NCBI RefSeq assembly: GCF_964204645.1
Contig: NW_027437452.1
Location: 1-64,000, forward strand
DNA from: Tubulanus polymorphus
Lineage: Eukaryota; Animalia; Nemertea
Direction: 5' to 3'
DNA: 64,000 bases
Positions 1 to 64,000 of this stretch are shown one piece after another. The position numbers and the translations under genes were made by a program. How positions within the stretch are numbered: position 1 is the stretch's first letter; the number at the start of each line of letters is the position of its first letter. The notes beneath the pieces are model-generated. The model saw only the letters and a list, made by a program, of their open reading frames with translations. It was not told the origin of the DNA and ran no database searches.

Positions 1-1404
1 CATTTTCATTTATTTTTTCGATACGGGGAGAACTTGATGAGAAAACGTCTTCTCTAGGGCTGAACGACGTTTCCGGGTCGAAATGTATCGAAATGTGCTT
101 TTCCCAACGATTTGAGCGCTTTTGCGTATCGACATTTTCATTTTTTCGATACCGGGAAAACTTGATGAGAAAACGTCTTTTCTCGCGCTGAACGACGTTT
201 TCGGGTCGAAATGTGTCGAAAGGTGCTTTTCCCGTCGATTTGAGCGCTTTTGCGTATCGGCATTTTCATTTTTTCGATACGGGGAAAACTTGATGAGAAA
301 ATGTCTTTTCTCGCGCTGAACGACGTTTTCGGGTCGAAATGTATCGAAATGTGCTTTTCCGTTCGATTTGAGCGCTTTTGCGTATCGACATTTTCATTTT
401 TTCGATACGGGGAAAACTTGATGAGAAAACGTCTTTTCTCGCGCTGAACGACGTTTTCGGTTCGAAATGTGCTTTTCCCGTCGATTTGAGCGCTTTTGCG
501 TATCGACATTTTCATTTTTTCGATACTGGGAAAACTTGATGAGAAAACGTCTTTTCTCGCGCTGAACGACGTTTTTGGGTCGAAATGTGCTTTTCCCGTC
601 GATGTGAGCGCTTTTGCGCATCGACATTTTCATTTTTTCGATACGTGGAAAACTCGATGACAAAACGTCTTTTCTAGCGCTGAACGGCGTTTACGGGTCG
701 AAATGTGATTTTCCCGTCGATGTGAGCACTTTTGCGCATTGACATTTTCATTTTTTCTATACTGGGAAAACTTGATGAGAAAACGTCTTTTCTCGCGCTG
801 AACGACGTTTTTGGGTCGAAATGTGCTTTTCCCGTCGATGTGAGCGCTTTTGCGCATCGACATTTTCATTTTTTCGATACGTGGAAAACTCGATGACAAA
901 ACGTCTTTTCTCGCGCTGAACGACGTTTTTGGGTCGAAATGTGTCGAAATGTGGTTTTCCCATCGATTTGAGCGCTTTTGCGCATCGACAATTTCATTTT
1001 TTCGATACGGGGAAAACTTGATAAGAAAACGTCTTTTCTAGCGCTGAACGACGTTTTCGGGTCGAAATGTATCGAAATGTGCCTTTCCAGTCGATTTGAG
1101 CGCTTTTGCGTATCGACATTTTCATTTTTTCGATACTGGGAAAACTTGATGAGAAAACGTCTTTCTCGCGCTGAACGACGTTTTTGGTCGAAATGTATCG
1201 AAATATGCTTCTCCCCTCGATTTGAGCGCTTTTGCGCATCGACATTTTCATTTTTTCGATACGGTGAAAACTCGATGAGAAAACGTCTTTTCTCGCGCTG
1301 AACGACGTTTTCGGGTCGAAATGTATCGAAATGTGCTTTTCCAGTCGATTTGAGCGCTTTTGCGTATCGACATTTTCATTTTTTCGATACGGGGAAAACT
1401 TGAT
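1..1404. repeat. Satellite DNA subfamily A (118/128-bp monomers), first segment; continues left of the window
   Basis: Head-to-tail copies of consensus GAAAACTTGATGAGAAAACGTCTTTTCTCGCGCTGAACGACGTTTTCGGGTCGAAATGTGCTTTTCCCGTCGATTTGAGCGCTTTTGCGTATCGACATTTTCATTTTTTCGATACGGG (118 bp); many copies carry an extra 10-bp TCGAAATGT(A/G) unit (128 bp). Confidence 0.98.
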
Positions 1405-1598
1405 TGAATTTATTTGCAAAATAAATTGTTACAAAAAATATCGACACAATATACATTATATTCAGAGTAACAATATATAGTGCGAGGAGTAAGGAGAAGT
1501 CAAAATTTGACTTATACGAGTCCTTACCCCTCGGTCAACAATCACACTCACATGCACTCATCACTTACACATACACGCACATTCGTTACAAGTTACAA
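1405..1598 (-). mobile_element. Short insertion, probably the 3' end of a 5'-truncated non-LTR retrotransposon (CR1/L2-group-like) or a SINE tail
   Basis: 194 bp of non-satellite sequence splits a monomer, with GAT duplicated at 1402-1404 and 1599-1601. The minus strand ends ...AATAAATTCA and carries a two-part stem-loop at 1483-1533 whose single outer-stem mismatch is a G-U wobble only on the minus strand. The clade assignment is inference. Confidence 0.6.
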
Positions 1599-4500
1599 GA
1601 TGAGAAAACGTCTTTTCTCGCGCTGAACGACGTTTTCGGGTCGAAATGTATCGAAATGTGCTTTTCCCGTCGATTTGAGCGCTTTTGCGTATCGGCATTT
1701 TCATTTTTTCGATACGGGGAAAACTCGATGAGTAAACGTCTTTTCTTGCGCTGAACGACGTTTTCGGTTCGAAATGTGCTTTTCCCGTCGATTTGAGCGC
1801 TTTTGCGTATCGACATTTTCATTTTTCGATACGGGGAAAACTTCATGAGAAAACGTCTTTTCTCGCGCTGAACGACGTTTTCGGGTCGAAATGTATCGAA
1901 ATGTGCTTTTCCCGTCGATTTGAGCGCTTTTGCGTATCGACATTTTCATTTTTTCGATACTGGGAAAACGTGATGAGAAAACGTCTTTTCTCGCGCTGAA
2001 CGACGTTTTTGGGTCGAAATGTGCTTTTCCCGTCGATGTGAGCGCTTTTGCGCATCGACATTTTCATTTTTTCGATACGGGGAAAACTTGATAAGAAAAC
2101 GTCTTTTCTAGCGCTGAACGACGTTTTCGGGTCGAAATGTATCGAAATGTGCTTTTGCCGTCGATTTGAGTGCTTTTGCGTATCGACATTTTCATTTTTT
2201 CGATACTGGGAAAACTTGATGAGAAAACGTCTTTTCTCGCGCTGAACGACGTTTTCGGGTCGAAATGTATCGAAATGTGCTTTTCCCGTCGATTTTAGCG
2301 CTTTTGCGTATCGGCATTTTCATTTTTTTCGATACGGGGAAAACTTGATGAGAAAACGTCTTTTCTCGCGCTGAACGACGTTTTTGGGTCGAAATGTGTC
2401 GAAATGTGCTTTTTCCGTCGATTTGAGCGCTTTTGCGCATCGACAATTTCATTTTTTCGATACGGAGAAGATCTGATGAGAAAACGTCTTTTCTCGCGCT
2501 GAACGACGTTTTCGGGTCGAAATGTGCTTTTCCCGTCGATTTGAGCGCTTTTGCGTATCGGCATTTTCATTTTTTTCGATACGGGGAAAACTTGATGAGA
2601 AAACGTCTTTTCTCGCGCTGAACGACGTTTTTGGGTCGAAATGTGTCGAAATGTGCTTTTTCCGTCGATTTGAGCGCTTTTGCGCATCGACAATTTCATC
2701 TTTTCGATACGGAGAAGATCTGATGAGAAAACGTCTTTTCTCGCGCTGAACGACGTTTTCGGGTCGAAATGTGCTTTTCCCGTCGATTGGAGCGCTTTTG
2801 CGTGTCGACATTTTCATTTTTTCGATACGGGGAAAACTTGATGAGAAAACGTCTTTTCTTGCGCTGAACGGCGTTTACGGGTCGAAATGTGATTTTCCCG
2901 TCAGTTGGAGCGCTTTTGCGTGTCGACATTTTCATTTTTTCGATACGGAGAAGATCTGATGAGAAAACGTCTTTTCTCGCGCTTTACGACGTTTTCGGGT
3001 CGAAATGTGCTTTTCCCGTCGATTTGAGCATTTTTGCGCATCGACATTTTCATTTCTTCGATACGGGGAAAACTTGATGAGAAAACGTCTTTTTTTGCGC
3101 TGAAAGATGTTTTCTGGTCGAAATGTACTTTTCCCGTCAATTTGTGCGCTTTTGCGCATCGACATTTTCATTTATTTTTTCGATACGGGGAGAACTTGAT
3201 GAGAAAACGTCTTCTCTAGGGCTGAACGACGTTTCCGGGTCGAAATGTATCGAAATGTGCTTTTCCCGACGATTTGAGCGCTTTTGCGTATCGACATTTT
3301 CATTTTTTCGATACCGGGAAAACTTGATGAGAAAACGTCTTTTCTCGCGCTGAACGACGTTTTCGGGTCGAAATGTGTCGAAAGGTGCTTTTCCCGTCGA
3401 TTTGAGCGCTTTTGCGTATCGGCATTTTCATTTTTTCGATACGGGGAAAACTTGATGAGAAAACGTCTTTTCTCGCGCTGAACGACGTTTTCGGGTCGAA
3501 ATGTATCGAAATGTGCTTTTCCGTTCGATTTGAGCGCTTTTGCGTATCGACATTTTCATTTTTTCGATACGGGGAAAACTAGATGAGAAAACGTCTTTTC
3601 TCGCGCTGAACGACGTTTTCGGTTCGAAATGTGCTTTTCCCGTCGATTTGAGCGCTTTTGCGTATCGACATTTTCATTTTTTCGATACTGGGAAAACTTG
3701 ATGAGAAAACGTCTTTCTCGCGCATAATGACGTTTCTGGGTCGAAATGTGCTTTTCTCGTCGATATAAGCGCTTTTGCGTATCGACATTTTCATTTTTTC
3801 GATACTGGGAAAACTTGATGAGAAAACGTCTTTTCTCGCGCTGAACGACGTTTTTGGGTCAAAATGTGCTTTTCCCGTCGATGTGAGCGCTTTTGCGCAT
3901 CGACATTTTCATTTTTTCGATACGTGGAAAACTCGATGACAAAACGTCTTTTCTCGCGCTGAACGACGTTTTTGGGTCGAAATGTGCTTTTCCCATCGAT
4001 TTGAGCGCTTTTGCGCATCGACAATTTCATTTTTTCGATACGGGGAAAACTTGATAAGAAAACGTCTTTTCTAGCGCTGAACGACGTTTTCGGGTCGAAA
4101 TGTATCGAAATGTGCCTTTCCAGTCGATTTGAGCGCTTTTGCGTATCGACATTTTCATTTTTTCGATACTGGGAAAACTTGATGAGAAAACGTCTTTCAC
4201 GCGCTGAACGACGTTTTTGGGTCGAAATGTATCGAAATGTGCTTTTCCCGTCGATTTGAGCGCTTTTGCGTATCGACATTTTCATTTTTTCGATACTGGG
4301 AAAACGTGATGAGAAAACGTCTTTTCTCGCGCTGAACGACGTTTTTGGGTCGAAATGTGCTTTTCCCGTCGATGTGAGCGCTTTTGCGCATCGACATTTT
4401 CATTTTTTCGATACGGGGAAAACTTGATAAGAAAACGTCTTTTCTAGCGCTGAACGACGTTTTCGGGTCGAAATGTATCGAAATGTGCTTTTGCCGTCGA

Positions 4501-7500
4501 TTTGAGTGCTTTTGCGTATCGACATTTTCATTTTTTCGATACTGGGAAAACTTGATGAGAAAACGTCTTTTCTCGCGCTGAACGACGTTTTCGGGTCGAA
4601 ATGTATCGAAATGTGCTTTTCCCGTCGATTTTAGCGCTTGTGCGTATCGGCATTTTCATTTTTTTCGATACGGGGAAAACTTGATGAGAAAACGTCTTTT
4701 CTCGCGCTGAACGACGTTTTTGGGTCGAAATGTGTCGAAATGTGCTTTTTCCGTCGATTTGAGCGCTTTTGCGCATCGACAATTTCATTTTTTCGATACG
4801 AAGAAGATCTGATGAGAAAACGTCTTTTCTCGCGCTGAACGACGTTTTCGGGTCGAAATGTGCTTTTCCCGTCGATTGGAGCGCTTTTGCGTGTCGACAT
4901 TTTCATTTTTTCGATACGGGGAAAACTTGATGAGAAAACGTCTTTTCTCGCGCTGAACGACGTTTCTGGGTCGAAATGTGCTTTTCCCGTCGATTTGAGC
5001 GCTTTTGCGCATCGACAATTTCATTTTTACGATACGGAGAAAACTTGATGAGAAAACGTCTTTTCTTGCGCTGAACGGCGTTTACGGGTCGAAATGTGAT
5101 TTTCCCGTCAGTTGGAGCGCTTTTGCGTGTCGACATTTTCATTTTTTCGATACGGAGAAGATCTGATGAGAAAACGTCTTTTCTCGCGCTTTACGACGTT
5201 TTCGGGTCGAAATGTGCTTTTCCCGTCGATTTGAGCATTTTTGCGCATCGACATTTTCATTTCTTCGATACGGGGAAAACTTGATGAGAAAACGTCTTTT
5301 TTTGCGCTGAAACATGTTTTCTGGTCGAAATGTACTTTTCCCGTCAATTTGTGCGCTTTTGCGCATCGACATTTTCATTTATTTTTTCGATACGGGGAGA
5401 ACTTGATGAGAAAACGTCTTCTCTAGGGCTGAACGACGTTTCCGGGTCGAAATGTATCGAAATGTGCTTTTCCCGACGATTTGACCGCTTTTGCGTATCG
5501 ACATTTTCATTTTTTCGATACCGGGAAAACTTGATGAGAAAACGTCTTTTCTCGCGCTGAACGACGTTTTCGGGTCGAAATGTGTCGAAAGGTGCTTTTC
5601 CCGTCGATTTGAGCGCTTTTGCGTATCGGCATTTTCATTTTTTCGATACGGGGAAAACTTGATGAGAAAACGTCTTTTCTCGCGCTGAACGACGTTTTCG
5701 GGTCGAAATGTATCGAAATGTGCTTTTCCGTTCGATTTGAGCGCTTTTGCGTATCGACATTTTCATTTTTTCGATACGGGGAAAACTTGATGAGAAAACG
5801 TCTTTTCTCGCGCTGAACGACGTTTTCGGTTCGAAATGTGCTTTTCCCGTCGATTTGAGCGCTTTTGCGTATCGAAATTTTCATTTTTTCGATACTGGGA
5901 AAACTTGATGAGAAAACGTCTTTTCTCGCGCATAATGACGTTTCTGGGTCGAAATGTGCTTTTCTCGTCGATTTGAGCGCTTTTGCGTATCGACATTTTC
6001 ATTTTTTCGATACTGGGAAAACTTGATGAGAAAACGTCTTTTCTCGCGCTGAACGACGTTTTTGGGTCGAAATGTGCTTTTCCCGTCGATGTGAGCGCTT
6101 TTGCGCATCGACATTTTCTTTTTTTCGATACGTGGAAAACTCGATGACAAAACGTCTTTTCTCGCGCTGAACGACGTTTTTGGGTCGAAATGTGTCGAAA
6201 TGTGCTTTTCCCGTCGATTTGAGCGCTTTTGCGCATCGACAATTTCATTTTTTCGATACGGGGAAAACTTGATAAGAAAACGTCTTTTCTAGCGCTGAAC
6301 GACGTTTTCGGGTCGAAATGTATCGAAATGTGCCTTTCCAGTCGATTTGAGCGCTTTTGCGTATCGACATTTTCATTTTTTCGATACGGGGAAAACTTGA
6401 TGAGAAAACGTCTTTTCTCGCGCTGAACGACGTTTTTGGGTCGAAATGTGTCGAAATGTGCTTTTCCCGTCGATTTGAGCGCTTTTGCGCATCGACAATT
6501 TCATTTTTTCGATACGGAGAAAACTTGATGAGAAAACGTCTTTTCTCGCGCTAAACGACGTTTTCGGGTCGAAATGTGCTTTTGCCGTCGATTTTAGCGC
6601 TTTTGCGTATCGATGTTTTCATTTTTTCGATATGGGGAAGATCTGATGAAAAAACGTCTTTTCTCGCGCTTTACGACGTTTTCGGGTCAAAATGTGCTTT
6701 TCCCGTCGATTTGAGCATTTTTGCGCATCGACATTTTCATTTCTTCGATACGGGGAGAACTTGATGAGAAAACGTCTTTTCTCGCGCTGAGCGACGTTTA
6801 CGGGTCGAAATGTATCGAAATGTGCTTTTCCCGACGATTTGAGCGCTTTTGCGTATCGACATTTTCATTTTTTCGATACGGGGAAAACTTGATGAGAAAA
6901 CGTCTTTTCTCGCGCTGAACGACGTTTTCGGGTCGAAATGTGTCGAAAGGTGCTTTTCCCGTCGATTTGAGCGCTTTTGCGTATCGGCATTTTCATTTTT
7001 TCGATACGGGGAAAACTTGATGAGAAAACGTCTTTTCTAGCGCTGAACGACGTTTACGGGTCGAAATGTGCTTTTTTTCGTCGATTTGAGCGCTTTTGCG
7101 TATCGACATTTTCATTTTTTCGATACGTGGAAAACTCGATGAGAAAACGTCTTTTCTCGCGCTGAACGACGTTTTTGGGTCGAAATGTGTCGAAATGTGC
7201 TTTTCCCGTCGATTTGAGCGCTTTTGCGCATCGACAATTTCATTTTTTCGATACGGGGAAAAATTGATGAGAAAACGTCTTTTCTCGCGCTGAACGACGT
7301 TTCTGGGTCGAAATGTGCTTTTCCCGTCGATTTGAGCGCTTTTGCGCATCGATATTTTCATTTTTTCGATATGGGGAAGATCTGATGAGAAAACGTCTTT
7401 TCTCGCGCTTAACGACGTTTTCGGGTCGAAATGTGCTTTTCCCGTCGATTTGAGCGCTTTTGCGTATCGGCATTTTCATTTTTTCGATACGGAGAAAACT

Positions 7501-10500
7501 TGATGAGAAAACGTCTTTTCTCGCGCTGAACGACGTTTTTGGGTCGAAATGTGTCGAAATGTGCTTTTTCCGTCGATTTGACCGCTTTTGCGCATCGACA
7601 ATTTCATTTTTTCGATACGGAGAAAACTTGATGAGAAAACGTCTTTTCTCGCGCTGAACGACGTTTTCGGGTCGAAATGTATCGAAATGTGCTTTTCCGT
7701 TCGATTTGAGCGCTTTTGCGTATCGGCATTTTCATTTTTTCGATACGGAGAAAACTTGATGAGAAAACGTCTTTTCTCGCGCTTAACGACGTTTTCGGGT
7801 CGAAATGTGCTTTTCCCGTCGATTTGAGCATTTTTGCGCATCGACATTTTCATTTCTTCGATACGGGGAAAACTTGATGAGAAAACGTCTTTTTTGCGCT
7901 GAAAGATGTTTTCTGGTCAAAATGTACTTTTCCCGTCAATTTGTGCGCTTTTGCGTATCGGCGTTTTCATTTTTTCGATACGGAGAAAACTTGATGAGAA
8001 AACGTCTTTTCTCGCGCTTAACGACGTTTTCGGGTCGAAATGTGCTTTTCCCGTCGATTTGAGCGCTTTTGCGTATCGACATTTTCATTTTTTCGATACG
8101 GGGAAAACTTGTTGAGAAAACGTCTTTTCTAGCGCTGAACGACGTTTTCGGGTCGAAATGTGCTTTTCCCGTCGATTTTAGCGCTTTTGCGTATCGATGT
8201 TTTCATTTTTTCGATATGGGAAAGATCTGATGAAAAAACGTCTTTTCTCGCGCTTTACGACGTTTTCGGGTCAAAATGTGCTTTTCCCGTCGATTTGAGC
8301 ATTTTTGCGCATCGACATTTTCTTTTCTTCGATACGGGGAGAACTTGATGAGAAAACGTCTTTTCTCGCGCTGAACGACGTTTACGGGTCGAAATGTATC
8401 GAAATGTGCTTTTCCCGACGATTTGAGCGCTTTTGCGTATCGACATTTTCATTTTTTCGATACGGGGAAAACTTGATGAGAAAACGTCTTTTCTAGCGCT
8501 GAACGACGTTTACGGGTCGAAATGTGCTTTTTTTCGTCGATTTGAGCGCTTTTGCGTATCGACATTTTCATTTTTTCGATACGTGGAAAACTCGATGAGA
8601 AAACGTCTTTTCTCGCGCTGAACGACGATTTTGGGTCGAAATGTGTCGAAATGTGCTTTTCCCGTCGATTTGAGCGCTTTTTGCGTATCGGCATTTTCAT
8701 TTTTTCGATACGGAGAAAACTTGATGAGAAAACGTCATTTCTCGCGCTGAACGACGTTTTTGGGTCGAAATGTGTCGAAATGTGCTTTTTCCGTCGATTT
8801 GACCGCTTTTGCGCATCGACAATTTCATTTTTTCGATACGGGGAAAACTTGATGAGAAAACGTCTTTTCTCGCGCTGAACGACGTTTTCGGGTCGAAATG
8901 TATCGAAATGTGCTTTTCCGTTCGAATTGAGCGCTTTTGCGTATCGACATTTTCATTTCATCGATACGGGGAAAACTTGATGAGAAAACGTCTTTTTTTG
9001 CGCAGAAAGATGTTTTCTGGTCGAAATGTACTTTTCCCGTCAATTTGTGCGCTTTTGCGCATCGACATTTTCATTTTTTCGATACGGGGAGAACTTGATA
9101 AGAAAACGTCTTCTCTAGGGCTGAACGACGTTTCCGGGTCGAAATGTATCGAAATGTGCTTTTCCCGACGATTTGAGCGCTTTTGCGTATCGACATTTTC
9201 ATTTTTTCGATACCGGGAAAACTTGATGAGAAAACGTCTTTTCTCGCGCTGAACGACGTTTTCGGGTCGAAATGTGTCGAAAGGTGCTTTTCCCGTCGAT
9301 TTGAGCGCTTTTGCGTATCGGCATTTTCATTTTTTCGATACGGGGAAAACTTGATGAGAAAACGTCTTTTCTCGCGCTGAACGACGTTTTCGGGTCGAAA
9401 TGTATCGAAATGTGCTTTTCCGTTCGATTTGAGCGCTTTTGCGTATCGACATTTTCATTTTTTCGATACGGGGAAAACTTGATGAGAAAACGTCTTTTCT
9501 CGCGCTGAACGACGTTTTCGGGTCGAAATGTGCTTTTCCCGTCGATTTGAGCGCTTTTGCGTATCGGCATTTTCATTTTTTCGATACGGGGAAAACTTGA
9601 TGAGAAAACGTCTTTTCTCGCGCTGAACGACGTTTTCGGGTCGAAATATGCTTTTCCCGTCGATTTGAGCGCTTTTGCGTATCGACATTTTCATTTTTTC
9701 GATACTGGGAAAACTTGATGAGAAAACGTCTTTTCTCGCGCATAATGACGTTTCTGGGTCGAAATGTGCTTTTCTCGTCGATTTGAGCGCTTTTGCGTAT
9801 CGACATTTTCATTTTTTCGATACTGGGAAAACTTGATGAGAAAACGTCTTTTGTCGCGCTGAACGACGTTTTTGGGTCGAAATGTGCTTTTCCCGTCGAT
9901 GTGAGCGCTTTTGCGCATCGACATTTTCATTTTTTCGACACGTGGAAAACTCGATGAGAAAACGTCTTTTCTCGCGCTGAACGACGTTTTTGGGTCGAAA
10001 TGTGTCGAAATGTGCTTTTCCCGTCGATTTGAGCGCTTTTGCGCATCGACAATTTCATTTTTTCGATACGGGGAAAACTTGATAAGAAAACGTCTTTTCT
10101 AGCGCTGAACGACGTTTTCGGGTCGAAATGTATCGAAATGTGCTTTTCCCGTCGATTTGAGCGCTTTTGCGCATCGACAATTTCATTTTTACGATACGGA
10201 GAAAACTTGATGAGAAAACGTCTTTTCTTGCGCTGAACGACGTTTTTGGGTCGAAATGTGCTTCTCCCGTCGATTTGAGCGCTTTTGCTTATCGATATTT
10301 TCATTTTTTCGATATGGGGAAGATCTGATGAAAAAACGTCTTTTCTCGCGCTTTACGACGTTTTCGGGTCGAAATGTGCTTTTCCCGTCGATTTGAGCAT
10401 TTTTGGGCATCGACATTTTCATTTCTTCGATACGGGGAAAACTTGATGAGAAAACGTCTTTTTTTTGCGCTGAAAGATGTTTTCTGGTCGAAATGTACTT

Positions 10501-13500
10501 TTCCCGTCAATTTGTGCGCTTTTGCGCATCGACATTTTCATTTTTTCGATACGGGGAGAACTTGATGAGAAAACGTCTTCTCTAGGGCTGAACGACGTTT
10601 CCGGGTCGAAATGTATCGAAATGTGCTTTTCCCGACGATTTGAGCGCTTTTGCGTATCGACATTTTCATTTTTTCGATACCGGGAAAACAAACTTGATGA
10701 GAAAACGTCTTTTCTCGCGCTGAACGACGTTTTCGGGTCGAAATGTGTCGAAAGGTGCTTTTCCCGTCGATTTGAGCGCTTTTGCGTATCGGCATTTTCA
10801 TTTTTTCGATACGGGAAAACTTGATGAGAAACGTCTTTTCTCGCGCTGAACGACGTTTTCGGGTCGAAATGTATCGAAATGTGCTTTTCCGTTCGATTTG
10901 AGCGCTTTTGCGTATCGACATTTTCATTTTTTCGATACGGGGAAAACTTGATGAGAAAACGTCTTTTCTCGCGCTGAACGACGTTTTTGGGTCGAAATGT
11001 GCTTTTCCGTCGATTTGAGCGCTTTTGCGTATCGACATTTTCCTTTTTTTCGATACTGGGAAAACTTGATGAGAAAACGTCTTTTCTCGCGCATAATGAC
11101 GTTTCTGGGTCGAAATGTGCTTTTCTCGTCGATTTGAGCGCTTTTGCGTATCGACATTTTCATTTTTTCGATACTGGGAAAACTTGATGAGAAACGTCTT
11201 TTCTCGCGCTGAACGACGTTTTTGGGTCGAAATGTGCTTTTCCCGTCGATGTGAGCGCTTTTGTGCATCGATATTTTCATTTTTTCGACACGTGGAAAAC
11301 TCGATGAGAAAACGTCTTTTCTCGCGCTGAACGACGTTTTTGGGTCGAAATGTGTCGAAATGTGCTTTTCCCGTCGATTTGAGCGCTTTTGCGCATCGAC
11401 AATTTCATTTTTTCGATACGGGGAAAACTTGATAAGAAAACGTCTTTTCTAGCGCTGAACGACGTTTTCGGGTCGAAATGTATCGAAATGTGCTTTTCCC
11501 GTCGATTTGAGTGCTTTTGCGCATCGACAATTTCATTTTTTCGATACGGGGAAAACTTGATGAGAAAACGTCTTTTCTCGCGCTGAACGACGTTTCTCGG
11601 TCGAAATGTGCTTTTCCCGTCGATTTGAGCGCTTTTGCGCATCGATATTTTCATTTTTTCGATATGGGGAAGATCTGATGAGAAAACGTCTTTTCTCGCG
11701 CTTAACGACGTTTTCGGGTAGAAATGTGCTTTACCCGTCGATTTGAGCGCTTTTGCGTATCGGCATTTTCATTTTTTCGATACGGAGAAAACTTGATGAA
11801 AAAACGTCTTTTCTCGCGCTGAACGACGTTTTTGGGTCGAAATGTGTCGAAATGTGCTTTTTCCGTCGATTTGACCGCTTGGTGAAAACTTGATAAGAAA
11901 ACGTCTTTTCTAGCGCTGAACGACGTTTTCGGGTCGAAATGTATCGAAATGTGCTTTTCCCGTCGATTTGAGCGCTTTTGCCTATCGACATTTTCATTTT
12001 TTCGATACTGGGAAAACTTGATGTGAAAACGTCTTTTCTCGCGCTGAACGACGTTTTTGGGTCGAAATGTGCTTTTCCCGTCGATGTGAGCGCTTTTGCG
12101 CATCGACAATTTCATTTTTTCGACACGTGGAAAACTCGATGAGAAAACGTCTTTTCTCGCGCTGAACGACGTTTTTGGGTCGAAATGTGTCGAAATGTGC
12201 TTTTCCCGTCGATTTGAGCGCTTTTGCGCATCGACAATTTCTTTTTTTCGATACGGGGAAAACTTGATAAGAAAACGTCTTTCCTCGCGCTGAACGACGT
12301 TTTCGGGTCGAAATGTATCGAAATGTGCTTTTCCCGTCGATTTGAGCGCTTTTGCGTATCGACCTTTTCATTTTTTTGATACTGGGAAAACTTGATAAGA
12401 AAACGTCTTTTCTTGCGCTGAACGACGTTTTCGGGTCGAAATGTATCGAAATGTGCTTTTCCCGTCGATTTGAGCGCTTTTGCGCATCGACAATTTCATT
12501 TTTTCGATACGGGGAAAACTTGATGAGAAAACGTCTTTTCTCGCGCTGAACGACGTTTCTGGGTCGAAATGTGCTTTTCCCGTCGATTTGAGCGCTTTTG
12601 CGCATCGATATTTTCATTTTTTCGATATGGGGAAGATCTGATGAGAAACGTCTTTTCTCGCGCTTAACGACGTTTTCGGGTCGAAATGTGCTTTTCCCGT
12701 CGATTTGAGCGCTTTTGCGTATCGGCATTTTCATTTTTTCGATACGGGGAAAACTTGATGAGAAAACGTCTTTTCTCGCGCTGAACGACGTTTTTGGGTC
12801 GAAATGTGCCGAAATGTGCTTTTTCCGTCGATTTGAGCGCTTTTGCGCATCGACAATTTCATTTTTTCGATACGGAGAAAACTTGATGAGAAAACGTCTT
12901 TTCTCGCGCTGAACGACGTTTTCGGTTCGAAATGTGCTTTTCCCGTCGATTTGAGCGCTTTTGCGTATCGACATTTTCATTTTTTCGATACTGGGAAAAC
13001 TTGATGAGAAAACGTCTTTTCTCGCGCTGAACGACGTTTTTGGGTCGAAATGTATCGAAATGTGCTTTTCCCGTCGATTTGAGCGCTTTTGCGCATCGAC
13101 AATTTCATTTTTTCGATACGGGGAAAACTTGATGAGAAAACGTCTTTTCTCGCGCTGAACGACGTTTCTGGGTCGAAATGTGCTTTTCCCGTCGATTTGA
13201 GCGCTTTTGCGCATCGATATTTTCATTTTTTCGATATGGGGAAGATCTGATGAGAAAACGTCTTTCTCGCGCTTAACGACGTTTTCGGGTCGAAATGTGC
13301 TTTTCCCGTCGATTTGAGCGCTTTTGCGTATCGGCATTTTCATTTTTTCGATACGGAGAAAACTTGATGAGAAAACGTCTTTTCTCGCGCTGAACGACGT
13401 TTTTGGGTCGAAATGTGTCGAAATGTGCTTTTTCCGTCGATTTGACCGCTTTGGGAAAACTTGATAAGAAAACGTCTTTTCTAGCGCTGAACGACGTTTT

Positions 13501-16500
13501 CGGGTCGAAATGTATCGAAATGTGCTTTTCCCGTCGATTTGAGCGCTTTTGCGTATCGACATTTTCATTTTTTCGATACTGGGAAAACTTGATGAGAAAA
13601 CGTCTTTTCTCGCGCTGAACGATGTTTTTGGGTCGAAATGTGCTTTTCCCGTCGATGTGAGCGCTTTTGCGCATCGACATTTTCATTTTTTCGATACGGG
13701 GAAAACTTGATGAGAAAACGTCTTTTCTCGCGCTGAACGACGTTTCTGGGTCGAAATGTATCGAAATGTGCTTTTCCCGTCGATTTGAGCGCTTTTGCGC
13801 ATCGACAATTTCATTTTTTCGATACGGGGAAAACTTGATGAGAAAACGTCTTTTCTCGCGCTGAACGACGTTTCTGGGTCGAAATGTGCTTTTCCCCGTC
13901 GATTTGAGCGCTTTTGCGCATCGATATTTTCATTTTTTCGATATGGGGAAGATCTGATGAGAAAACGTCTTTTCTCGCGCTTAACGACGTTTTCGGGTCG
14001 AAATGTGCTTTTCCCGTCGATTTGAGCGTTTTTGCGTATCGGCATTTTCATTTTTTCGATACGGGGAAAACTTGATGAGAAATCGTCTTTTCTCGCGCTG
14101 AACGACGTTTTCGGGTCGAAATGTGTCGAAATGTGCTTTTCCCGTCGATTTGAGCGTTTTTGCGTATCGGCATTTTCATTTTTTCGATACGGGGAAAACT
14201 TGATGAGAAAACGTCTTTTCTCGCGCTGAACGACGTTTTCGGGTCGAAATGTGTCGAAATGTGCTTTTTCCGTCGATTTGAGCGCTTTTGCGTATCGGCA
14301 TTTTCATTTTTTCGATACGGGGAAAACTTGATGAGAAAACGTCTTTTCTAGCGCTGAACGACGTTTTCGGGTCGAAATGTGCTTTTCCCGTTGATTTTAG
14401 CGCTTTTGCGTATCGATGTTTTCATTTTTTCGATATGGGAAAGATCTGATGAAAAAACGTCTTTTCTCGCGCTTTACGACGTTTTCGGGTCAAAATGTGC
14501 TTTTCCCGTCGATTTGAGCATTTTTGCGCATCGACATTTTCATTTCTTCGATACGGGGAGAACTTGATGAGAAAACGTCTTTCCTCGCGCTTAACGACGT
14601 TTTTGGGTCGAAATGTGCTTTTCCCGTCGATTTGAGCGTTTTTGCGTATCGGCATTTTCATTTTTTCGATACGGGGAAAACTTGATGAGAAAACGTCTTT
14701 TCTCACGCTGAACGACGTTTTTGGGTCGAAATGTGTCGAAATGTGCTTTTCCTGTCGATTTGAGCGCTTTTGCGCATCGACAATTTCATTTTTTCGATAC
14801 GGGGAAAACTTGATGAGAAAACGTCTTTCCTCGCGCTGAACGACGTTTTCGGGTCGAAATGTATCGAAATGTGCTTTTCCCGTCGATTTGAGCGCTTTTG
14901 CGTATCGACATTTTCATTTTTTTGATACTGGGAAAACTTGATGAGAAAACGTCTTTTCTCGCGCTGAACGACGTTTTTGGGTCGAAATGTGCTTTTCCCG
15001 TCGATGTGAGCGCTTTTGCGCATCGACATTTTCATATTTTTGATACGGGGAAAACTTGATAAGAAAACGTCTTTTCTAGCGCTGAACGACGTTTTCGGGT
15101 CGAAATGTATCGAAATGTGCTTTTCCCGTCGATTTGAGCGCTTTTGCGCATCGACAATTTCATTTTTTCGATACGGGGAAAACTTGATGAGAAAACGTCT
15201 TTTCTCGCGCTGAACGACGTTTCTGGGTCGAAATGTGCTTTTCCCGTCGATTTGAGCGCTTTTGCGCATCGATATTTTCATTTTTTCGATATGGGGAAGA
15301 TCTCATGAGAAAACGGCTTTTCTCGCGCTTAACGACGTTTTCGGGTCGAAATGTGCTTTTCCCGTCGATTTGAGCGTTTTTGCGTATCGGCATTTTCATT
15401 TTTTCGATACGGGGAAAACTTGATGAGAAAACGTCTTTTCTTGCGCTGAACGACGTTTTTGGGTCGAAATGTGTCGATATGTGCTTTTTCCGTCGATTTG
15501 AGCGCTTTTGCGCATCGACAATTTCATTTTTTCGATACGGAGAAAACTTGATGAGAAAACGTCTTTTCTCGCGCTGAACGACGTTTTCGGTTCGAAATGT
15601 GCTTTTCCCGTCGATTTGAGCGCTTTTGCGTATGGACATTTTCATTTTTTCGATACTGGGAAAACTTGATGAGAAAACGTCTTTTCTCGCGCTGAACGAC
15701 GTTTTCGGGTCGAAATGTATCGAAATGTGCTTTTCCCGTCGATTTGAGCGCTTTTGCGTATCGACCTTTTCATTTTTTCGATACGGGGAAAACTTGATGA
15801 GAAAACGTCTTTCCTCGCGCTGAACGACGTTTTCGGGTCGAAATGTATCGAAATGTGCTTTTCCCGTCGATTTGAGCGCTTTTGCGTATCGACATTTTCA
15901 TTTTTTCGATATGGGGAAGATCTGATGAGAAAACGTCTTTTCTCGCGCTTAACGACGTTTTCGGGTCGAAATGTATCGAAATGTGCTTTTCCCGTCGATT
16001 TGAGCGCTTTTGCGTATCGACATTTTCATTTTTTCGATATGGGGAAGATCTGATGAGAAAACGTCTTTTCTCGCGCTTAACGACGTTTTCGGGTCGAAAT
16101 GTGCTTTTCCCGTCGATTTGAGCGTTTTTGCGTATCGGCATTTTCATTTTTTCGATACGGGGAAAACTTGATGAGAAAACGTCTTTTCTCGCGCTGAACG
16201 ACGTTTTTAAGTCGAAATGTGTCGAAATGTGCTTTTTCCGTCGATTTGAGCGCTTTTGCGCATCGACAATTTCATTTTTTCGATACGGAGAAAACTTGAT
16301 GAGAAAACGTCTTTTCTCGCGCTGAACGACGTTTTCGGGTCGAAATGTATCGAAATGTGCTTTTCCCGTCGATTTGAGCGCTTTTGTGTATCGACATTTT
16401 CATTTTTTCGATACGGGGAAAACTTGATGAGAAAACGTCTTTCCTCGCGCTGAACGACGTTTTCGGGTCGAAATGTATCGAAATGCGCTTTCCCGTCGAT

Positions 16501-19500
16501 TTGAGCGCTTTTGCGTATCGACATTTTCATTTTTTGATACTGGGAAAACTTGATGAGAAAACGTCTTTTCTCGCGCTGAACGACGTTTTTGGGTCGAAAT
16601 GTGCTTTTCCCGTCGATGTGAGCGCTTTTGCGCATCGACATTTTCATTTTTTCGATACGGGGAAAACTTGATAAGAAAACGTCTTTTCTAGCGCTGAACG
16701 ACGTTTTCGGGTCGAAATGTATCGAAATGTGCTTTTCCGTCGATTTGAGCGCTTTTGCGTATCGACATTTTCATTTTTTCGATACTGGGAAAACTTGATG
16801 AGAAAACGTCTTTTCACGCGCATAACGACGTTTCTGGGTCGAAATGTGCTTTTCTCGTCGATTTGAGCGCTTTTGCGCATCGACAATTTCATTTTTTCGA
16901 TACGGGGAAAACTTGATAAGAAAACGTCTTTTCTAGCGCTGAACGACGTTTTCGGGTCGAAATGTATCGAAATGTGCTTTTCCTGTCGATTTGAGCGCTT
17001 TTGCGTATCGACATTTTCATTTTTTCGATACTGGGAAAACTTGATGAGAAAACGTCTTTTCTCGCGCTGAACGACGTTTTTGGGTCGAAATGTGCTTTTC
17101 CCGTCGATGTGAGCACTTTTGCGCATCGACATTTTCATTTTTTCGATACGTGGAAAACTCGATGAGAAAACGGCTTTTCTCGCGCTGAACGACGTTTTTG
17201 GGTCGAAATGTGTCGAAATGTGCTTTTCCCGTCGATTTGAGCGCTTTTGCGCATCGACAATTTCATTTTTTCGATACGGGGAAAACTTGATGAGAAAACG
17301 TCTTTCCTCGCGCTGAACGACGTTTTCGGGTCGAAATGTATCGAAATGTGCTTTTCCCGTCGATTTGAGCGCTTTTGCGTATCGACGTTTTCATTTTTTT
17401 GATACTGGGAAAACTTGATGAGAAAACGTCTTTTCTCGCGCTGAACGACGTTTTTGGGTCGAAAAGTGCTTTTCCCGTCGATGTGAGCGCTTTTGCGCAT
17501 CGTCATTTTCATTTTTTCGATACGGTGGAAAACTTGATAAGAAAACGTCTTTTCTAGCGCTGAACGACGTTTTCGGGTCGAAATGTATCGAAATGTGCTT
17601 TTCCCGTCGATTTGAGCGCTTTTGCGCATCGACAATTTCATTTTTTCGATACGGGGAAAACTTGATGAGAAAACGTCTTTTCTCGCGCTGAACGACGTTT
17701 CTGGGTCGAAATGTGCTTTTCCCGTCGATTTGAGCGCTTTTGCGCATCGATATTTTCATTTTTTCGATATGGGAAGATCTGATGAGAAAACGTCTTTTCT
17801 CGCGCTTAACGACGTTTTCGGGTCGAAATGTGCTTTTCCCGTCGATTTGAGCGTTTTTGCGTATCGGCATTTTCATTTTTTCGATACGGGGAAAACTTGT
17901 TGAGAAAACGTCTTTTCTAGCGCTGAACGACGTTTTCGGGTCGAAATGTGCTTTTCCCGTCGATTTTAGCGCTTTTGCGTATCGATGTTTTCATTTTTTC
18001 GATATGGGAAAGATCTGATGAAAAAACGTCTTTTCTCGCGCTTTACGACGTTTTCGGGTCAAAATGTGCTTTTCCCGTCGATTTGAGCATTTTTGCGCAT
18101 CGACATTTTCATTTCTTCGATACGGGGAGAACTTGATGAGAAAACGTCTTTTCTCGCGCTGAACGACGTTTACGGGTCGAAATGTATCGAAATGTGCTTT
18201 TCCCGACGATTTGAGCGCTTTTGCGTATCGACATTTTCATTTTTTCGATACGGGGAAAACTTGATGAGAAAACGTCTTTTCTCGCGCTGAACGACGTTTT
18301 CGGGTCGAAATGTGTCGAAAGGTGCTTTTCCCGTCGATTTGAGCGCTTTTGCGTATCGGCATTTTCATTTTTTCGATACGGGGAAAACTTGATGAGAAAA
18401 CGTCTTTTCTAGCGCTGAACGACGTTTACGGGTCGAAATGTGCTTTTTTTGTCGATTTGAGCGCTTTTGCGTATCGACATTTTCATTTTTTCGATACGTG
18501 GAAAACTCGATGAGAAAACGTCTTTTCTCACGCTGAACGACGATTTTGGGTCGAAATGTGTCGAAATGTGCTTTTCCCGTCGATTTGAGCGCTTTTGCGC
18601 ATCGACAATTTCATTTTTTCGATACGGGGAAAACTTGATGAGAAAACGTCTTTTCTCGCGCTGAACGACGTTTCTGGGTCGAAATGTGCTTTTCCCGTCG
18701 ATTTGAGCGCTTTTGCGCATCGATATTTTCATTTTTTCGATATGGGGAAGATCTGATGAGAAAACGTCTTTTCTCGCGCTTAACGACGTTTTCGGGTCGA
18801 AATGTGCTTTTCCCGTCGATTTGAGCGCTTTTGCGTATCGGCATTTTCATTTTTTCGATACGGAGAAAACTTGATGAGAAAACGTCATTTCTCGCGCTGA
18901 ACGACGTTTTTGGGTCGAAATGTGTCGAAATGTGCTTTTTCCGTCGATTTGACCGCTTTTGCGCATCGACAATTTCATTTTTTCGATACGGAGAAAACTT
19001 GATGAGAAAACGTCTTTTCTCGCGCTGAACGACGTTTTCGGGTCGAAATGTATCGAAATGTGCTTTTCCGTTCGAATTGAGCGCTTTTGCGTATCGACAT
19101 TTTCATTTCATCGATACGGGGAAAACTTGATGAGAAAACGTCTTTTTTTGCGCAGAAAGATGTTTTCTGGTCGAAATGTACTTTTCCCGTCAATTTGTGC
19201 GCTTTTGCGCATCGACATTTTCATTTTTTCGATACGGGGAGAACTTGATAAGAAAACGTCTTCTCTAGGGCTGAACGACGTTTCCGGGTCGAAATGTATC
19301 GAAATGTGCTTTTCCCGACGATTTGAGCGCTTTTGCGTATCGACATTTTCATTTTTTCGATACCGGGAAAACTTGATGAGAAAACGTCTTTTCTCGCGCT
19401 GAACGACGTTTTCGGGTCGAAATGTGTCGAAAGGTGCTTTTCCCGTCGATTTGAGCGCTTTTGCGTATCGGCATTTTCATTTTTTCGATACGGGGAAAAC

Positions 19501-22500
19501 TTGATGAGAAAACGTCTTTTCTCGCGCTGAACGACGTTTTCGGGTCGAAATGTATCGAAATGTGCTTTTCCGTTCGATTTGAGCGCTTTTGCGTATCGAC
19601 ATTTTCATTTTTTCGATACGGGGAAAACTTGATGAGAAAACGTCTTTTCTCGCGCTGAACGACGTTTTCGGGTCGAAATGTGCTTTTCCCGTCGATTTGA
19701 GCGCTTTTGCGTATCGACATTTTCATTTTTTCGATACTGGGAAAACTTGATGAGAAAACGTCTTTTCTCGCGCATAATGACGTTTCTGGGTCGAAATGTG
19801 CTTTTCTCGTCGATTTGAGCGCTTTTGCGTATCGACATTTTCATTTTTTCGATACTGGGAAAACTTGATGAGAAAACGTCTTTTCTCGCGCTGAACGACG
19901 TTTTTGGGTTGAAATGTGCTTTTCCCGTCGATGTGAGCGCTTTTGCGCATCGACATTTTCATTTTTTCGACACGTGGAAAACTCGATGAGAAAACGTCTT
20001 TTCTCGCGCTGAACGACGTTTTTGGGTCGAAATGTGTCGAAATGTGCTTTTCCCGTCGATTTGAGCGCTTTTGCGCATCGACAATTTCATTTTTTCGATA
20101 CGGGGAAAACTTGATAAGAAAACGTCTTTTCTAGCGCTGAACGACGTTTTCGGGTCGAAATGTATCGAAATGTGCTTTTCCCGTCGATTTGAGCGCTTTT
20201 GCGCATCGACAATTTCATTTTTACGATACGGAGAAAACTTGATGAGAAAACGTCTTTTCTTGCGCTGAACGACGTTTTTGGGTCGAAATGTGCTTCTCCC
20301 GTCGATTTGAGCGCTTTTGCTTATCGATATTTTCATTTTTTCGATATGGGGAAGATCTGATGAAAAAACGTCTTTTCTCGCGCTTTACGACGTTTTCGGG
20401 TCGAAATGTGCTTTTCCCGTCGATTTGAGCATTTTTGGGCATCGACATTTTCATTTCTTCGATACGGGGAAAACTTGATAAGAAAACGTCTTTTTTTGCG
20501 CTGAAAGATGTTTTCTGGTCGAAATGTACTTTTCCCGTCAATTTGTGCGCTTTTGCGCATCGACATTTTCATTTTTTCGATACGGGGAAAACTTGATGAG
20601 AAAACGTCTTCTCTAGGGCTGAACGACGTTTCCGGGTCGAAATGTATCGAAATGTGCTTTTCTCGACGATTTGAGCGCTTTTGCGTATCGACATTTTCAT
20701 TTTTTCGATACCGGGAAAACTTGATGAGAAAACGTCTTTTCTCGCGCTGAACGACGTTTTCGGGTCGAAATGTGTCGAAAGGTGCTTTTCCCGTCGATTT
20801 GAGCGCTTTTGCGTATCGGCATTTTCATTTTTTCGATACGGGGAAAACTTGATGAGAAAACGTCTTTTCTCGCGCTGAACGACGTTTTCGGGTCGAAATG
20901 TATCGAAATGTGCTTTTCCGTTCGATTTGAGCGCTTTTGCGTATCGACATTTTCATTTTTTCGATACGGGGAAAACTTGATGAGAAAACGTCTTTTCTCG
21001 CGCTGAACGACGTTTTTGGGTCGAAATGTGCTTTTCCCGTCGATTTGAGCGCTTTTGCGTATCGACATTTTCCTTTTTTTCGATACTGGGAAAACTTGAT
21101 GAGAAAACGTCTTTTCTCGCGCATAATGACGTTTCTGGGTCGAAATGTGCTTTTCTCGTCGATTTGAGCGCTTTTGCGTATCGACATTTTCATTTTTTCG
21201 ATACTGGGAAAACTTGATGAGAAAACGTCTTTTCTCGCGCTGAACGACGTTTTTGGGTCGAAATGTGCTTTTCCCGTCGATGTGAGCGCTTTTGTGCATC
21301 GACATTTTCATTTTTTCGACACGTGGAAAACTCGATGAGAAAACGTCTTTTCTCGCGCTGAACGACGTTTTTGGGTCGAAATGTGTCGAAATGTGCTTTT
21401 CCCGTCGATTTGAGCGCTTTTGCGCATCGACAATTTCATTTTTTCGATACGGGGAAAACTTGATAAGAAAACGTCTTTTCTAGCGCTGAACGACGTTTTC
21501 GGGTCGAAATGTATCGAAATGTGCTTTTCCCGTCGATTTGAGTGCTTTTGCGCATCGACAATTTCATTTTTTCGATACGGGGAAAACTTGATGAGAAAAC
21601 GTCTTTTCTCGCGCTGAACGACGTTTCTGGGTCGAAATGTGCTTTTCCCGTCGATTTGAGCGCTTTTGCGCATCGATATTTTCATTTTTTCGATATGGGG
21701 AAGATCTGATGAGAAAACCTCTTTTCTCGCGCTTAACGACGTTTTCGGGTCGAAATGTGCTTTACCCGTCGATTTGAGCGCTTTTGCGTATCGGCATTTT
21801 CATTTTTTCGATACGGAGAAAACTTGATGAAAAAACGTCTTTTCTCGCGCTGAACGACGTTTTTGGGTCGAAATGTGTCGAAATGTGCTTTTTCCGTCGA
21901 TTTGACCGCTTGGTGAAAACTTGATAAGAAAACGTCTTTTCTAGCGCTGAACGACGTTTTCGGGTCGAAATGTATCGAAATGTGCTTTTCCCGTCGATTT
22001 GAGCGCTTTTGCCTATCGACATTTTCATTTTTTCGATACTGGGAAAACTTGATGTGAAAACGTCTTTTCTCGCGCTGAACGACGTTTTTGGGTCGAAATG
22101 TGCTTTTCCCGTCGATGTGAGCGCTTTTGCGCATCGACAATTTCATTTTTTCGACACGTGGAAAACTCGATGAGAAAACGTCTTTTCTCACGCTGAACGA
22201 CGTTTTTGGGTCGAAATGTGTCGAAATGTGCTTTTCCCGTCGATTTGAGCGCTTCTGCGCATCGACAATTTCATTTTTTCGATACGGGGAAAACTTGATA
22301 AGAAAACGTCTTTCCTCGCGCTGAACGACGTTTTCGGGTCGAAATGTATCGAAATGTGCTTTTCCCGTCGATTTGAGCGCTTTTGCGTATCGACCTTTTC
22401 ATTTTTTTGATACTGGGAAAACTTGATAAGAAAACGTCTTTTCTTGCGCTGAACGACGTTTTCGGGTCGAAATGTATCGAAATGTGCTTTTCCCGTCGAT

Positions 22501-25500
22501 TTGAGCGCTTTTGCGCATCGACAATTTCATTTTTTCGATACGGGGAAAACTTGATGAGAAAACGTCTTTTCTCGCGCTGAACGACGTTTCTGGGTCGAAA
22601 TGTGCTTTTCCCGTCGATTTGAGCGCTTTTGCGCATCGATATTTTCATTTTTTCGATATGGGGAAGATCTGATGAGAAAACGTCTTTTCTCGCGCTTAAC
22701 GACGTTTTCGGGTCGAAATGTGCTTTTCCCGTCGATTTGAGCGTTTTTGCGTATCGGCATTTTCATTTTTTCGATACGGGGAAAACTTGATGAGAAAACG
22801 TCTTTTCTCGCGCTGAACGACGTTTTCGGGTCGAAATGTATCGAAATGTGCTTTTCCCGTCGATTTGAGCGCTTTTGCGTATCGACATTTTCATTTTTTC
22901 GATATGGGGAAGATCTGATGAGAAAACGTCTCTTCTCGCGCTTAACGACGTTTTCGGGTCGAAATGTGCTTTTCCCGTCGATTTGAGCGTTTTTGCGTAT
23001 CGGCATTTTCATTTTTTCGATACGGGGAAAACTTGATGAGAAAACGTCTTTTCTCGCGCTGAACGACGTTTTTAAGTCGAAATGTGTCGAAATGTGCTTT
23101 TTCCGTCGATTTGAGCGCTTTTGCGCATCGACAATTTCATTTTTTCGATACGGAGAAAACTTGATGAGAAAACGTCTTTTCTCGCGCTGAACGACGTTTT
23201 CGGGTCGAAATGTATCGAAATGTGCTTTTCCCGTCGATTTGAGCGCTTTTGTGTATCGACTTTTTCATTTTTTCGATACGGGGAAAACTTGATGAGAAAA
23301 CGTCTTTCCTAGCGCTGAACGACGTTTTCGGGTCGAAATGTATCGAAATGCGCTTTCCCGTCGATTTGAGCGCTTTTGCGTATCGACATTTTCATTTTTT
23401 GATACTGGGAAAACTTGATGACAAAACGTCTTTTCTCGCGCTGAACGACGTTTTTGGGTCGAAATGTGCTTTTCCCGTCGATGTGAGCGCTTTTGCGCAT
23501 CGACATTTTCATTTTTTCGATACGGGGAAAACTTGATAAGAAAACGTCTTTTTTAGCGCTGAACGACGTTTTCGGGTCGAAATGTATCGAAATGTGCTTT
23601 TCCGTCGATTTGAGCGCTTTTGCGTATCGACATTTTCATTTTTTCGATACTGGGAAAACTTGATGAGAAAACGTCTTTTCACGCGCATAACGACGTTTCT
23701 GGGTCGAAATGTGCTTTTCTCGTCGATTTGAGCGCTTTTGCGCATCGACAATTTCATTTTTTCGATACGGGGAAAACTTGATAAGAAAACGTCTTTTCTA
23801 GCGCTGAACGACGTTTTCGGGTCGAAATGTATCGAAATGTGCTTTTCCTGTCGATTTGAGCGCTTTTGCGTATCGACATTTTCATTTTTTCGATACTGGG
23901 AAAACTTGATGAGAAAACGTCTTTTCTCGCGCTGAACGACGTTTTTGGGTCGAAATGTGCTTTTCCCGTCGATGTGAGCACTTTTGCGCATCGACATTTT
24001 CATTTTTTCGATACGTGGAAAACTCGATGAGAAAACGGCTTTTCTCGCGCTGAACGACGTTTTTGGGTCGAAATGTGTCGAAATGTGCTTTTCCCGTCGA
24101 TTTGAGCGCTTTTGCGCATCGACAATTTCATTTTTTCGATACGGGGAAAACTTGATGAGAAAACGTCTTTCCTCGCGCTGAACGACGTTTTCGGGTCGAA
24201 ATGTATCGAAATGTGCTTTTCCCGTCGATTTGAGCGCTTTTGCGTATCGACGTTTTCATTTTTTTGATACTGGGAAAACTTGATGAGAAAACGTCTTTTC
24301 TCGCGCTGAACGACGTTTTTGGGTCGAAATGTGCTTTTCCCGTCGATGTGAGCGCTTTTGCGCATCGACATTTTCATTTTTTCGATACGGTGGAAAACTT
24401 GATAAGAAAACGTCTTTTCTAGCGCTGAACGACGTTTTCGGGTCGAAATGTATCGAAATGTGCTTTTCCCGTCGATTTGAGCGCTTTTGCGCATCGACAA
24501 TTTCATTTTTTCGATACGGGGAAAACTTGATGAGAAAACGTCTTTTCTCGCGCTGAACGACGTTTCTGGGTCGAAATGTGCTTTTCCCGTCGATTTGAGC
24601 GCTTTTGCGCATCGATATTTTCATTTTTTCGATATGGGGAAGATCTGATGAGAAAACGTCTTTTCTCGCGCTTAACGACGTTTTCGGGTCGAAATGTGCT
24701 TTTCCCGTCGATTTGAGCGTTTTTGCGTATCGGCATTTTCATTTTTTCGATACGGGGAAAACTTGATGAGAAAACGTCTTTTCTCGCGCTGAACGACGTT
24801 TTTGGGTCGAAATGTGTCGAAATGTGCTTTTTCCGTCGATTTGAGCGCTTTTGCGCATCAACAATTTCATTTTTTCGATACGGAGAAAACTTGATGAGAA
24901 AACGTCTTTTCTCGCTCTGAACGACGTTTTCGGTTCGAAATGTGCTTTTCCCGTCGATTTGAGCGCTTTTGCGTATCGACATTTTCATTTTTTCGATACG
25001 GGGAAAACTTGATGAGAAAACGTCTTTCCTCGCGCTGAACGACGTTTTCGGGTCGAAATGTATCGAAATGTGCTTTTCCCGTCGATTTGAGCGCTTTTGC
25101 GCATCGACAATTTCATTTTTTCGATACGGGGAAAACTTGATGAGAAAACGTCTTTTCTCGCGCTGAACGACGTTTCTGGGTCGAAATGTGCTTTTCCCGT
25201 CGATTTGAGCGCTTTTGCGCATCGATATTTTCATTTTTTCGATATGGGGAAGATCTGATGAGAAAACGTCTTTTCTCGCGCTTAACGACGTTTTCGGGTC
25301 GAAATGTGCTTTTCCCGTCGATTTGAGCGTTTTTGCGTATCGGCATTTTCATTTTTTCGATACGGGGAAAACTTGATGAGAAAACGTCTTTTCTCGCGCT
25401 GAACGACGTTTTTGGGTCGAAATGTGTCGAAATGTGCTTTTTCCGTCGATTTGAGCGCTTTTGCGCATCGACAATTTCATTTTTTCGATACGGAGAAAAC

Positions 25501-27507
25501 TTGATGAGAAAACGTCTTTTCTCGCTCTGAACGACGTTTTCGGTTCGAAATGTGCTTTTCCCGTCGATTTGAGCGCTTTTGCGTATCGACATTTTCATTT
25601 TTTCGATACGGGATAAACTTGATGAGAAAACGTCTTTCCTCGCGCTGAACGACGTTTTCGGGTCGAAATGTATCGAAATGTGCTTTTCCCGTCGATTTTA
25701 GCGCTTTTGCGTATCGACATTTTCATTTTTTTGATACTGGGAAAACTTGATGAGAAAACGTCTTTTCTCGCGCTGAACGACGTTTTTGGGTCGAAATGTG
25801 CTTTTCCCGTCGATGTGAGCACTTTTGCGCATCGACATTTTCATTTTTTCGATACGGGGAAAACTTGATAAGAAAACGTCTTTTCTAGCGCTGAACGACG
25901 TTTTCGGGTCGAAATGTATCGAAATGTGCTTTTCCCGTCGATTTGAGCGCTTTTGCGTATCGACATTTTCATTTTTTCGATACTGGGAAAACTTGATGAG
26001 AAAACGTCTTTTCACGCGCATAACGACGTTTCTGGGTCGAAATGTGCTTTTCTCGTCGATTTGAGCGCTTTTGCGTATCGACATTTTCATTTTTTCGATA
26101 CTGGGAAAACTTGATAAGAAAACGTCTTTTCTAGCGCTGAACGACGTTTTCGGGTCGAAATGTATCGAAATGTGCTTTTCCCGTCGATTTGAGCGCTTTT
26201 GCGTATCGATATTTTCATTTTTTCGATATGGGGAAGATCTGATGAAAAAACGTCTTTTCTCGCGCTTTACGACGTTTTCGGGTCGAAATGTGCTTTTCCC
26301 GTCGATTGGAGCGCTTTTGCGTGTCGACATTTTCATTTTTTCGATACGGAGAAGATCTGATGAGAAAACGTCTTTTCTCACGCTGAACGACGTTTTCGGT
26401 TCGAAATGTATCGAAATGTGCTTTTCCCGTCGATTTGAGCGCTTTTGCGTATCGACATTTTCATTTGTTCGATATGGGGAAGATCTGATGAAAAAACGTC
26501 TTTTCACGCGCTTTACGACGTTTTCGGGTCGAAATGTGTCGAAAGGTGCTTTTCCCGTCGATTTGAGCGCCTTTGCGCATCGACAATTTCATTTTTTCGA
26601 TACGGGGAAAACTTGATGAGAAAACGTCTTTTCTAGCGCTGAACGACGTTTACGGGTCGAAATGTGCTTTTCCCGTCGATTTGAGCGCTTTTGCGCTTCG
26701 ACATTTTCATTTTTTCGATACGTGGAAAACTTGATGAGAAAACCTCTTTTCTCGCGCTGAACGACGTTTTTGGGTCGAAATGTGTCGAAATGTGCTTTTC
26801 CCGTCGATTTAAGCGCTTTTGCGCATCGACAATTTCATTTTTTCGATACGGGGAAAACTTGATGAGAAAACGTCTTTTCTCGCGCTGAACGACGTTTCTG
26901 GGTCGAAATGTGCTTTTCCCGTCGATTTGAGCCCTTTTGCGTATCGACATTTTCATTTTTTCGATACGGGGAAAACTTGATGAGAAAACGTCTTTCCTCG
27001 TGCTGAACGACGTTTACGGGTCGAAATGTGCTTTTCTCGTCGATTTGAGCGCTTTTGCGCTTCGACATTTCCATTTTTTCGATACGTGGAAAACTTGATG
27101 AGAAAACGTCTTTTCTCGCGCTGAACGACGTTTTCGGGTCGAAATGTATCGAAATGTGCTTTTCCGTTCGATTTGAGCGCTTTTGCGTATCGACATTTTC
27201 ATTTTTTCGATACGGGGAAAACTTGATGAGAAAACGTCTTTTCTCGCGCTGAACGACGTTTTCTGTTCGAAATGTGCTTTTCCGTCGATTTGAGCGCTTT
27301 TGCGTATCGACATTTTCATTTTTTCGATACTGGGAAAACTTGATGAGAAAACGTCTTTTCACGCGCATAACGACGTTTCTGGGTCGAAATGTGCTTTTCT
27401 CGTCGATTTGAGCGCTTTTGCGCATCGACAATTTCATTTTTTCGATACGGGGAAAACTTGATAAGAAAACGTCTTTTCTAGCGCTGAACGACGTTTTCGG
27501 GTCGAAA
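1599..27507. repeat. Satellite DNA subfamily A, main segment
   Basis: Continuous head-to-tail 118/128-bp monomers with recurring diagnostic variants. Confidence 0.98.
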
Positions 27508-27749
27508 TGTCGAGAACAGGATGTTTATGAAAATATGTCAGTAACCATATAGTGTTCACTCCCCCTTAGCCTATGTAGCGAATCATCATATATATTAGCA
27601 TGCGCATGTGCAGTCGGGACAGATGGTTAGCCTGTGTGTGACCGAAATAAACGAGTATCTTATGATCTGTAGACTGAACCCGTCGTGTTTTTAGTCTTTC
27701 TCTTCTTTTATATCCGAACCTGGTCTTCTTTGTGACTCGCAACGCCACA
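27508..27749 (+). repeat. 5' LTR (242 bp)
   Basis: TGTCGAGAAC...GCAACGCCACA; matches 31904-32145 with 3 substitutions; contains a TA-rich TATA-like run and AATAAA at 27646-27651. Confidence 0.97.
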
Positions 27750-27750
27750 T

Positions 27751-27768
27751 TGGTGCCGTGACCAGGAT
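27751..27768 (+). promoter_or_regulatory. Primer-binding site complementary to the 3' end of tRNA-His(GUG)
   Basis: TGGTGCCGTGACCAGGAT starts 1 nt after the 5' LTR; its reverse complement ATCCTGGTCACGGCACCA matches the animal tRNA-His acceptor end as I recall it. Confidence 0.88.
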
Positions 27769-27775
27769 CAGCCGA

Positions 27776-29908
27776 ATGGAGGATACTCAACTGAACCGGT
27801 CGACAATCACACGAACTGCAATCAGGCAGAAAGTTGATGATCTCGTCGTGAAATCGTCAACAATCGTCGAAGATTTTCGAACGACCGAAGACGATGTAGA
27901 TTTACTAAATATCTACATCGAGCAGATCACAGAAAAGTTAAGTCGACTAGAGAAGCTAGACTCGACGATCGAGGACCTAACTCCTTTAACGCATCTTTCG
28001 GACACAATTCAAGAAGCAGATGACTTCAGATCTAGCGTCATCGAAAAACGCGGCCGAATAATCCGATTTGTAGAAAAGGCGACGCACACAACGCAACCTC
28101 ATAATTCTTCGATGAACAATTCCGGTGCTTCTGCGACGCCATTTCGCCCGAACAAGGTAAATCTACCTAAACTTACGCTCGCAAAATTCGACGGCGATTT
28201 ACTCAAATGGCAGGAATTCATAGACGGATTCAATTCAGCGGTCAACGACGACCCGAATCTCGACGACGTCGTTAAGTTCCAATACTTACGCGCACAACTT
28301 AACGGCGAAGCTTACAGAGCGATCGAGGGTCTGGCCCTCACCGCGTCGAATTATGCGAACGCGCTTCAAGTACTGATAAAAAGGTATGGGCAACCGCAAA
28401 TCATTATCAGTGCATATATGCGAGCGTTATGGGAACTTTCGCGACCGACAGAAGACATGCAGAGTCTGATGGAATTTTCGGACAAACTGGAAACATATAT
28501 CCGAGGACTAAGTGCGCTCGGAAAAAACGAAGATAGCTACGGAGATTTGTTGACTCCGATTATCTTAGATAAACTGCCTGGGATGATACGACGACAGATA
28601 ACGAGGGATAATAACGGCGCGAATTGGAATCTCCAGTCGTTGCGAGATGCCCTTTCGAGAGAGATAACAGCGTTCCAGGCAGGAGTTTCAGTGTACCCAG
28701 AAACTGCTCACCTGGGTACCACGTCAGCGTTCCACGTGGGCAATGCGATCAAGAGAAAACCATTAAAATGTACATTTTGTAAAGGGACACATTTCGCGTC
28801 AGATTGTGTTCTTGTAACCGAACCAGAGAAACGCCTGGATATCGTTAAACGAGATAAACTTTGTTTTAATTGCATGGGCACTCATCGTTCTCGGGACTGT
28901 AAATCCAAGAACACATGTAAAAAGTGCAGAGGGAAACATCACACGTTACTATGTGGTTCCTCCCTTACAGAAACGCGCGAGATTTCTACGAAAGATCGAC
29001 CACAAAACGGAAGCAGAAGCGATTCTCACGATATAAAAACTGTTCATCAAACGTATGCCGGCGCCCAACAACCACGACCAGATGGGCCCATACTTCTTAA
29101 AACAGCTGTGGCGGAGATTTTTTCGCCATCAACTTCCGCTAATAACCGCTCGAATGGTCGTAAGATAAACATTTTACTGGACGAAGGCAGCCATAGATCG
29201 TTTATCACGACGCGAATTTCTGTCAGCTTAAATCTCCCACATCTGGGCCAAGAGGAAATCAATCTAGCGACGTTCGGAGAACAACTGGCCGGTCGGCGAT
29301 TACTTCACAGAACGAACTTTAACATCGCGTCATCAGAGGGTTCACCGATACTAATTGAAGCCCTCGTGATACCGACCATCTCCACGCCAATCAGCAATCT
29401 TGTAAACAATAAAGTTTTGGATCTTCCGCATCTGCGAAACCTAACTCTAGCGGAACAGCCATCATCAATAACCGGCGACTTTGATATCGATGTATTAATT
29501 GGCGCCGATTACTACTGGTCTATAGTCGGCGATAATACCGTGAAGGGCTACGGCCCGACTGCCGTTTCATCACGTATAGGGTATCTCTTATCAGGGCCCA
29601 TACCGAGCCACACCTTACTCACCGGAGTAAGGAATTCAACCGTTCTCAACGTATCTTGTGTGAGAAATATGGATCTCAATTCGCACCGCGGAGAGGAAGT
29701 CTCATTACAATCGTTTTGGGACTTAGAAACGATCGGCATCAAAGATGACGCTTCTTTGATAAAAAACCGTGGACTTGCTTATTCGGACTATATTAAAACC
29801 CATCTAACTGTTGATAGCGATGGACGCTATACTGCGAAACTACCTTGGAAAGAAAGCACACGAAATAATGAATTCTGCAGGCTTGGCCCTCAGAGCGTGG
29901 GCAACTAA
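27776..29908 (+). CDS. gag: BEL/Pao Gag-protease polyprotein, truncated by the RT deletion
   Basis: ORF 27758-29908 with first ATG at 27776. LPKLTLAKFDGDLLKWQEF gag motif; knuckles CTFCKGTHFASDC, CFNCMGTHRSRDC, CKKCRGKHHTLLC; protease ILLDEGSHRSFIT and DVLIGADYYW; FWDLETIGI and GRYTAKLPWK pre-RT motifs; frame lost just after LPWK. Confidence 0.92.
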   Translation: MEDTQLNRSTITRTAIRQKVDDLVVKSSTIVEDFRTTEDDVDLLNIYIEQITEKLSRLEKLDSTIEDLTPLTHLSDTIQEADDFRSSVIEKRGRIIRFVEKATHTTQPHNSSMNNSGASATPFRPNKVNLPKLTLAKFDGDLLKWQEFIDGFNSAVNDDPNLDDVVKFQYLRAQLNGEAYRAIEGLALTASNYANALQVLIKRYGQPQIIISAYMRALWELSRPTEDMQSLMEFSDKLETYIRGLSALGKNEDSYGDLLTPIILDKLPGMIRRQITRDNNGANWNLQSLRDALSREITAFQAGVSVYPETAHLGTTSAFHVGNAIKRKPLKCTFCKGTHFASDCVLVTEPEKRLDIVKRDKLCFNCMGTHRSRDCKSKNTCKKCRGKHHTLLCGSSLTETREISTKDRPQNGSRSDSHDIKTVHQTYAGAQQPRPDGPILLKTAVAEIFSPSTSANNRSNGRKINILLDEGSHRSFITTRISVSLNLPHLGQEEINLATFGEQLAGRRLLHRTNFNIASSEGSPILIEALVIPTISTPISNLVNNKVLDLPHLRNLTLAEQPSSITGDFDIDVLIGADYYWSIVGDNTVKGYGPTAVSSRIGYLLSGPIPSHTLLTGVRNSTVLNVSCVRNMDLNSHRGEEVSLQSFWDLETIGIKDDASLIKNRGLAYSDYIKTHLTVDSDGRYTAKLPWKESTRNNEFCRLGPQSVGN

Positions 29909-30020
29909 TTGCCAGAGACTGCGTAATTTGGCGAGCTCGGATGGAGTAGCCGAGTCGAAACCCATCGCGAACGTCCTCGGGATCCGATGGGACACTCATA
30001 ACGACACCCTTAGCATCTAA
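29853..30020 (+). pseudogene. Remnant of the RT C-terminal end and connection region
   Basis: KAHEIMNSAGLALRAWATN...NVLGIRWDTHNDTL is the Pao post-YxDD segment (AGxxLRxWxxN, VLGxxWD); no RT catalytic core precedes it. Confidence 0.85.
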
Positions 30021-30021
30021 T

Positions 30022-30525
30022 TTGTGGTGGTTTGGCCCCGAATGGCTGAAACATGGCGACTGGCCCGTGGATAAATTATACGCTGACACTAGTACAGTTA
30101 ATATCCTCCACATCAACGATCCTCAACCCGGGCAGGTTGAAGACGCGGAGGACGAACGGATTGGTTTGGTAGAAATAATCGACATTGAACGATTCATAGA
30201 GTTGGGATCATTATTACGTGTCACCGCTTACGTTTTCTTGTTTGTCGCGAAACTTCAACGCCAGACAGATCGGTCCGCCGCGGATATGACGCCGAATGAC
30301 ATAGCCCGAGCTAGAACGGCGTGGATTAAAGCTGTGCAAAATGCTAATTATTCGAATGAAATTTTCGTGCTGCAGGGTAATCATGCAAAATCGCGAGCGC
30401 CCCTGACAAAACAGCTAAGGTTGTTTATTGGCGATGATAGCTTGTTGAGAGTTGGAGGGAGACTCCATAACGCCCCGATTGATTATGGCGCGAAATTCCC
30501 AATATTACTACCCCCGAAAGGGTGA
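30022..30525 (+). pseudogene. pol fragment: post-RNase H linker to integrase
   Basis: WWFGPEWL, LLRVTAYV, GGRLHNA and PILLP are typical BEL/Pao motifs; RNase H catalytic motifs are absent upstream. Confidence 0.85.
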
Positions 30526-31306
30526 GTTAACTGTGATTGATGCTCACGCGAGAGCACTTCATTTGGGTACAGAATCAACGATTAACCGTATTCGACAAAC
30601 GTATTGGATTCAAAGTATCAGGAAAGTCGTTAAATCTCTGTTGCGAAAATGTTACAATTGCAAAATCATTAGTGGTCAGCCATACCCACTACCGGACCCT
30701 GCACCGTTGCAGAAGAGCAGGCTGACAGATGCCCCTCCCTTTACCGTAACGGGAGTGGATTTCACCGGACATTTGTTCGTGAGAGATAACAACAGAGAAG
30801 CGAAAGCGTATATAGTCTTGTTTACATGTGCGAACACACGTGCCGTTCATCTCGAGGTTGTTTCTGATATGTCGTGTGCCACATTTCTTCTCGCCTTCCG
30901 ACGTTTCGCCGCACGTCGATCCTTACCTCAAAAGTTGATAAGTGATAACGGATCGGCATTCGTGGCCGCGGCGGGAGAATTAAAGAAGCTTCTCGATATT
31001 CATTCGGTTCGAAAATACATGCTCGAGAAAAATGTTGAATGGGTATTTATACCAAAGGCCGCCCCATGGCATGGTGGCTTTTGGGAACGTTTAGTTGGAC
31101 TTACGAAACAAGTTCTGAAACGTGTTTTAGTCCGCGCATACATATCGATGTCTGAACTTATTACGCTCGTCGCGGAAATCGAAATGGCGATCAACAACCG
31201 CCCGCTTACGTATTTGTCCGATGACGTAACTGACCCAGAACCGCTAACACCATCGCACCACCTTCACGGACGAGTTATGTCGAATCGGAGTATGGTGTTT
31301 CGATAA
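30521..31306 (+). pseudogene. Integrase zinc finger and DDE core, frameshifted at both ends
   Basis: HARALH...CYNC (HHCC), GVDFTG, SDNGSAF, GGFWERLV, INNRPL, LTPSH; in a different frame from both flanking pol fragments. Confidence 0.9.
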
Positions 31307-31731
31307 ACACACAAAACCTCCAGAAACGCGCACAAAGAGTGATGGAACTCTTCGAACATTTTCGGTCTCGTTGGACCAACGAATACGTTATTGCGCTACG
31401 TGAACGACATCTGTCCATGCGAAATAATGGCAGAACAAGCGAGATTCGATCAGGAGACGTTGTACTCGTACACGACGACCAAAAACGTAGAATTAACTGG
31501 AAGCTTGCGATCGTAACGAAACTGAACTACGGGAACGACGGCGCAGTTCGTTCAGCAGAAATTAGAATGGGCACTACAAATACTAGCCGACCTATAAATA
31601 AACTGTTCCCGCTTGAAATTAACACCGATATGGACTTTAAAGAGCCTGGCCCCGTTATAGCCTCCGATCCGCGACCCGTGCGAAACGCAGCGCGAAAGGC
31701 TCGTGCAAAAATCGTCGAATGTTTGAAATAG
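31288..31731 (+). pseudogene. Integrase C-terminal region (BEL/Pao DUF5641-like)
   Basis: FRSRWTNEYVIALRE, GDVVLV, WKLAIV, GNDGAVRSA and RPINKLFPLE motifs; stop at 31731. Confidence 0.85.
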
Positions 31732-31891
31732 TTGCATAATAGTTACTATCAATGCCTGAATTTACTATTTAATCGTATTTTGAATTAACGTTTAGTTGTT
31801 TATTGATTTCCATAAGCTTTATTTACTTAATCCATTGTAATGATTAGTCATATATCTCTCCGTTCTTACTCTTTATTTGTTTACCTTTGTC

Positions 31892-31903
31892 GCCCCGGAG
31901 AAA
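31892..31903 (+). promoter_or_regulatory. Polypurine tract region
   Basis: GCCCCGGAGAAA directly abuts the 3' LTR; short purine run GGAGAAA. Confidence 0.65.
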
Positions 31904-32145
31904 TGTCGAGAACAGGATGTTTATGTAAATATGTCAGTAACCATATAGTGTTCACTCCCCCTTAGCCTATGTAGCGAATCATCATATATATTAGCATGCG
32001 CATGTGCAGTCGGGACAGGTGGTTAGCCTGTGTGTGACCGAAATAAACGAGTATCTTATGATCTGTAGACTGAACCCGTCGTGTTTTTAGTCTTTCTCTT
32101 CTTTTATCTCCGAACCTGGTCTTCTTTGTGACTCGCAACGCCACA
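31904..32145 (+). repeat. 3' LTR (242 bp)
   Basis: 239/242 identical to the 5' LTR; followed by TSD CGAAA and in-register resumption of the satellite. Confidence 0.97.
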
Positions 32146-35100
32146 CGAAATGTATCGAAATGTGCTTTTCCCGTCGATTTGAGCGCTTTTGCGCATCGAC
32201 AATTTCATTTTTTCGATACGGGGAAAACTTGATGAGAAAACGTCTTTTCTCGCGCTGAACGACGTTTTCGGGTTGAAATGTATCGAAATGTGCTTTTCCC
32301 GTCGATTTGAGCGCTTTTGCGTATCGACATTTTCATTTTTTCGATACTGGGAAAACTTGATGAGAAAACGTCTTTTCTCGCGCTGAACGACGTTTTTGGG
32401 TCAAAATGTGCTTTTCCCGTCGATGTGAGCGCTTTTGCGCATCGACATTTTCATTTTTTTCGATACGGGGAAAACTTGATAAGAAAACGTCTTTTCTAGC
32501 GCTGAACGATGTTTTCGGGTCGAAATGTATCGAAATGTGCTTTTCCCGTCGATTTGAGCGCTTTTGCGTATCGACATTTTCATTTTTTCGATACTGGGAA
32601 AACTTGATGAGAAAACGTCTTTTCTCGCGCTGAACGACGTTTTTGGGTCGAAATGTGCTTTTCCCGTCGATGTGAGCGCTTTTGCGCATCGACATTTTCA
32701 TTTTTTCGATACGTGGAAAACTCGATGAGAAAACGTCTTTTCTCGCGCTGACCGACGTTTTTGGGTCGAAATGTGTCGAAATGTGCTTTTCCCGTCGATT
32801 TGAGCGCTTTTGCGCATCGACAATTTCATTTTTTCGATACTGGGAAAACTTGATGAGAAAACGTCTTTTCTCGCGCTGAACGACGTTTTTGGGTCGAAAT
32901 GTGCTTTTCCTGTCGATGTGAGCGCTTTTGCGCATCGACATTTTCATTTTTTCGATACGTGGAAAACTCGATGAGAAAACGTCTTTTCTCGCGCTGAACG
33001 ACGTTTTTGGGTCGAAATGTGTCGAAATGTGCTTTTCCCGTCGATTTGAGCGCTTTTGCGCATCGACAATTTCATTTTTTCGATACGAGGAAAACTTGAT
33101 GAGAAAACGTCTTTTCTCGCGCTGAACGACGTTTCTGGGTCGAAATGTGCTTTTCCCGTCGATTTGAGCGCTTTTGCGCATCGACAATTTCATTTTTTCG
33201 ATACGGAGAAAACTTGATGAGAAAACGTCTTTTCTCGCGCTGAACGACGTTTTCGGGTCGAAATGTGCTTTTCCCGTCGATTTGAGCGCTTTTGCGCATC
33301 GACAATTTCATTTTTTCGATACGGAGAAAACTTGATGAGAAAACGTCTTTTCTCGCGCTGAACGACGTTTTCGGGTCGAAATGTGCTTTTCCCGTCGATT
33401 TGAGCGCTTTTGCGCATCGATATTTTCATTTTTTCGATACTGGGAAAACTTGATGAGAAAACGTCTTTTCTCGCGCTGAACGACGTTTTTGGGTCGAAAT
33501 GTGTCGAAATGTGCTTTTTCCGTCGATTTGAGCGCTTTTGCGCATCGACAATTTCATTTTTTCGATACGGAGAAAACTTGATGAGAAAACGTCTTTTCTC
33601 GCGCTGAACGACGTTTTCGGGTCGAAATGTGCTTTTTCAGTCGATTTGAGCGCTTTTGCGTATCGACATTTTCATTTTTTCGATACGGGGAAAACTTGAT
33701 GAGAAAACGTCTTTTCTCGCGCTGAACGACGTTTTCGGTTCGAAATGTGCTTTTTCCGTCGATTTGAGCGCTTTTGCGTATCGACATTTTCATTTTTTCG
33801 ATACTGGGAAAACTTGATGAGAAAACGTCTTTTCTCGCGCTGAACGACGTTTTCGGGTCGAAATGTATCGAAATGTGCTTTTCCGTTCGATTTGAGCGCT
33901 TTTGCGTATCGATATTTTCATTTTTTCGATACGGGGAAAACTTGATGAGAAAACGTCTTTCCTCGTGCTGAACGACGTTTACGGGTCGAAATGTGCTTTT
34001 CTCGTCGATTTGAGCGCTTTTGCGTATCGGCATTTTCATTTTTTCGATACGGGGAAAACTTGATGAGAAAACGTCTTTTCTAGCGCTGAACGACGTTTAC
34101 GGGTCGAAATGTGCTTTTCTCGTCGATTTGAGCGCTTTTGCGCTTCGACATTTTCATTTTTTCGATACGGGGAAAACTTGATGAGAAAACGTCTTTTCTC
34201 GCGCTGAATGACGTTTTCGGGTCGAAATGTATCGAAATGTGCTTTTCCCGTCGATTTGAGCGCTTTTGCGTATCGACATTTTCATTTTTTCGATACTGGG
34301 AAAACTTGATGAGAAAACGTCTTTTCTCCCGCTGAACGACGTTTTTGGGTCGAAATGTGCTTTTCCCGTCGATTTGAGCGCTTTTGCGCATCGACAATTT
34401 CATTTTTTCGATACGGAGAAAACTTGATGAGAAAACGTCTTTTCTCGCGCTGAACGACGTTTTCGGGTCGAAATGTGCTTTTCCCGTCGATTTGAGCGCT
34501 TTTGCGCATCGACAATTTCATTTTTTCGATACGGAGAAAACTTGATGAGAAAACGTCTTTTCTCGCGCTGAACGACGTTTTCGGGTCGAAATGTGCTTTT
34601 CCCGTCGATTTGAGCGCTTTTGCGTATCGATATTTTCATTTTTTCGATATGGGGAAGATCTGATGAAAAAACGTCTTTTCTCGCGCTTTACGACGTTTTC
34701 GGGTCGAAATGTGTCGAAAGGTGCTTTTCCCGTCGATTTGAGCGCCTTTGCGCGTCGACAATTTCATTTTTTCGATACGGGGAAAACTTGATGAGAAAAC
34801 GTCTTTTCTAGCGCTGAACGACGTTTACGGGTCGAAATGTGCTTTTCTCGTCGATTTGAGCGCTTTTGCGCTTCGACATTTTCATTTTTTCGATACGTGG
34901 AAAACTCGATGTGAAAACGTCTTTTCTCGCGCTTAACGACGTTTCTGGGTCGAAATGTGCTTTTCCCGTCGATTTGAGCGCTTTTGCGCATCGATATTTT
35001 CATTTTTTCGATACTGGGAAAACTTGATGAGAAAACGTCTTTTCTCGCGCTGAACGACGTTTTTGGGTCGAAATGTGTCGAAATGTGTTTTTTCCGTCGA

Positions 35101-38100
35101 TTTGAGCGCTTTTGCGCATCGACAATTTCATTTTTTCGATACGGGGAAAACTTGATGAGAAAACGTCTTTTCTAGCGCTGAACGACGTTTACGGGTCGAA
35201 ATGTGCTTTTCTCGTCGATTTGAGCGCTTTTGCGTATCGACATTTTCATTTTTTCGATACGGGGAAAACTTTATGAGAAAACGTCTTTTCTCGCGCTGAA
35301 CGACGTTTTCGGTTCGAAATGTGCTTTTCCCGTCGATTTGAGCGCTTTTGCGTATCGACATTTTCATTTTTTCGATACGGGGAAAACTTGATGAGAAAAC
35401 GTCTTTCCTCGTGCTGAACGACGTTTACGGGTCGAAATGTGCTTTTCTCGTCGATTTGAGCGCTTTTGCGCATCGATATTTTCATTTTTTCGATACTGGG
35501 AAAACTTGATGAGAAAACGTCTTTTCTCGCGCTGAACGACGTTTTTGGGTCGAAATGTGTCGAAATGTGCTTTTTCCGTCGATTTGAGCGCTTTTGCGCA
35601 TCGACAATTTCATTTTTTCGATACGGGGAAAACTTGATGAGAAAACGTCTTTTCTAGCGCTGAACGACGTTTACGGGTCGAAATGTGCTTTTCTCGTCGA
35701 TTTGAGCGCTTTTGCGTATCGACATTTTCATTTTTTCGATACGGGGAAAACTTGATGAGAAAACGTCTTTTCTCGCGCTTTACGACTGTTTCGGGTCGAA
35801 ATGTGTCGAAAGGTGCTTTTCCCGTCGATTTGAGCGCTTTTGCGCATCGACAATTTCATTTTTTCGATACGTGGAAAACTTGATGAGGAAACGTCTTTTC
35901 TCGCGCTGAACGACGTTTTTTGGTCGAAATGTGTCGAAATGTGCTTTTCCCGTCGATTTGAGCGCTTTTGCGCATCGACAATTTCATTTTTTCGATACGG
36001 GGAAAACTTGATGAGAAAACGTCTTTTCTCGCGCTGAACGACGTTTCTGGGTCGAAATGTGCTTTTCCCGTCGATTTGAGCGCTTTTGCGCATCGATATT
36101 TTCATTTTTTCGATATGGGGAAGATCTGATGAGAAAACGTCTTTTCTCGCGCTTATCGACGTTTTCGGGTCGAAATGTGCTTTTCCCGTCGATTTGAGCG
36201 CTTTTGCGTATCGGCATTTTCATTTTTTCGATACGGGGAAAACTTGATGAGAAAACGTCTTTTCTCGCACTGAACGACCTTTTTGGGTCGAAATGTGTCG
36301 AAATGTGCTTTTTCCGTCGATTTGAGCGCTTTTGCGCATCGACAATTTCATTTTTTCGATACGGAGAAAACTTGATGAGAAAACGTCTTTTCTCGCGCTG
36401 AACGACGTTTTCGGGTCGAAATGTATCGAAATGTGCTTTTCCGTTCGATTTGAGCGCTTTTGCGTATCGACATTTTCATTTTTTCGATACGGGGAAAACT
36501 TGATGAGAAAACGTCTTTTCTCGCGCTGAACGACGTTTTCGGTTCGAAATGTGCTTTTCCCGTCGATTTGAGCGCTTTTGCGTATCGACATTTTCATTTT
36601 TTCGATACTGGGAAAACTTGATGAGAAAACGTCTTTTCTCGCGCTGATCGACGTGTTCGGGTCGAAATGTATCGAAATGTGCTTTTCCGTTCGATTTGAG
36701 CGCTTTTGCGTATCGACATTTTCATTTTTTCGATACGGGGAAAATTTGATGAGAAAACGTCTTTCCTCGTGCTGAACGACGTTTACGGATCGAAATGTGC
36801 TTTTCTCGTCGATTTGAGCGCTTTTGCGTATCGGCATTTTCATTTTTTCGATACGGGGAAAACTTGATGAGAAAACGTCTTTTCTCGCGCTGAACGACGT
36901 TTCTGGGTCGAAATGTGCTTTTCCCGTCGATTTGAGCGCTTTTGCGCATCGATATTTTCATTTTTTCGATATGGGGAAGATCTGATGAGAAAACGTCTTT
37001 TCTCGCGCTTATCGACGTTTTCGGGTCGAATTTTCCGTCGATTTGAGCGCTTTTGCGCATCGACAATTTCATTTTTTCGATACGGAGAAAACTTGATGAG
37101 AAAACGTCTTTTCTCGCGCTGAACGACGTTTTCGGGTCGAAATGTGCTTTTTCAGTCGATTTGAGCGCTTTTGCGTATCGACATTTTCATTTTTTCGATA
37201 CGGGGAAAACTTGATGAGAAAACGTCTTTTCTCGCGCTGAACGACGTTTTCGGTTCGAAATGTGCTTTTTCCGTCGATTTGAGCGCTTTTGCGTATCGAC
37301 ATTTTCATTTTTTCGATACTGGGAAAACTTGATGAGAAAACGTCTTTTCTCGCGCTGAACGACGTTTTCGGGTCGAAATGTATCGAAATGTGCTTTTCCG
37401 TTCGATTTGAGCGCTTTTGCGTATCGATATTTTCATTTTTTCGATACGGGGAAAACTTGATGAGAAAACGTCTTTCCTCGTGCTGAACGACGTTTGCGGG
37501 TCGAAATGTGCTTTTCTCGTCGATTTGAGCGCTTTTGCGTATCGGCATTTTCATTTTTTCGATACGGGGAAAACTTGATGAGAAAACGTCTTTTTAGCGC
37601 TGAACGACGTTTACGGGTCGAAATGTGCTTTTCTCGTCGATTTGAGCGCTTTTGCGCTTCGACATTTTCATTTTTTCGATACGGGGAAAACTTGATGAGA
37701 AAACGTCTTTTCTCGCGCTGAATGACGTTTTCGGGTCGAAATGTATCGAAATGTGCTTTTCCCGTCGATTTGAGCGCTTTTGCGTATCGACATTTTCATT
37801 TTTTCGATACTGGGAAAACTTGATGAGAAAACGTCTTTTCTCCCGCTGAACGACGTTTTTGGGTCGAAATGTGCTTTTCCCGTCGATGTGAGCGCTTTTG
37901 CGCATCGACATTTTCATTTTTTCGATTCGGGGAAAACTTGATAAGAAAACTTCTTTTCTAGCGCTGAACGACGTTTTCGGGTCGAAATGTATCGAAATGT
38001 GCTTTTCCCGTCGATTTGAGCGCTTTTGCGTATCGACATTTTCATTTTTTCGATACTGGGAAAACTTGATGAGAAAACGTCTTTTCTCGCGCTGAACGAC

Positions 38101-41041
38101 GTTTTTGGGTCAAAATGTGCTTTTCCCGTCGATGTGAGCGCTTTTGCGCATCGACATTTTCATTTTTTCGATACGTGGAAAACTCGATGAGAAAACGTCT
38201 TTTCTCGCGCTGAACGACGTTTTTGGGTCGAAATGTGTCGAAATGTGCTTTTCCCGTCGATTTGAGCGCTTTTGCGCATCGACAATTTCATTTTTTCGAT
38301 ACGGGGAAAACTTGATGAGAAAACGTTTTTTCTCGCGCTGAACGACGTTTCTGGGTCGAAATGTGCTTTTCCCGTCGATTTGAGCGCTTTTGCGCATCGA
38401 CAATTTCATTTTTACGATACGGAGAAAACTTGATGAGAAAACGTCTTTTCTTGCGCTGAACGACGTTTTTGGGTCGAAATGTGCTTCTCCCGTCGATTTG
38501 AGCGCTTTTGCTTATCGATATTTTCATTTTTTCGATATGGGGAAGATCTGATGAAAAAACGTCTTTTCTCGCGCTTTACGACGTTTTCGGGTCGAAATGT
38601 GCTTTTCCCGTCGATTTGAGCGCTTTTGCTTATCGATATTTTCATTTTTTCGATATGGGGAAGATCTGATGAGAAAACGTCTTTTCTCACGCTGAACGAC
38701 GTTTTTGGGTCGAAATGTGTCGAAATGTGCTTTTTCCGTCGATTTGAGCGCTTTTGCGCATCGACAATTTCATTTTTTCGATACGGGGAGAACTTGATGA
38801 GAAAACGTCTTTTCTAGCGCTGAACGACGTTTACGGGTCGAAATGTATCGAAATGTGCTTTTCCCGACGATTTGAGCGCTTTTGCGTATCGACATTTTCA
38901 TTTTTTCGATACGGGGAAAACTTGATGAGAAAACGTCTTTTCTCGCGCTGAACGACGTTTTCGGGTCGAAATGTGTCGAAAGGTGCTTTTCCCGTCGATT
39001 TGAGCGCTTTTGCGTATCGGCATTTTCATTTTTTCGATACGGGGAAAACTTGATGACAAAACGTCTTTTCTCGCGCTGAACGACGTTTTCGGGTCGAAAT
39101 GTATCGAAATGTGCTTTTCCGTTCGATTTGAGCGCTTTTGCGTATCGACATTTTCATTTTTTCGATACGGGGAAAACTTGATGAGAAAACGTCTTTTCTC
39201 GCGCTGAACGACGTTTTCGGTTCGAAATGTGCTTTTCCCGTCGATTTGAGCGCTTTTGCGTATCGACATTTTCATTTTTTCGATACTGGGAAAACTTGAT
39301 GAGAAAACGTCTTTTCTCGCGCTGAACGACGTTTTCGGGTCGAAATGTATCGAAATGTGCTTTTCCGTTCGATTTGAGCGCTTTTGCGTATCGACATTTT
39401 CATTTTTTCGATACGGGGAAAACTTGATGAGAAAACGTCTTTCCTCGTGCTGAACGACGTTTACGGGTCGAAATGTGCTTTTCTCGTCGATTTGAGCGCT
39501 TTTGCGTATCGGCATTTTCATTTTTTCGATACGGGGAAAACTTGATGAGAAAACGTCTTTTCTCGCGCTGAACGACGTTTCTGGGTCGAAATGTGCTTTT
39601 CCCGTCGATTTGAGCGCTTTTGCGCATCGATATTTTTCATTTTTTCGATATGGGGAAGATCTGATGAGAAAACGTCTTTTCTCGCGCTTATCGACGTTTT
39701 CGGGTCGAATTTTCCGTCGATTTGAGCGCTTTTGCGCATCGACAATTTCATTTTTTCGATACGGAAAAAACTTGGTGAGAAAACGTCTTTTCTCGCGCTG
39801 AACGACGTTTTCGGGTCGAAATGTATCGAAATGTGCTTTTCCGTTCGATTTGAGCGCTTTTGCGTATCGACATTTTCATTTTTTCGATACGGGGAAAACT
39901 TGATGAGAAAACGTCTTTTCTCGCGCTGAACGACGTTTTTGGGTCGAAATGTGTCGAAATGTGCTTTTTCCGTCGATTTGAGCGCTTTTGCGCATCGACA
40001 ATTTCATTTTTTCGATACGGGGAAAACTTGATGAGAAAACGTCTTTTCTCGCGCTGAACGACGTTTCTGGGTCGAAATGTGCTTTTCCCGTCGATTTGAG
40101 CGCTTTTGCGCATCGACAATTTCATTTTTTCGATACGGAGAAAACTTGATGAGAAAACGTCTTTTCTCGCGCTGAACGACGTTTGCGGGTCGAAATGTAT
40201 CGAAATGTGCTTTTCCGTTCGATTTGAGCGCTTTTGCGTATCGACATTTTCATGTTTTCGATACGGGGAAAACTTGATGAGAAAACGTCTTTTCTCGCGC
40301 TGAACGACGTTTTCGGTTCGAAATGTGCTTTTCCCGTCGATTTGAGCGCTTTTGCGTATCGACATTTTCATTTTTTCGATACTGGGAAAACTTGATGAGA
40401 AAACGTCTTTTTACGCGCATAACGACGTTTCTGGGTCGAAATGTGCTTTTCTCGTAGATTTGAGCGCTTTTGCGCATCGACAATTTCATTTTTTCGATAC
40501 GGGGAAAACTTGATAAGAAAACGTCTTTTCTAGCGCTGAACGACGTTTTCGGGTCGAAATGTATCGAAATGTGCTTTTCCCGTCGATTTGAGCGCTTTTG
40601 CGTATCGACATTTTCATTTTTTCGATACTGGGAAAACTTGATGAGAAAACGTCTTTTCTCGCGCTGAACGACGTTTTTGGTTCGAAATGTGCTTTTCCCG
40701 TCGATGTGAGCGCTTTTGCGCATCGACATTTTCATTTTTTCGATACGTGGAAAACTCGATGAGAAAACGTCTTTTCTCGCGCTGAACGACGTTTTTGGGT
40801 CGAAATGTGCTTTTCCCGTCGATTTGAGCGCTTTTGCGCATCGACAATTTCATTTTTTCGATACGGGGAAAACTTGATGAGAAAACGTCTTTTCTCGCGC
40901 TGAACGACGTTTCTGGGTCGAAATGTGCTTTTCCCGTCGATTTGAGCGCTTTTGCGCATCGACAATTTCATTTTTTCGATATGGGGAAGATCTGATGAGA
41001 AAACGTCTTTTCTCGCGCTGAACGACGTTTTCGGGTCGAAA
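32146..41041. repeat. Satellite DNA subfamily A, third segment
   Basis: Same 118/128-bp monomers; last A-specific base at 40998. Confidence 0.98.
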
Positions 41042-44000
41042 AGTGCTTTTCCTGACGATTTGAGCGCTTTTACGCATCGACATTGTCGTTTTTCCGATAG
41101 GGGGAATATTTGATACGAAAACGTATTTTCTCGCGCTGTACGACGTTTTCGCGTCGAAAAGTGCTTTTCCTGACGATTTGAGCGCTTTTACGCATCGACA
41201 TTGTCGTTTTCCCGATAGGGGGAATATTTGATACGAAAACGTCTTTTCTCGCGCTGAACGACGTTTTCGGGTCGAAAAGTGCTTTTCCTGACGATTTGAG
41301 CGCTTTTACGCATCGACATTGTCGTTTTTCCGATAGGGGGAATATTTGATACGAAAACGTATTTTCTCGCGCTGTACGACGTTTTCGCGTCGAAAAGTGC
41401 TTTTCCTGACGATTTGAGCGCTTTTACGCATCGACATTGTCGTTTTCCCGATAGGGGGAATATTTGATACGAAAACGTCTTTTCTCGCGCTGAACGACGT
41501 TTTCGGGTCGAAAAGTGCTTTTCCTGACGATTTGAGCGCTTTTACGCATCGACATTGTCGTTTTTCCGATAGGGGGAATATTTGATACGAAAACGTCTTT
41601 TCTCGCGCTGAACGACGTTTTCGGGTCGAAAAGTGCTTTTCCTGACGATTTGAGCGCTTTTACGCATCGACATTGTCGTTTTTTCGATAGGGGGAATATT
41701 TGATACGAAAACGTCTTTTCTTGCGCTGAACGACGTTTTCGGGTCGAAAAGTGCTTTTCCTGACGATTTGAGCGCTTTTACGCATCGACATTGTCGTTTT
41801 TCCGATAGGGGGAATATTTGATACGAAAACGTATTTTCTCGCGCTGTACGAAGTTTTCGCGTCGAAAAGTGCTTTTCCTGACGATTTGAGCGCTTTTACG
41901 CATCGACATTGTCGTTTTTCCGATCGGGGGAATATTTGATACGAAAACGTCTTTTCTCGCGCTGTACGACGTTTTCGCGTCGAAAAGTGTTTTTCCTGAC
42001 GATTTGAGCGCTTTTACGCATCGACATTGTCGTTTTTTCGTTAGGGGGAATATTTGATACGAAAACGTCTTTTCTCGCGCTGAACGACGTTTTCGGGTCG
42101 AAAAGTGCTCTTCCTGACGATTTGAGCGCTTTTACGCATCGACATTGTCGTTTTTCCGATAGGGGGAATATTTGATACGAAAACGTATTTTCTCGCGCTG
42201 TACGACGTTTTCGCGTCGAAAAGTGCTTTTCCTGACGATTTGAGCGCTTTTACGCATCGACATTGTCGAATTCCCGATAGGGGGAATATTTGATACGAAA
42301 ACGTCTTTTCTCGCGCTGAACGACGTTTTCGGGTCGAAAAGTGCTTTTCCTGACGATTTGAGCGCTTTTACGCATCGACATTGTCGTTTTTCCGATAGGG
42401 GGAATATTTGATACGAAAACGTCTTTTCTCGCGCTGTACGACGTTTTCGCGTCGAAAAGTGTTTTTCCTGACGATTTGAGCGCTTTTACGCATCGACATT
42501 GTCGTTTTTTCGTTAGGGGGAATATTTGATACGAAAACGTCTTTTCTCGCGCTGAACGACGTTTTCGGGTCGAAAAGTGCTCTTCCTGACGATTTGAGCG
42601 CTTTTACGCATCGACATTGTCGTTTTTCCGATAGGGGGAATATTTGATACGAAAACGTATTTTCTCGCGCTGTACGAAGTTTTCGCGTCGAAAAGTGCTT
42701 TTCCTGACGATTTGAGCGCTTTTACGCATCGACATTGTCGTTTTTCCGATCGGGGGAATATTTGATACGAAAACGTCTTTTCTCGCGCTGTACGACGTTT
42801 TCGCGTCGAAAAGTGTTTTTCCTGACGATTTGAGCGCTTTTACGCATCGACATTGTCGTTTTTTCGTTAGGGGGAATATTTGATACGAAAACGTCTTTTC
42901 TCGCGCTGAACGACGTTTTCGGGTCGAAAAGTGCTCTTCCTGACGATTTGAGCGCTTTTACGCATCGACATTGTCGTTTTTCCGATAGGGGGAATATTTG
43001 ATACGAAAACGTATTTTCTCGCGCTGTACGACGTTTTCGCGTCGAAAAGTGCTTTTCCTGACGATTTGAGCGCTTTTACGCATCGACATTGTCGAATTCC
43101 CGATAGGGGGAATATTTGATACGAAAACGTCTTTTCTCGCGCTGAACGACGTTTTCGGGTCGAAAAGTGCTTTTCCTGACGATTTGAGCGCTTTTACGCA
43201 TCGACATTGTCGTTTTTCCGATAGGGGGAATATTTGATACGAAAACGTATTTTCTCGCGCTGTACGACGTTTTCGCGTCGAAAAGTGCTTTTCCTGACGA
43301 TTTGAGCGCTTTTACGCATCGACATTGTCGTTTTCCCGATAGGGGGAATATTTGATACGAAAACGTCTTTTCTCGCGCTGAACGACGTTTTCGGGTCGAA
43401 AAGTGCTTTTCCTGACGATTTGAGCGCTTTTACGCATCGACATTGTCGTTTTTCCGATAGGGGGAATATTTGATACGAAAACGTCTTTTCTCGCGCTGAA
43501 CGACGTTTTCGGGTCGAAAAGTGCTTTTCCTGACGATTTGAGCGCTTTTACGCATCGACATTGTCGTTTTTTCGATAGGGGGAATATTTGATACGAAAAC
43601 GTCTTTTCTCGCGCTGAACGACGTTTTCGGGTCGAAAAGTGCTTTTCCTGACGATTTGAGCGCTTTTACGCATCGACATTGTCGTTTTTTCGATAGGGGG
43701 AATATTTGATACGAAAACGTCTTTTCTCGCGCTGAACGACGTTTTCGCGTCGAAAAGTGCTTTTCCTGACGATTTGAGCGCTTTTACGCATCGACATTGT
43801 CGTTTTTCCGATAGGGGGAATATTTGATACGAAAACGTATTTTCTCGCGCTGTACGACGTTTTCGCGTCGAAAAGTGCTTTTCCTGACGATTTGAGCGCT
43901 TTTACGCATCGACATTGTCGTTTTTCCGATCGGGGGAATATTTGATACGAAAACGTCTTTTCTCGCGCTGAACGACGTTTTCGGGTCGAAAAGTGCTTTT

Positions 44001-47000
44001 CCTGACGATTTGAGCGCTTTTACGCATCGACATTGTCGTTTTCCCGATAGGGGGAATATTTGATACGAAAACGTCTTTTCTCGCGCTGAACGACGTTTTC
44101 GGGTCGAAAAGTGCTTTTCCTGACGATTTGAGCGCTTTTACGCATCGACATTGTCGTTTTTCCGATAGGGGGAATATTTGATACGAAAACGTCTTTTCTC
44201 GCGGTGAACGACGTTTTCGGGTCGAAAAGTGCTTTTCCTGACGATTTGAGCGCTTTTACGCATCGACATTGTCGTTTTTTCGATAGGGGGAATATTTGAT
44301 ACGAAAACGTCTTTTCTCGCGCTGAACGACGTTTTCGGGTCGAAAAGTGCTTTTCCTGACGATTTGAGCGCTTTTACGCATCGACATTGTCGTTTTTCCG
44401 ATAGGGGGAATATTTGATACGAAAACGTATTTTCTCGCGCTGTACGACGTTTTCGCGTCGAAAAGTGCTTTTCCTGACGATTTGAGCGCTTTTACGCATC
44501 GACATTGTCGTTTTTCCGATCGGGGGAATATTTGATACGAAAACGTCTTTTCTCGCGCTGTACGACGTTTTCGCGTCGAAAAGTGTTTTTCCTGACGATT
44601 TGAGCGCTTTTACGCATCGACATTGTCGTTTTCCCGATAGGGGGAATATTTGATACGAAAACGTCTTTTCTCGCGCTGAACGACGTTTTCGGGTCGAAAA
44701 GTGCTTTTCCTGACGATTTGAGCGCTTTTACGCATCGACATTGTCGTTTTTCCGATAGGGGGAATATTTGATACGAAAACGTCTTTTCTCGCGCTGAACG
44801 ACGTTTTTGGGTCGAAAAGTGTTTTTCCTGACGATTTGAGCGCTTTTACGCATCGACATTGTCGTTTTTTCGTTAGGGGGAATATTTGATACGAAAACGT
44901 CTTTTCTCGCGCTGAACGACGTTTTCGGGTCGAAAAGTGCTCTTCCTGACGATTTGAGCGCTTTTACGCATCGACATTGTCGTTTTTCCGATAGGGGGAA
45001 TATTTGATACGAAAACGTATTTTCTCGCGCTGTACGACGTTTTCGCGTCGAAAAGTGCTTTTCCTGACGATTTGAGCGCTTTTACGCATCGACATTGTCG
45101 AATTCCCGATAGGGGGAATATTTGATACGAAAACGTCTTTTCTCGCGCTGAACGACGTTTTCGGGTCGAAAAGTGCTTTTCCTGACGATTTGAGCGCTTT
45201 TACGCATCGACATTGTCGTTTTTCCGATAGGGGGAATATTTGATACGAAAACGTATTTTCTCGCGCTGTACGACGTTTTCGCGTCGAAAAGTGCTTTTCC
45301 TGACGATTTGAGCGCTTTTACGCATCGACATTGTCGTTTTCCCGATAGGGGGAATATTTGATACGAAAACGTCTTTTCTCGCGCTGAACGACGTTTTCGG
45401 GTCGAAAAGTGCTTTTCCTGACGATTTGAGCGCTTTTACGCATCGACATTGTCGTTTTTCCGATAGGGGGAATATTTGATACGAAAACGTCTTTTCTCGC
45501 GCTGAACGACGTTTTCGGGTCGAAAAGTGCTTTTCCTGACGATTTGAGCGCTTTTACGCATCGACATTGTCGTTTTTTCGATAGGGGGAATATTTGATAC
45601 GAAAACGTCTTTTCTCGCGCTGAACGACGTTTTCGGGTCGAAAAGTGCTTTTCCTGACGATTTGAGCGCTTTTACGCATCGACATTGTCGTTTTTTCGAT
45701 AGGGGGAATATTTGATACGAAAACGTCTTTTCTCGCGCTGAACGACGTTTTCGCGTCGAAAAGTGCTTTTCCTGACGATTTGAGCGCTTTTACGCATCGA
45801 CATTGTCGTTTTTCCGATAGGGGGAATATTTGATACGAAAACGTATTTTCTCGCGCTGTACGACGTTTTCGGGTCGAAAAGTGCTTTTCCTGACGATTTG
45901 AGCGCTTTTACGCATCGACATTGTCGTTTTTTCGATAGGGGGAATATTTGATACGAAAACGTCTTTTCTCGCGCTGAACGACGTTTTCGCGTCGAAAAGT
46001 GCTTTTCCTGACGATTTGAGCGCTTTTACGCATCGACATTGTCGTTTTTCCGATAGGGGGAATATTTGATACGAAAACGTATTTTCTCGCGCTGTACGAC
46101 GTTTTCGCGTCGAAAAGTGCTTTTCCTGACGATTTGAGCGCTTTTACGCATCGACATTGTCGTTTTTCCGATCGGGGGAATATTTGATACGAAAACGTCT
46201 TTTCTCGCGCTGAACGACGTTTTCGGGTCGAAAAGTGCTTTTCCTGACGATTTGAGCGCTTTTACGCATCGACATTGTCGTTTTCCCGATAGGGGGAATA
46301 TTTGATACGAAAACGTCTTTTCTCGCGCTGAACGACGTTTTCGGGTCGAAAAGTGCTTTTCCTGACGATTTGAGCGCTTTTACGCATCGACATTGTCGTT
46401 TTTCCGATAGGGGGAATATTTGATACGAAAACGTCTTTTCTCGCGGTGAACGACGTTTTCGGGTCGAAAAGTGCTTTTCCTGACGATTTGAGCGCTTTTA
46501 CGCATCGACATTGTCGTTTTTTCGATAGGGGGAATATTTGATACGAAAACGTCTTTTCTCGCGCTGAACGACGTTTTCGGGTCGAAAAGTGCTTTTCCTG
46601 ACGATTTGAGCGCTTTTACGCATCGACATTGTCGTTTTTCCGATAGGGGGAATATTTGATACGAAAACGTATTTTCTCGCGCTGTACGACGTTTTCGCGT
46701 CGAAAAGTGCTTTTCCTGACGATTTGAGCGCTTTTACGCATCGACATTGTCGTTTTTCCGATCGGGGGAATATTTGATACGAAAACGTCTTTTCTCGCGC
46801 TGTACGACGTTTTCGCGTCGAAAAGTGTTTTTCCTGACGATTTGAGCGCTTTTACGCATCGACATTGTCGTTTTCCCGATAGGGGGAATATTTGATACGA
46901 AAACGTCTTTTCTCGCGCTGAACGACGTTTTCGGGTCGAAAAGTGCTTTTCCTGACGATTTGAGCGCTTTTACGCATCGACATTGTCGTTTTTCCGATAG

Positions 47001-50000
47001 GGGGAATATTTGATACGAAAACGTCTTTTCTCACGCTGAACGACGTTTTTGGGTCGAAAAGTGTTTTTCCTGACGATTTGAGCGCTTTTACGCATCGACA
47101 TTGTCGTTTTTTCGTTAGGGGGAATATTTGATACGAAAACGTCTTTTCTCGCGCTGAACGACGTTTTCGGGTCGAAAAGTGCTCTTCCTGACGATTTGAG
47201 CGCTTTTACGCATCGACATTGTCGTTTTTCCGATAGGGGGAATATTTGATACGAAAACGTATTTTCTCGCGCTGTACGACGTTTTCGCGTCGAAAAGTGC
47301 TTTTCCTGACGATTTGAGCGCTTTTACGCATCGACATTGTCGAATTCCCGATAGGGGGAATATTTGATACGAAAACGTCTTTTCTCGCGCTGAACGACGT
47401 TTTCGGGTCGAAAAGTGCTTTTCCTGACGATTTGAGCGCTTTTACGCATCGACATTGTCGTTTTTCCGATAGGGGGAATATTTGATACGAAAACGTATTT
47501 TCTCGCGCTGTACGACGTTTTCGCGTCGAAAAGTGCTTTTCCTGACGATTTGAGCGCTTTTACGCATCGACATTGTCGTTTTCCCGATAGGGGGAATATT
47601 TGATACGAAAACGTCTTTTCTCGCGCTGAACGACGTTTTCGGGTCGAAAAGTGCTTTTCCTGACGATTTGAGCGCTTTTACGCATCGACATTGTCGTTTT
47701 TCCGATAGGGGGAATATTTGATACGAAAACGTCTTTTCTCGCGCTGAACGACGTTTTCGGGTCGAAAAGTGCTTTTCCTGACGATTTGAGCGCTTTTACG
47801 CATCGACATTGTCGTTTTTTCGATAGGGGGAATATTTGATACGAAAACGTCTTTTCTCGCGCTGAACGACGTTTTCGGGTCGAAAAGTGCTTTTCCTGAC
47901 GATTTGAGCGCTTTTACGCATCGACATTGTCGTTTTTTCGATAGGGGGAATATTTGATACGAAAACGTCTTTTCTCGCGCTGAACGACGTTTTCGCGTCG
48001 AAAAGTGCTTTTCCTGACGATTTGAGCGCTTTTACGCATCGACATTGTCGTTTTTCCGATAGGGGGAATATTTGATACGAAAACGTATTTTCTCGCGCTG
48101 TACGACGTTTTCGCGTCGAAAAGTGCTTTTCCTGACGATTTGAGCGCTTTTACGCATCGACATTGTCGTTTTTCCGATCGGGGGAATATTTGATACGAAA
48201 ACGTCTTTTCTCGCGCTGAACGACGTTTTCGGGTCGAAAAGTGCTTTTCCTGACGATTTGAGCGCTTTTACGCATCGACATTGTCGTTTTCCCGATAGGG
48301 GGAATATTTGATACGAAAACGTCTTTTCTCGCGCTGAACGACGTTTTCGGGTCGAAAAGTGCTTTTCCTGACGATTTGAGCGCTTTTACGCATCGACATT
48401 GTCGTTTTTCCGATAGGGGGAATATTTGATACGAAAACGTCTTTTCTCGCGGTGAACGACGTTTTCGGGTCGAAAAGTGCTTTTCCTGACGATTTGAGCG
48501 CTTTTACGCATCGACATTGTCGTTTTTTCGATAGGGGGAATATTTGATACGAAAACGTCTTTTCTCGCGCTGAACGACGTTTTCGGGTCGAAAAGTGCTT
48601 TTCCTGACGATTTGAGCGCTTTTACGCATCGACATTGTCGTTTTTCCGATAGGGGGAATATTTGATACGAAAACGTATTTTCTCGCGCTGTACGACGTTT
48701 TCGCGTCGAAAAGTGCTTTTCCTGACGATTTGAGCGCTTTTACGCATCGACATTGTCGTTTTTCCGATCGGGGGAATATTTGATACGAAAACGTCTTTTC
48801 TCGCGCTGTACGACGTTTTCGCGTCGAAAAGTGTTTTTCCTGACGATTTGAGCGCTTTTACGCATCGACATTGTCGTTTTCCCGATAGGGGGAATATTTG
48901 ATACGAAAACGTCTTTTCTCGCGCTGAACGACGTTTTCGGGTCGAAAAGTGCTTTTCCTGACGATTTGAGCGCTTTTACGCACATTGTCGTTTTCCCGAT
49001 AGGGGGAATATTTGATACGAAAACGTCTTTTCTCGCGCTGAACGACGTTTTCGGGTCGAAAAGTGCTTTTCCTGACGATTTGAGCGCTTTTACGCATCGA
49101 CATTGTCGTTTTTTCCGATAGGGGGAATATTTGATACGAAAACGTCTTTTCTCGCGCTGAACGACGTTTTCGGGTCGAAAAGTGCTTTTCCTGACGATTT
49201 GAGCGCTTTTACGCATCGACATTGTCGTTTTTTCGATAGGGGGAATATTTGATACGAAAACGTCTTTTCTCGCGCTGAACGACGTTTTCGGGTCGAAAAG
49301 TGCTTTTCCTGACGATTTGAGCGCTTTTACGCATCGACATTGTCGTTTTTTCCGATAGGGGGAATATTTGATACGAAAACGTCTTTTCTCGCGCTGAACG
49401 ACGTTTTCGGGTCGAAAATTGCTTTTCCTGACGATTTGAGCGCTTTTACGCATCGACATTGTCGTTTTCCCGATAGGGGGAATATTTGATACGAAAACGT
49501 CTTTTCTCGCGCTGAACGACGTTTTCGGGTCGAAAAGTGCTTTTCCTGACGATTTGAGCGCTTTTACGCATCGACATTGTCGTTTTTTCGATAGGGGGAA
49601 TATGTGATACGAAAACGTCTTTTCTCGCGCTGAACGACGTTTTCGCGTCGAAAAGTGCTTTTCCTGACGATTTGAGCGCTTTTACGCATCGACATTGTCG
49701 TTTTTCCGATCGGGGGAATATTTGATACGAAAACGTCTTTTCTCGCGCTGTACGACGTTTTTGCGTCGAAAAGTGCTTTTCCTGACGATTTGAGCGCTTT
49801 TACGCATCGACATTGTCGTTTTCCCGATAGGGGGAATATTTGATACGAAAACGTCTTTTCTCGCGCTGAACGACGTTTTCGGTCCGAAAAGTGCTTTTCC
49901 TGACGATTTGAGCGCTTTTACGCATCGACATTGTCGTTTTCCCGATAGGGGGAATATTTGATACGAAAACGTCTTTTCTCGCGCTGAACGACGTTTTTGG

Positions 50001-53000
50001 GTCGAAAAGTGCTTTTCCTGACGATTTGAGCGCTTTTACGCATCGACATTGTCGTTTTTTCGATAGGGGGAATATTTGATACGAAAACGTCTTTTCTCGC
50101 GCTGAACGACGTTTTCGGGTCGAAAAGTGCTTTTCCTGACGATTTGAGCGCTTTTACGCATCGACATTGTCGTTTTTCCGATAGGGGGAATATTTGATAC
50201 GAAAACGTCTTTTCTCGCGCTGAACGACGTTTTCGGGTCGAAAAGTGCTTTTCCTGACGATTTGAGCGCTTTTACGCATCGACATTGTCGTTTTCCCGAT
50301 AGGGGGAATATTTGATACGAAAACGTCTTTTCTCGCGCTGAACGACGTTTTCGGGTCGAAAAGTGCTTTTTCCTGACGATTTGAGCGCTTTTACGCATCG
50401 ACATTGTCGTTTTTTCGATAGGGGGAATATTTGATACGAAAACGTCTTTTCTCGCGCTGAACGACGTTTTCGCGTCGAAAAGTGCTTTTCCTGACGATTT
50501 GAGCGCTTTTACGCATCGACATTGTCGTTTTTCCGATAGGGGGAATATTTGATACGAAAACGTCTTTTCTCGCGCTGTACGACGTTTTTGCGTCGAAAAG
50601 TGCTTTTCCTGACGATTTGAGCGCTTTTACGCATCGACATTGTCGTTTTCCGGATAGGGGGAATATTTGATACGAAAACGTCTTTTCTCGCGCTGAACGA
50701 CGTTTTCGGTCCGAAAAGTGCTTTTCCTGACGATTTGAGCGCTTTTACGCATCGACATTGTCGTTTTCCCGATAGGGGGAATATTTGATACGAAAACGTC
50801 TTTTCTCGCGCTGAACGACGTTTTTGGGTCGAAAAGTGCTTTTCCTGACGATTTGAGCGCTTTTACGCATCGACATTGTCGTTTTTTCGATAGGGGGAAT
50901 ATTTGATACGAAAACGTCTTTTCTCGCGCTGAACGACGTTTTCGCGTCGAAAAGTGCTTTTCCTGACGATTTGAGCGCTTTTACGCATCGACATTGTCGT
51001 TTTTCCGATAGGGGGAATATTTGATACGAAAACGTCTTTTCTCGCGCTGTACGACGTTTTTGCGTCGAAAAGTGCTTTTCCTGACGATTTGAGCGCTTTT
51101 ACGCATCGACATTGTCGTTTTCCCGATAGGGGGAATATTTGATACGAAAACGTCTTTTCTCGCGCTGAACGACGTTTACGGGTCGAAAAGTGCTTTTCCT
51201 GACGATTTGAGCGCTTTTACGCATCGACATTGTCGTTTTTCCGATAGGGGGAATATTTGATACGAAAACGTCTTTTCTCGCGCTGTACGACGTTATTGCG
51301 TCGAAAAGTGCTTTTCCTGACGATTTGAGCGCTTTTACGCATCGACATTGTCGTTTTCTGGATAGGGGGAATATTTGATACGAAAACGTCTTTTCTCGCG
51401 CTGAACGACGTTTTCGGTCCGAAAAGTGCTTTTCCTGACGATTTGAGCGCTTTTACGCATCGACATTGTCGTTTTCCCGATAGGGGGAATATTTGATACG
51501 AAAACGTCTTTTCTCGCGCTGAACGACGTTTTTGCGTCGAAAAGTGCTTTTCCTGACGATTTGAGCGCTTTTACGCATCGACATTGTCGTTTTCCCGATA
51601 GGGGGAATATTTGATACGAAAACGTCTTTTCTCGCGCTGAACGACGTTTAAGGGTCGAAAAGTGCTTTTCCTGACGATTTGAGCGCTTTTACGCATCGAC
51701 ATTGTCGTTTTTCCGATAGGGGGAATATTTGATACGAAAACGTCTCTTCTCGCGCTGAACGACGTTTTCGGGTCGAAAAGTGCTTTTCCTGACGATTTGA
51801 GCGCTTTTACGCATCGACATTGTCATTTTTTCGATAGGGGGAATATTTGATACGAAAACGTCTTTTCTCGCGCTGAACGACGTTTTCGCGTCGAAAAGTG
51901 CTTTACCTGACGATTTGAGCGCTTTTACGCATCGACATTGTCGTTTTTCCGATAGGGGGAATATTTGATACGAAAACGTCTTTTCTCGCGCTGTACGACG
52001 TTTTTGCGTCGAAAAGTGCTTTTCCTGACGATTTGAGCGCTTTTACGCATCGACATTGTCGTTTTCTCGATAGGGGGAATATTTGATACGAAAACTTCTT
52101 TTCTCGCGCTGAACGACGTTTTCGGGTCGAAAAGTGCTTTTCCTGACGATTTGAGCGCTTTTACGCATCGACATTGTCGTTTTTCCGATAGGGGGAATAT
52201 TTGATACGAAAACGTCTTTTCTCGCGCTGAACGACGTTTTCGGGTCGAAAAGTGCTTTTCCTGACGATTTGAGCGCTTTTACGCATCGACATTGTCGTTT
52301 TCCCGATAGGGTGAATATTTGATACGAAAACGTCTTTTCTCGCGCTGAACGACGTTTTCGGGTCGAAAAGTGCTTTTCCTGACGATTTGAGCGCTTTTAC
52401 GCATCGACATTGTCGTTTTTTCGATAGGGGGAATATTTGATACGAAAACGTCTTTTCTCGCGCTGAACGACGTTTTCGCGTCGAAAAGTGCTTTTCCTGA
52501 CGATTTGAGCGCTTTTACGCATCGACATTGTCGTTTTTCCGATAGGGGGAATATTTGATACGAAAACGTCTTTTCTCGCGCTGTACGACGTTTTTGCGTC
52601 GAAAAGTGCTTTTCCTGACGATTTGAGCGCTTTTACGCATCGACATTGTCGTTTTCCGGATAGGGGGAATATTTGATACGAAAACGTCTTTTCTCGCGCT
52701 GAACGACGTTTTCGGTCCGAAAAGTGCTTTTCCTGACCATTTGAGCGCTTTTACGCATCGACATTGTCGTTTTCCCGATAGGGGGAATATTTGATACGAA
52801 AACGTCTTTTCTCGCGCTGAACGACGTTTTCGGGTCGAAAAGTGCTTTTCCTGACGATTTGAGCGCTTTTACGCATCGACATTGTCGTTTTTCCGATAGG
52901 GGGAATATTTGATACGAAAACGTCTTTTCTCGCGCTGAACGACGTTTTCGGGTCGAAAAGTGCTTTTCCTGACGATTTGAGCGCTTTTACGCATCGACAT

Positions 53001-56000
53001 TGTCGTTTTTTCGATAGGGGGAATATTTGATACGAAATCGTCTTTTCTCGCGCTGAACGACGTTTTCGCGTCGAAAAGTGCTTTTCCTGACGATTTGAGC
53101 GCTTTTACGCATCGACATTGTCGTTTTTCCGATAGGGGGAATATTTGATACGAAAACGTCTTTTCTCGCGCTGTACGACGTTTTTGCGTCGAAAAGTGCT
53201 TTTCCTGACGATTTGAGCGCTTTTACGCATCGACATTGTCGTTTTTTCGATAGGGGGAATATTTGATACGAAAACGTCTTTTCTCGCGCTGAACGACGTT
53301 TTCGCGTCGAAAAGTGCTTTTCCTGACGATTTGAGCGCTTTTACGCATCGACATTGTCGTTTTTCCGATAGGGGGAATATTTGATACGAAAACGTCTTTT
53401 CTCGCGCTGTACGACGTTTTTGCGTCGAAAAGTGCTTTTCCTGACGATTTGAGCGCTTTTACGCATCGACATTGTCGTTTTCCGGATAGGGGGAATATTT
53501 GATACGAAAACGTCTTTTCTCGCGCTGAACGACGTTTTCGGTCCGAAAAGTGCTTTTCCTGACGATTTGAGCGCTTTTACGCAACGACATTGTCGTTTTC
53601 CCGATAGGGGGAATATTTGATACGAAAACGTCTTTTCTCGCGCTGAACGACGTTTTTGCGTCGAAAAGTGCTTTTCCTGACGATTTGAGCGCTTTTACGC
53701 ATCGACATTGTCGTTTTCCCGATAGGGGGAATATTTGATACGAAAACGTCTTTTCTCGCGCTGAACGACGTTTACGGGTCGAAAAGTGCTTTTCCTGACG
53801 ATTTGAGCGCTTTTACGCATCGACATTGTCGTTTTTCCGATAGGGGGAATATTTGATACGAAAACGTCTCTTCTCGCGCTGAACGACGTTTTCGGGTCGA
53901 AAAGTGCTTTTCCTGACGATTTGAGCGCTTTTACGCATCGACATTGTCGTTTTTTCGATAGGGGGAATATTTGATACGAAAACGTCTTTTCTCGCGCTGA
54001 ACGACGTTTTCGCGTCGAAAAGTGCTTTACCTGACGATTTGAGCGCTTTTACGCATCGACATTGTCGTTTTTCCGATAGGGGGAATATTTGATACGAAAA
54101 CGTCTTTTCTCGCGCTGTACGACGTTTTTGCGTCGAAAAGTGCTTTTCCTGACGATTTGAGCGCTTTTACGCATCGACATTGTCGTTTTCCCGATAGGGG
54201 GAATATTTGATACGAAAACTTCTTTTCTCGCGCTGAACGACGTTTTCGGGTCGAAAAGTGCTTTTCCTGACGATTTGAGCGCTTTTACGCATCGACATTG
54301 TCGTTTTTCCGATAGGGGGAATATTTGATACGAAAACGTATTTTCTCGCGCTGTACGAAGTTTTCGCGTCGAAAAGTGCTTTTCCTGACGATTTGAGCGC
54401 TTTTACGCATCGACATTGTCGTTTTTCCGATCGGGGGAATATTTGATACGAAAACGTCTTTTCTCGCGCTGTACGACGTTTTCGCGTCGAAAAGTGTTTT
54501 TCCTGACGATTTGAGCGCTTTTACGCATCGACATTGTCGTTTTCCCGATAGGGGGAATATTTGATACGAAAACGTCTCTTCTCGCGCTGAACGACGTTTT
54601 CGGGTCGAAAAGTCCTTTTCCTGACGATTTGAGCGCTTTTACGCATCGACATTGTCGTTTTTTCGTTAGGGGGAATATTTGATACGAAAACGTCTTTTCT
54701 CGCGCTGAACGACGTTTTCGCGTCGAAAAGTGCTTTTCCTGACGATTTGAGCGCTTTTACGCATCGACATTGTCGTTTTTCCGATAGGGGGAATATTTGA
54801 TACGAAAACGTATTTTCTCGCGCTGTACGACGTTTTCGCGTCGAAAAGTGCTTTTCCTGACGATTTGAGCGCTTTTACGCATCGACACTGTCGTTTTCCC
54901 GATAGGGGGAATATTTGATACGAAAACGTCTTTTCTCGCGCTGAACGACGTTTTCGGGTCGAAAAGTGCTTTTCCTGACGATTTGAGCGCTTTTACGCAT
55001 CGACATTGTCGTTTTTCCGATAGGGGGAATATTTAATACGAAAACGTCTTTTCTCGCGCTGAACGACGTTTTCGGGTCGAAAAGTGCTTTTCCTGACGAT
55101 TTGAGCGCTTTTACGCATCGACATTGTCGTTTTTTCGATAGGGGGAATATTTGATACGAAAACGTCTTTTCTCGCGCTGAACGACGTTTTCGGGTCGAAA
55201 AGTGCTTTTCCTGACGATTTGAGCGCTTTTACGCATCGACATTGTCGTTTTTCCGATAGGGGGAATATTTGATACGAAAACGTCTTTTCTCGCGCTGAAC
55301 GACGTTTTCGGGTCGAAAAGTGCTTTTCCTGACGATTTGAGCGCTTTTACGCATCGACATTGTCGTTTTTCCGATAGGGGGAATATTTGATACGAAAACG
55401 TCTTTTCTCGCGCTGAACGACGTTTTCGGGTCGAAAAGTGCTTTTCCTGACGATTTGAGCGCTTTTACGCATCGACATTGTCGTTTTTCCGATAGGGGGA
55501 ATATTTGATACGAAAACGTATTTTCTCGCGCTGTACGACGTTTTCGCGTCGAAAAGTGCTTTTCCTGACGATTTGAGCGCTTTTACGCATCGACATTGTC
55601 GTTTTCCGGATAGGGGGAATATTTGATACGAAAACGTCTTTTCTCGCGCTGAACGACGTTTTCGGTCCGAAAAGTGCTTTTCCTGACGATTTGAGCGCTT
55701 TTACGCAACGACATTGTCGTTTTCCCGATAGGGGGAATATTTGATACGAAAACGTCTTTTCTCGCGCTGAACGACGTTTTTGCGTCGAAAAGTGCTTTTC
55801 CTGACGATTTGAGCGCTTTTACGCATCGACATTGTCGTTTTCCCGATAGGGGGAATATTTGATACGAAAACGTCTTTTCTCGCGCTGAACGACGTTTACG
55901 GGTCGAAAAGTGCTTTTCCTGACGATTTGAGCGCTTTTACGCATCGACATTGTCGTTTTTTCGATAGGGGGAATATTTGATACGAAAACGTCTTTTCTCG

Positions 56001-59000
56001 CGCTGAACGACGTTTTCGGTCCGAAAAGTGCTTTTCCTGACCATTTGAGCGCTTTTACGCATCGACATTGTCGTTTTCCCGATAGGGGGAATATTTGATA
56101 CGAAAACGTCTTTTCTCGCGCTGAACGACGTTTTCGGGTCGAAAAGTGCTTTTCCTGACGATTTGAGCGCTTTTATGCATCGACATTGTCGTTTTTCCGA
56201 TAGGGGGAATATTTGATACGAAAACGTCTTTTCTCGCGCTGAACGACGTTTTCGGGTCGAAAAGTGCTTTTCCTGACGATTTGAGCGCTTTTATGCATCG
56301 ACATTGTCGTTTTTTCGATAGGGGGAATATTTGATACGAAAACGTCTTTTCTCGCGCTGAACGACGTTTTCGCGTCGAAAAGTGCTTTTCCTGACGATTT
56401 GAGCGCTTTTACGCATCGACATTGTCGTTTTTCCGATAGGGGGAATATTTGATACGAAAACGTCTTTTCTCGCGCTGTACGACGTTTTTGCGTCGAAAAG
56501 TGCTTTTCCTGACGATTTGAGCGCTTTTACGCATCGACATTGTCGTTTTCCCGATAGGGGGAATATTTGATACGAAAACGTCTTTTCTCGCGCTGAACGA
56601 CGTTTTCGGGTCGAAAAGTGCTTTTCCTGACGATTTGAGCGCTTTTACGCATCGACATTGTCGTTTTTCCGATAGGGGGAATATTTGATACGAAAACGTC
56701 TTTTCTCGCGCTGAACGACGTTTTCGGGTCGAAAAGTGCTTTTCCTGACGATTTGAGCGCTTTTACGCATCGACATTGTCGTTTTTTCGATAGGGGGAAT
56801 ATTTGATACGAAAACGTCTTTTCTCGCGCTGAACGACGTTTTCGCGTCGAAAAGTGCTTTTCCTGACGATTTGAGCGCTTTTACGCATCGACATTGTCGT
56901 TTTTCCGATAGGGGGAATATTTGATACGAAAACGTCTTTTCTCGCGCTGTACGACGTTTTTGCGTCGAAAAGTGCTTTTCCTGACGATTTGAGCGCTTTT
57001 ACGCATCGACATTGTCGTTTTCCCGATAGGGGGAATATTTGATACGAAAACGTCTTTTCTCGCGCTGAACGACGTTTTCGGGTCGAAAAGTGCTTTTCCT
57101 GACGATTTGAGCGCTTTTACGCATCGACATTGTCGTTTTTCCGATAGGGGGAATATTTGATACGAAAACGTCTTTTCTCGCGCTGAACGACGTTTTCGGG
57201 TCGAAAAGTGCTTTTCCTGACGATTTGAGCGCTTTTACGCATCGACATTGTCGTTTTTTCGATAGGGGGAATATTTGATACGAAAACGTCTTTTCTCGCG
57301 CTGAACGACGTTTTCGCGTCGAAAAGTGCTTTTCCTGACGATTTGAGCGCTTTTACGCATCGACATTGTCGTTTTTCCGATAGGGGGAATATTTGATACG
57401 AAAACGTCTTTTCTCGCGCTGTACGACGTTTTTGCGTCGAAAAGTGCTTTTCCTGACGATTTGAGCGCTTTTACGCATCGACATTGTCGTTTTCCCGATA
57501 GGGGGAATATTTGATACGAAAACTTCTTTTCTCGCGCTGAACGACGTTTTCGGGTCGAAAAGTGCTTTTTCTGACGATTTGAGCGCTTTTACGCATCGAC
57601 ATTGTCGTTTTTCCGATAGGGGGAATATTTGATACGAAAACGTCTTTTCTCGCGCTGAACGACGTTTTCGGGTCGAAAAGTGCTTTTCCTGACGATTTGA
57701 GCGCTTTTACGCATCGACATTGTCGTTTTCCCGATAGGGTGAATATTTGATACGAAAACGTCTTTTCTCGCGCTGAACGACGTTTTCGGGTCGAAAAGTG
57801 CTTTTCCTGACGATTTGAGCGCTTTTACGCATCGACATTGTCGTTTTTTCGATAGGGGGAATATTTGATACGAAAACGTCTTTTCTCGCGCTGAACGACG
57901 TTTTCGCGTCGAAAAGTGCTTTTCCTGACGATTTGAGCGCTTTTACGCATCGACATTGTCGTTTTTCCGATAGGGGGAATATTTGATACGAAAACGTCTT
58001 TTCTCGCGCTGTACGACGTTTTTGCGTCGAAAAGTGCTTTTCCTGACGATTTGAGCGCTTTTACGCATCGACATTGTCGTTTTCCCGATAGGGGGAATAT
58101 TTGATACGAAAACGTCTTTTCTCGCGCTGAACGACGTTTTCGGTCCGAAAAGTGCTTTTCCTGACGATTTGAGCGCTTTTACGCATCGACATTGTCGTTT
58201 TCCCGATAGGGGGAATATTTGATACGAAAACGTCTTTTCTCGCGCTGAACGACGTTTTTGGGTCGAAAAGTGCTTTTCCTGACGATTTGAGCGCTTTTAC
58301 GCATCGACATTGTCGTTTTTTCGATAGGGGGAATATTTGATACGAAAACGTCTTTTCTCGCGCTGAACGACGTTTTCGCGTCGAAAAGTGCTTTTCCTGA
58401 CGATTTGAGCGCTTTTACGCATCGACATTGTCGTTTTTCCGATAGGGGGAATATTTGATACGAAAACGTCTTTTCTCGCGCTGTACGACGTTTTTGCGTC
58501 GAAAAGTGCTTTTCCTGACGATTTGAGCGCTTTTACGCATCGACATTGTCGTTTTCCCGATAGGGGGAATATTTGATACGAAAACGTCTTTTCTCGCGCT
58601 GAACGACGTTTACGGGTCGAAAAGTGCTTTTCCTGACGATTTGAGCGCTTTTACGCATCGACATTGTCGTTTTCCCGATAGGGGGAATATTTGATACGAA
58701 AACGTCTTTTCTCGCGCTGAACGACGTTTTCGGGTCGAAAAGTGCTTTTCCTGACGATTTGAGCGCTTTTACGCATCGACATTGTCGTTTTTCCGATAGG
58801 GGGAATATTTGATACGAAAACGTCTTTTCTCGCGCTGAACGACGTTTTCGGGTCGAAAAGTGCTTTTCCTGACGATTTGAGCGCTTTTACGCATCGACAT
58901 TGTCGTTTTTTCGATAGGGGGAATATTTGATACGAAAACGTCTTTTCTCGCGCTGAACGACGTTTTCGGGTCGAAAAGTGCTTTTCCTGACGATTTGAGC

Positions 59001-60637
59001 GCTTTTACGCATCGACATTGTCGTTTTTTCGATAGGGGGAATATTTGATACGAAAACGTCTTTTCTCGCGCTGAACGACGTTTTCGGGTCGAAAAGTGCT
59101 TTTCCTGACGATTTGAGCGCTTTTACGCATCGACATTGTCGTTTTCCCGATAGGGGGAATATTTGATACGAAAACGTCTTTTCTCGCGCTGAACGACGTT
59201 TTCGGGTCGAAAAGTGCTTTTCCTGACGATTTGAGCGCTTTTACGCATCGACATTGTCGTTTTTTCGATAGGGGGAATATGTGATACGAAAACGTCTTTT
59301 CTCGCGCTGAACGACGTTTTCGCGTCGAAAAGTGCTTTTCCTGACGATTTGAGCGCTTTTACGCATCGACATTGTCGTTTTTCCGATAGGGGGAATATTT
59401 GATACGAAAACGTCTTTTCTCGCGCTGTACGACGTTTTTGCGTCGAAAAGTGCTTTTCCTGACGATTTGAGCGCTTTTACGCATCGACATTGTCGTTTTC
59501 CCGATAGGGGGAATATTTGATACGAAAACGTCTTTTCTCGCGCTGAACGACGTTTTCGGTCCGAAAAGTGCTTTTCCTGACGATTTGAGCGCTTTTACGC
59601 ATCGACATTGTCGTTTTCCCGATAGGGGGAATATTTGATACGAAAACGTCTTTTCTCGCGCTGAACGACGTTTTTGGGTCGAAAAGTGCTTTTCCTGACG
59701 ATTTGAGCGCTTTTACGCATCGACATTGTCGTTTTTTCGATAGGGGGAATATTTGATACGAAAACGTCTTTTCTCGCGCTGAACGACGTTTTCGCGTCGA
59801 AAAGTGCTTTTCCTGACGATTTGAGCGCTTTTACGCATCGACATTGTCGTTTTTCCGATAGGGGGAATATTTGATACGAAAACGTCTTTTCTCGCGCTGT
59901 ACGACGTTTTTGCGTCGAAAAGTGCTTTTCCTGACGATTTGAGCGCTTTTACGCATCGACATTGTCGTTTTCCCGATAGGGGGAATATTTGATACGAAAA
60001 CGTCTTTTCTCGCGCTGAACGACGTTTTCGGGTCGAAAAGTGCTTTTCCTGACGATTTGAGCGCTTTTACGCATCGACATTGTCGTTTTTCCGATAGGGG
60101 GAATATTTGATACGAAAACGTCTTTTCTCGCGCTGAACGACGTTTTCGGGTCGAAAAGTGCTTTTCCTGACGATTTGAGCGCTTTTACGCATCGACATTG
60201 TCGTTTTTTCGATAGGGGGAATATTTGATACGAAAACGTCTTTTCTCGCGCTGAACGACGTTTTCGCGTCGAAAAGTGCTTTTCCTGACGATTTGAGCGC
60301 TTTTACGCATCGACATTGTCGTTTTTCCGATAGGGGGAATATTTGATACGAAAACGTCTTTTCTCGCGCTGTACGACGTTTTTGCGTCGAAAAGTGCTTT
60401 TCCTGACGATTTGAGCGCTTTTACGCATCGACATTGTCGTTTTCCCGATAGGGGGAATATTTGATACGAAAACTTCTTTTCTCGCGCTGAACGACGTTTT
60501 CGGGTCGAAAAGTGCTTTTCCTGACGATTTGAGCGCTTTTACGCATCGACATTGTCGTTTTTCCGATAGGGGGAATATTTGATACGAAAACGTCTTTTCT
60601 CGCGCTGAACGACGTTTTCGGGTCGAAAAGTGCTTTT
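41042..60637. repeat. Satellite DNA subfamily B (~166 monomers of 118 bp, highly homogeneous)
   Basis: Consensus GAATATTTGATACGAAAACGTCTTTTCTCGCGCTGAACGACGTTTTCGGGTCGAAAAGTGCTTTTCCTGACGATTTGAGCGCTTTTACGCATCGACATTGTCGTTTTTCCGATAGGGG; colinear with A, about 11 diagnostic substitutions, no 128-bp form seen. Confidence 0.98.
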
Positions 60638-61018
60638 TGCAACAGAAAATAAGTCGGAACAAATTGTTAGATGGAAAAGGCCAAGCGCCCCAGCTGCTTG
60701 ACGTTTATTTGAAAAATTATACCAAAACACGTGACAACCTAATTTGCTGTCACGTACAAAATTACAATATCATCAATCTAACAAAGAAATACAAAGTCAT
60801 ACAAAACTAACTAGGTCAACCGCCCCAGCTGGATTGACCTAGTTTCTGATTTAAACAATTATCGGAAAAAATACTACGCGGTCAAACGCCCCTGCTGTTT
60901 GACCTATTTATGAATACAAGTAACTACACCACTATTACTAAGAAGTCAAACGCCCCAGCTGTTTGACCTAGTTCGGAGTAAAAAGTCCTCGATTAATCGT
61001 AAGTGGGCTATAAAAATG
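60634..61018 (-). repeat. Terminal direct repeat B2 (385 bp)
   Basis: Identical by eye to 61274-61658 (offset 640); minus-strand AATAAA at 60704-60709. Confidence 0.95.
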
Positions 61019-61273
61019 GGCTAGAAAAGATTAATCGTAAGAGGGCTAACAAATGCCGTAGGCGCAGGTAGGGGATGGAGGGTGGTAAAATGTTAAACTT
61101 TACGCCTGAGTTCCGGAACTGAAAAGGACGTGTTTACTTCGCGTTGATTGGCTGGTTGGCTAATAGCACGAGGGCGGCGCCACCGGCTGGTGCTATGTTG
61201 CCCGCCGGGAGAAGAACTTCATTTTCTGTCGCAAAAATGCTGATGGGCAACTGGTCATTCGCACATCTTTTGT
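61019..61273 (-). repeat. Putative repeat A2 (255 bp), expected to recur at the element's 5' end
   Basis: Unique segment between the two B copies; the role is inferred from the A1-ORFs-B1-A2-B2 architecture and the partner copy is not in the window. Confidence 0.65.
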
Positions 61274-61658
61274 TTTTTGCAACAGAAAATAAGTCGGAAC
61301 AAATTGTTAGATGGAAAAGGCCAAGCGCCCCAGCTGCTTGACGTTTATTTGAAAAATTATACCAAAACACGTGACAACCTAATTTGCTGTCACGTACAAA
61401 ATTACAATATCATCAATCTAACAAAGAAATACAAAGTCATACAAAACTAACTAGGTCAACCGCCCCAGCTGGATTGACCTAGTTTCTGATTTAAACAATT
61501 ATCGGAAAAAATACTACGCGGTCAAACGCCCCTGCTGTTTGACCTATTTATGAATACAAGTAACTACACCACTATTACTAAGAAGTCAAACGCCCCAGCT
61601 GTTTGACCTAGTTCGGAGTAAAAAGTCCTCGATTAATCGTAAGTGGGCTATAAAAATG
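61274..61658 (-). repeat. Direct repeat B1 (385 bp)
   Basis: Begins 36 nt after the YR stop codon; identical to 60634-61018. Confidence 0.95.
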
Positions 61659-61694
61659 CCACAAAGCCACCCACCTGTGGCTGAGCCCACACGA

Positions 61695-62648
61695 TCACCT
61701 CGCAATCCTTATGTATTTACGGAAGGCCTCGGAATTCCACCGGCCTGCCGCCCTAATCTGTGCGTCGGGGACTCCCCTCGATGCTGCATCGGTTGCAGCG
61801 CCGATGCGGAAGGAGTGACCCTTGAACGCCCTAGGTGACAGTTTACACCATTCCAGCAGGCACACGAGGCGACGGTCGAATGCTCGCCTTAACCACGGAG
61901 CTCCACTGCAGTCTATAAAAAGCGGGCCTGGACGCGGGCCTCGGCGCTGTAAATAAGTGGTGATAGTCGATCGGGCATCGGTAACCCTGGTCGAAAGGGA
62001 GGAAAAATCAACCTGTATGACCTGAGGGCCAACGCGTGCGCTGTGCTTAAACTTCTTTAGGACTATTTGGAGACCAAAGGCGGTGAGTGCCACGTCTTCG
62101 AGCTGTACTACACTCTGCGTTAGGGCGAGTGTCCTCGGTAAGAGCTCCCCTAGGCGGAAATAACCACAAAACGCGATGGTCATAACCGATTTCACTAAAA
62201 GGCGGTTGTAGGACAGACTTTCCGTCACAGCAAGACAGTCAAATAAACGGGCCAAAACATCTGCGGTAATTGGGAGACGAACGTCGAAACTCCGCGATAG
62301 ATTTCTCGCGCCTGCTAACATTTTCTGAATGATAAATGATCGACAAGGGTCGGCTTCCCCTTTTATCTTGTGAAAATATGAAATTGCCGACAATGTCGAC
62401 GCAGTAGCTGCGGCCGACAAACCCTTTTCGTGCAAATGTGCGACGAACAAGACGATGGAATATTCTGAAAGTGGGACCAAAATTGTGATGCCCAACTGCT
62501 GGCCAAACGCGACTAGCTTACCCCAAGACCGATCATAGGCCTTCGCGGTTTCCGTCGTCAAAGCCGCTGCTAACAGGGCGTCTATAGTAGGTTTATATTT
62601 GCTGGCAGCCAAGACTGGGGAACCGGCGTAGGTTGAGGGTCGGCCCAT
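61695..62648 (-). CDS. Tyrosine recombinase (phage-integrase family) of the YR retrotransposon
   Basis: 317-aa ORF with the catalytic set FRLGEL (R), HSFRIGAAT (H-x-x-R) and GRWNSEAFRKY (W, Y); N-terminal core-binding region with LSAISYFHK; overlaps the RT-RNase H ORF by 67 nt. Confidence 0.95.
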   Translation of the reverse strand: MGRPSTYAGSPVLAASKYKPTIDALLAAALTTETAKAYDRSWGKLVAFGQQLGITILVPLSEYSIVLFVAHLHEKGLSAAATASTLSAISYFHKIKGEADPCRSFIIQKMLAGARNLSRSFDVRLPITADVLARLFDCLAVTESLSYNRLLVKSVMTIAFCGYFRLGELLPRTLALTQSVVQLEDVALTAFGLQIVLKKFKHSARVGPQVIQVDFSSLSTRVTDARSTITTYLQRRGPRPGPLFIDCSGAPWLRRAFDRRLVCLLEWCKLSPRAFKGHSFRIGAATDAASRGVPDAQIRAAGRWNSEAFRKYIRIAR

Positions 62649-64000
62649 GGCGCTTCCATGCGAAATCGACGAAACTGGAACCGAGAAAGTAGGTCGGGTA
62701 AAATGTTATATTTTCCGGGTATATGTTCGCTAATGAAAACGATGTTAAATTTCAAACAAACAGAGACCATCTTGCGTACGAGGGTCATCATAGCCTTGTC
62801 CCGTGAAGATTGTTTATTAATAACGTGGACCACCGATTGGTTATCGGAATTAAAACATATAGTCTTATTTTTCCAATGTGCCCCCCAGATTGATAGTGCG
62901 GCAACGATTGGGTATAGTTCAAGGACCGCGATCGAACAAGACTTCCAGCTTAAAGGCCACGAACCGTGGAACCAGTGGGTGCCGTAAACGGCACCGTAAC
63001 CAAAAGCACCGGCGGAATCAGTGTACAAATTCAAACGATCGTTAGTGAGCTTACGCTCATCGATGAAAAATGATCGACCGTTAAAATTTGAAAGGAAGAC
63101 GTTCCAGACCCGGAGATCATTCTTCGCGCTCGCCGTCAGTGAAATGTGCAACGAACGGTGAGGCACGCCCACGGTGAGGTCGATCAGCCTCCTGAGAAAC
63201 GGTCGTCCCGGTACGATGACTGAGCAGGCAAAATTCAACGTCCCTAGTAGTGACTGTAACTCTCGCAAAGTCACTTTCCGTTTAGACAGGAATGTTTCCA
63301 CCAGGGCCATGCATTTTGCCAATTTATCTTCCGGCAAACGTGCCTCGTGCAAAATAGTATCGAGCATGATGCCGGCAAACGGTAGGATTTGCGACGGGCG
63401 AAAAGTTTTGACTTCCTTTATGGGTACGCCGAGCTGTTCGCATAGGTCAAGAAAATTTATCAGATCGCGGTCGCACTTAGATTTGCCCTTAGCAATAATC
63501 AAAAAATCATCTAAAATATGTACAATGTGGGAAATCCCGAGCTTATTAATCGCAATCCATTTAATACACGACGAGAACCGGTCAAAAATCGCGCAGGAGC
63601 TGGCTGCGCCCATGGGCAGAACAGCGTCGACGTAAAAAAGACCGTCTAAAGTGAAACCCAACAGTGGTTGGTCTAACTTATGTATAGGGATTATCCTGAA
63701 AGCCGACTCTATGTCGGTCTTTGCTAGGAAAACATCGTCACCAAGGGACTTGATGATTTTAATCGCATCCTGGATTGTCGAGTATTTAATGGTGGATGCC
63801 TCCTCGGGAATAAAATCGTTTATCGACGAGCCTTCCGGGTACGATAGATGATGAATAACCCTAAAACCCCCGGAGCTTTTAGGAACTACCCCTAGGGGTG
63901 AAACGTGAATTGGGGTACCGTCCGGCATGAATGGAGTCTGAAAAGGGCCCAGAACTCTACCCGTTGCAAGCTCTTTGTTGACTCTTTCGCGTATCACGTC
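62582..64000 (-). CDS. Reverse transcriptase-RNase H, 5'-truncated by the window edge
   Basis: SPLGVVPK, FRVIHHLS, KTDIESAFRIIP, LPMG, HILDDFL; RNase H motifs YTDSAG, LELYPI, SDNQSV, HIPGKYNILPDLLSR; uninterrupted for at least 471 aa. Confidence 0.96.
   Translation of the reverse strand, partial: DVIRERVNKELATGRVLGPFQTPFMPDGTPIHVSPLGVVPKSSGGFRVIHHLSYPEGSSINDFIPEEASTIKYSTIQDAIKIIKSLGDDVFLAKTDIESAFRIIPIHKLDQPLLGFTLDGLFYVDAVLPMGAASSCAIFDRFSSCIKWIAINKLGISHIVHILDDFLIIAKGKSKCDRDLINFLDLCEQLGVPIKEVKTFRPSQILPFAGIMLDTILHEARLPEDKLAKCMALVETFLSKRKVTLRELQSLLGTLNFACSVIVPGRPFLRRLIDLTVGVPHRSLHISLTASAKNDLRVWNVFLSNFNGRSFFIDERKLTNDRLNLYTDSAGAFGYGAVYGTHWFHGSWPLSWKSCSIAVLELYPIVAALSIWGAHWKNKTICFNSDNQSVVHVINKQSSRDKAMMTLVRKMVSVCLKFNIVFISEHIPGKYNILPDLLSRFQFRRFRMEAPWADPQPTPVPQSWLPANINLL

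What the first reader, a model, noticed from the sequence alone, without database searches (positions are those of the whole stretch)
60676..60972. Regular array of conserved-loop hairpins with covarying stems inside the terminal repeat of the YR retrotransposon
Seen: four hairpins share the 9-nt loop GCCCC(A/T)GCT (element-sense RNA AGC(U/A)GGGGC): CAAGC-loop-GCTTG (60682-60700); AACTAGGTCAA-CC-loop-GG-A-TTGACCTAGTT (60809-60844); GGTCAAAC-loop-GTTTGACC (60880-60904); GTCAAAC-loop-GTTTGAC (60945-60967). Loop starts are 60687, 60822, 60888 and 60952 (spacings 135, 66, 64), a ~65-bp lattice separated by unrelated A-rich spacers, i.e. repeat-spacer-like. The stems show a compensatory change (CAAAC/GTTTG versus CAAGC/GCTTG), and flanking mismatches (60681/60701, 60944/60968) become G-U wobbles only on the element's sense strand. 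The array is present twice (again at +640). Inference: this is a selected single-stranded cis-acting structure. Candidates are multivalent Gag/packaging or RT-loading sites, kissing-loop dimerisation (three of four loops contain self-complementary AGCU), or folded ssDNA substrates for the recombinase by analogy to integron attC hairpins. How Ngaro-type elements prime and package is poorly understood, and I do not know of this motif being described.
Basis: partly seen in the sequence, partly recalled or inferred. Interest (0 to 1): 0.8.

Follow-up and report, generated by a model that had tools for sequence, protein, structure and literature searches.

The report
Conserved hairpin array in Ngaro repeat
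The 3' terminal repeat of a young jumping gene that moves with a tyrosine recombinase carries four small hairpins with one shared loop. A sister family keeps them with matched stem changes, so they look like a selected signal on the element's RNA, though nothing yet shows what reads them.

Summary
The 381-nt repeat B (60637-61017, and identical at 61277-61657) holds four hairpins with the loop GCCCCWGCT (sense AGCWGGGGC). The motif occurs 8 times in the window against 0.02 expected, always in B. The host is a 6680-bp Ngaro-type element on the minus strand: A1, SGNH ORF, gag-like ORF, RT/RH, YR, B1, A2, B2.

A sister family in the same genome (YR 55% identical) keeps three units at orthologous places. 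The spacers between them are not conserved. Stems differ by compensated substitutions and compensated A/T insertions. The three stem wobbles are G-U on the element's sense strand. Every loop differs at the same position (G in one family, A in the other). Decayed copies show disruptive stem changes instead.

The ~65-bp lattice is not conserved. The motif is absent from more distant Ngaro families of this genome, from relatives in other species, and from Rfam.

My reading is a clade-specific array of stem-loops on the sense RNA, probably read by an element-encoded protein. No RNA data, binding data or mobility data exist, so the function is inferred. The scan noted the sister-family array separately (s1-527165).

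The parts
60637..61017 (-). Repeat B2, the 3' terminal copy of the split direct repeat B (381 nt)
   Evidence: 100% identical to 61277-61657. The element ends at 60637 next to the satellite.
60680..60702 (-). Hairpin H1, the last unit in sense order: GUCAAGC-AGCUGGGGC-GCUUGGC, 7 bp with one G-U. It sits directly 3' of AAUAAA.
   Evidence: Its orthologue in the sister family (unit d) matches 46 of 47 nt, flanks included.
60704..60709 (-). AATAAA on the sense strand, abutting H1. A candidate polyadenylation signal, conserved in the sister family.
   Evidence: Its use is inferred, not shown.
60729..60755 (-). Fifth hairpin, ACGTGACA / TGTCACGT with an 11-nt loop of a different sequence. It lies where the sister family has unit c.
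60809..60844 (-). Hairpin H2: a 13-bp stem with one bulged base and loop AGCUGGGGC. It has no orthologue in the sister family.
   Evidence: Copies with another bulge base or no bulge exist (L020, L018).
60880..60904 (-). Hairpin H3: GGUCAAAC-AGCAGGGGC-GUUUGACC. It is orthologous to sister-family unit b.
   Evidence: Unit b has one extra A and one extra U, a compensated insertion, plus one G-U.
60943..60969 (-). Hairpin H4, the first unit in sense order: 9 bp on the sense strand including one G-U, loop AGCUGGGGC. It is orthologous to unit a.
61018..61276 (-). Repeat A2 (259 nt). Its 190 nt nearest B1 are repeated as A1 at C35:67127-67316, beyond the window.
   Evidence: The CCAAT box and other blocks are conserved with the sister family.
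61277..61657 (-). Repeat B1, the internal copy. It holds the same hairpins at +640: 61320-61342, 61369-61395, 61449-61484, 61520-61544 and 61583-61609.
61262..61290 (-). B1|A2 junction block (sense TTTCTGTTGCAA|AAAACAARAGATG), conserved between families, with a short inverted repeat around an A-run. A candidate recombinase crossover site.
   Evidence: All 3' insertion junctions read TTGCAA|AAA. The role is inferred.
61637..61691 (-). Two-level stem-loop just 3' of the YR stop. The B repeat starts inside it.
   Evidence: The same architecture is found in Ngaro elements of other species.
61695..62648 (-). Tyrosine recombinase ORF (317 aa from the first ATG)
   Evidence: Phage_int_SAM_1; weak Phage_integrase.
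62582..63997 (-). RT/RNase H ORF, cut by the window end
   Evidence: RVT_1.
54000..60636 (.). 118-bp satellite array into which the element is inserted. Its left limit was not examined.
   Evidence: Depth is about 1e5 in the DNA runs.

Best explanation
The units are stem-loops that form on the sense-strand RNA of the element, in its 3' untranslated terminal repeat B. Each has these parts:
- a 7-13 bp stem built on GGUCAAAC/GUUUGACC;
- a 9-nt loop AGCWRGGGC, which probably closes further into a bulged A, two G-C pairs and a WRGG tetraloop;
- in most units, a conserved single-stranded 5' flank (WAWNUAG).

An RNA that runs through B1 into B2 would carry the array twice. The most likely role is a set of several sequence-specific binding sites for a protein that the element itself encodes: the gag-like ORF product, the RT or the YR. 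Such sites would mark the element's own RNA for packaging or reverse transcription.

The last unit also sits between AAUAAA and the U-rich end of B, so it may help set the 3' end of the RNA.

What is shown: the motif, its restriction to B, its conservation against diverged spacers, the compensated stem changes and the family-wide loop difference.

What is inferred: that the folded molecule is RNA, that a protein reads it, and which step of the life cycle it serves.
For: (1) The motif occurs only in B: 8 hits against 0.02 expected.

(2) The sister family (YR 55% identical) keeps units at three orthologous places (H4/a, H3/b, H1/d). The spacers between them do not align, and the spacers within B are unrelated to each other.

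(3) Pairing is maintained through change:
- The second pair from the loop is A-U, G-C or C-G in different units.
- Units b and c have one and two extra A's matched by extra U's.
- Each unit's own 5' and 3' arms pair over 7.5 bp on average, against 3.7 bp for arms of different units. Only 12 of 40320 permutations reach the observed sum.
- On the model-fitted alignment, 91% of cells are paired against 80% in shuffles, and the covariation score is 0.32 against 0.12 (0 of 500 shuffles).

(4) The variable stem length changes the distance between the outer half-sites by 2 to 4 bp. A hairpin tolerates that. A dimer on double-stranded DNA would not.

(5) All three non-Watson-Crick stem positions are G-U on the sense strand and A.C on the other. 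Six of the eight units are more stable in sense, one is equal within 0.2 kcal/mol and one is less stable.

(6) All units of one family have G at loop position 5 and all units of the other have A, including the three orthologous pairs. Two families in one genome share the host's factors, so this fits a reader encoded by each family.

(7) Dead copies carry disruptive stem and loop changes, and within-family variation is not depleted in the hairpins. The order seen between families is therefore not a mutational bias.
Against: - There is no RNA evidence. The runs that hold the element behave as DNA, and the one possible RNA run has none of it.
- Only two lineages could be compared, and both are in one genome.
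- The strand argument rests on three events (p about 0.13).
- The motif is absent from more distant Ngaro families here and from relatives in other species, so the superfamily does not need it.
- Homogenisation among units, for example by template switching, could also produce the concerted loop change.
- The conserved 5' flank with TAGGTCA also resembles a nuclear-receptor half-site on double-stranded DNA.
Confidence: 0.45

Rival explanations
1. No function of their own. One palindromic unit was copied several times within B, and the arms stay complementary through DNA-level processes such as quasi-palindrome correction by intrastrand template switching, or through homogenisation among units during reverse transcription.
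For: All units clearly derive from one ancestral unit. The unit number changes between families and copies: H2 occurs only in family 1, unit c only in family 2, and one copy has a duplicated unit d. The motif is confined to one clade. Homogenisation would explain the concerted loop change.
Against: Three units sit at orthologous places in families that are 55% identical in YR, while the spacers have diverged to randomness. That is hard to get without constraint. Dead copies do not correct their arms. The wobbles fall on one strand only.
Confidence: 0.2
2. The units are read by host factors rather than by the element. As RNA they could be 3'-end processing, export or stability elements. As double-stranded DNA they could be transcription-factor sites: WAWNTAGGTCA resembles monomeric nuclear-receptor sites, and three loops of this family contain CAGCTG.
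For: H1 abuts a conserved AATAAA. Five of eight units carry an A/T-rich extension followed by TAGGTCA, and this flank is conserved beyond the paired part. Repeated 3' elements with export roles are known in simple retroviruses (own knowledge).
Against: Two families in one genome would be expected to keep the same loop for a shared host factor, yet they differ in every unit. CAGCTG is not kept in the sister family. Compensated insertions in the stem are not expected for half-site recognition on duplex DNA. Units H1, c and d have CGTCA, not GGTCA.
Confidence: 0.18
3. The units are DNA sites for the element's tyrosine recombinase. They could be core-like sites (inverted arms around an asymmetric 9-bp spacer), accessory sites that build a synaptic complex, or folded single-stranded DNA in the manner of integron attC.
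For: The shape is inverted arms around an asymmetric central segment that is identical in all units of a family, as crossover regions must be between partners. DIRS-1 cDNA is single-stranded (PMC7192593). The element encodes a YR.
Against: - The arm length varies from 7 to 13 bp, so the spacing between outer half-sites varies.
- Nine bp is outside the usual 6-8 bp spacer (own knowledge).
- Direct repeats of true core sites would delete the segments between them. The one deletion seen (L020) is not in register.
- The insertion junctions point to the conserved B|A junction as the crossover site.
- The wobbles lie on the sense strand, not on the first-strand cDNA.
- Stems this short cannot carry the two binding boxes of an attC arm.
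Confidence: 0.12

Closest known systems
Hairpins in the R region and leader of retroviruses (TAR and poly(A) hairpins, DIS and psi stem-loops of HIV-1)
   Same: They are short stem-loops in the terminally repeated part of a retroelement RNA and are present at both copies of the repeat. One hairpin is tied to AAUAAA. The loops are read specifically or are self-complementary (AGCU here). This rests on my own knowledge.
   Different: Here one unit is repeated four to five times in a 3' repeat of a YR element. The loop palindrome is only 4 nt. Nothing shows dimerisation, packaging or strand transfer.
Dispersed packaging signals of ssRNA viruses and pgRNA (several stem-loops sharing a short loop motif that bind coat protein)
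   Same: Several copies of a stem-loop share one loop motif, the stems vary and the spacers are unrelated. This rests on my own knowledge.
   Different: No capsid-forming protein is identified here (the gag-like ORF has no Pfam match), and no binding data exist.
3' stem-loops recognised by the RT of 'stringent' LINEs (such as eel UnaL2), and the 3' hairpin of DIRS-1 mRNA proposed as a self-primer (Poulter and Goodwin, cited in PMC7192593)
   Same: They are 3'-terminal hairpins in a retroelement RNA proposed as the entry point of reverse transcription.
   Different: Those are single hairpins at the very 3' end. Here there is an array spread over 290 nt, and the last unit lies 43 nt from the element's end.
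CTE of Mason-Pfizer monkey virus and the direct repeats (DR) of Rous sarcoma virus
   Same: They are repeated structured elements in the 3' untranslated region next to the terminal repeat (own knowledge).
   Different: Those are read by host export factors. The family-specific loop here argues for an element-encoded reader.
Integron attC sites and lox/FRT-type core sites of tyrosine recombinases
   Same: They have inverted arms around an asymmetric centre, and the element encodes a tyrosine recombinase.
   Different: The arm length is variable and short, the centre is 9 nt, and the units occur as several direct copies. The junction evidence places the crossover at the B|A boundary instead.

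Membership tests
Ngaro-type YR retrotransposon (the host element) | Split direct repeats in the order A1-[ORFs]-B1-A2-B2 | tested here: met
   A1 is at C35:67127-67316 (190 nt, identical to part of A2). B1 is 61277-61657, A2 is 61018-61276 and B2 is 60637-61017. The definition is as in PMC9210276 and PMC8547959.
Ngaro-type YR retrotransposon (the host element) | RT/RNase H and tyrosine recombinase ORFs, with no DDE integrase and no methyltransferase | tested here: met
   RVT_1 and Phage_int_SAM_1/Phage_integrase matches. No other Pfam match except a GDSL-like hydrolase in ORF1.
Any curated RNA family (Rfam 15) | A covariance-model match at or near the gathering score | tested here: not met
   Only two chance-level matches to a miRNA model in A2 (E 0.12 and 0.92). 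Nothing on the hairpins.
Integron attC-like folded single-stranded recombination site | An imperfect palindrome long enough to present two pairs of recombinase-binding boxes, with extrahelical bases and a variable central part | tested here: not met
   Stems are 7-13 bp with at most one bulge, and the loop, not the stem, is the conserved part. The definition is from my own knowledge.
lox/FRT/dif-type core site on duplex DNA | Two inverted arms at a fixed distance around a 6-8 bp crossover segment | tested here: not met
   The centre is 9 bp. The arms are lengthened by 1-2 bp in units b and c and bulged in H2, so the spacing of the outer half-sites varies.
CRISPR-like or other regular repeat-spacer array | A constant repeat period | tested here: not met
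   Spacings are 135, 66 and 64 here, and 71, 103, 58 (and 38) in the sister family.
Retroviral DIS-type kissing hairpin | A self-complementary loop of about 6 nt exposed on a stem | tested here: inconclusive
   AGCU (4 nt) is present in 3 of 4 loops here and in all loops of the sister family. However, the predicted fold pairs G2-C3 with G8-C9 inside the loop. Dimerisation cannot be tested with these tools.
tRNA primer-binding site | Complementarity to a tRNA 3' end ending in CCA | tested here: not met
   UGGGGCG... in this family could face ...CGCCCCA, but the sister family has UAGGGCG, which cannot face CCA.

The most novel reading that the evidence does not exclude
The array is the first defined cis-acting recognition signal of a YR (Ngaro/DIRS-order) retrotransposon. 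It would be a multivalent RNA stem-loop code in which the second base of a WRGG tetraloop (G in one family, A in its sister) gives each family private recognition by its own protein, so that sister families in one genome do not mobilise each other's RNA.
Probability: 0.25. Interest if true: 0.75.

Novelty: new variant of a known kind. Interest (0 to 1): 0.55.

Why it matters
Almost nothing is known about how elements of the DIRS order choose, prime and package their RNA. The papers I checked describe only the terminal repeats, or for DIRS-1 a single proposed 3' hairpin (PMC7192593, PMC9210276, PMC8547959, PMC3783388, PMC4157794).

This array is a short, repeated motif with a natural single-base variant in a sister family, so it gives a direct handle. 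One can ask which element protein binds it, whether RNA or DNA is bound, and whether the G/A swap switches specificity.

If it is only a clade-specific relic, the finding still shows what is conserved in these 3' regions: the hairpin after the YR stop and the B|A junction.

Tried and rejected
- **Rfam scan** of 60500-61800 at a permissive threshold: nothing on the hairpins.
- **Exact-pattern scans** of metagenome and prokaryote genome collections with the 19-nt core: 14 and 19 single hits, about the number expected by chance, all in unrelated bacterial contigs and none in arrays.
- **Expression check.** No listed holder is on record as RNA. The four holders behave as DNA (satellite depth about 1e5, other flanks as loose ends). 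The single possible RNA run had nothing laid. So there is no evidence either way.
- **A complementary partner for the loops elsewhere in the element.** There is no GCCCCWGCT on the sense strand of the 6680-bp element. The two 7-mer complements have no covarying counterpart in the sister family. Long-range pairing of the loops is rejected.
- **tRNA primer-binding site.** Rejected by the sister family's loop.
- **Analogous arrays in Ngaro elements of other species.** I looked at L066, L067, L068 and L105-L108 (YR 43-47% identical to the window's). Two of them have intact split direct repeats. None has an array.
- **Within-family polymorphism as a selection test.** Uninformative: the variants are nearly all singletons and are not depleted in the hairpins.
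- **Model hits I could not read.** The genome-wide search with model R1 gave 147 hits. Among them are two pairs at C2:16633504/16633573 and C2:16639113/16639182, next to a YR fragment only 39% identical. I did not try to obtain them another way.

Full report
**The element.** The finding lies in the 3' end of a retrotransposon on the minus strand.
- The window holds the RT/RNase H ORF (62582-63997, cut by the window end) and the tyrosine recombinase ORF (61695-62648).
- Next come a 381-nt repeat (61277-61657), a 259-nt segment (61018-61276) and the same 381 nt again (60637-61017, 100% identical).
- Reading on in the contig, the 190 nt of the 259-nt segment nearest B1 recur at C35:67127-67316.
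- The element is therefore A1-[ORFs]-B1-A2-B2 and 6680 bp long. It has a GDSL/SGNH-like ORF, a gag-like ORF without a Pfam match, RT and YR. This is the Ngaro architecture as defined in PMC9210276 and PMC8547959.
- The genome (268 Mb) has at least 18 B copies at 97-100% identity in 13 loci. Five loci have B-A-B and eight have a single B.
- The window's copy sits in a 118-bp satellite.

**The observation.**
- GCCCCWGCT occurs eight times in the window, only in the two B copies and only on the + strand. The expectation is 0.02.
- On the element's sense strand the units read as follows:
  - H4: AACUAGGUCAAAC-AGCUGGGGC-GUUUGACU
  - H3: AAAUAGGUCAAAC-AGCAGGGGC-GUUUGACC
  - H2: a 13-bp stem with a bulged U and the same loop
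  - H1: AAUAAACGUCAAGC-AGCUGGGGC-GCUUGGCC
Each is followed by another Watson-Crick pair.
- B folds better than shuffled sequence on both strands.
- The predicted fold of each unit closes the 9-nt loop further into a bulged A, two G-C pairs and a tetraloop UGGG, AGGG or UAGG.
- The spacers between units are not alike beyond chance.
- A fifth hairpin with a different loop lies at 60729-60755.

**Comparison with a sister family.** A search of the genome with the YR protein found a second family with 55% amino-acid identity. Its 3' region carries the same kind of units with the loop AGCUAGGGC. Aligning the two 3' regions shows conserved blocks separated by unalignable sequence. The blocks are:
- the stem-loop after the YR stop;
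- unit H4/a;
- unit H3/b;
- unit H1/d together with the AAUAAA before it (46 of 47 nt);
- the B|A junction;
- parts of A, including a CCAAT box.

H2 has no counterpart in the sister family. Unit c of the sister family lies where this family has the fifth hairpin. The spacings there are 71, 103 and 58 (plus 38 in a copy with a duplicated unit), so the 65-bp lattice is not a conserved feature.

**Pairing is kept through change.**
- The second pair from the loop is A-U in H3, H4, a, b and c, G-C in H1 and d, and C-G in H2.
- Unit b has one extra A matched by one extra U relative to its orthologue H3. Unit c has two of each.
- Each unit's own arms pair over 7.5 contiguous bp on average, against 3.7 for arms of different units. 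Only 12 of 40320 permutations of the 3' arms reach the observed sum.
- On the model-fitted alignment of all matches, 91% of cells pair against 80% in shuffles, and the covariation score is 0.32 against 0.12 (0 of 500). That alignment leans towards the structure and the sequences are related, so these numbers are supportive rather than decisive.
- Old, dead copies show single-sided, disruptive changes and CpG decay in stems and loops. Variation among the young copies is not depleted in the hairpins. The order seen between the two living lineages is therefore not what mutation alone produces.

**Which molecule folds.**
- The lengthened stems change the distance between the outer GGTCA/TGACC halves by two or four base pairs. 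This argues against a protein dimer on duplex DNA and for a folded single strand.
- The three non-Watson-Crick positions (H1/d, b and the outer pair of H4/a) are all G-U on the sense strand. None would be a wobble on the other strand. Three events are too few for significance.
- The first-strand cDNA, which in DIRS-1 is the single-stranded intermediate (PMC7192593), would carry A.C mismatches at these places. Sense RNA is therefore the best candidate.
- I could get no RNA evidence. All runs that hold the element behave as DNA.

**The loop.**
- Positions 1-3 and 6-9 are invariant in intact copies of both families. Position 4 is U or A in both.
- Position 5 is G in all four units of this family and its close variants, and A in all units of the sister family. 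This includes the three orthologous pairs.
- Parallel change at one position in units that are orthologous by their flanks needs either a family-specific reader or homogenisation among units.
- A host factor shared by both families is the less natural reader.
- No complementary partner for the loops exists elsewhere in either element.

**Where the recombinase probably acts.**
- All eleven distinct 3' junctions read TTGCAA|AAA followed by unrelated flank.
- The B|A junction is a conserved block with a short inverted repeat around the A-run.
- This makes the junction the better candidate for the crossover site, not the hairpins.

**Distribution.**
- A covariance model of the unit finds 147 places in the genome.
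- It finds none in the more distant Ngaro families of this genome that I hold (YR 32-43%), and none in the other-species loci searched with it (L066-L068).
- Hairpin and repeat scans of those loci and of L105-L108 (YR 43-47%), two of which have intact split repeats, also show no array.
- Rfam has nothing. Scans of public prokaryote and metagenome collections give only chance-level single hits.
- The Ngaro and DIRS papers I checked do not mention such hairpins.
- The array is therefore a novel motif confined, as far as seen, to one clade.
- Two pairs of model hits lie just 3' of a YR fragment only 39% identical.

**Verdict.** The best reading is a clade-specific, multi-copy stem-loop on the element's sense RNA, read through its loop and 5' flank by an element-encoded protein. 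The last unit may also be involved in 3'-end formation. I put this at about 0.45. The rivals are:
- a functionless palindrome family kept by DNA-level processes (0.2);
- host-factor sites (0.18);
- recombinase DNA sites (0.12).

It is a new variant of a known kind of thing, namely cis-acting hairpins in the terminal repeats of retroelements. It is not a new kind of system. Its value is that it offers the first concrete, testable cis signal for a YR retrotransposon.

Noticed in passing
window 61637-61691 (minus strand); L039:2441-2497; L066:4961-5021; L068:4911-4970; L105:3945-3999; L107:3903-3962; L108:3899-3953: A two-level stem-loop starts 10-30 nt after the YR stop codon. Here the outer stem is GTGGGCT/AGCCCAC and the inner hairpin AGCCAC/GTGGCT. 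Ngaro elements of other species (YR 44-47% identical) have the same architecture with GGTGGGG/CCCCACC and GGTCAC/GTGACC, so pairs are kept through changes on both sides. The B repeat begins inside it. It is conserved far more widely than the hairpin array and may be the more general cis element.
   Followed up: partly
window 60729-60755 and 61369-61395: A fifth hairpin in B (ACGTGACA / TGTCACGT, 11-nt loop of a different sequence) was not listed in the finding. It lies where the sister family carries a regular unit (c), so it may be a diverged unit.
   Followed up: partly
window 60637 and 61262-61290; 3' junctions in L001, L004, L006, L008-L010, L012, L013, L018, L021: All 3' junctions read TTGCAA|AAA plus flank. 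Three copies (C35, C52, C4:13.56 Mb) are inserted at the same place of the 118-bp satellite unit, in both orientations. The B|A junction block is conserved with the sister family and contains a short inverted repeat around the A-run, which makes it a candidate crossover site.
   Followed up: partly
window 54000-60636: A 118-bp satellite with at least 55 units at 95-99% identity. In the DNA runs its word depth is about 1e5 times that of single-copy sequence scale (275,000-664,000, against 20-300 on the element), so it is a major satellite of this genome.
   Followed up: no
L008-L014, L018 versus L001-L007, L015-L017: Eight of the 13 loci of this family carry a single B after the YR (no A2-B2), and five carry B-A-B. 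The single-B form could come from B1 x B2 recombination or from a different integration product.
   Followed up: no
window 61018-61276 (A2), e.g. 61147-61151: Repeat A holds blocks conserved with the sister family, including a CCAAT box on the sense strand and a GC-rich block, which fits a promoter in A. The 69 nt of A2 next to B2 (61018-61086) are absent from A1 and include a roughly 30-nt partial copy of the sense start of B.
   Followed up: partly
G000:C2:16633504-16633615 and C2:16639113-16639224: Two pairs of matches to the hairpin model lie 230-300 nt 3' of YR fragments only 39% identical to this one, and the two loci are 5.6 kb apart. They may be a third, more distant family with the motif. 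The sequence could not be fetched.
   Followed up: no
L065 (G000:C6:13898300-13900000): A sister-family copy has most of the YR deleted but keeps an intact B1-A2-B2 with all its hairpins. A nearby locus (C6:12909322-12910734) has three B copies at a 568-nt period.
   Followed up: no
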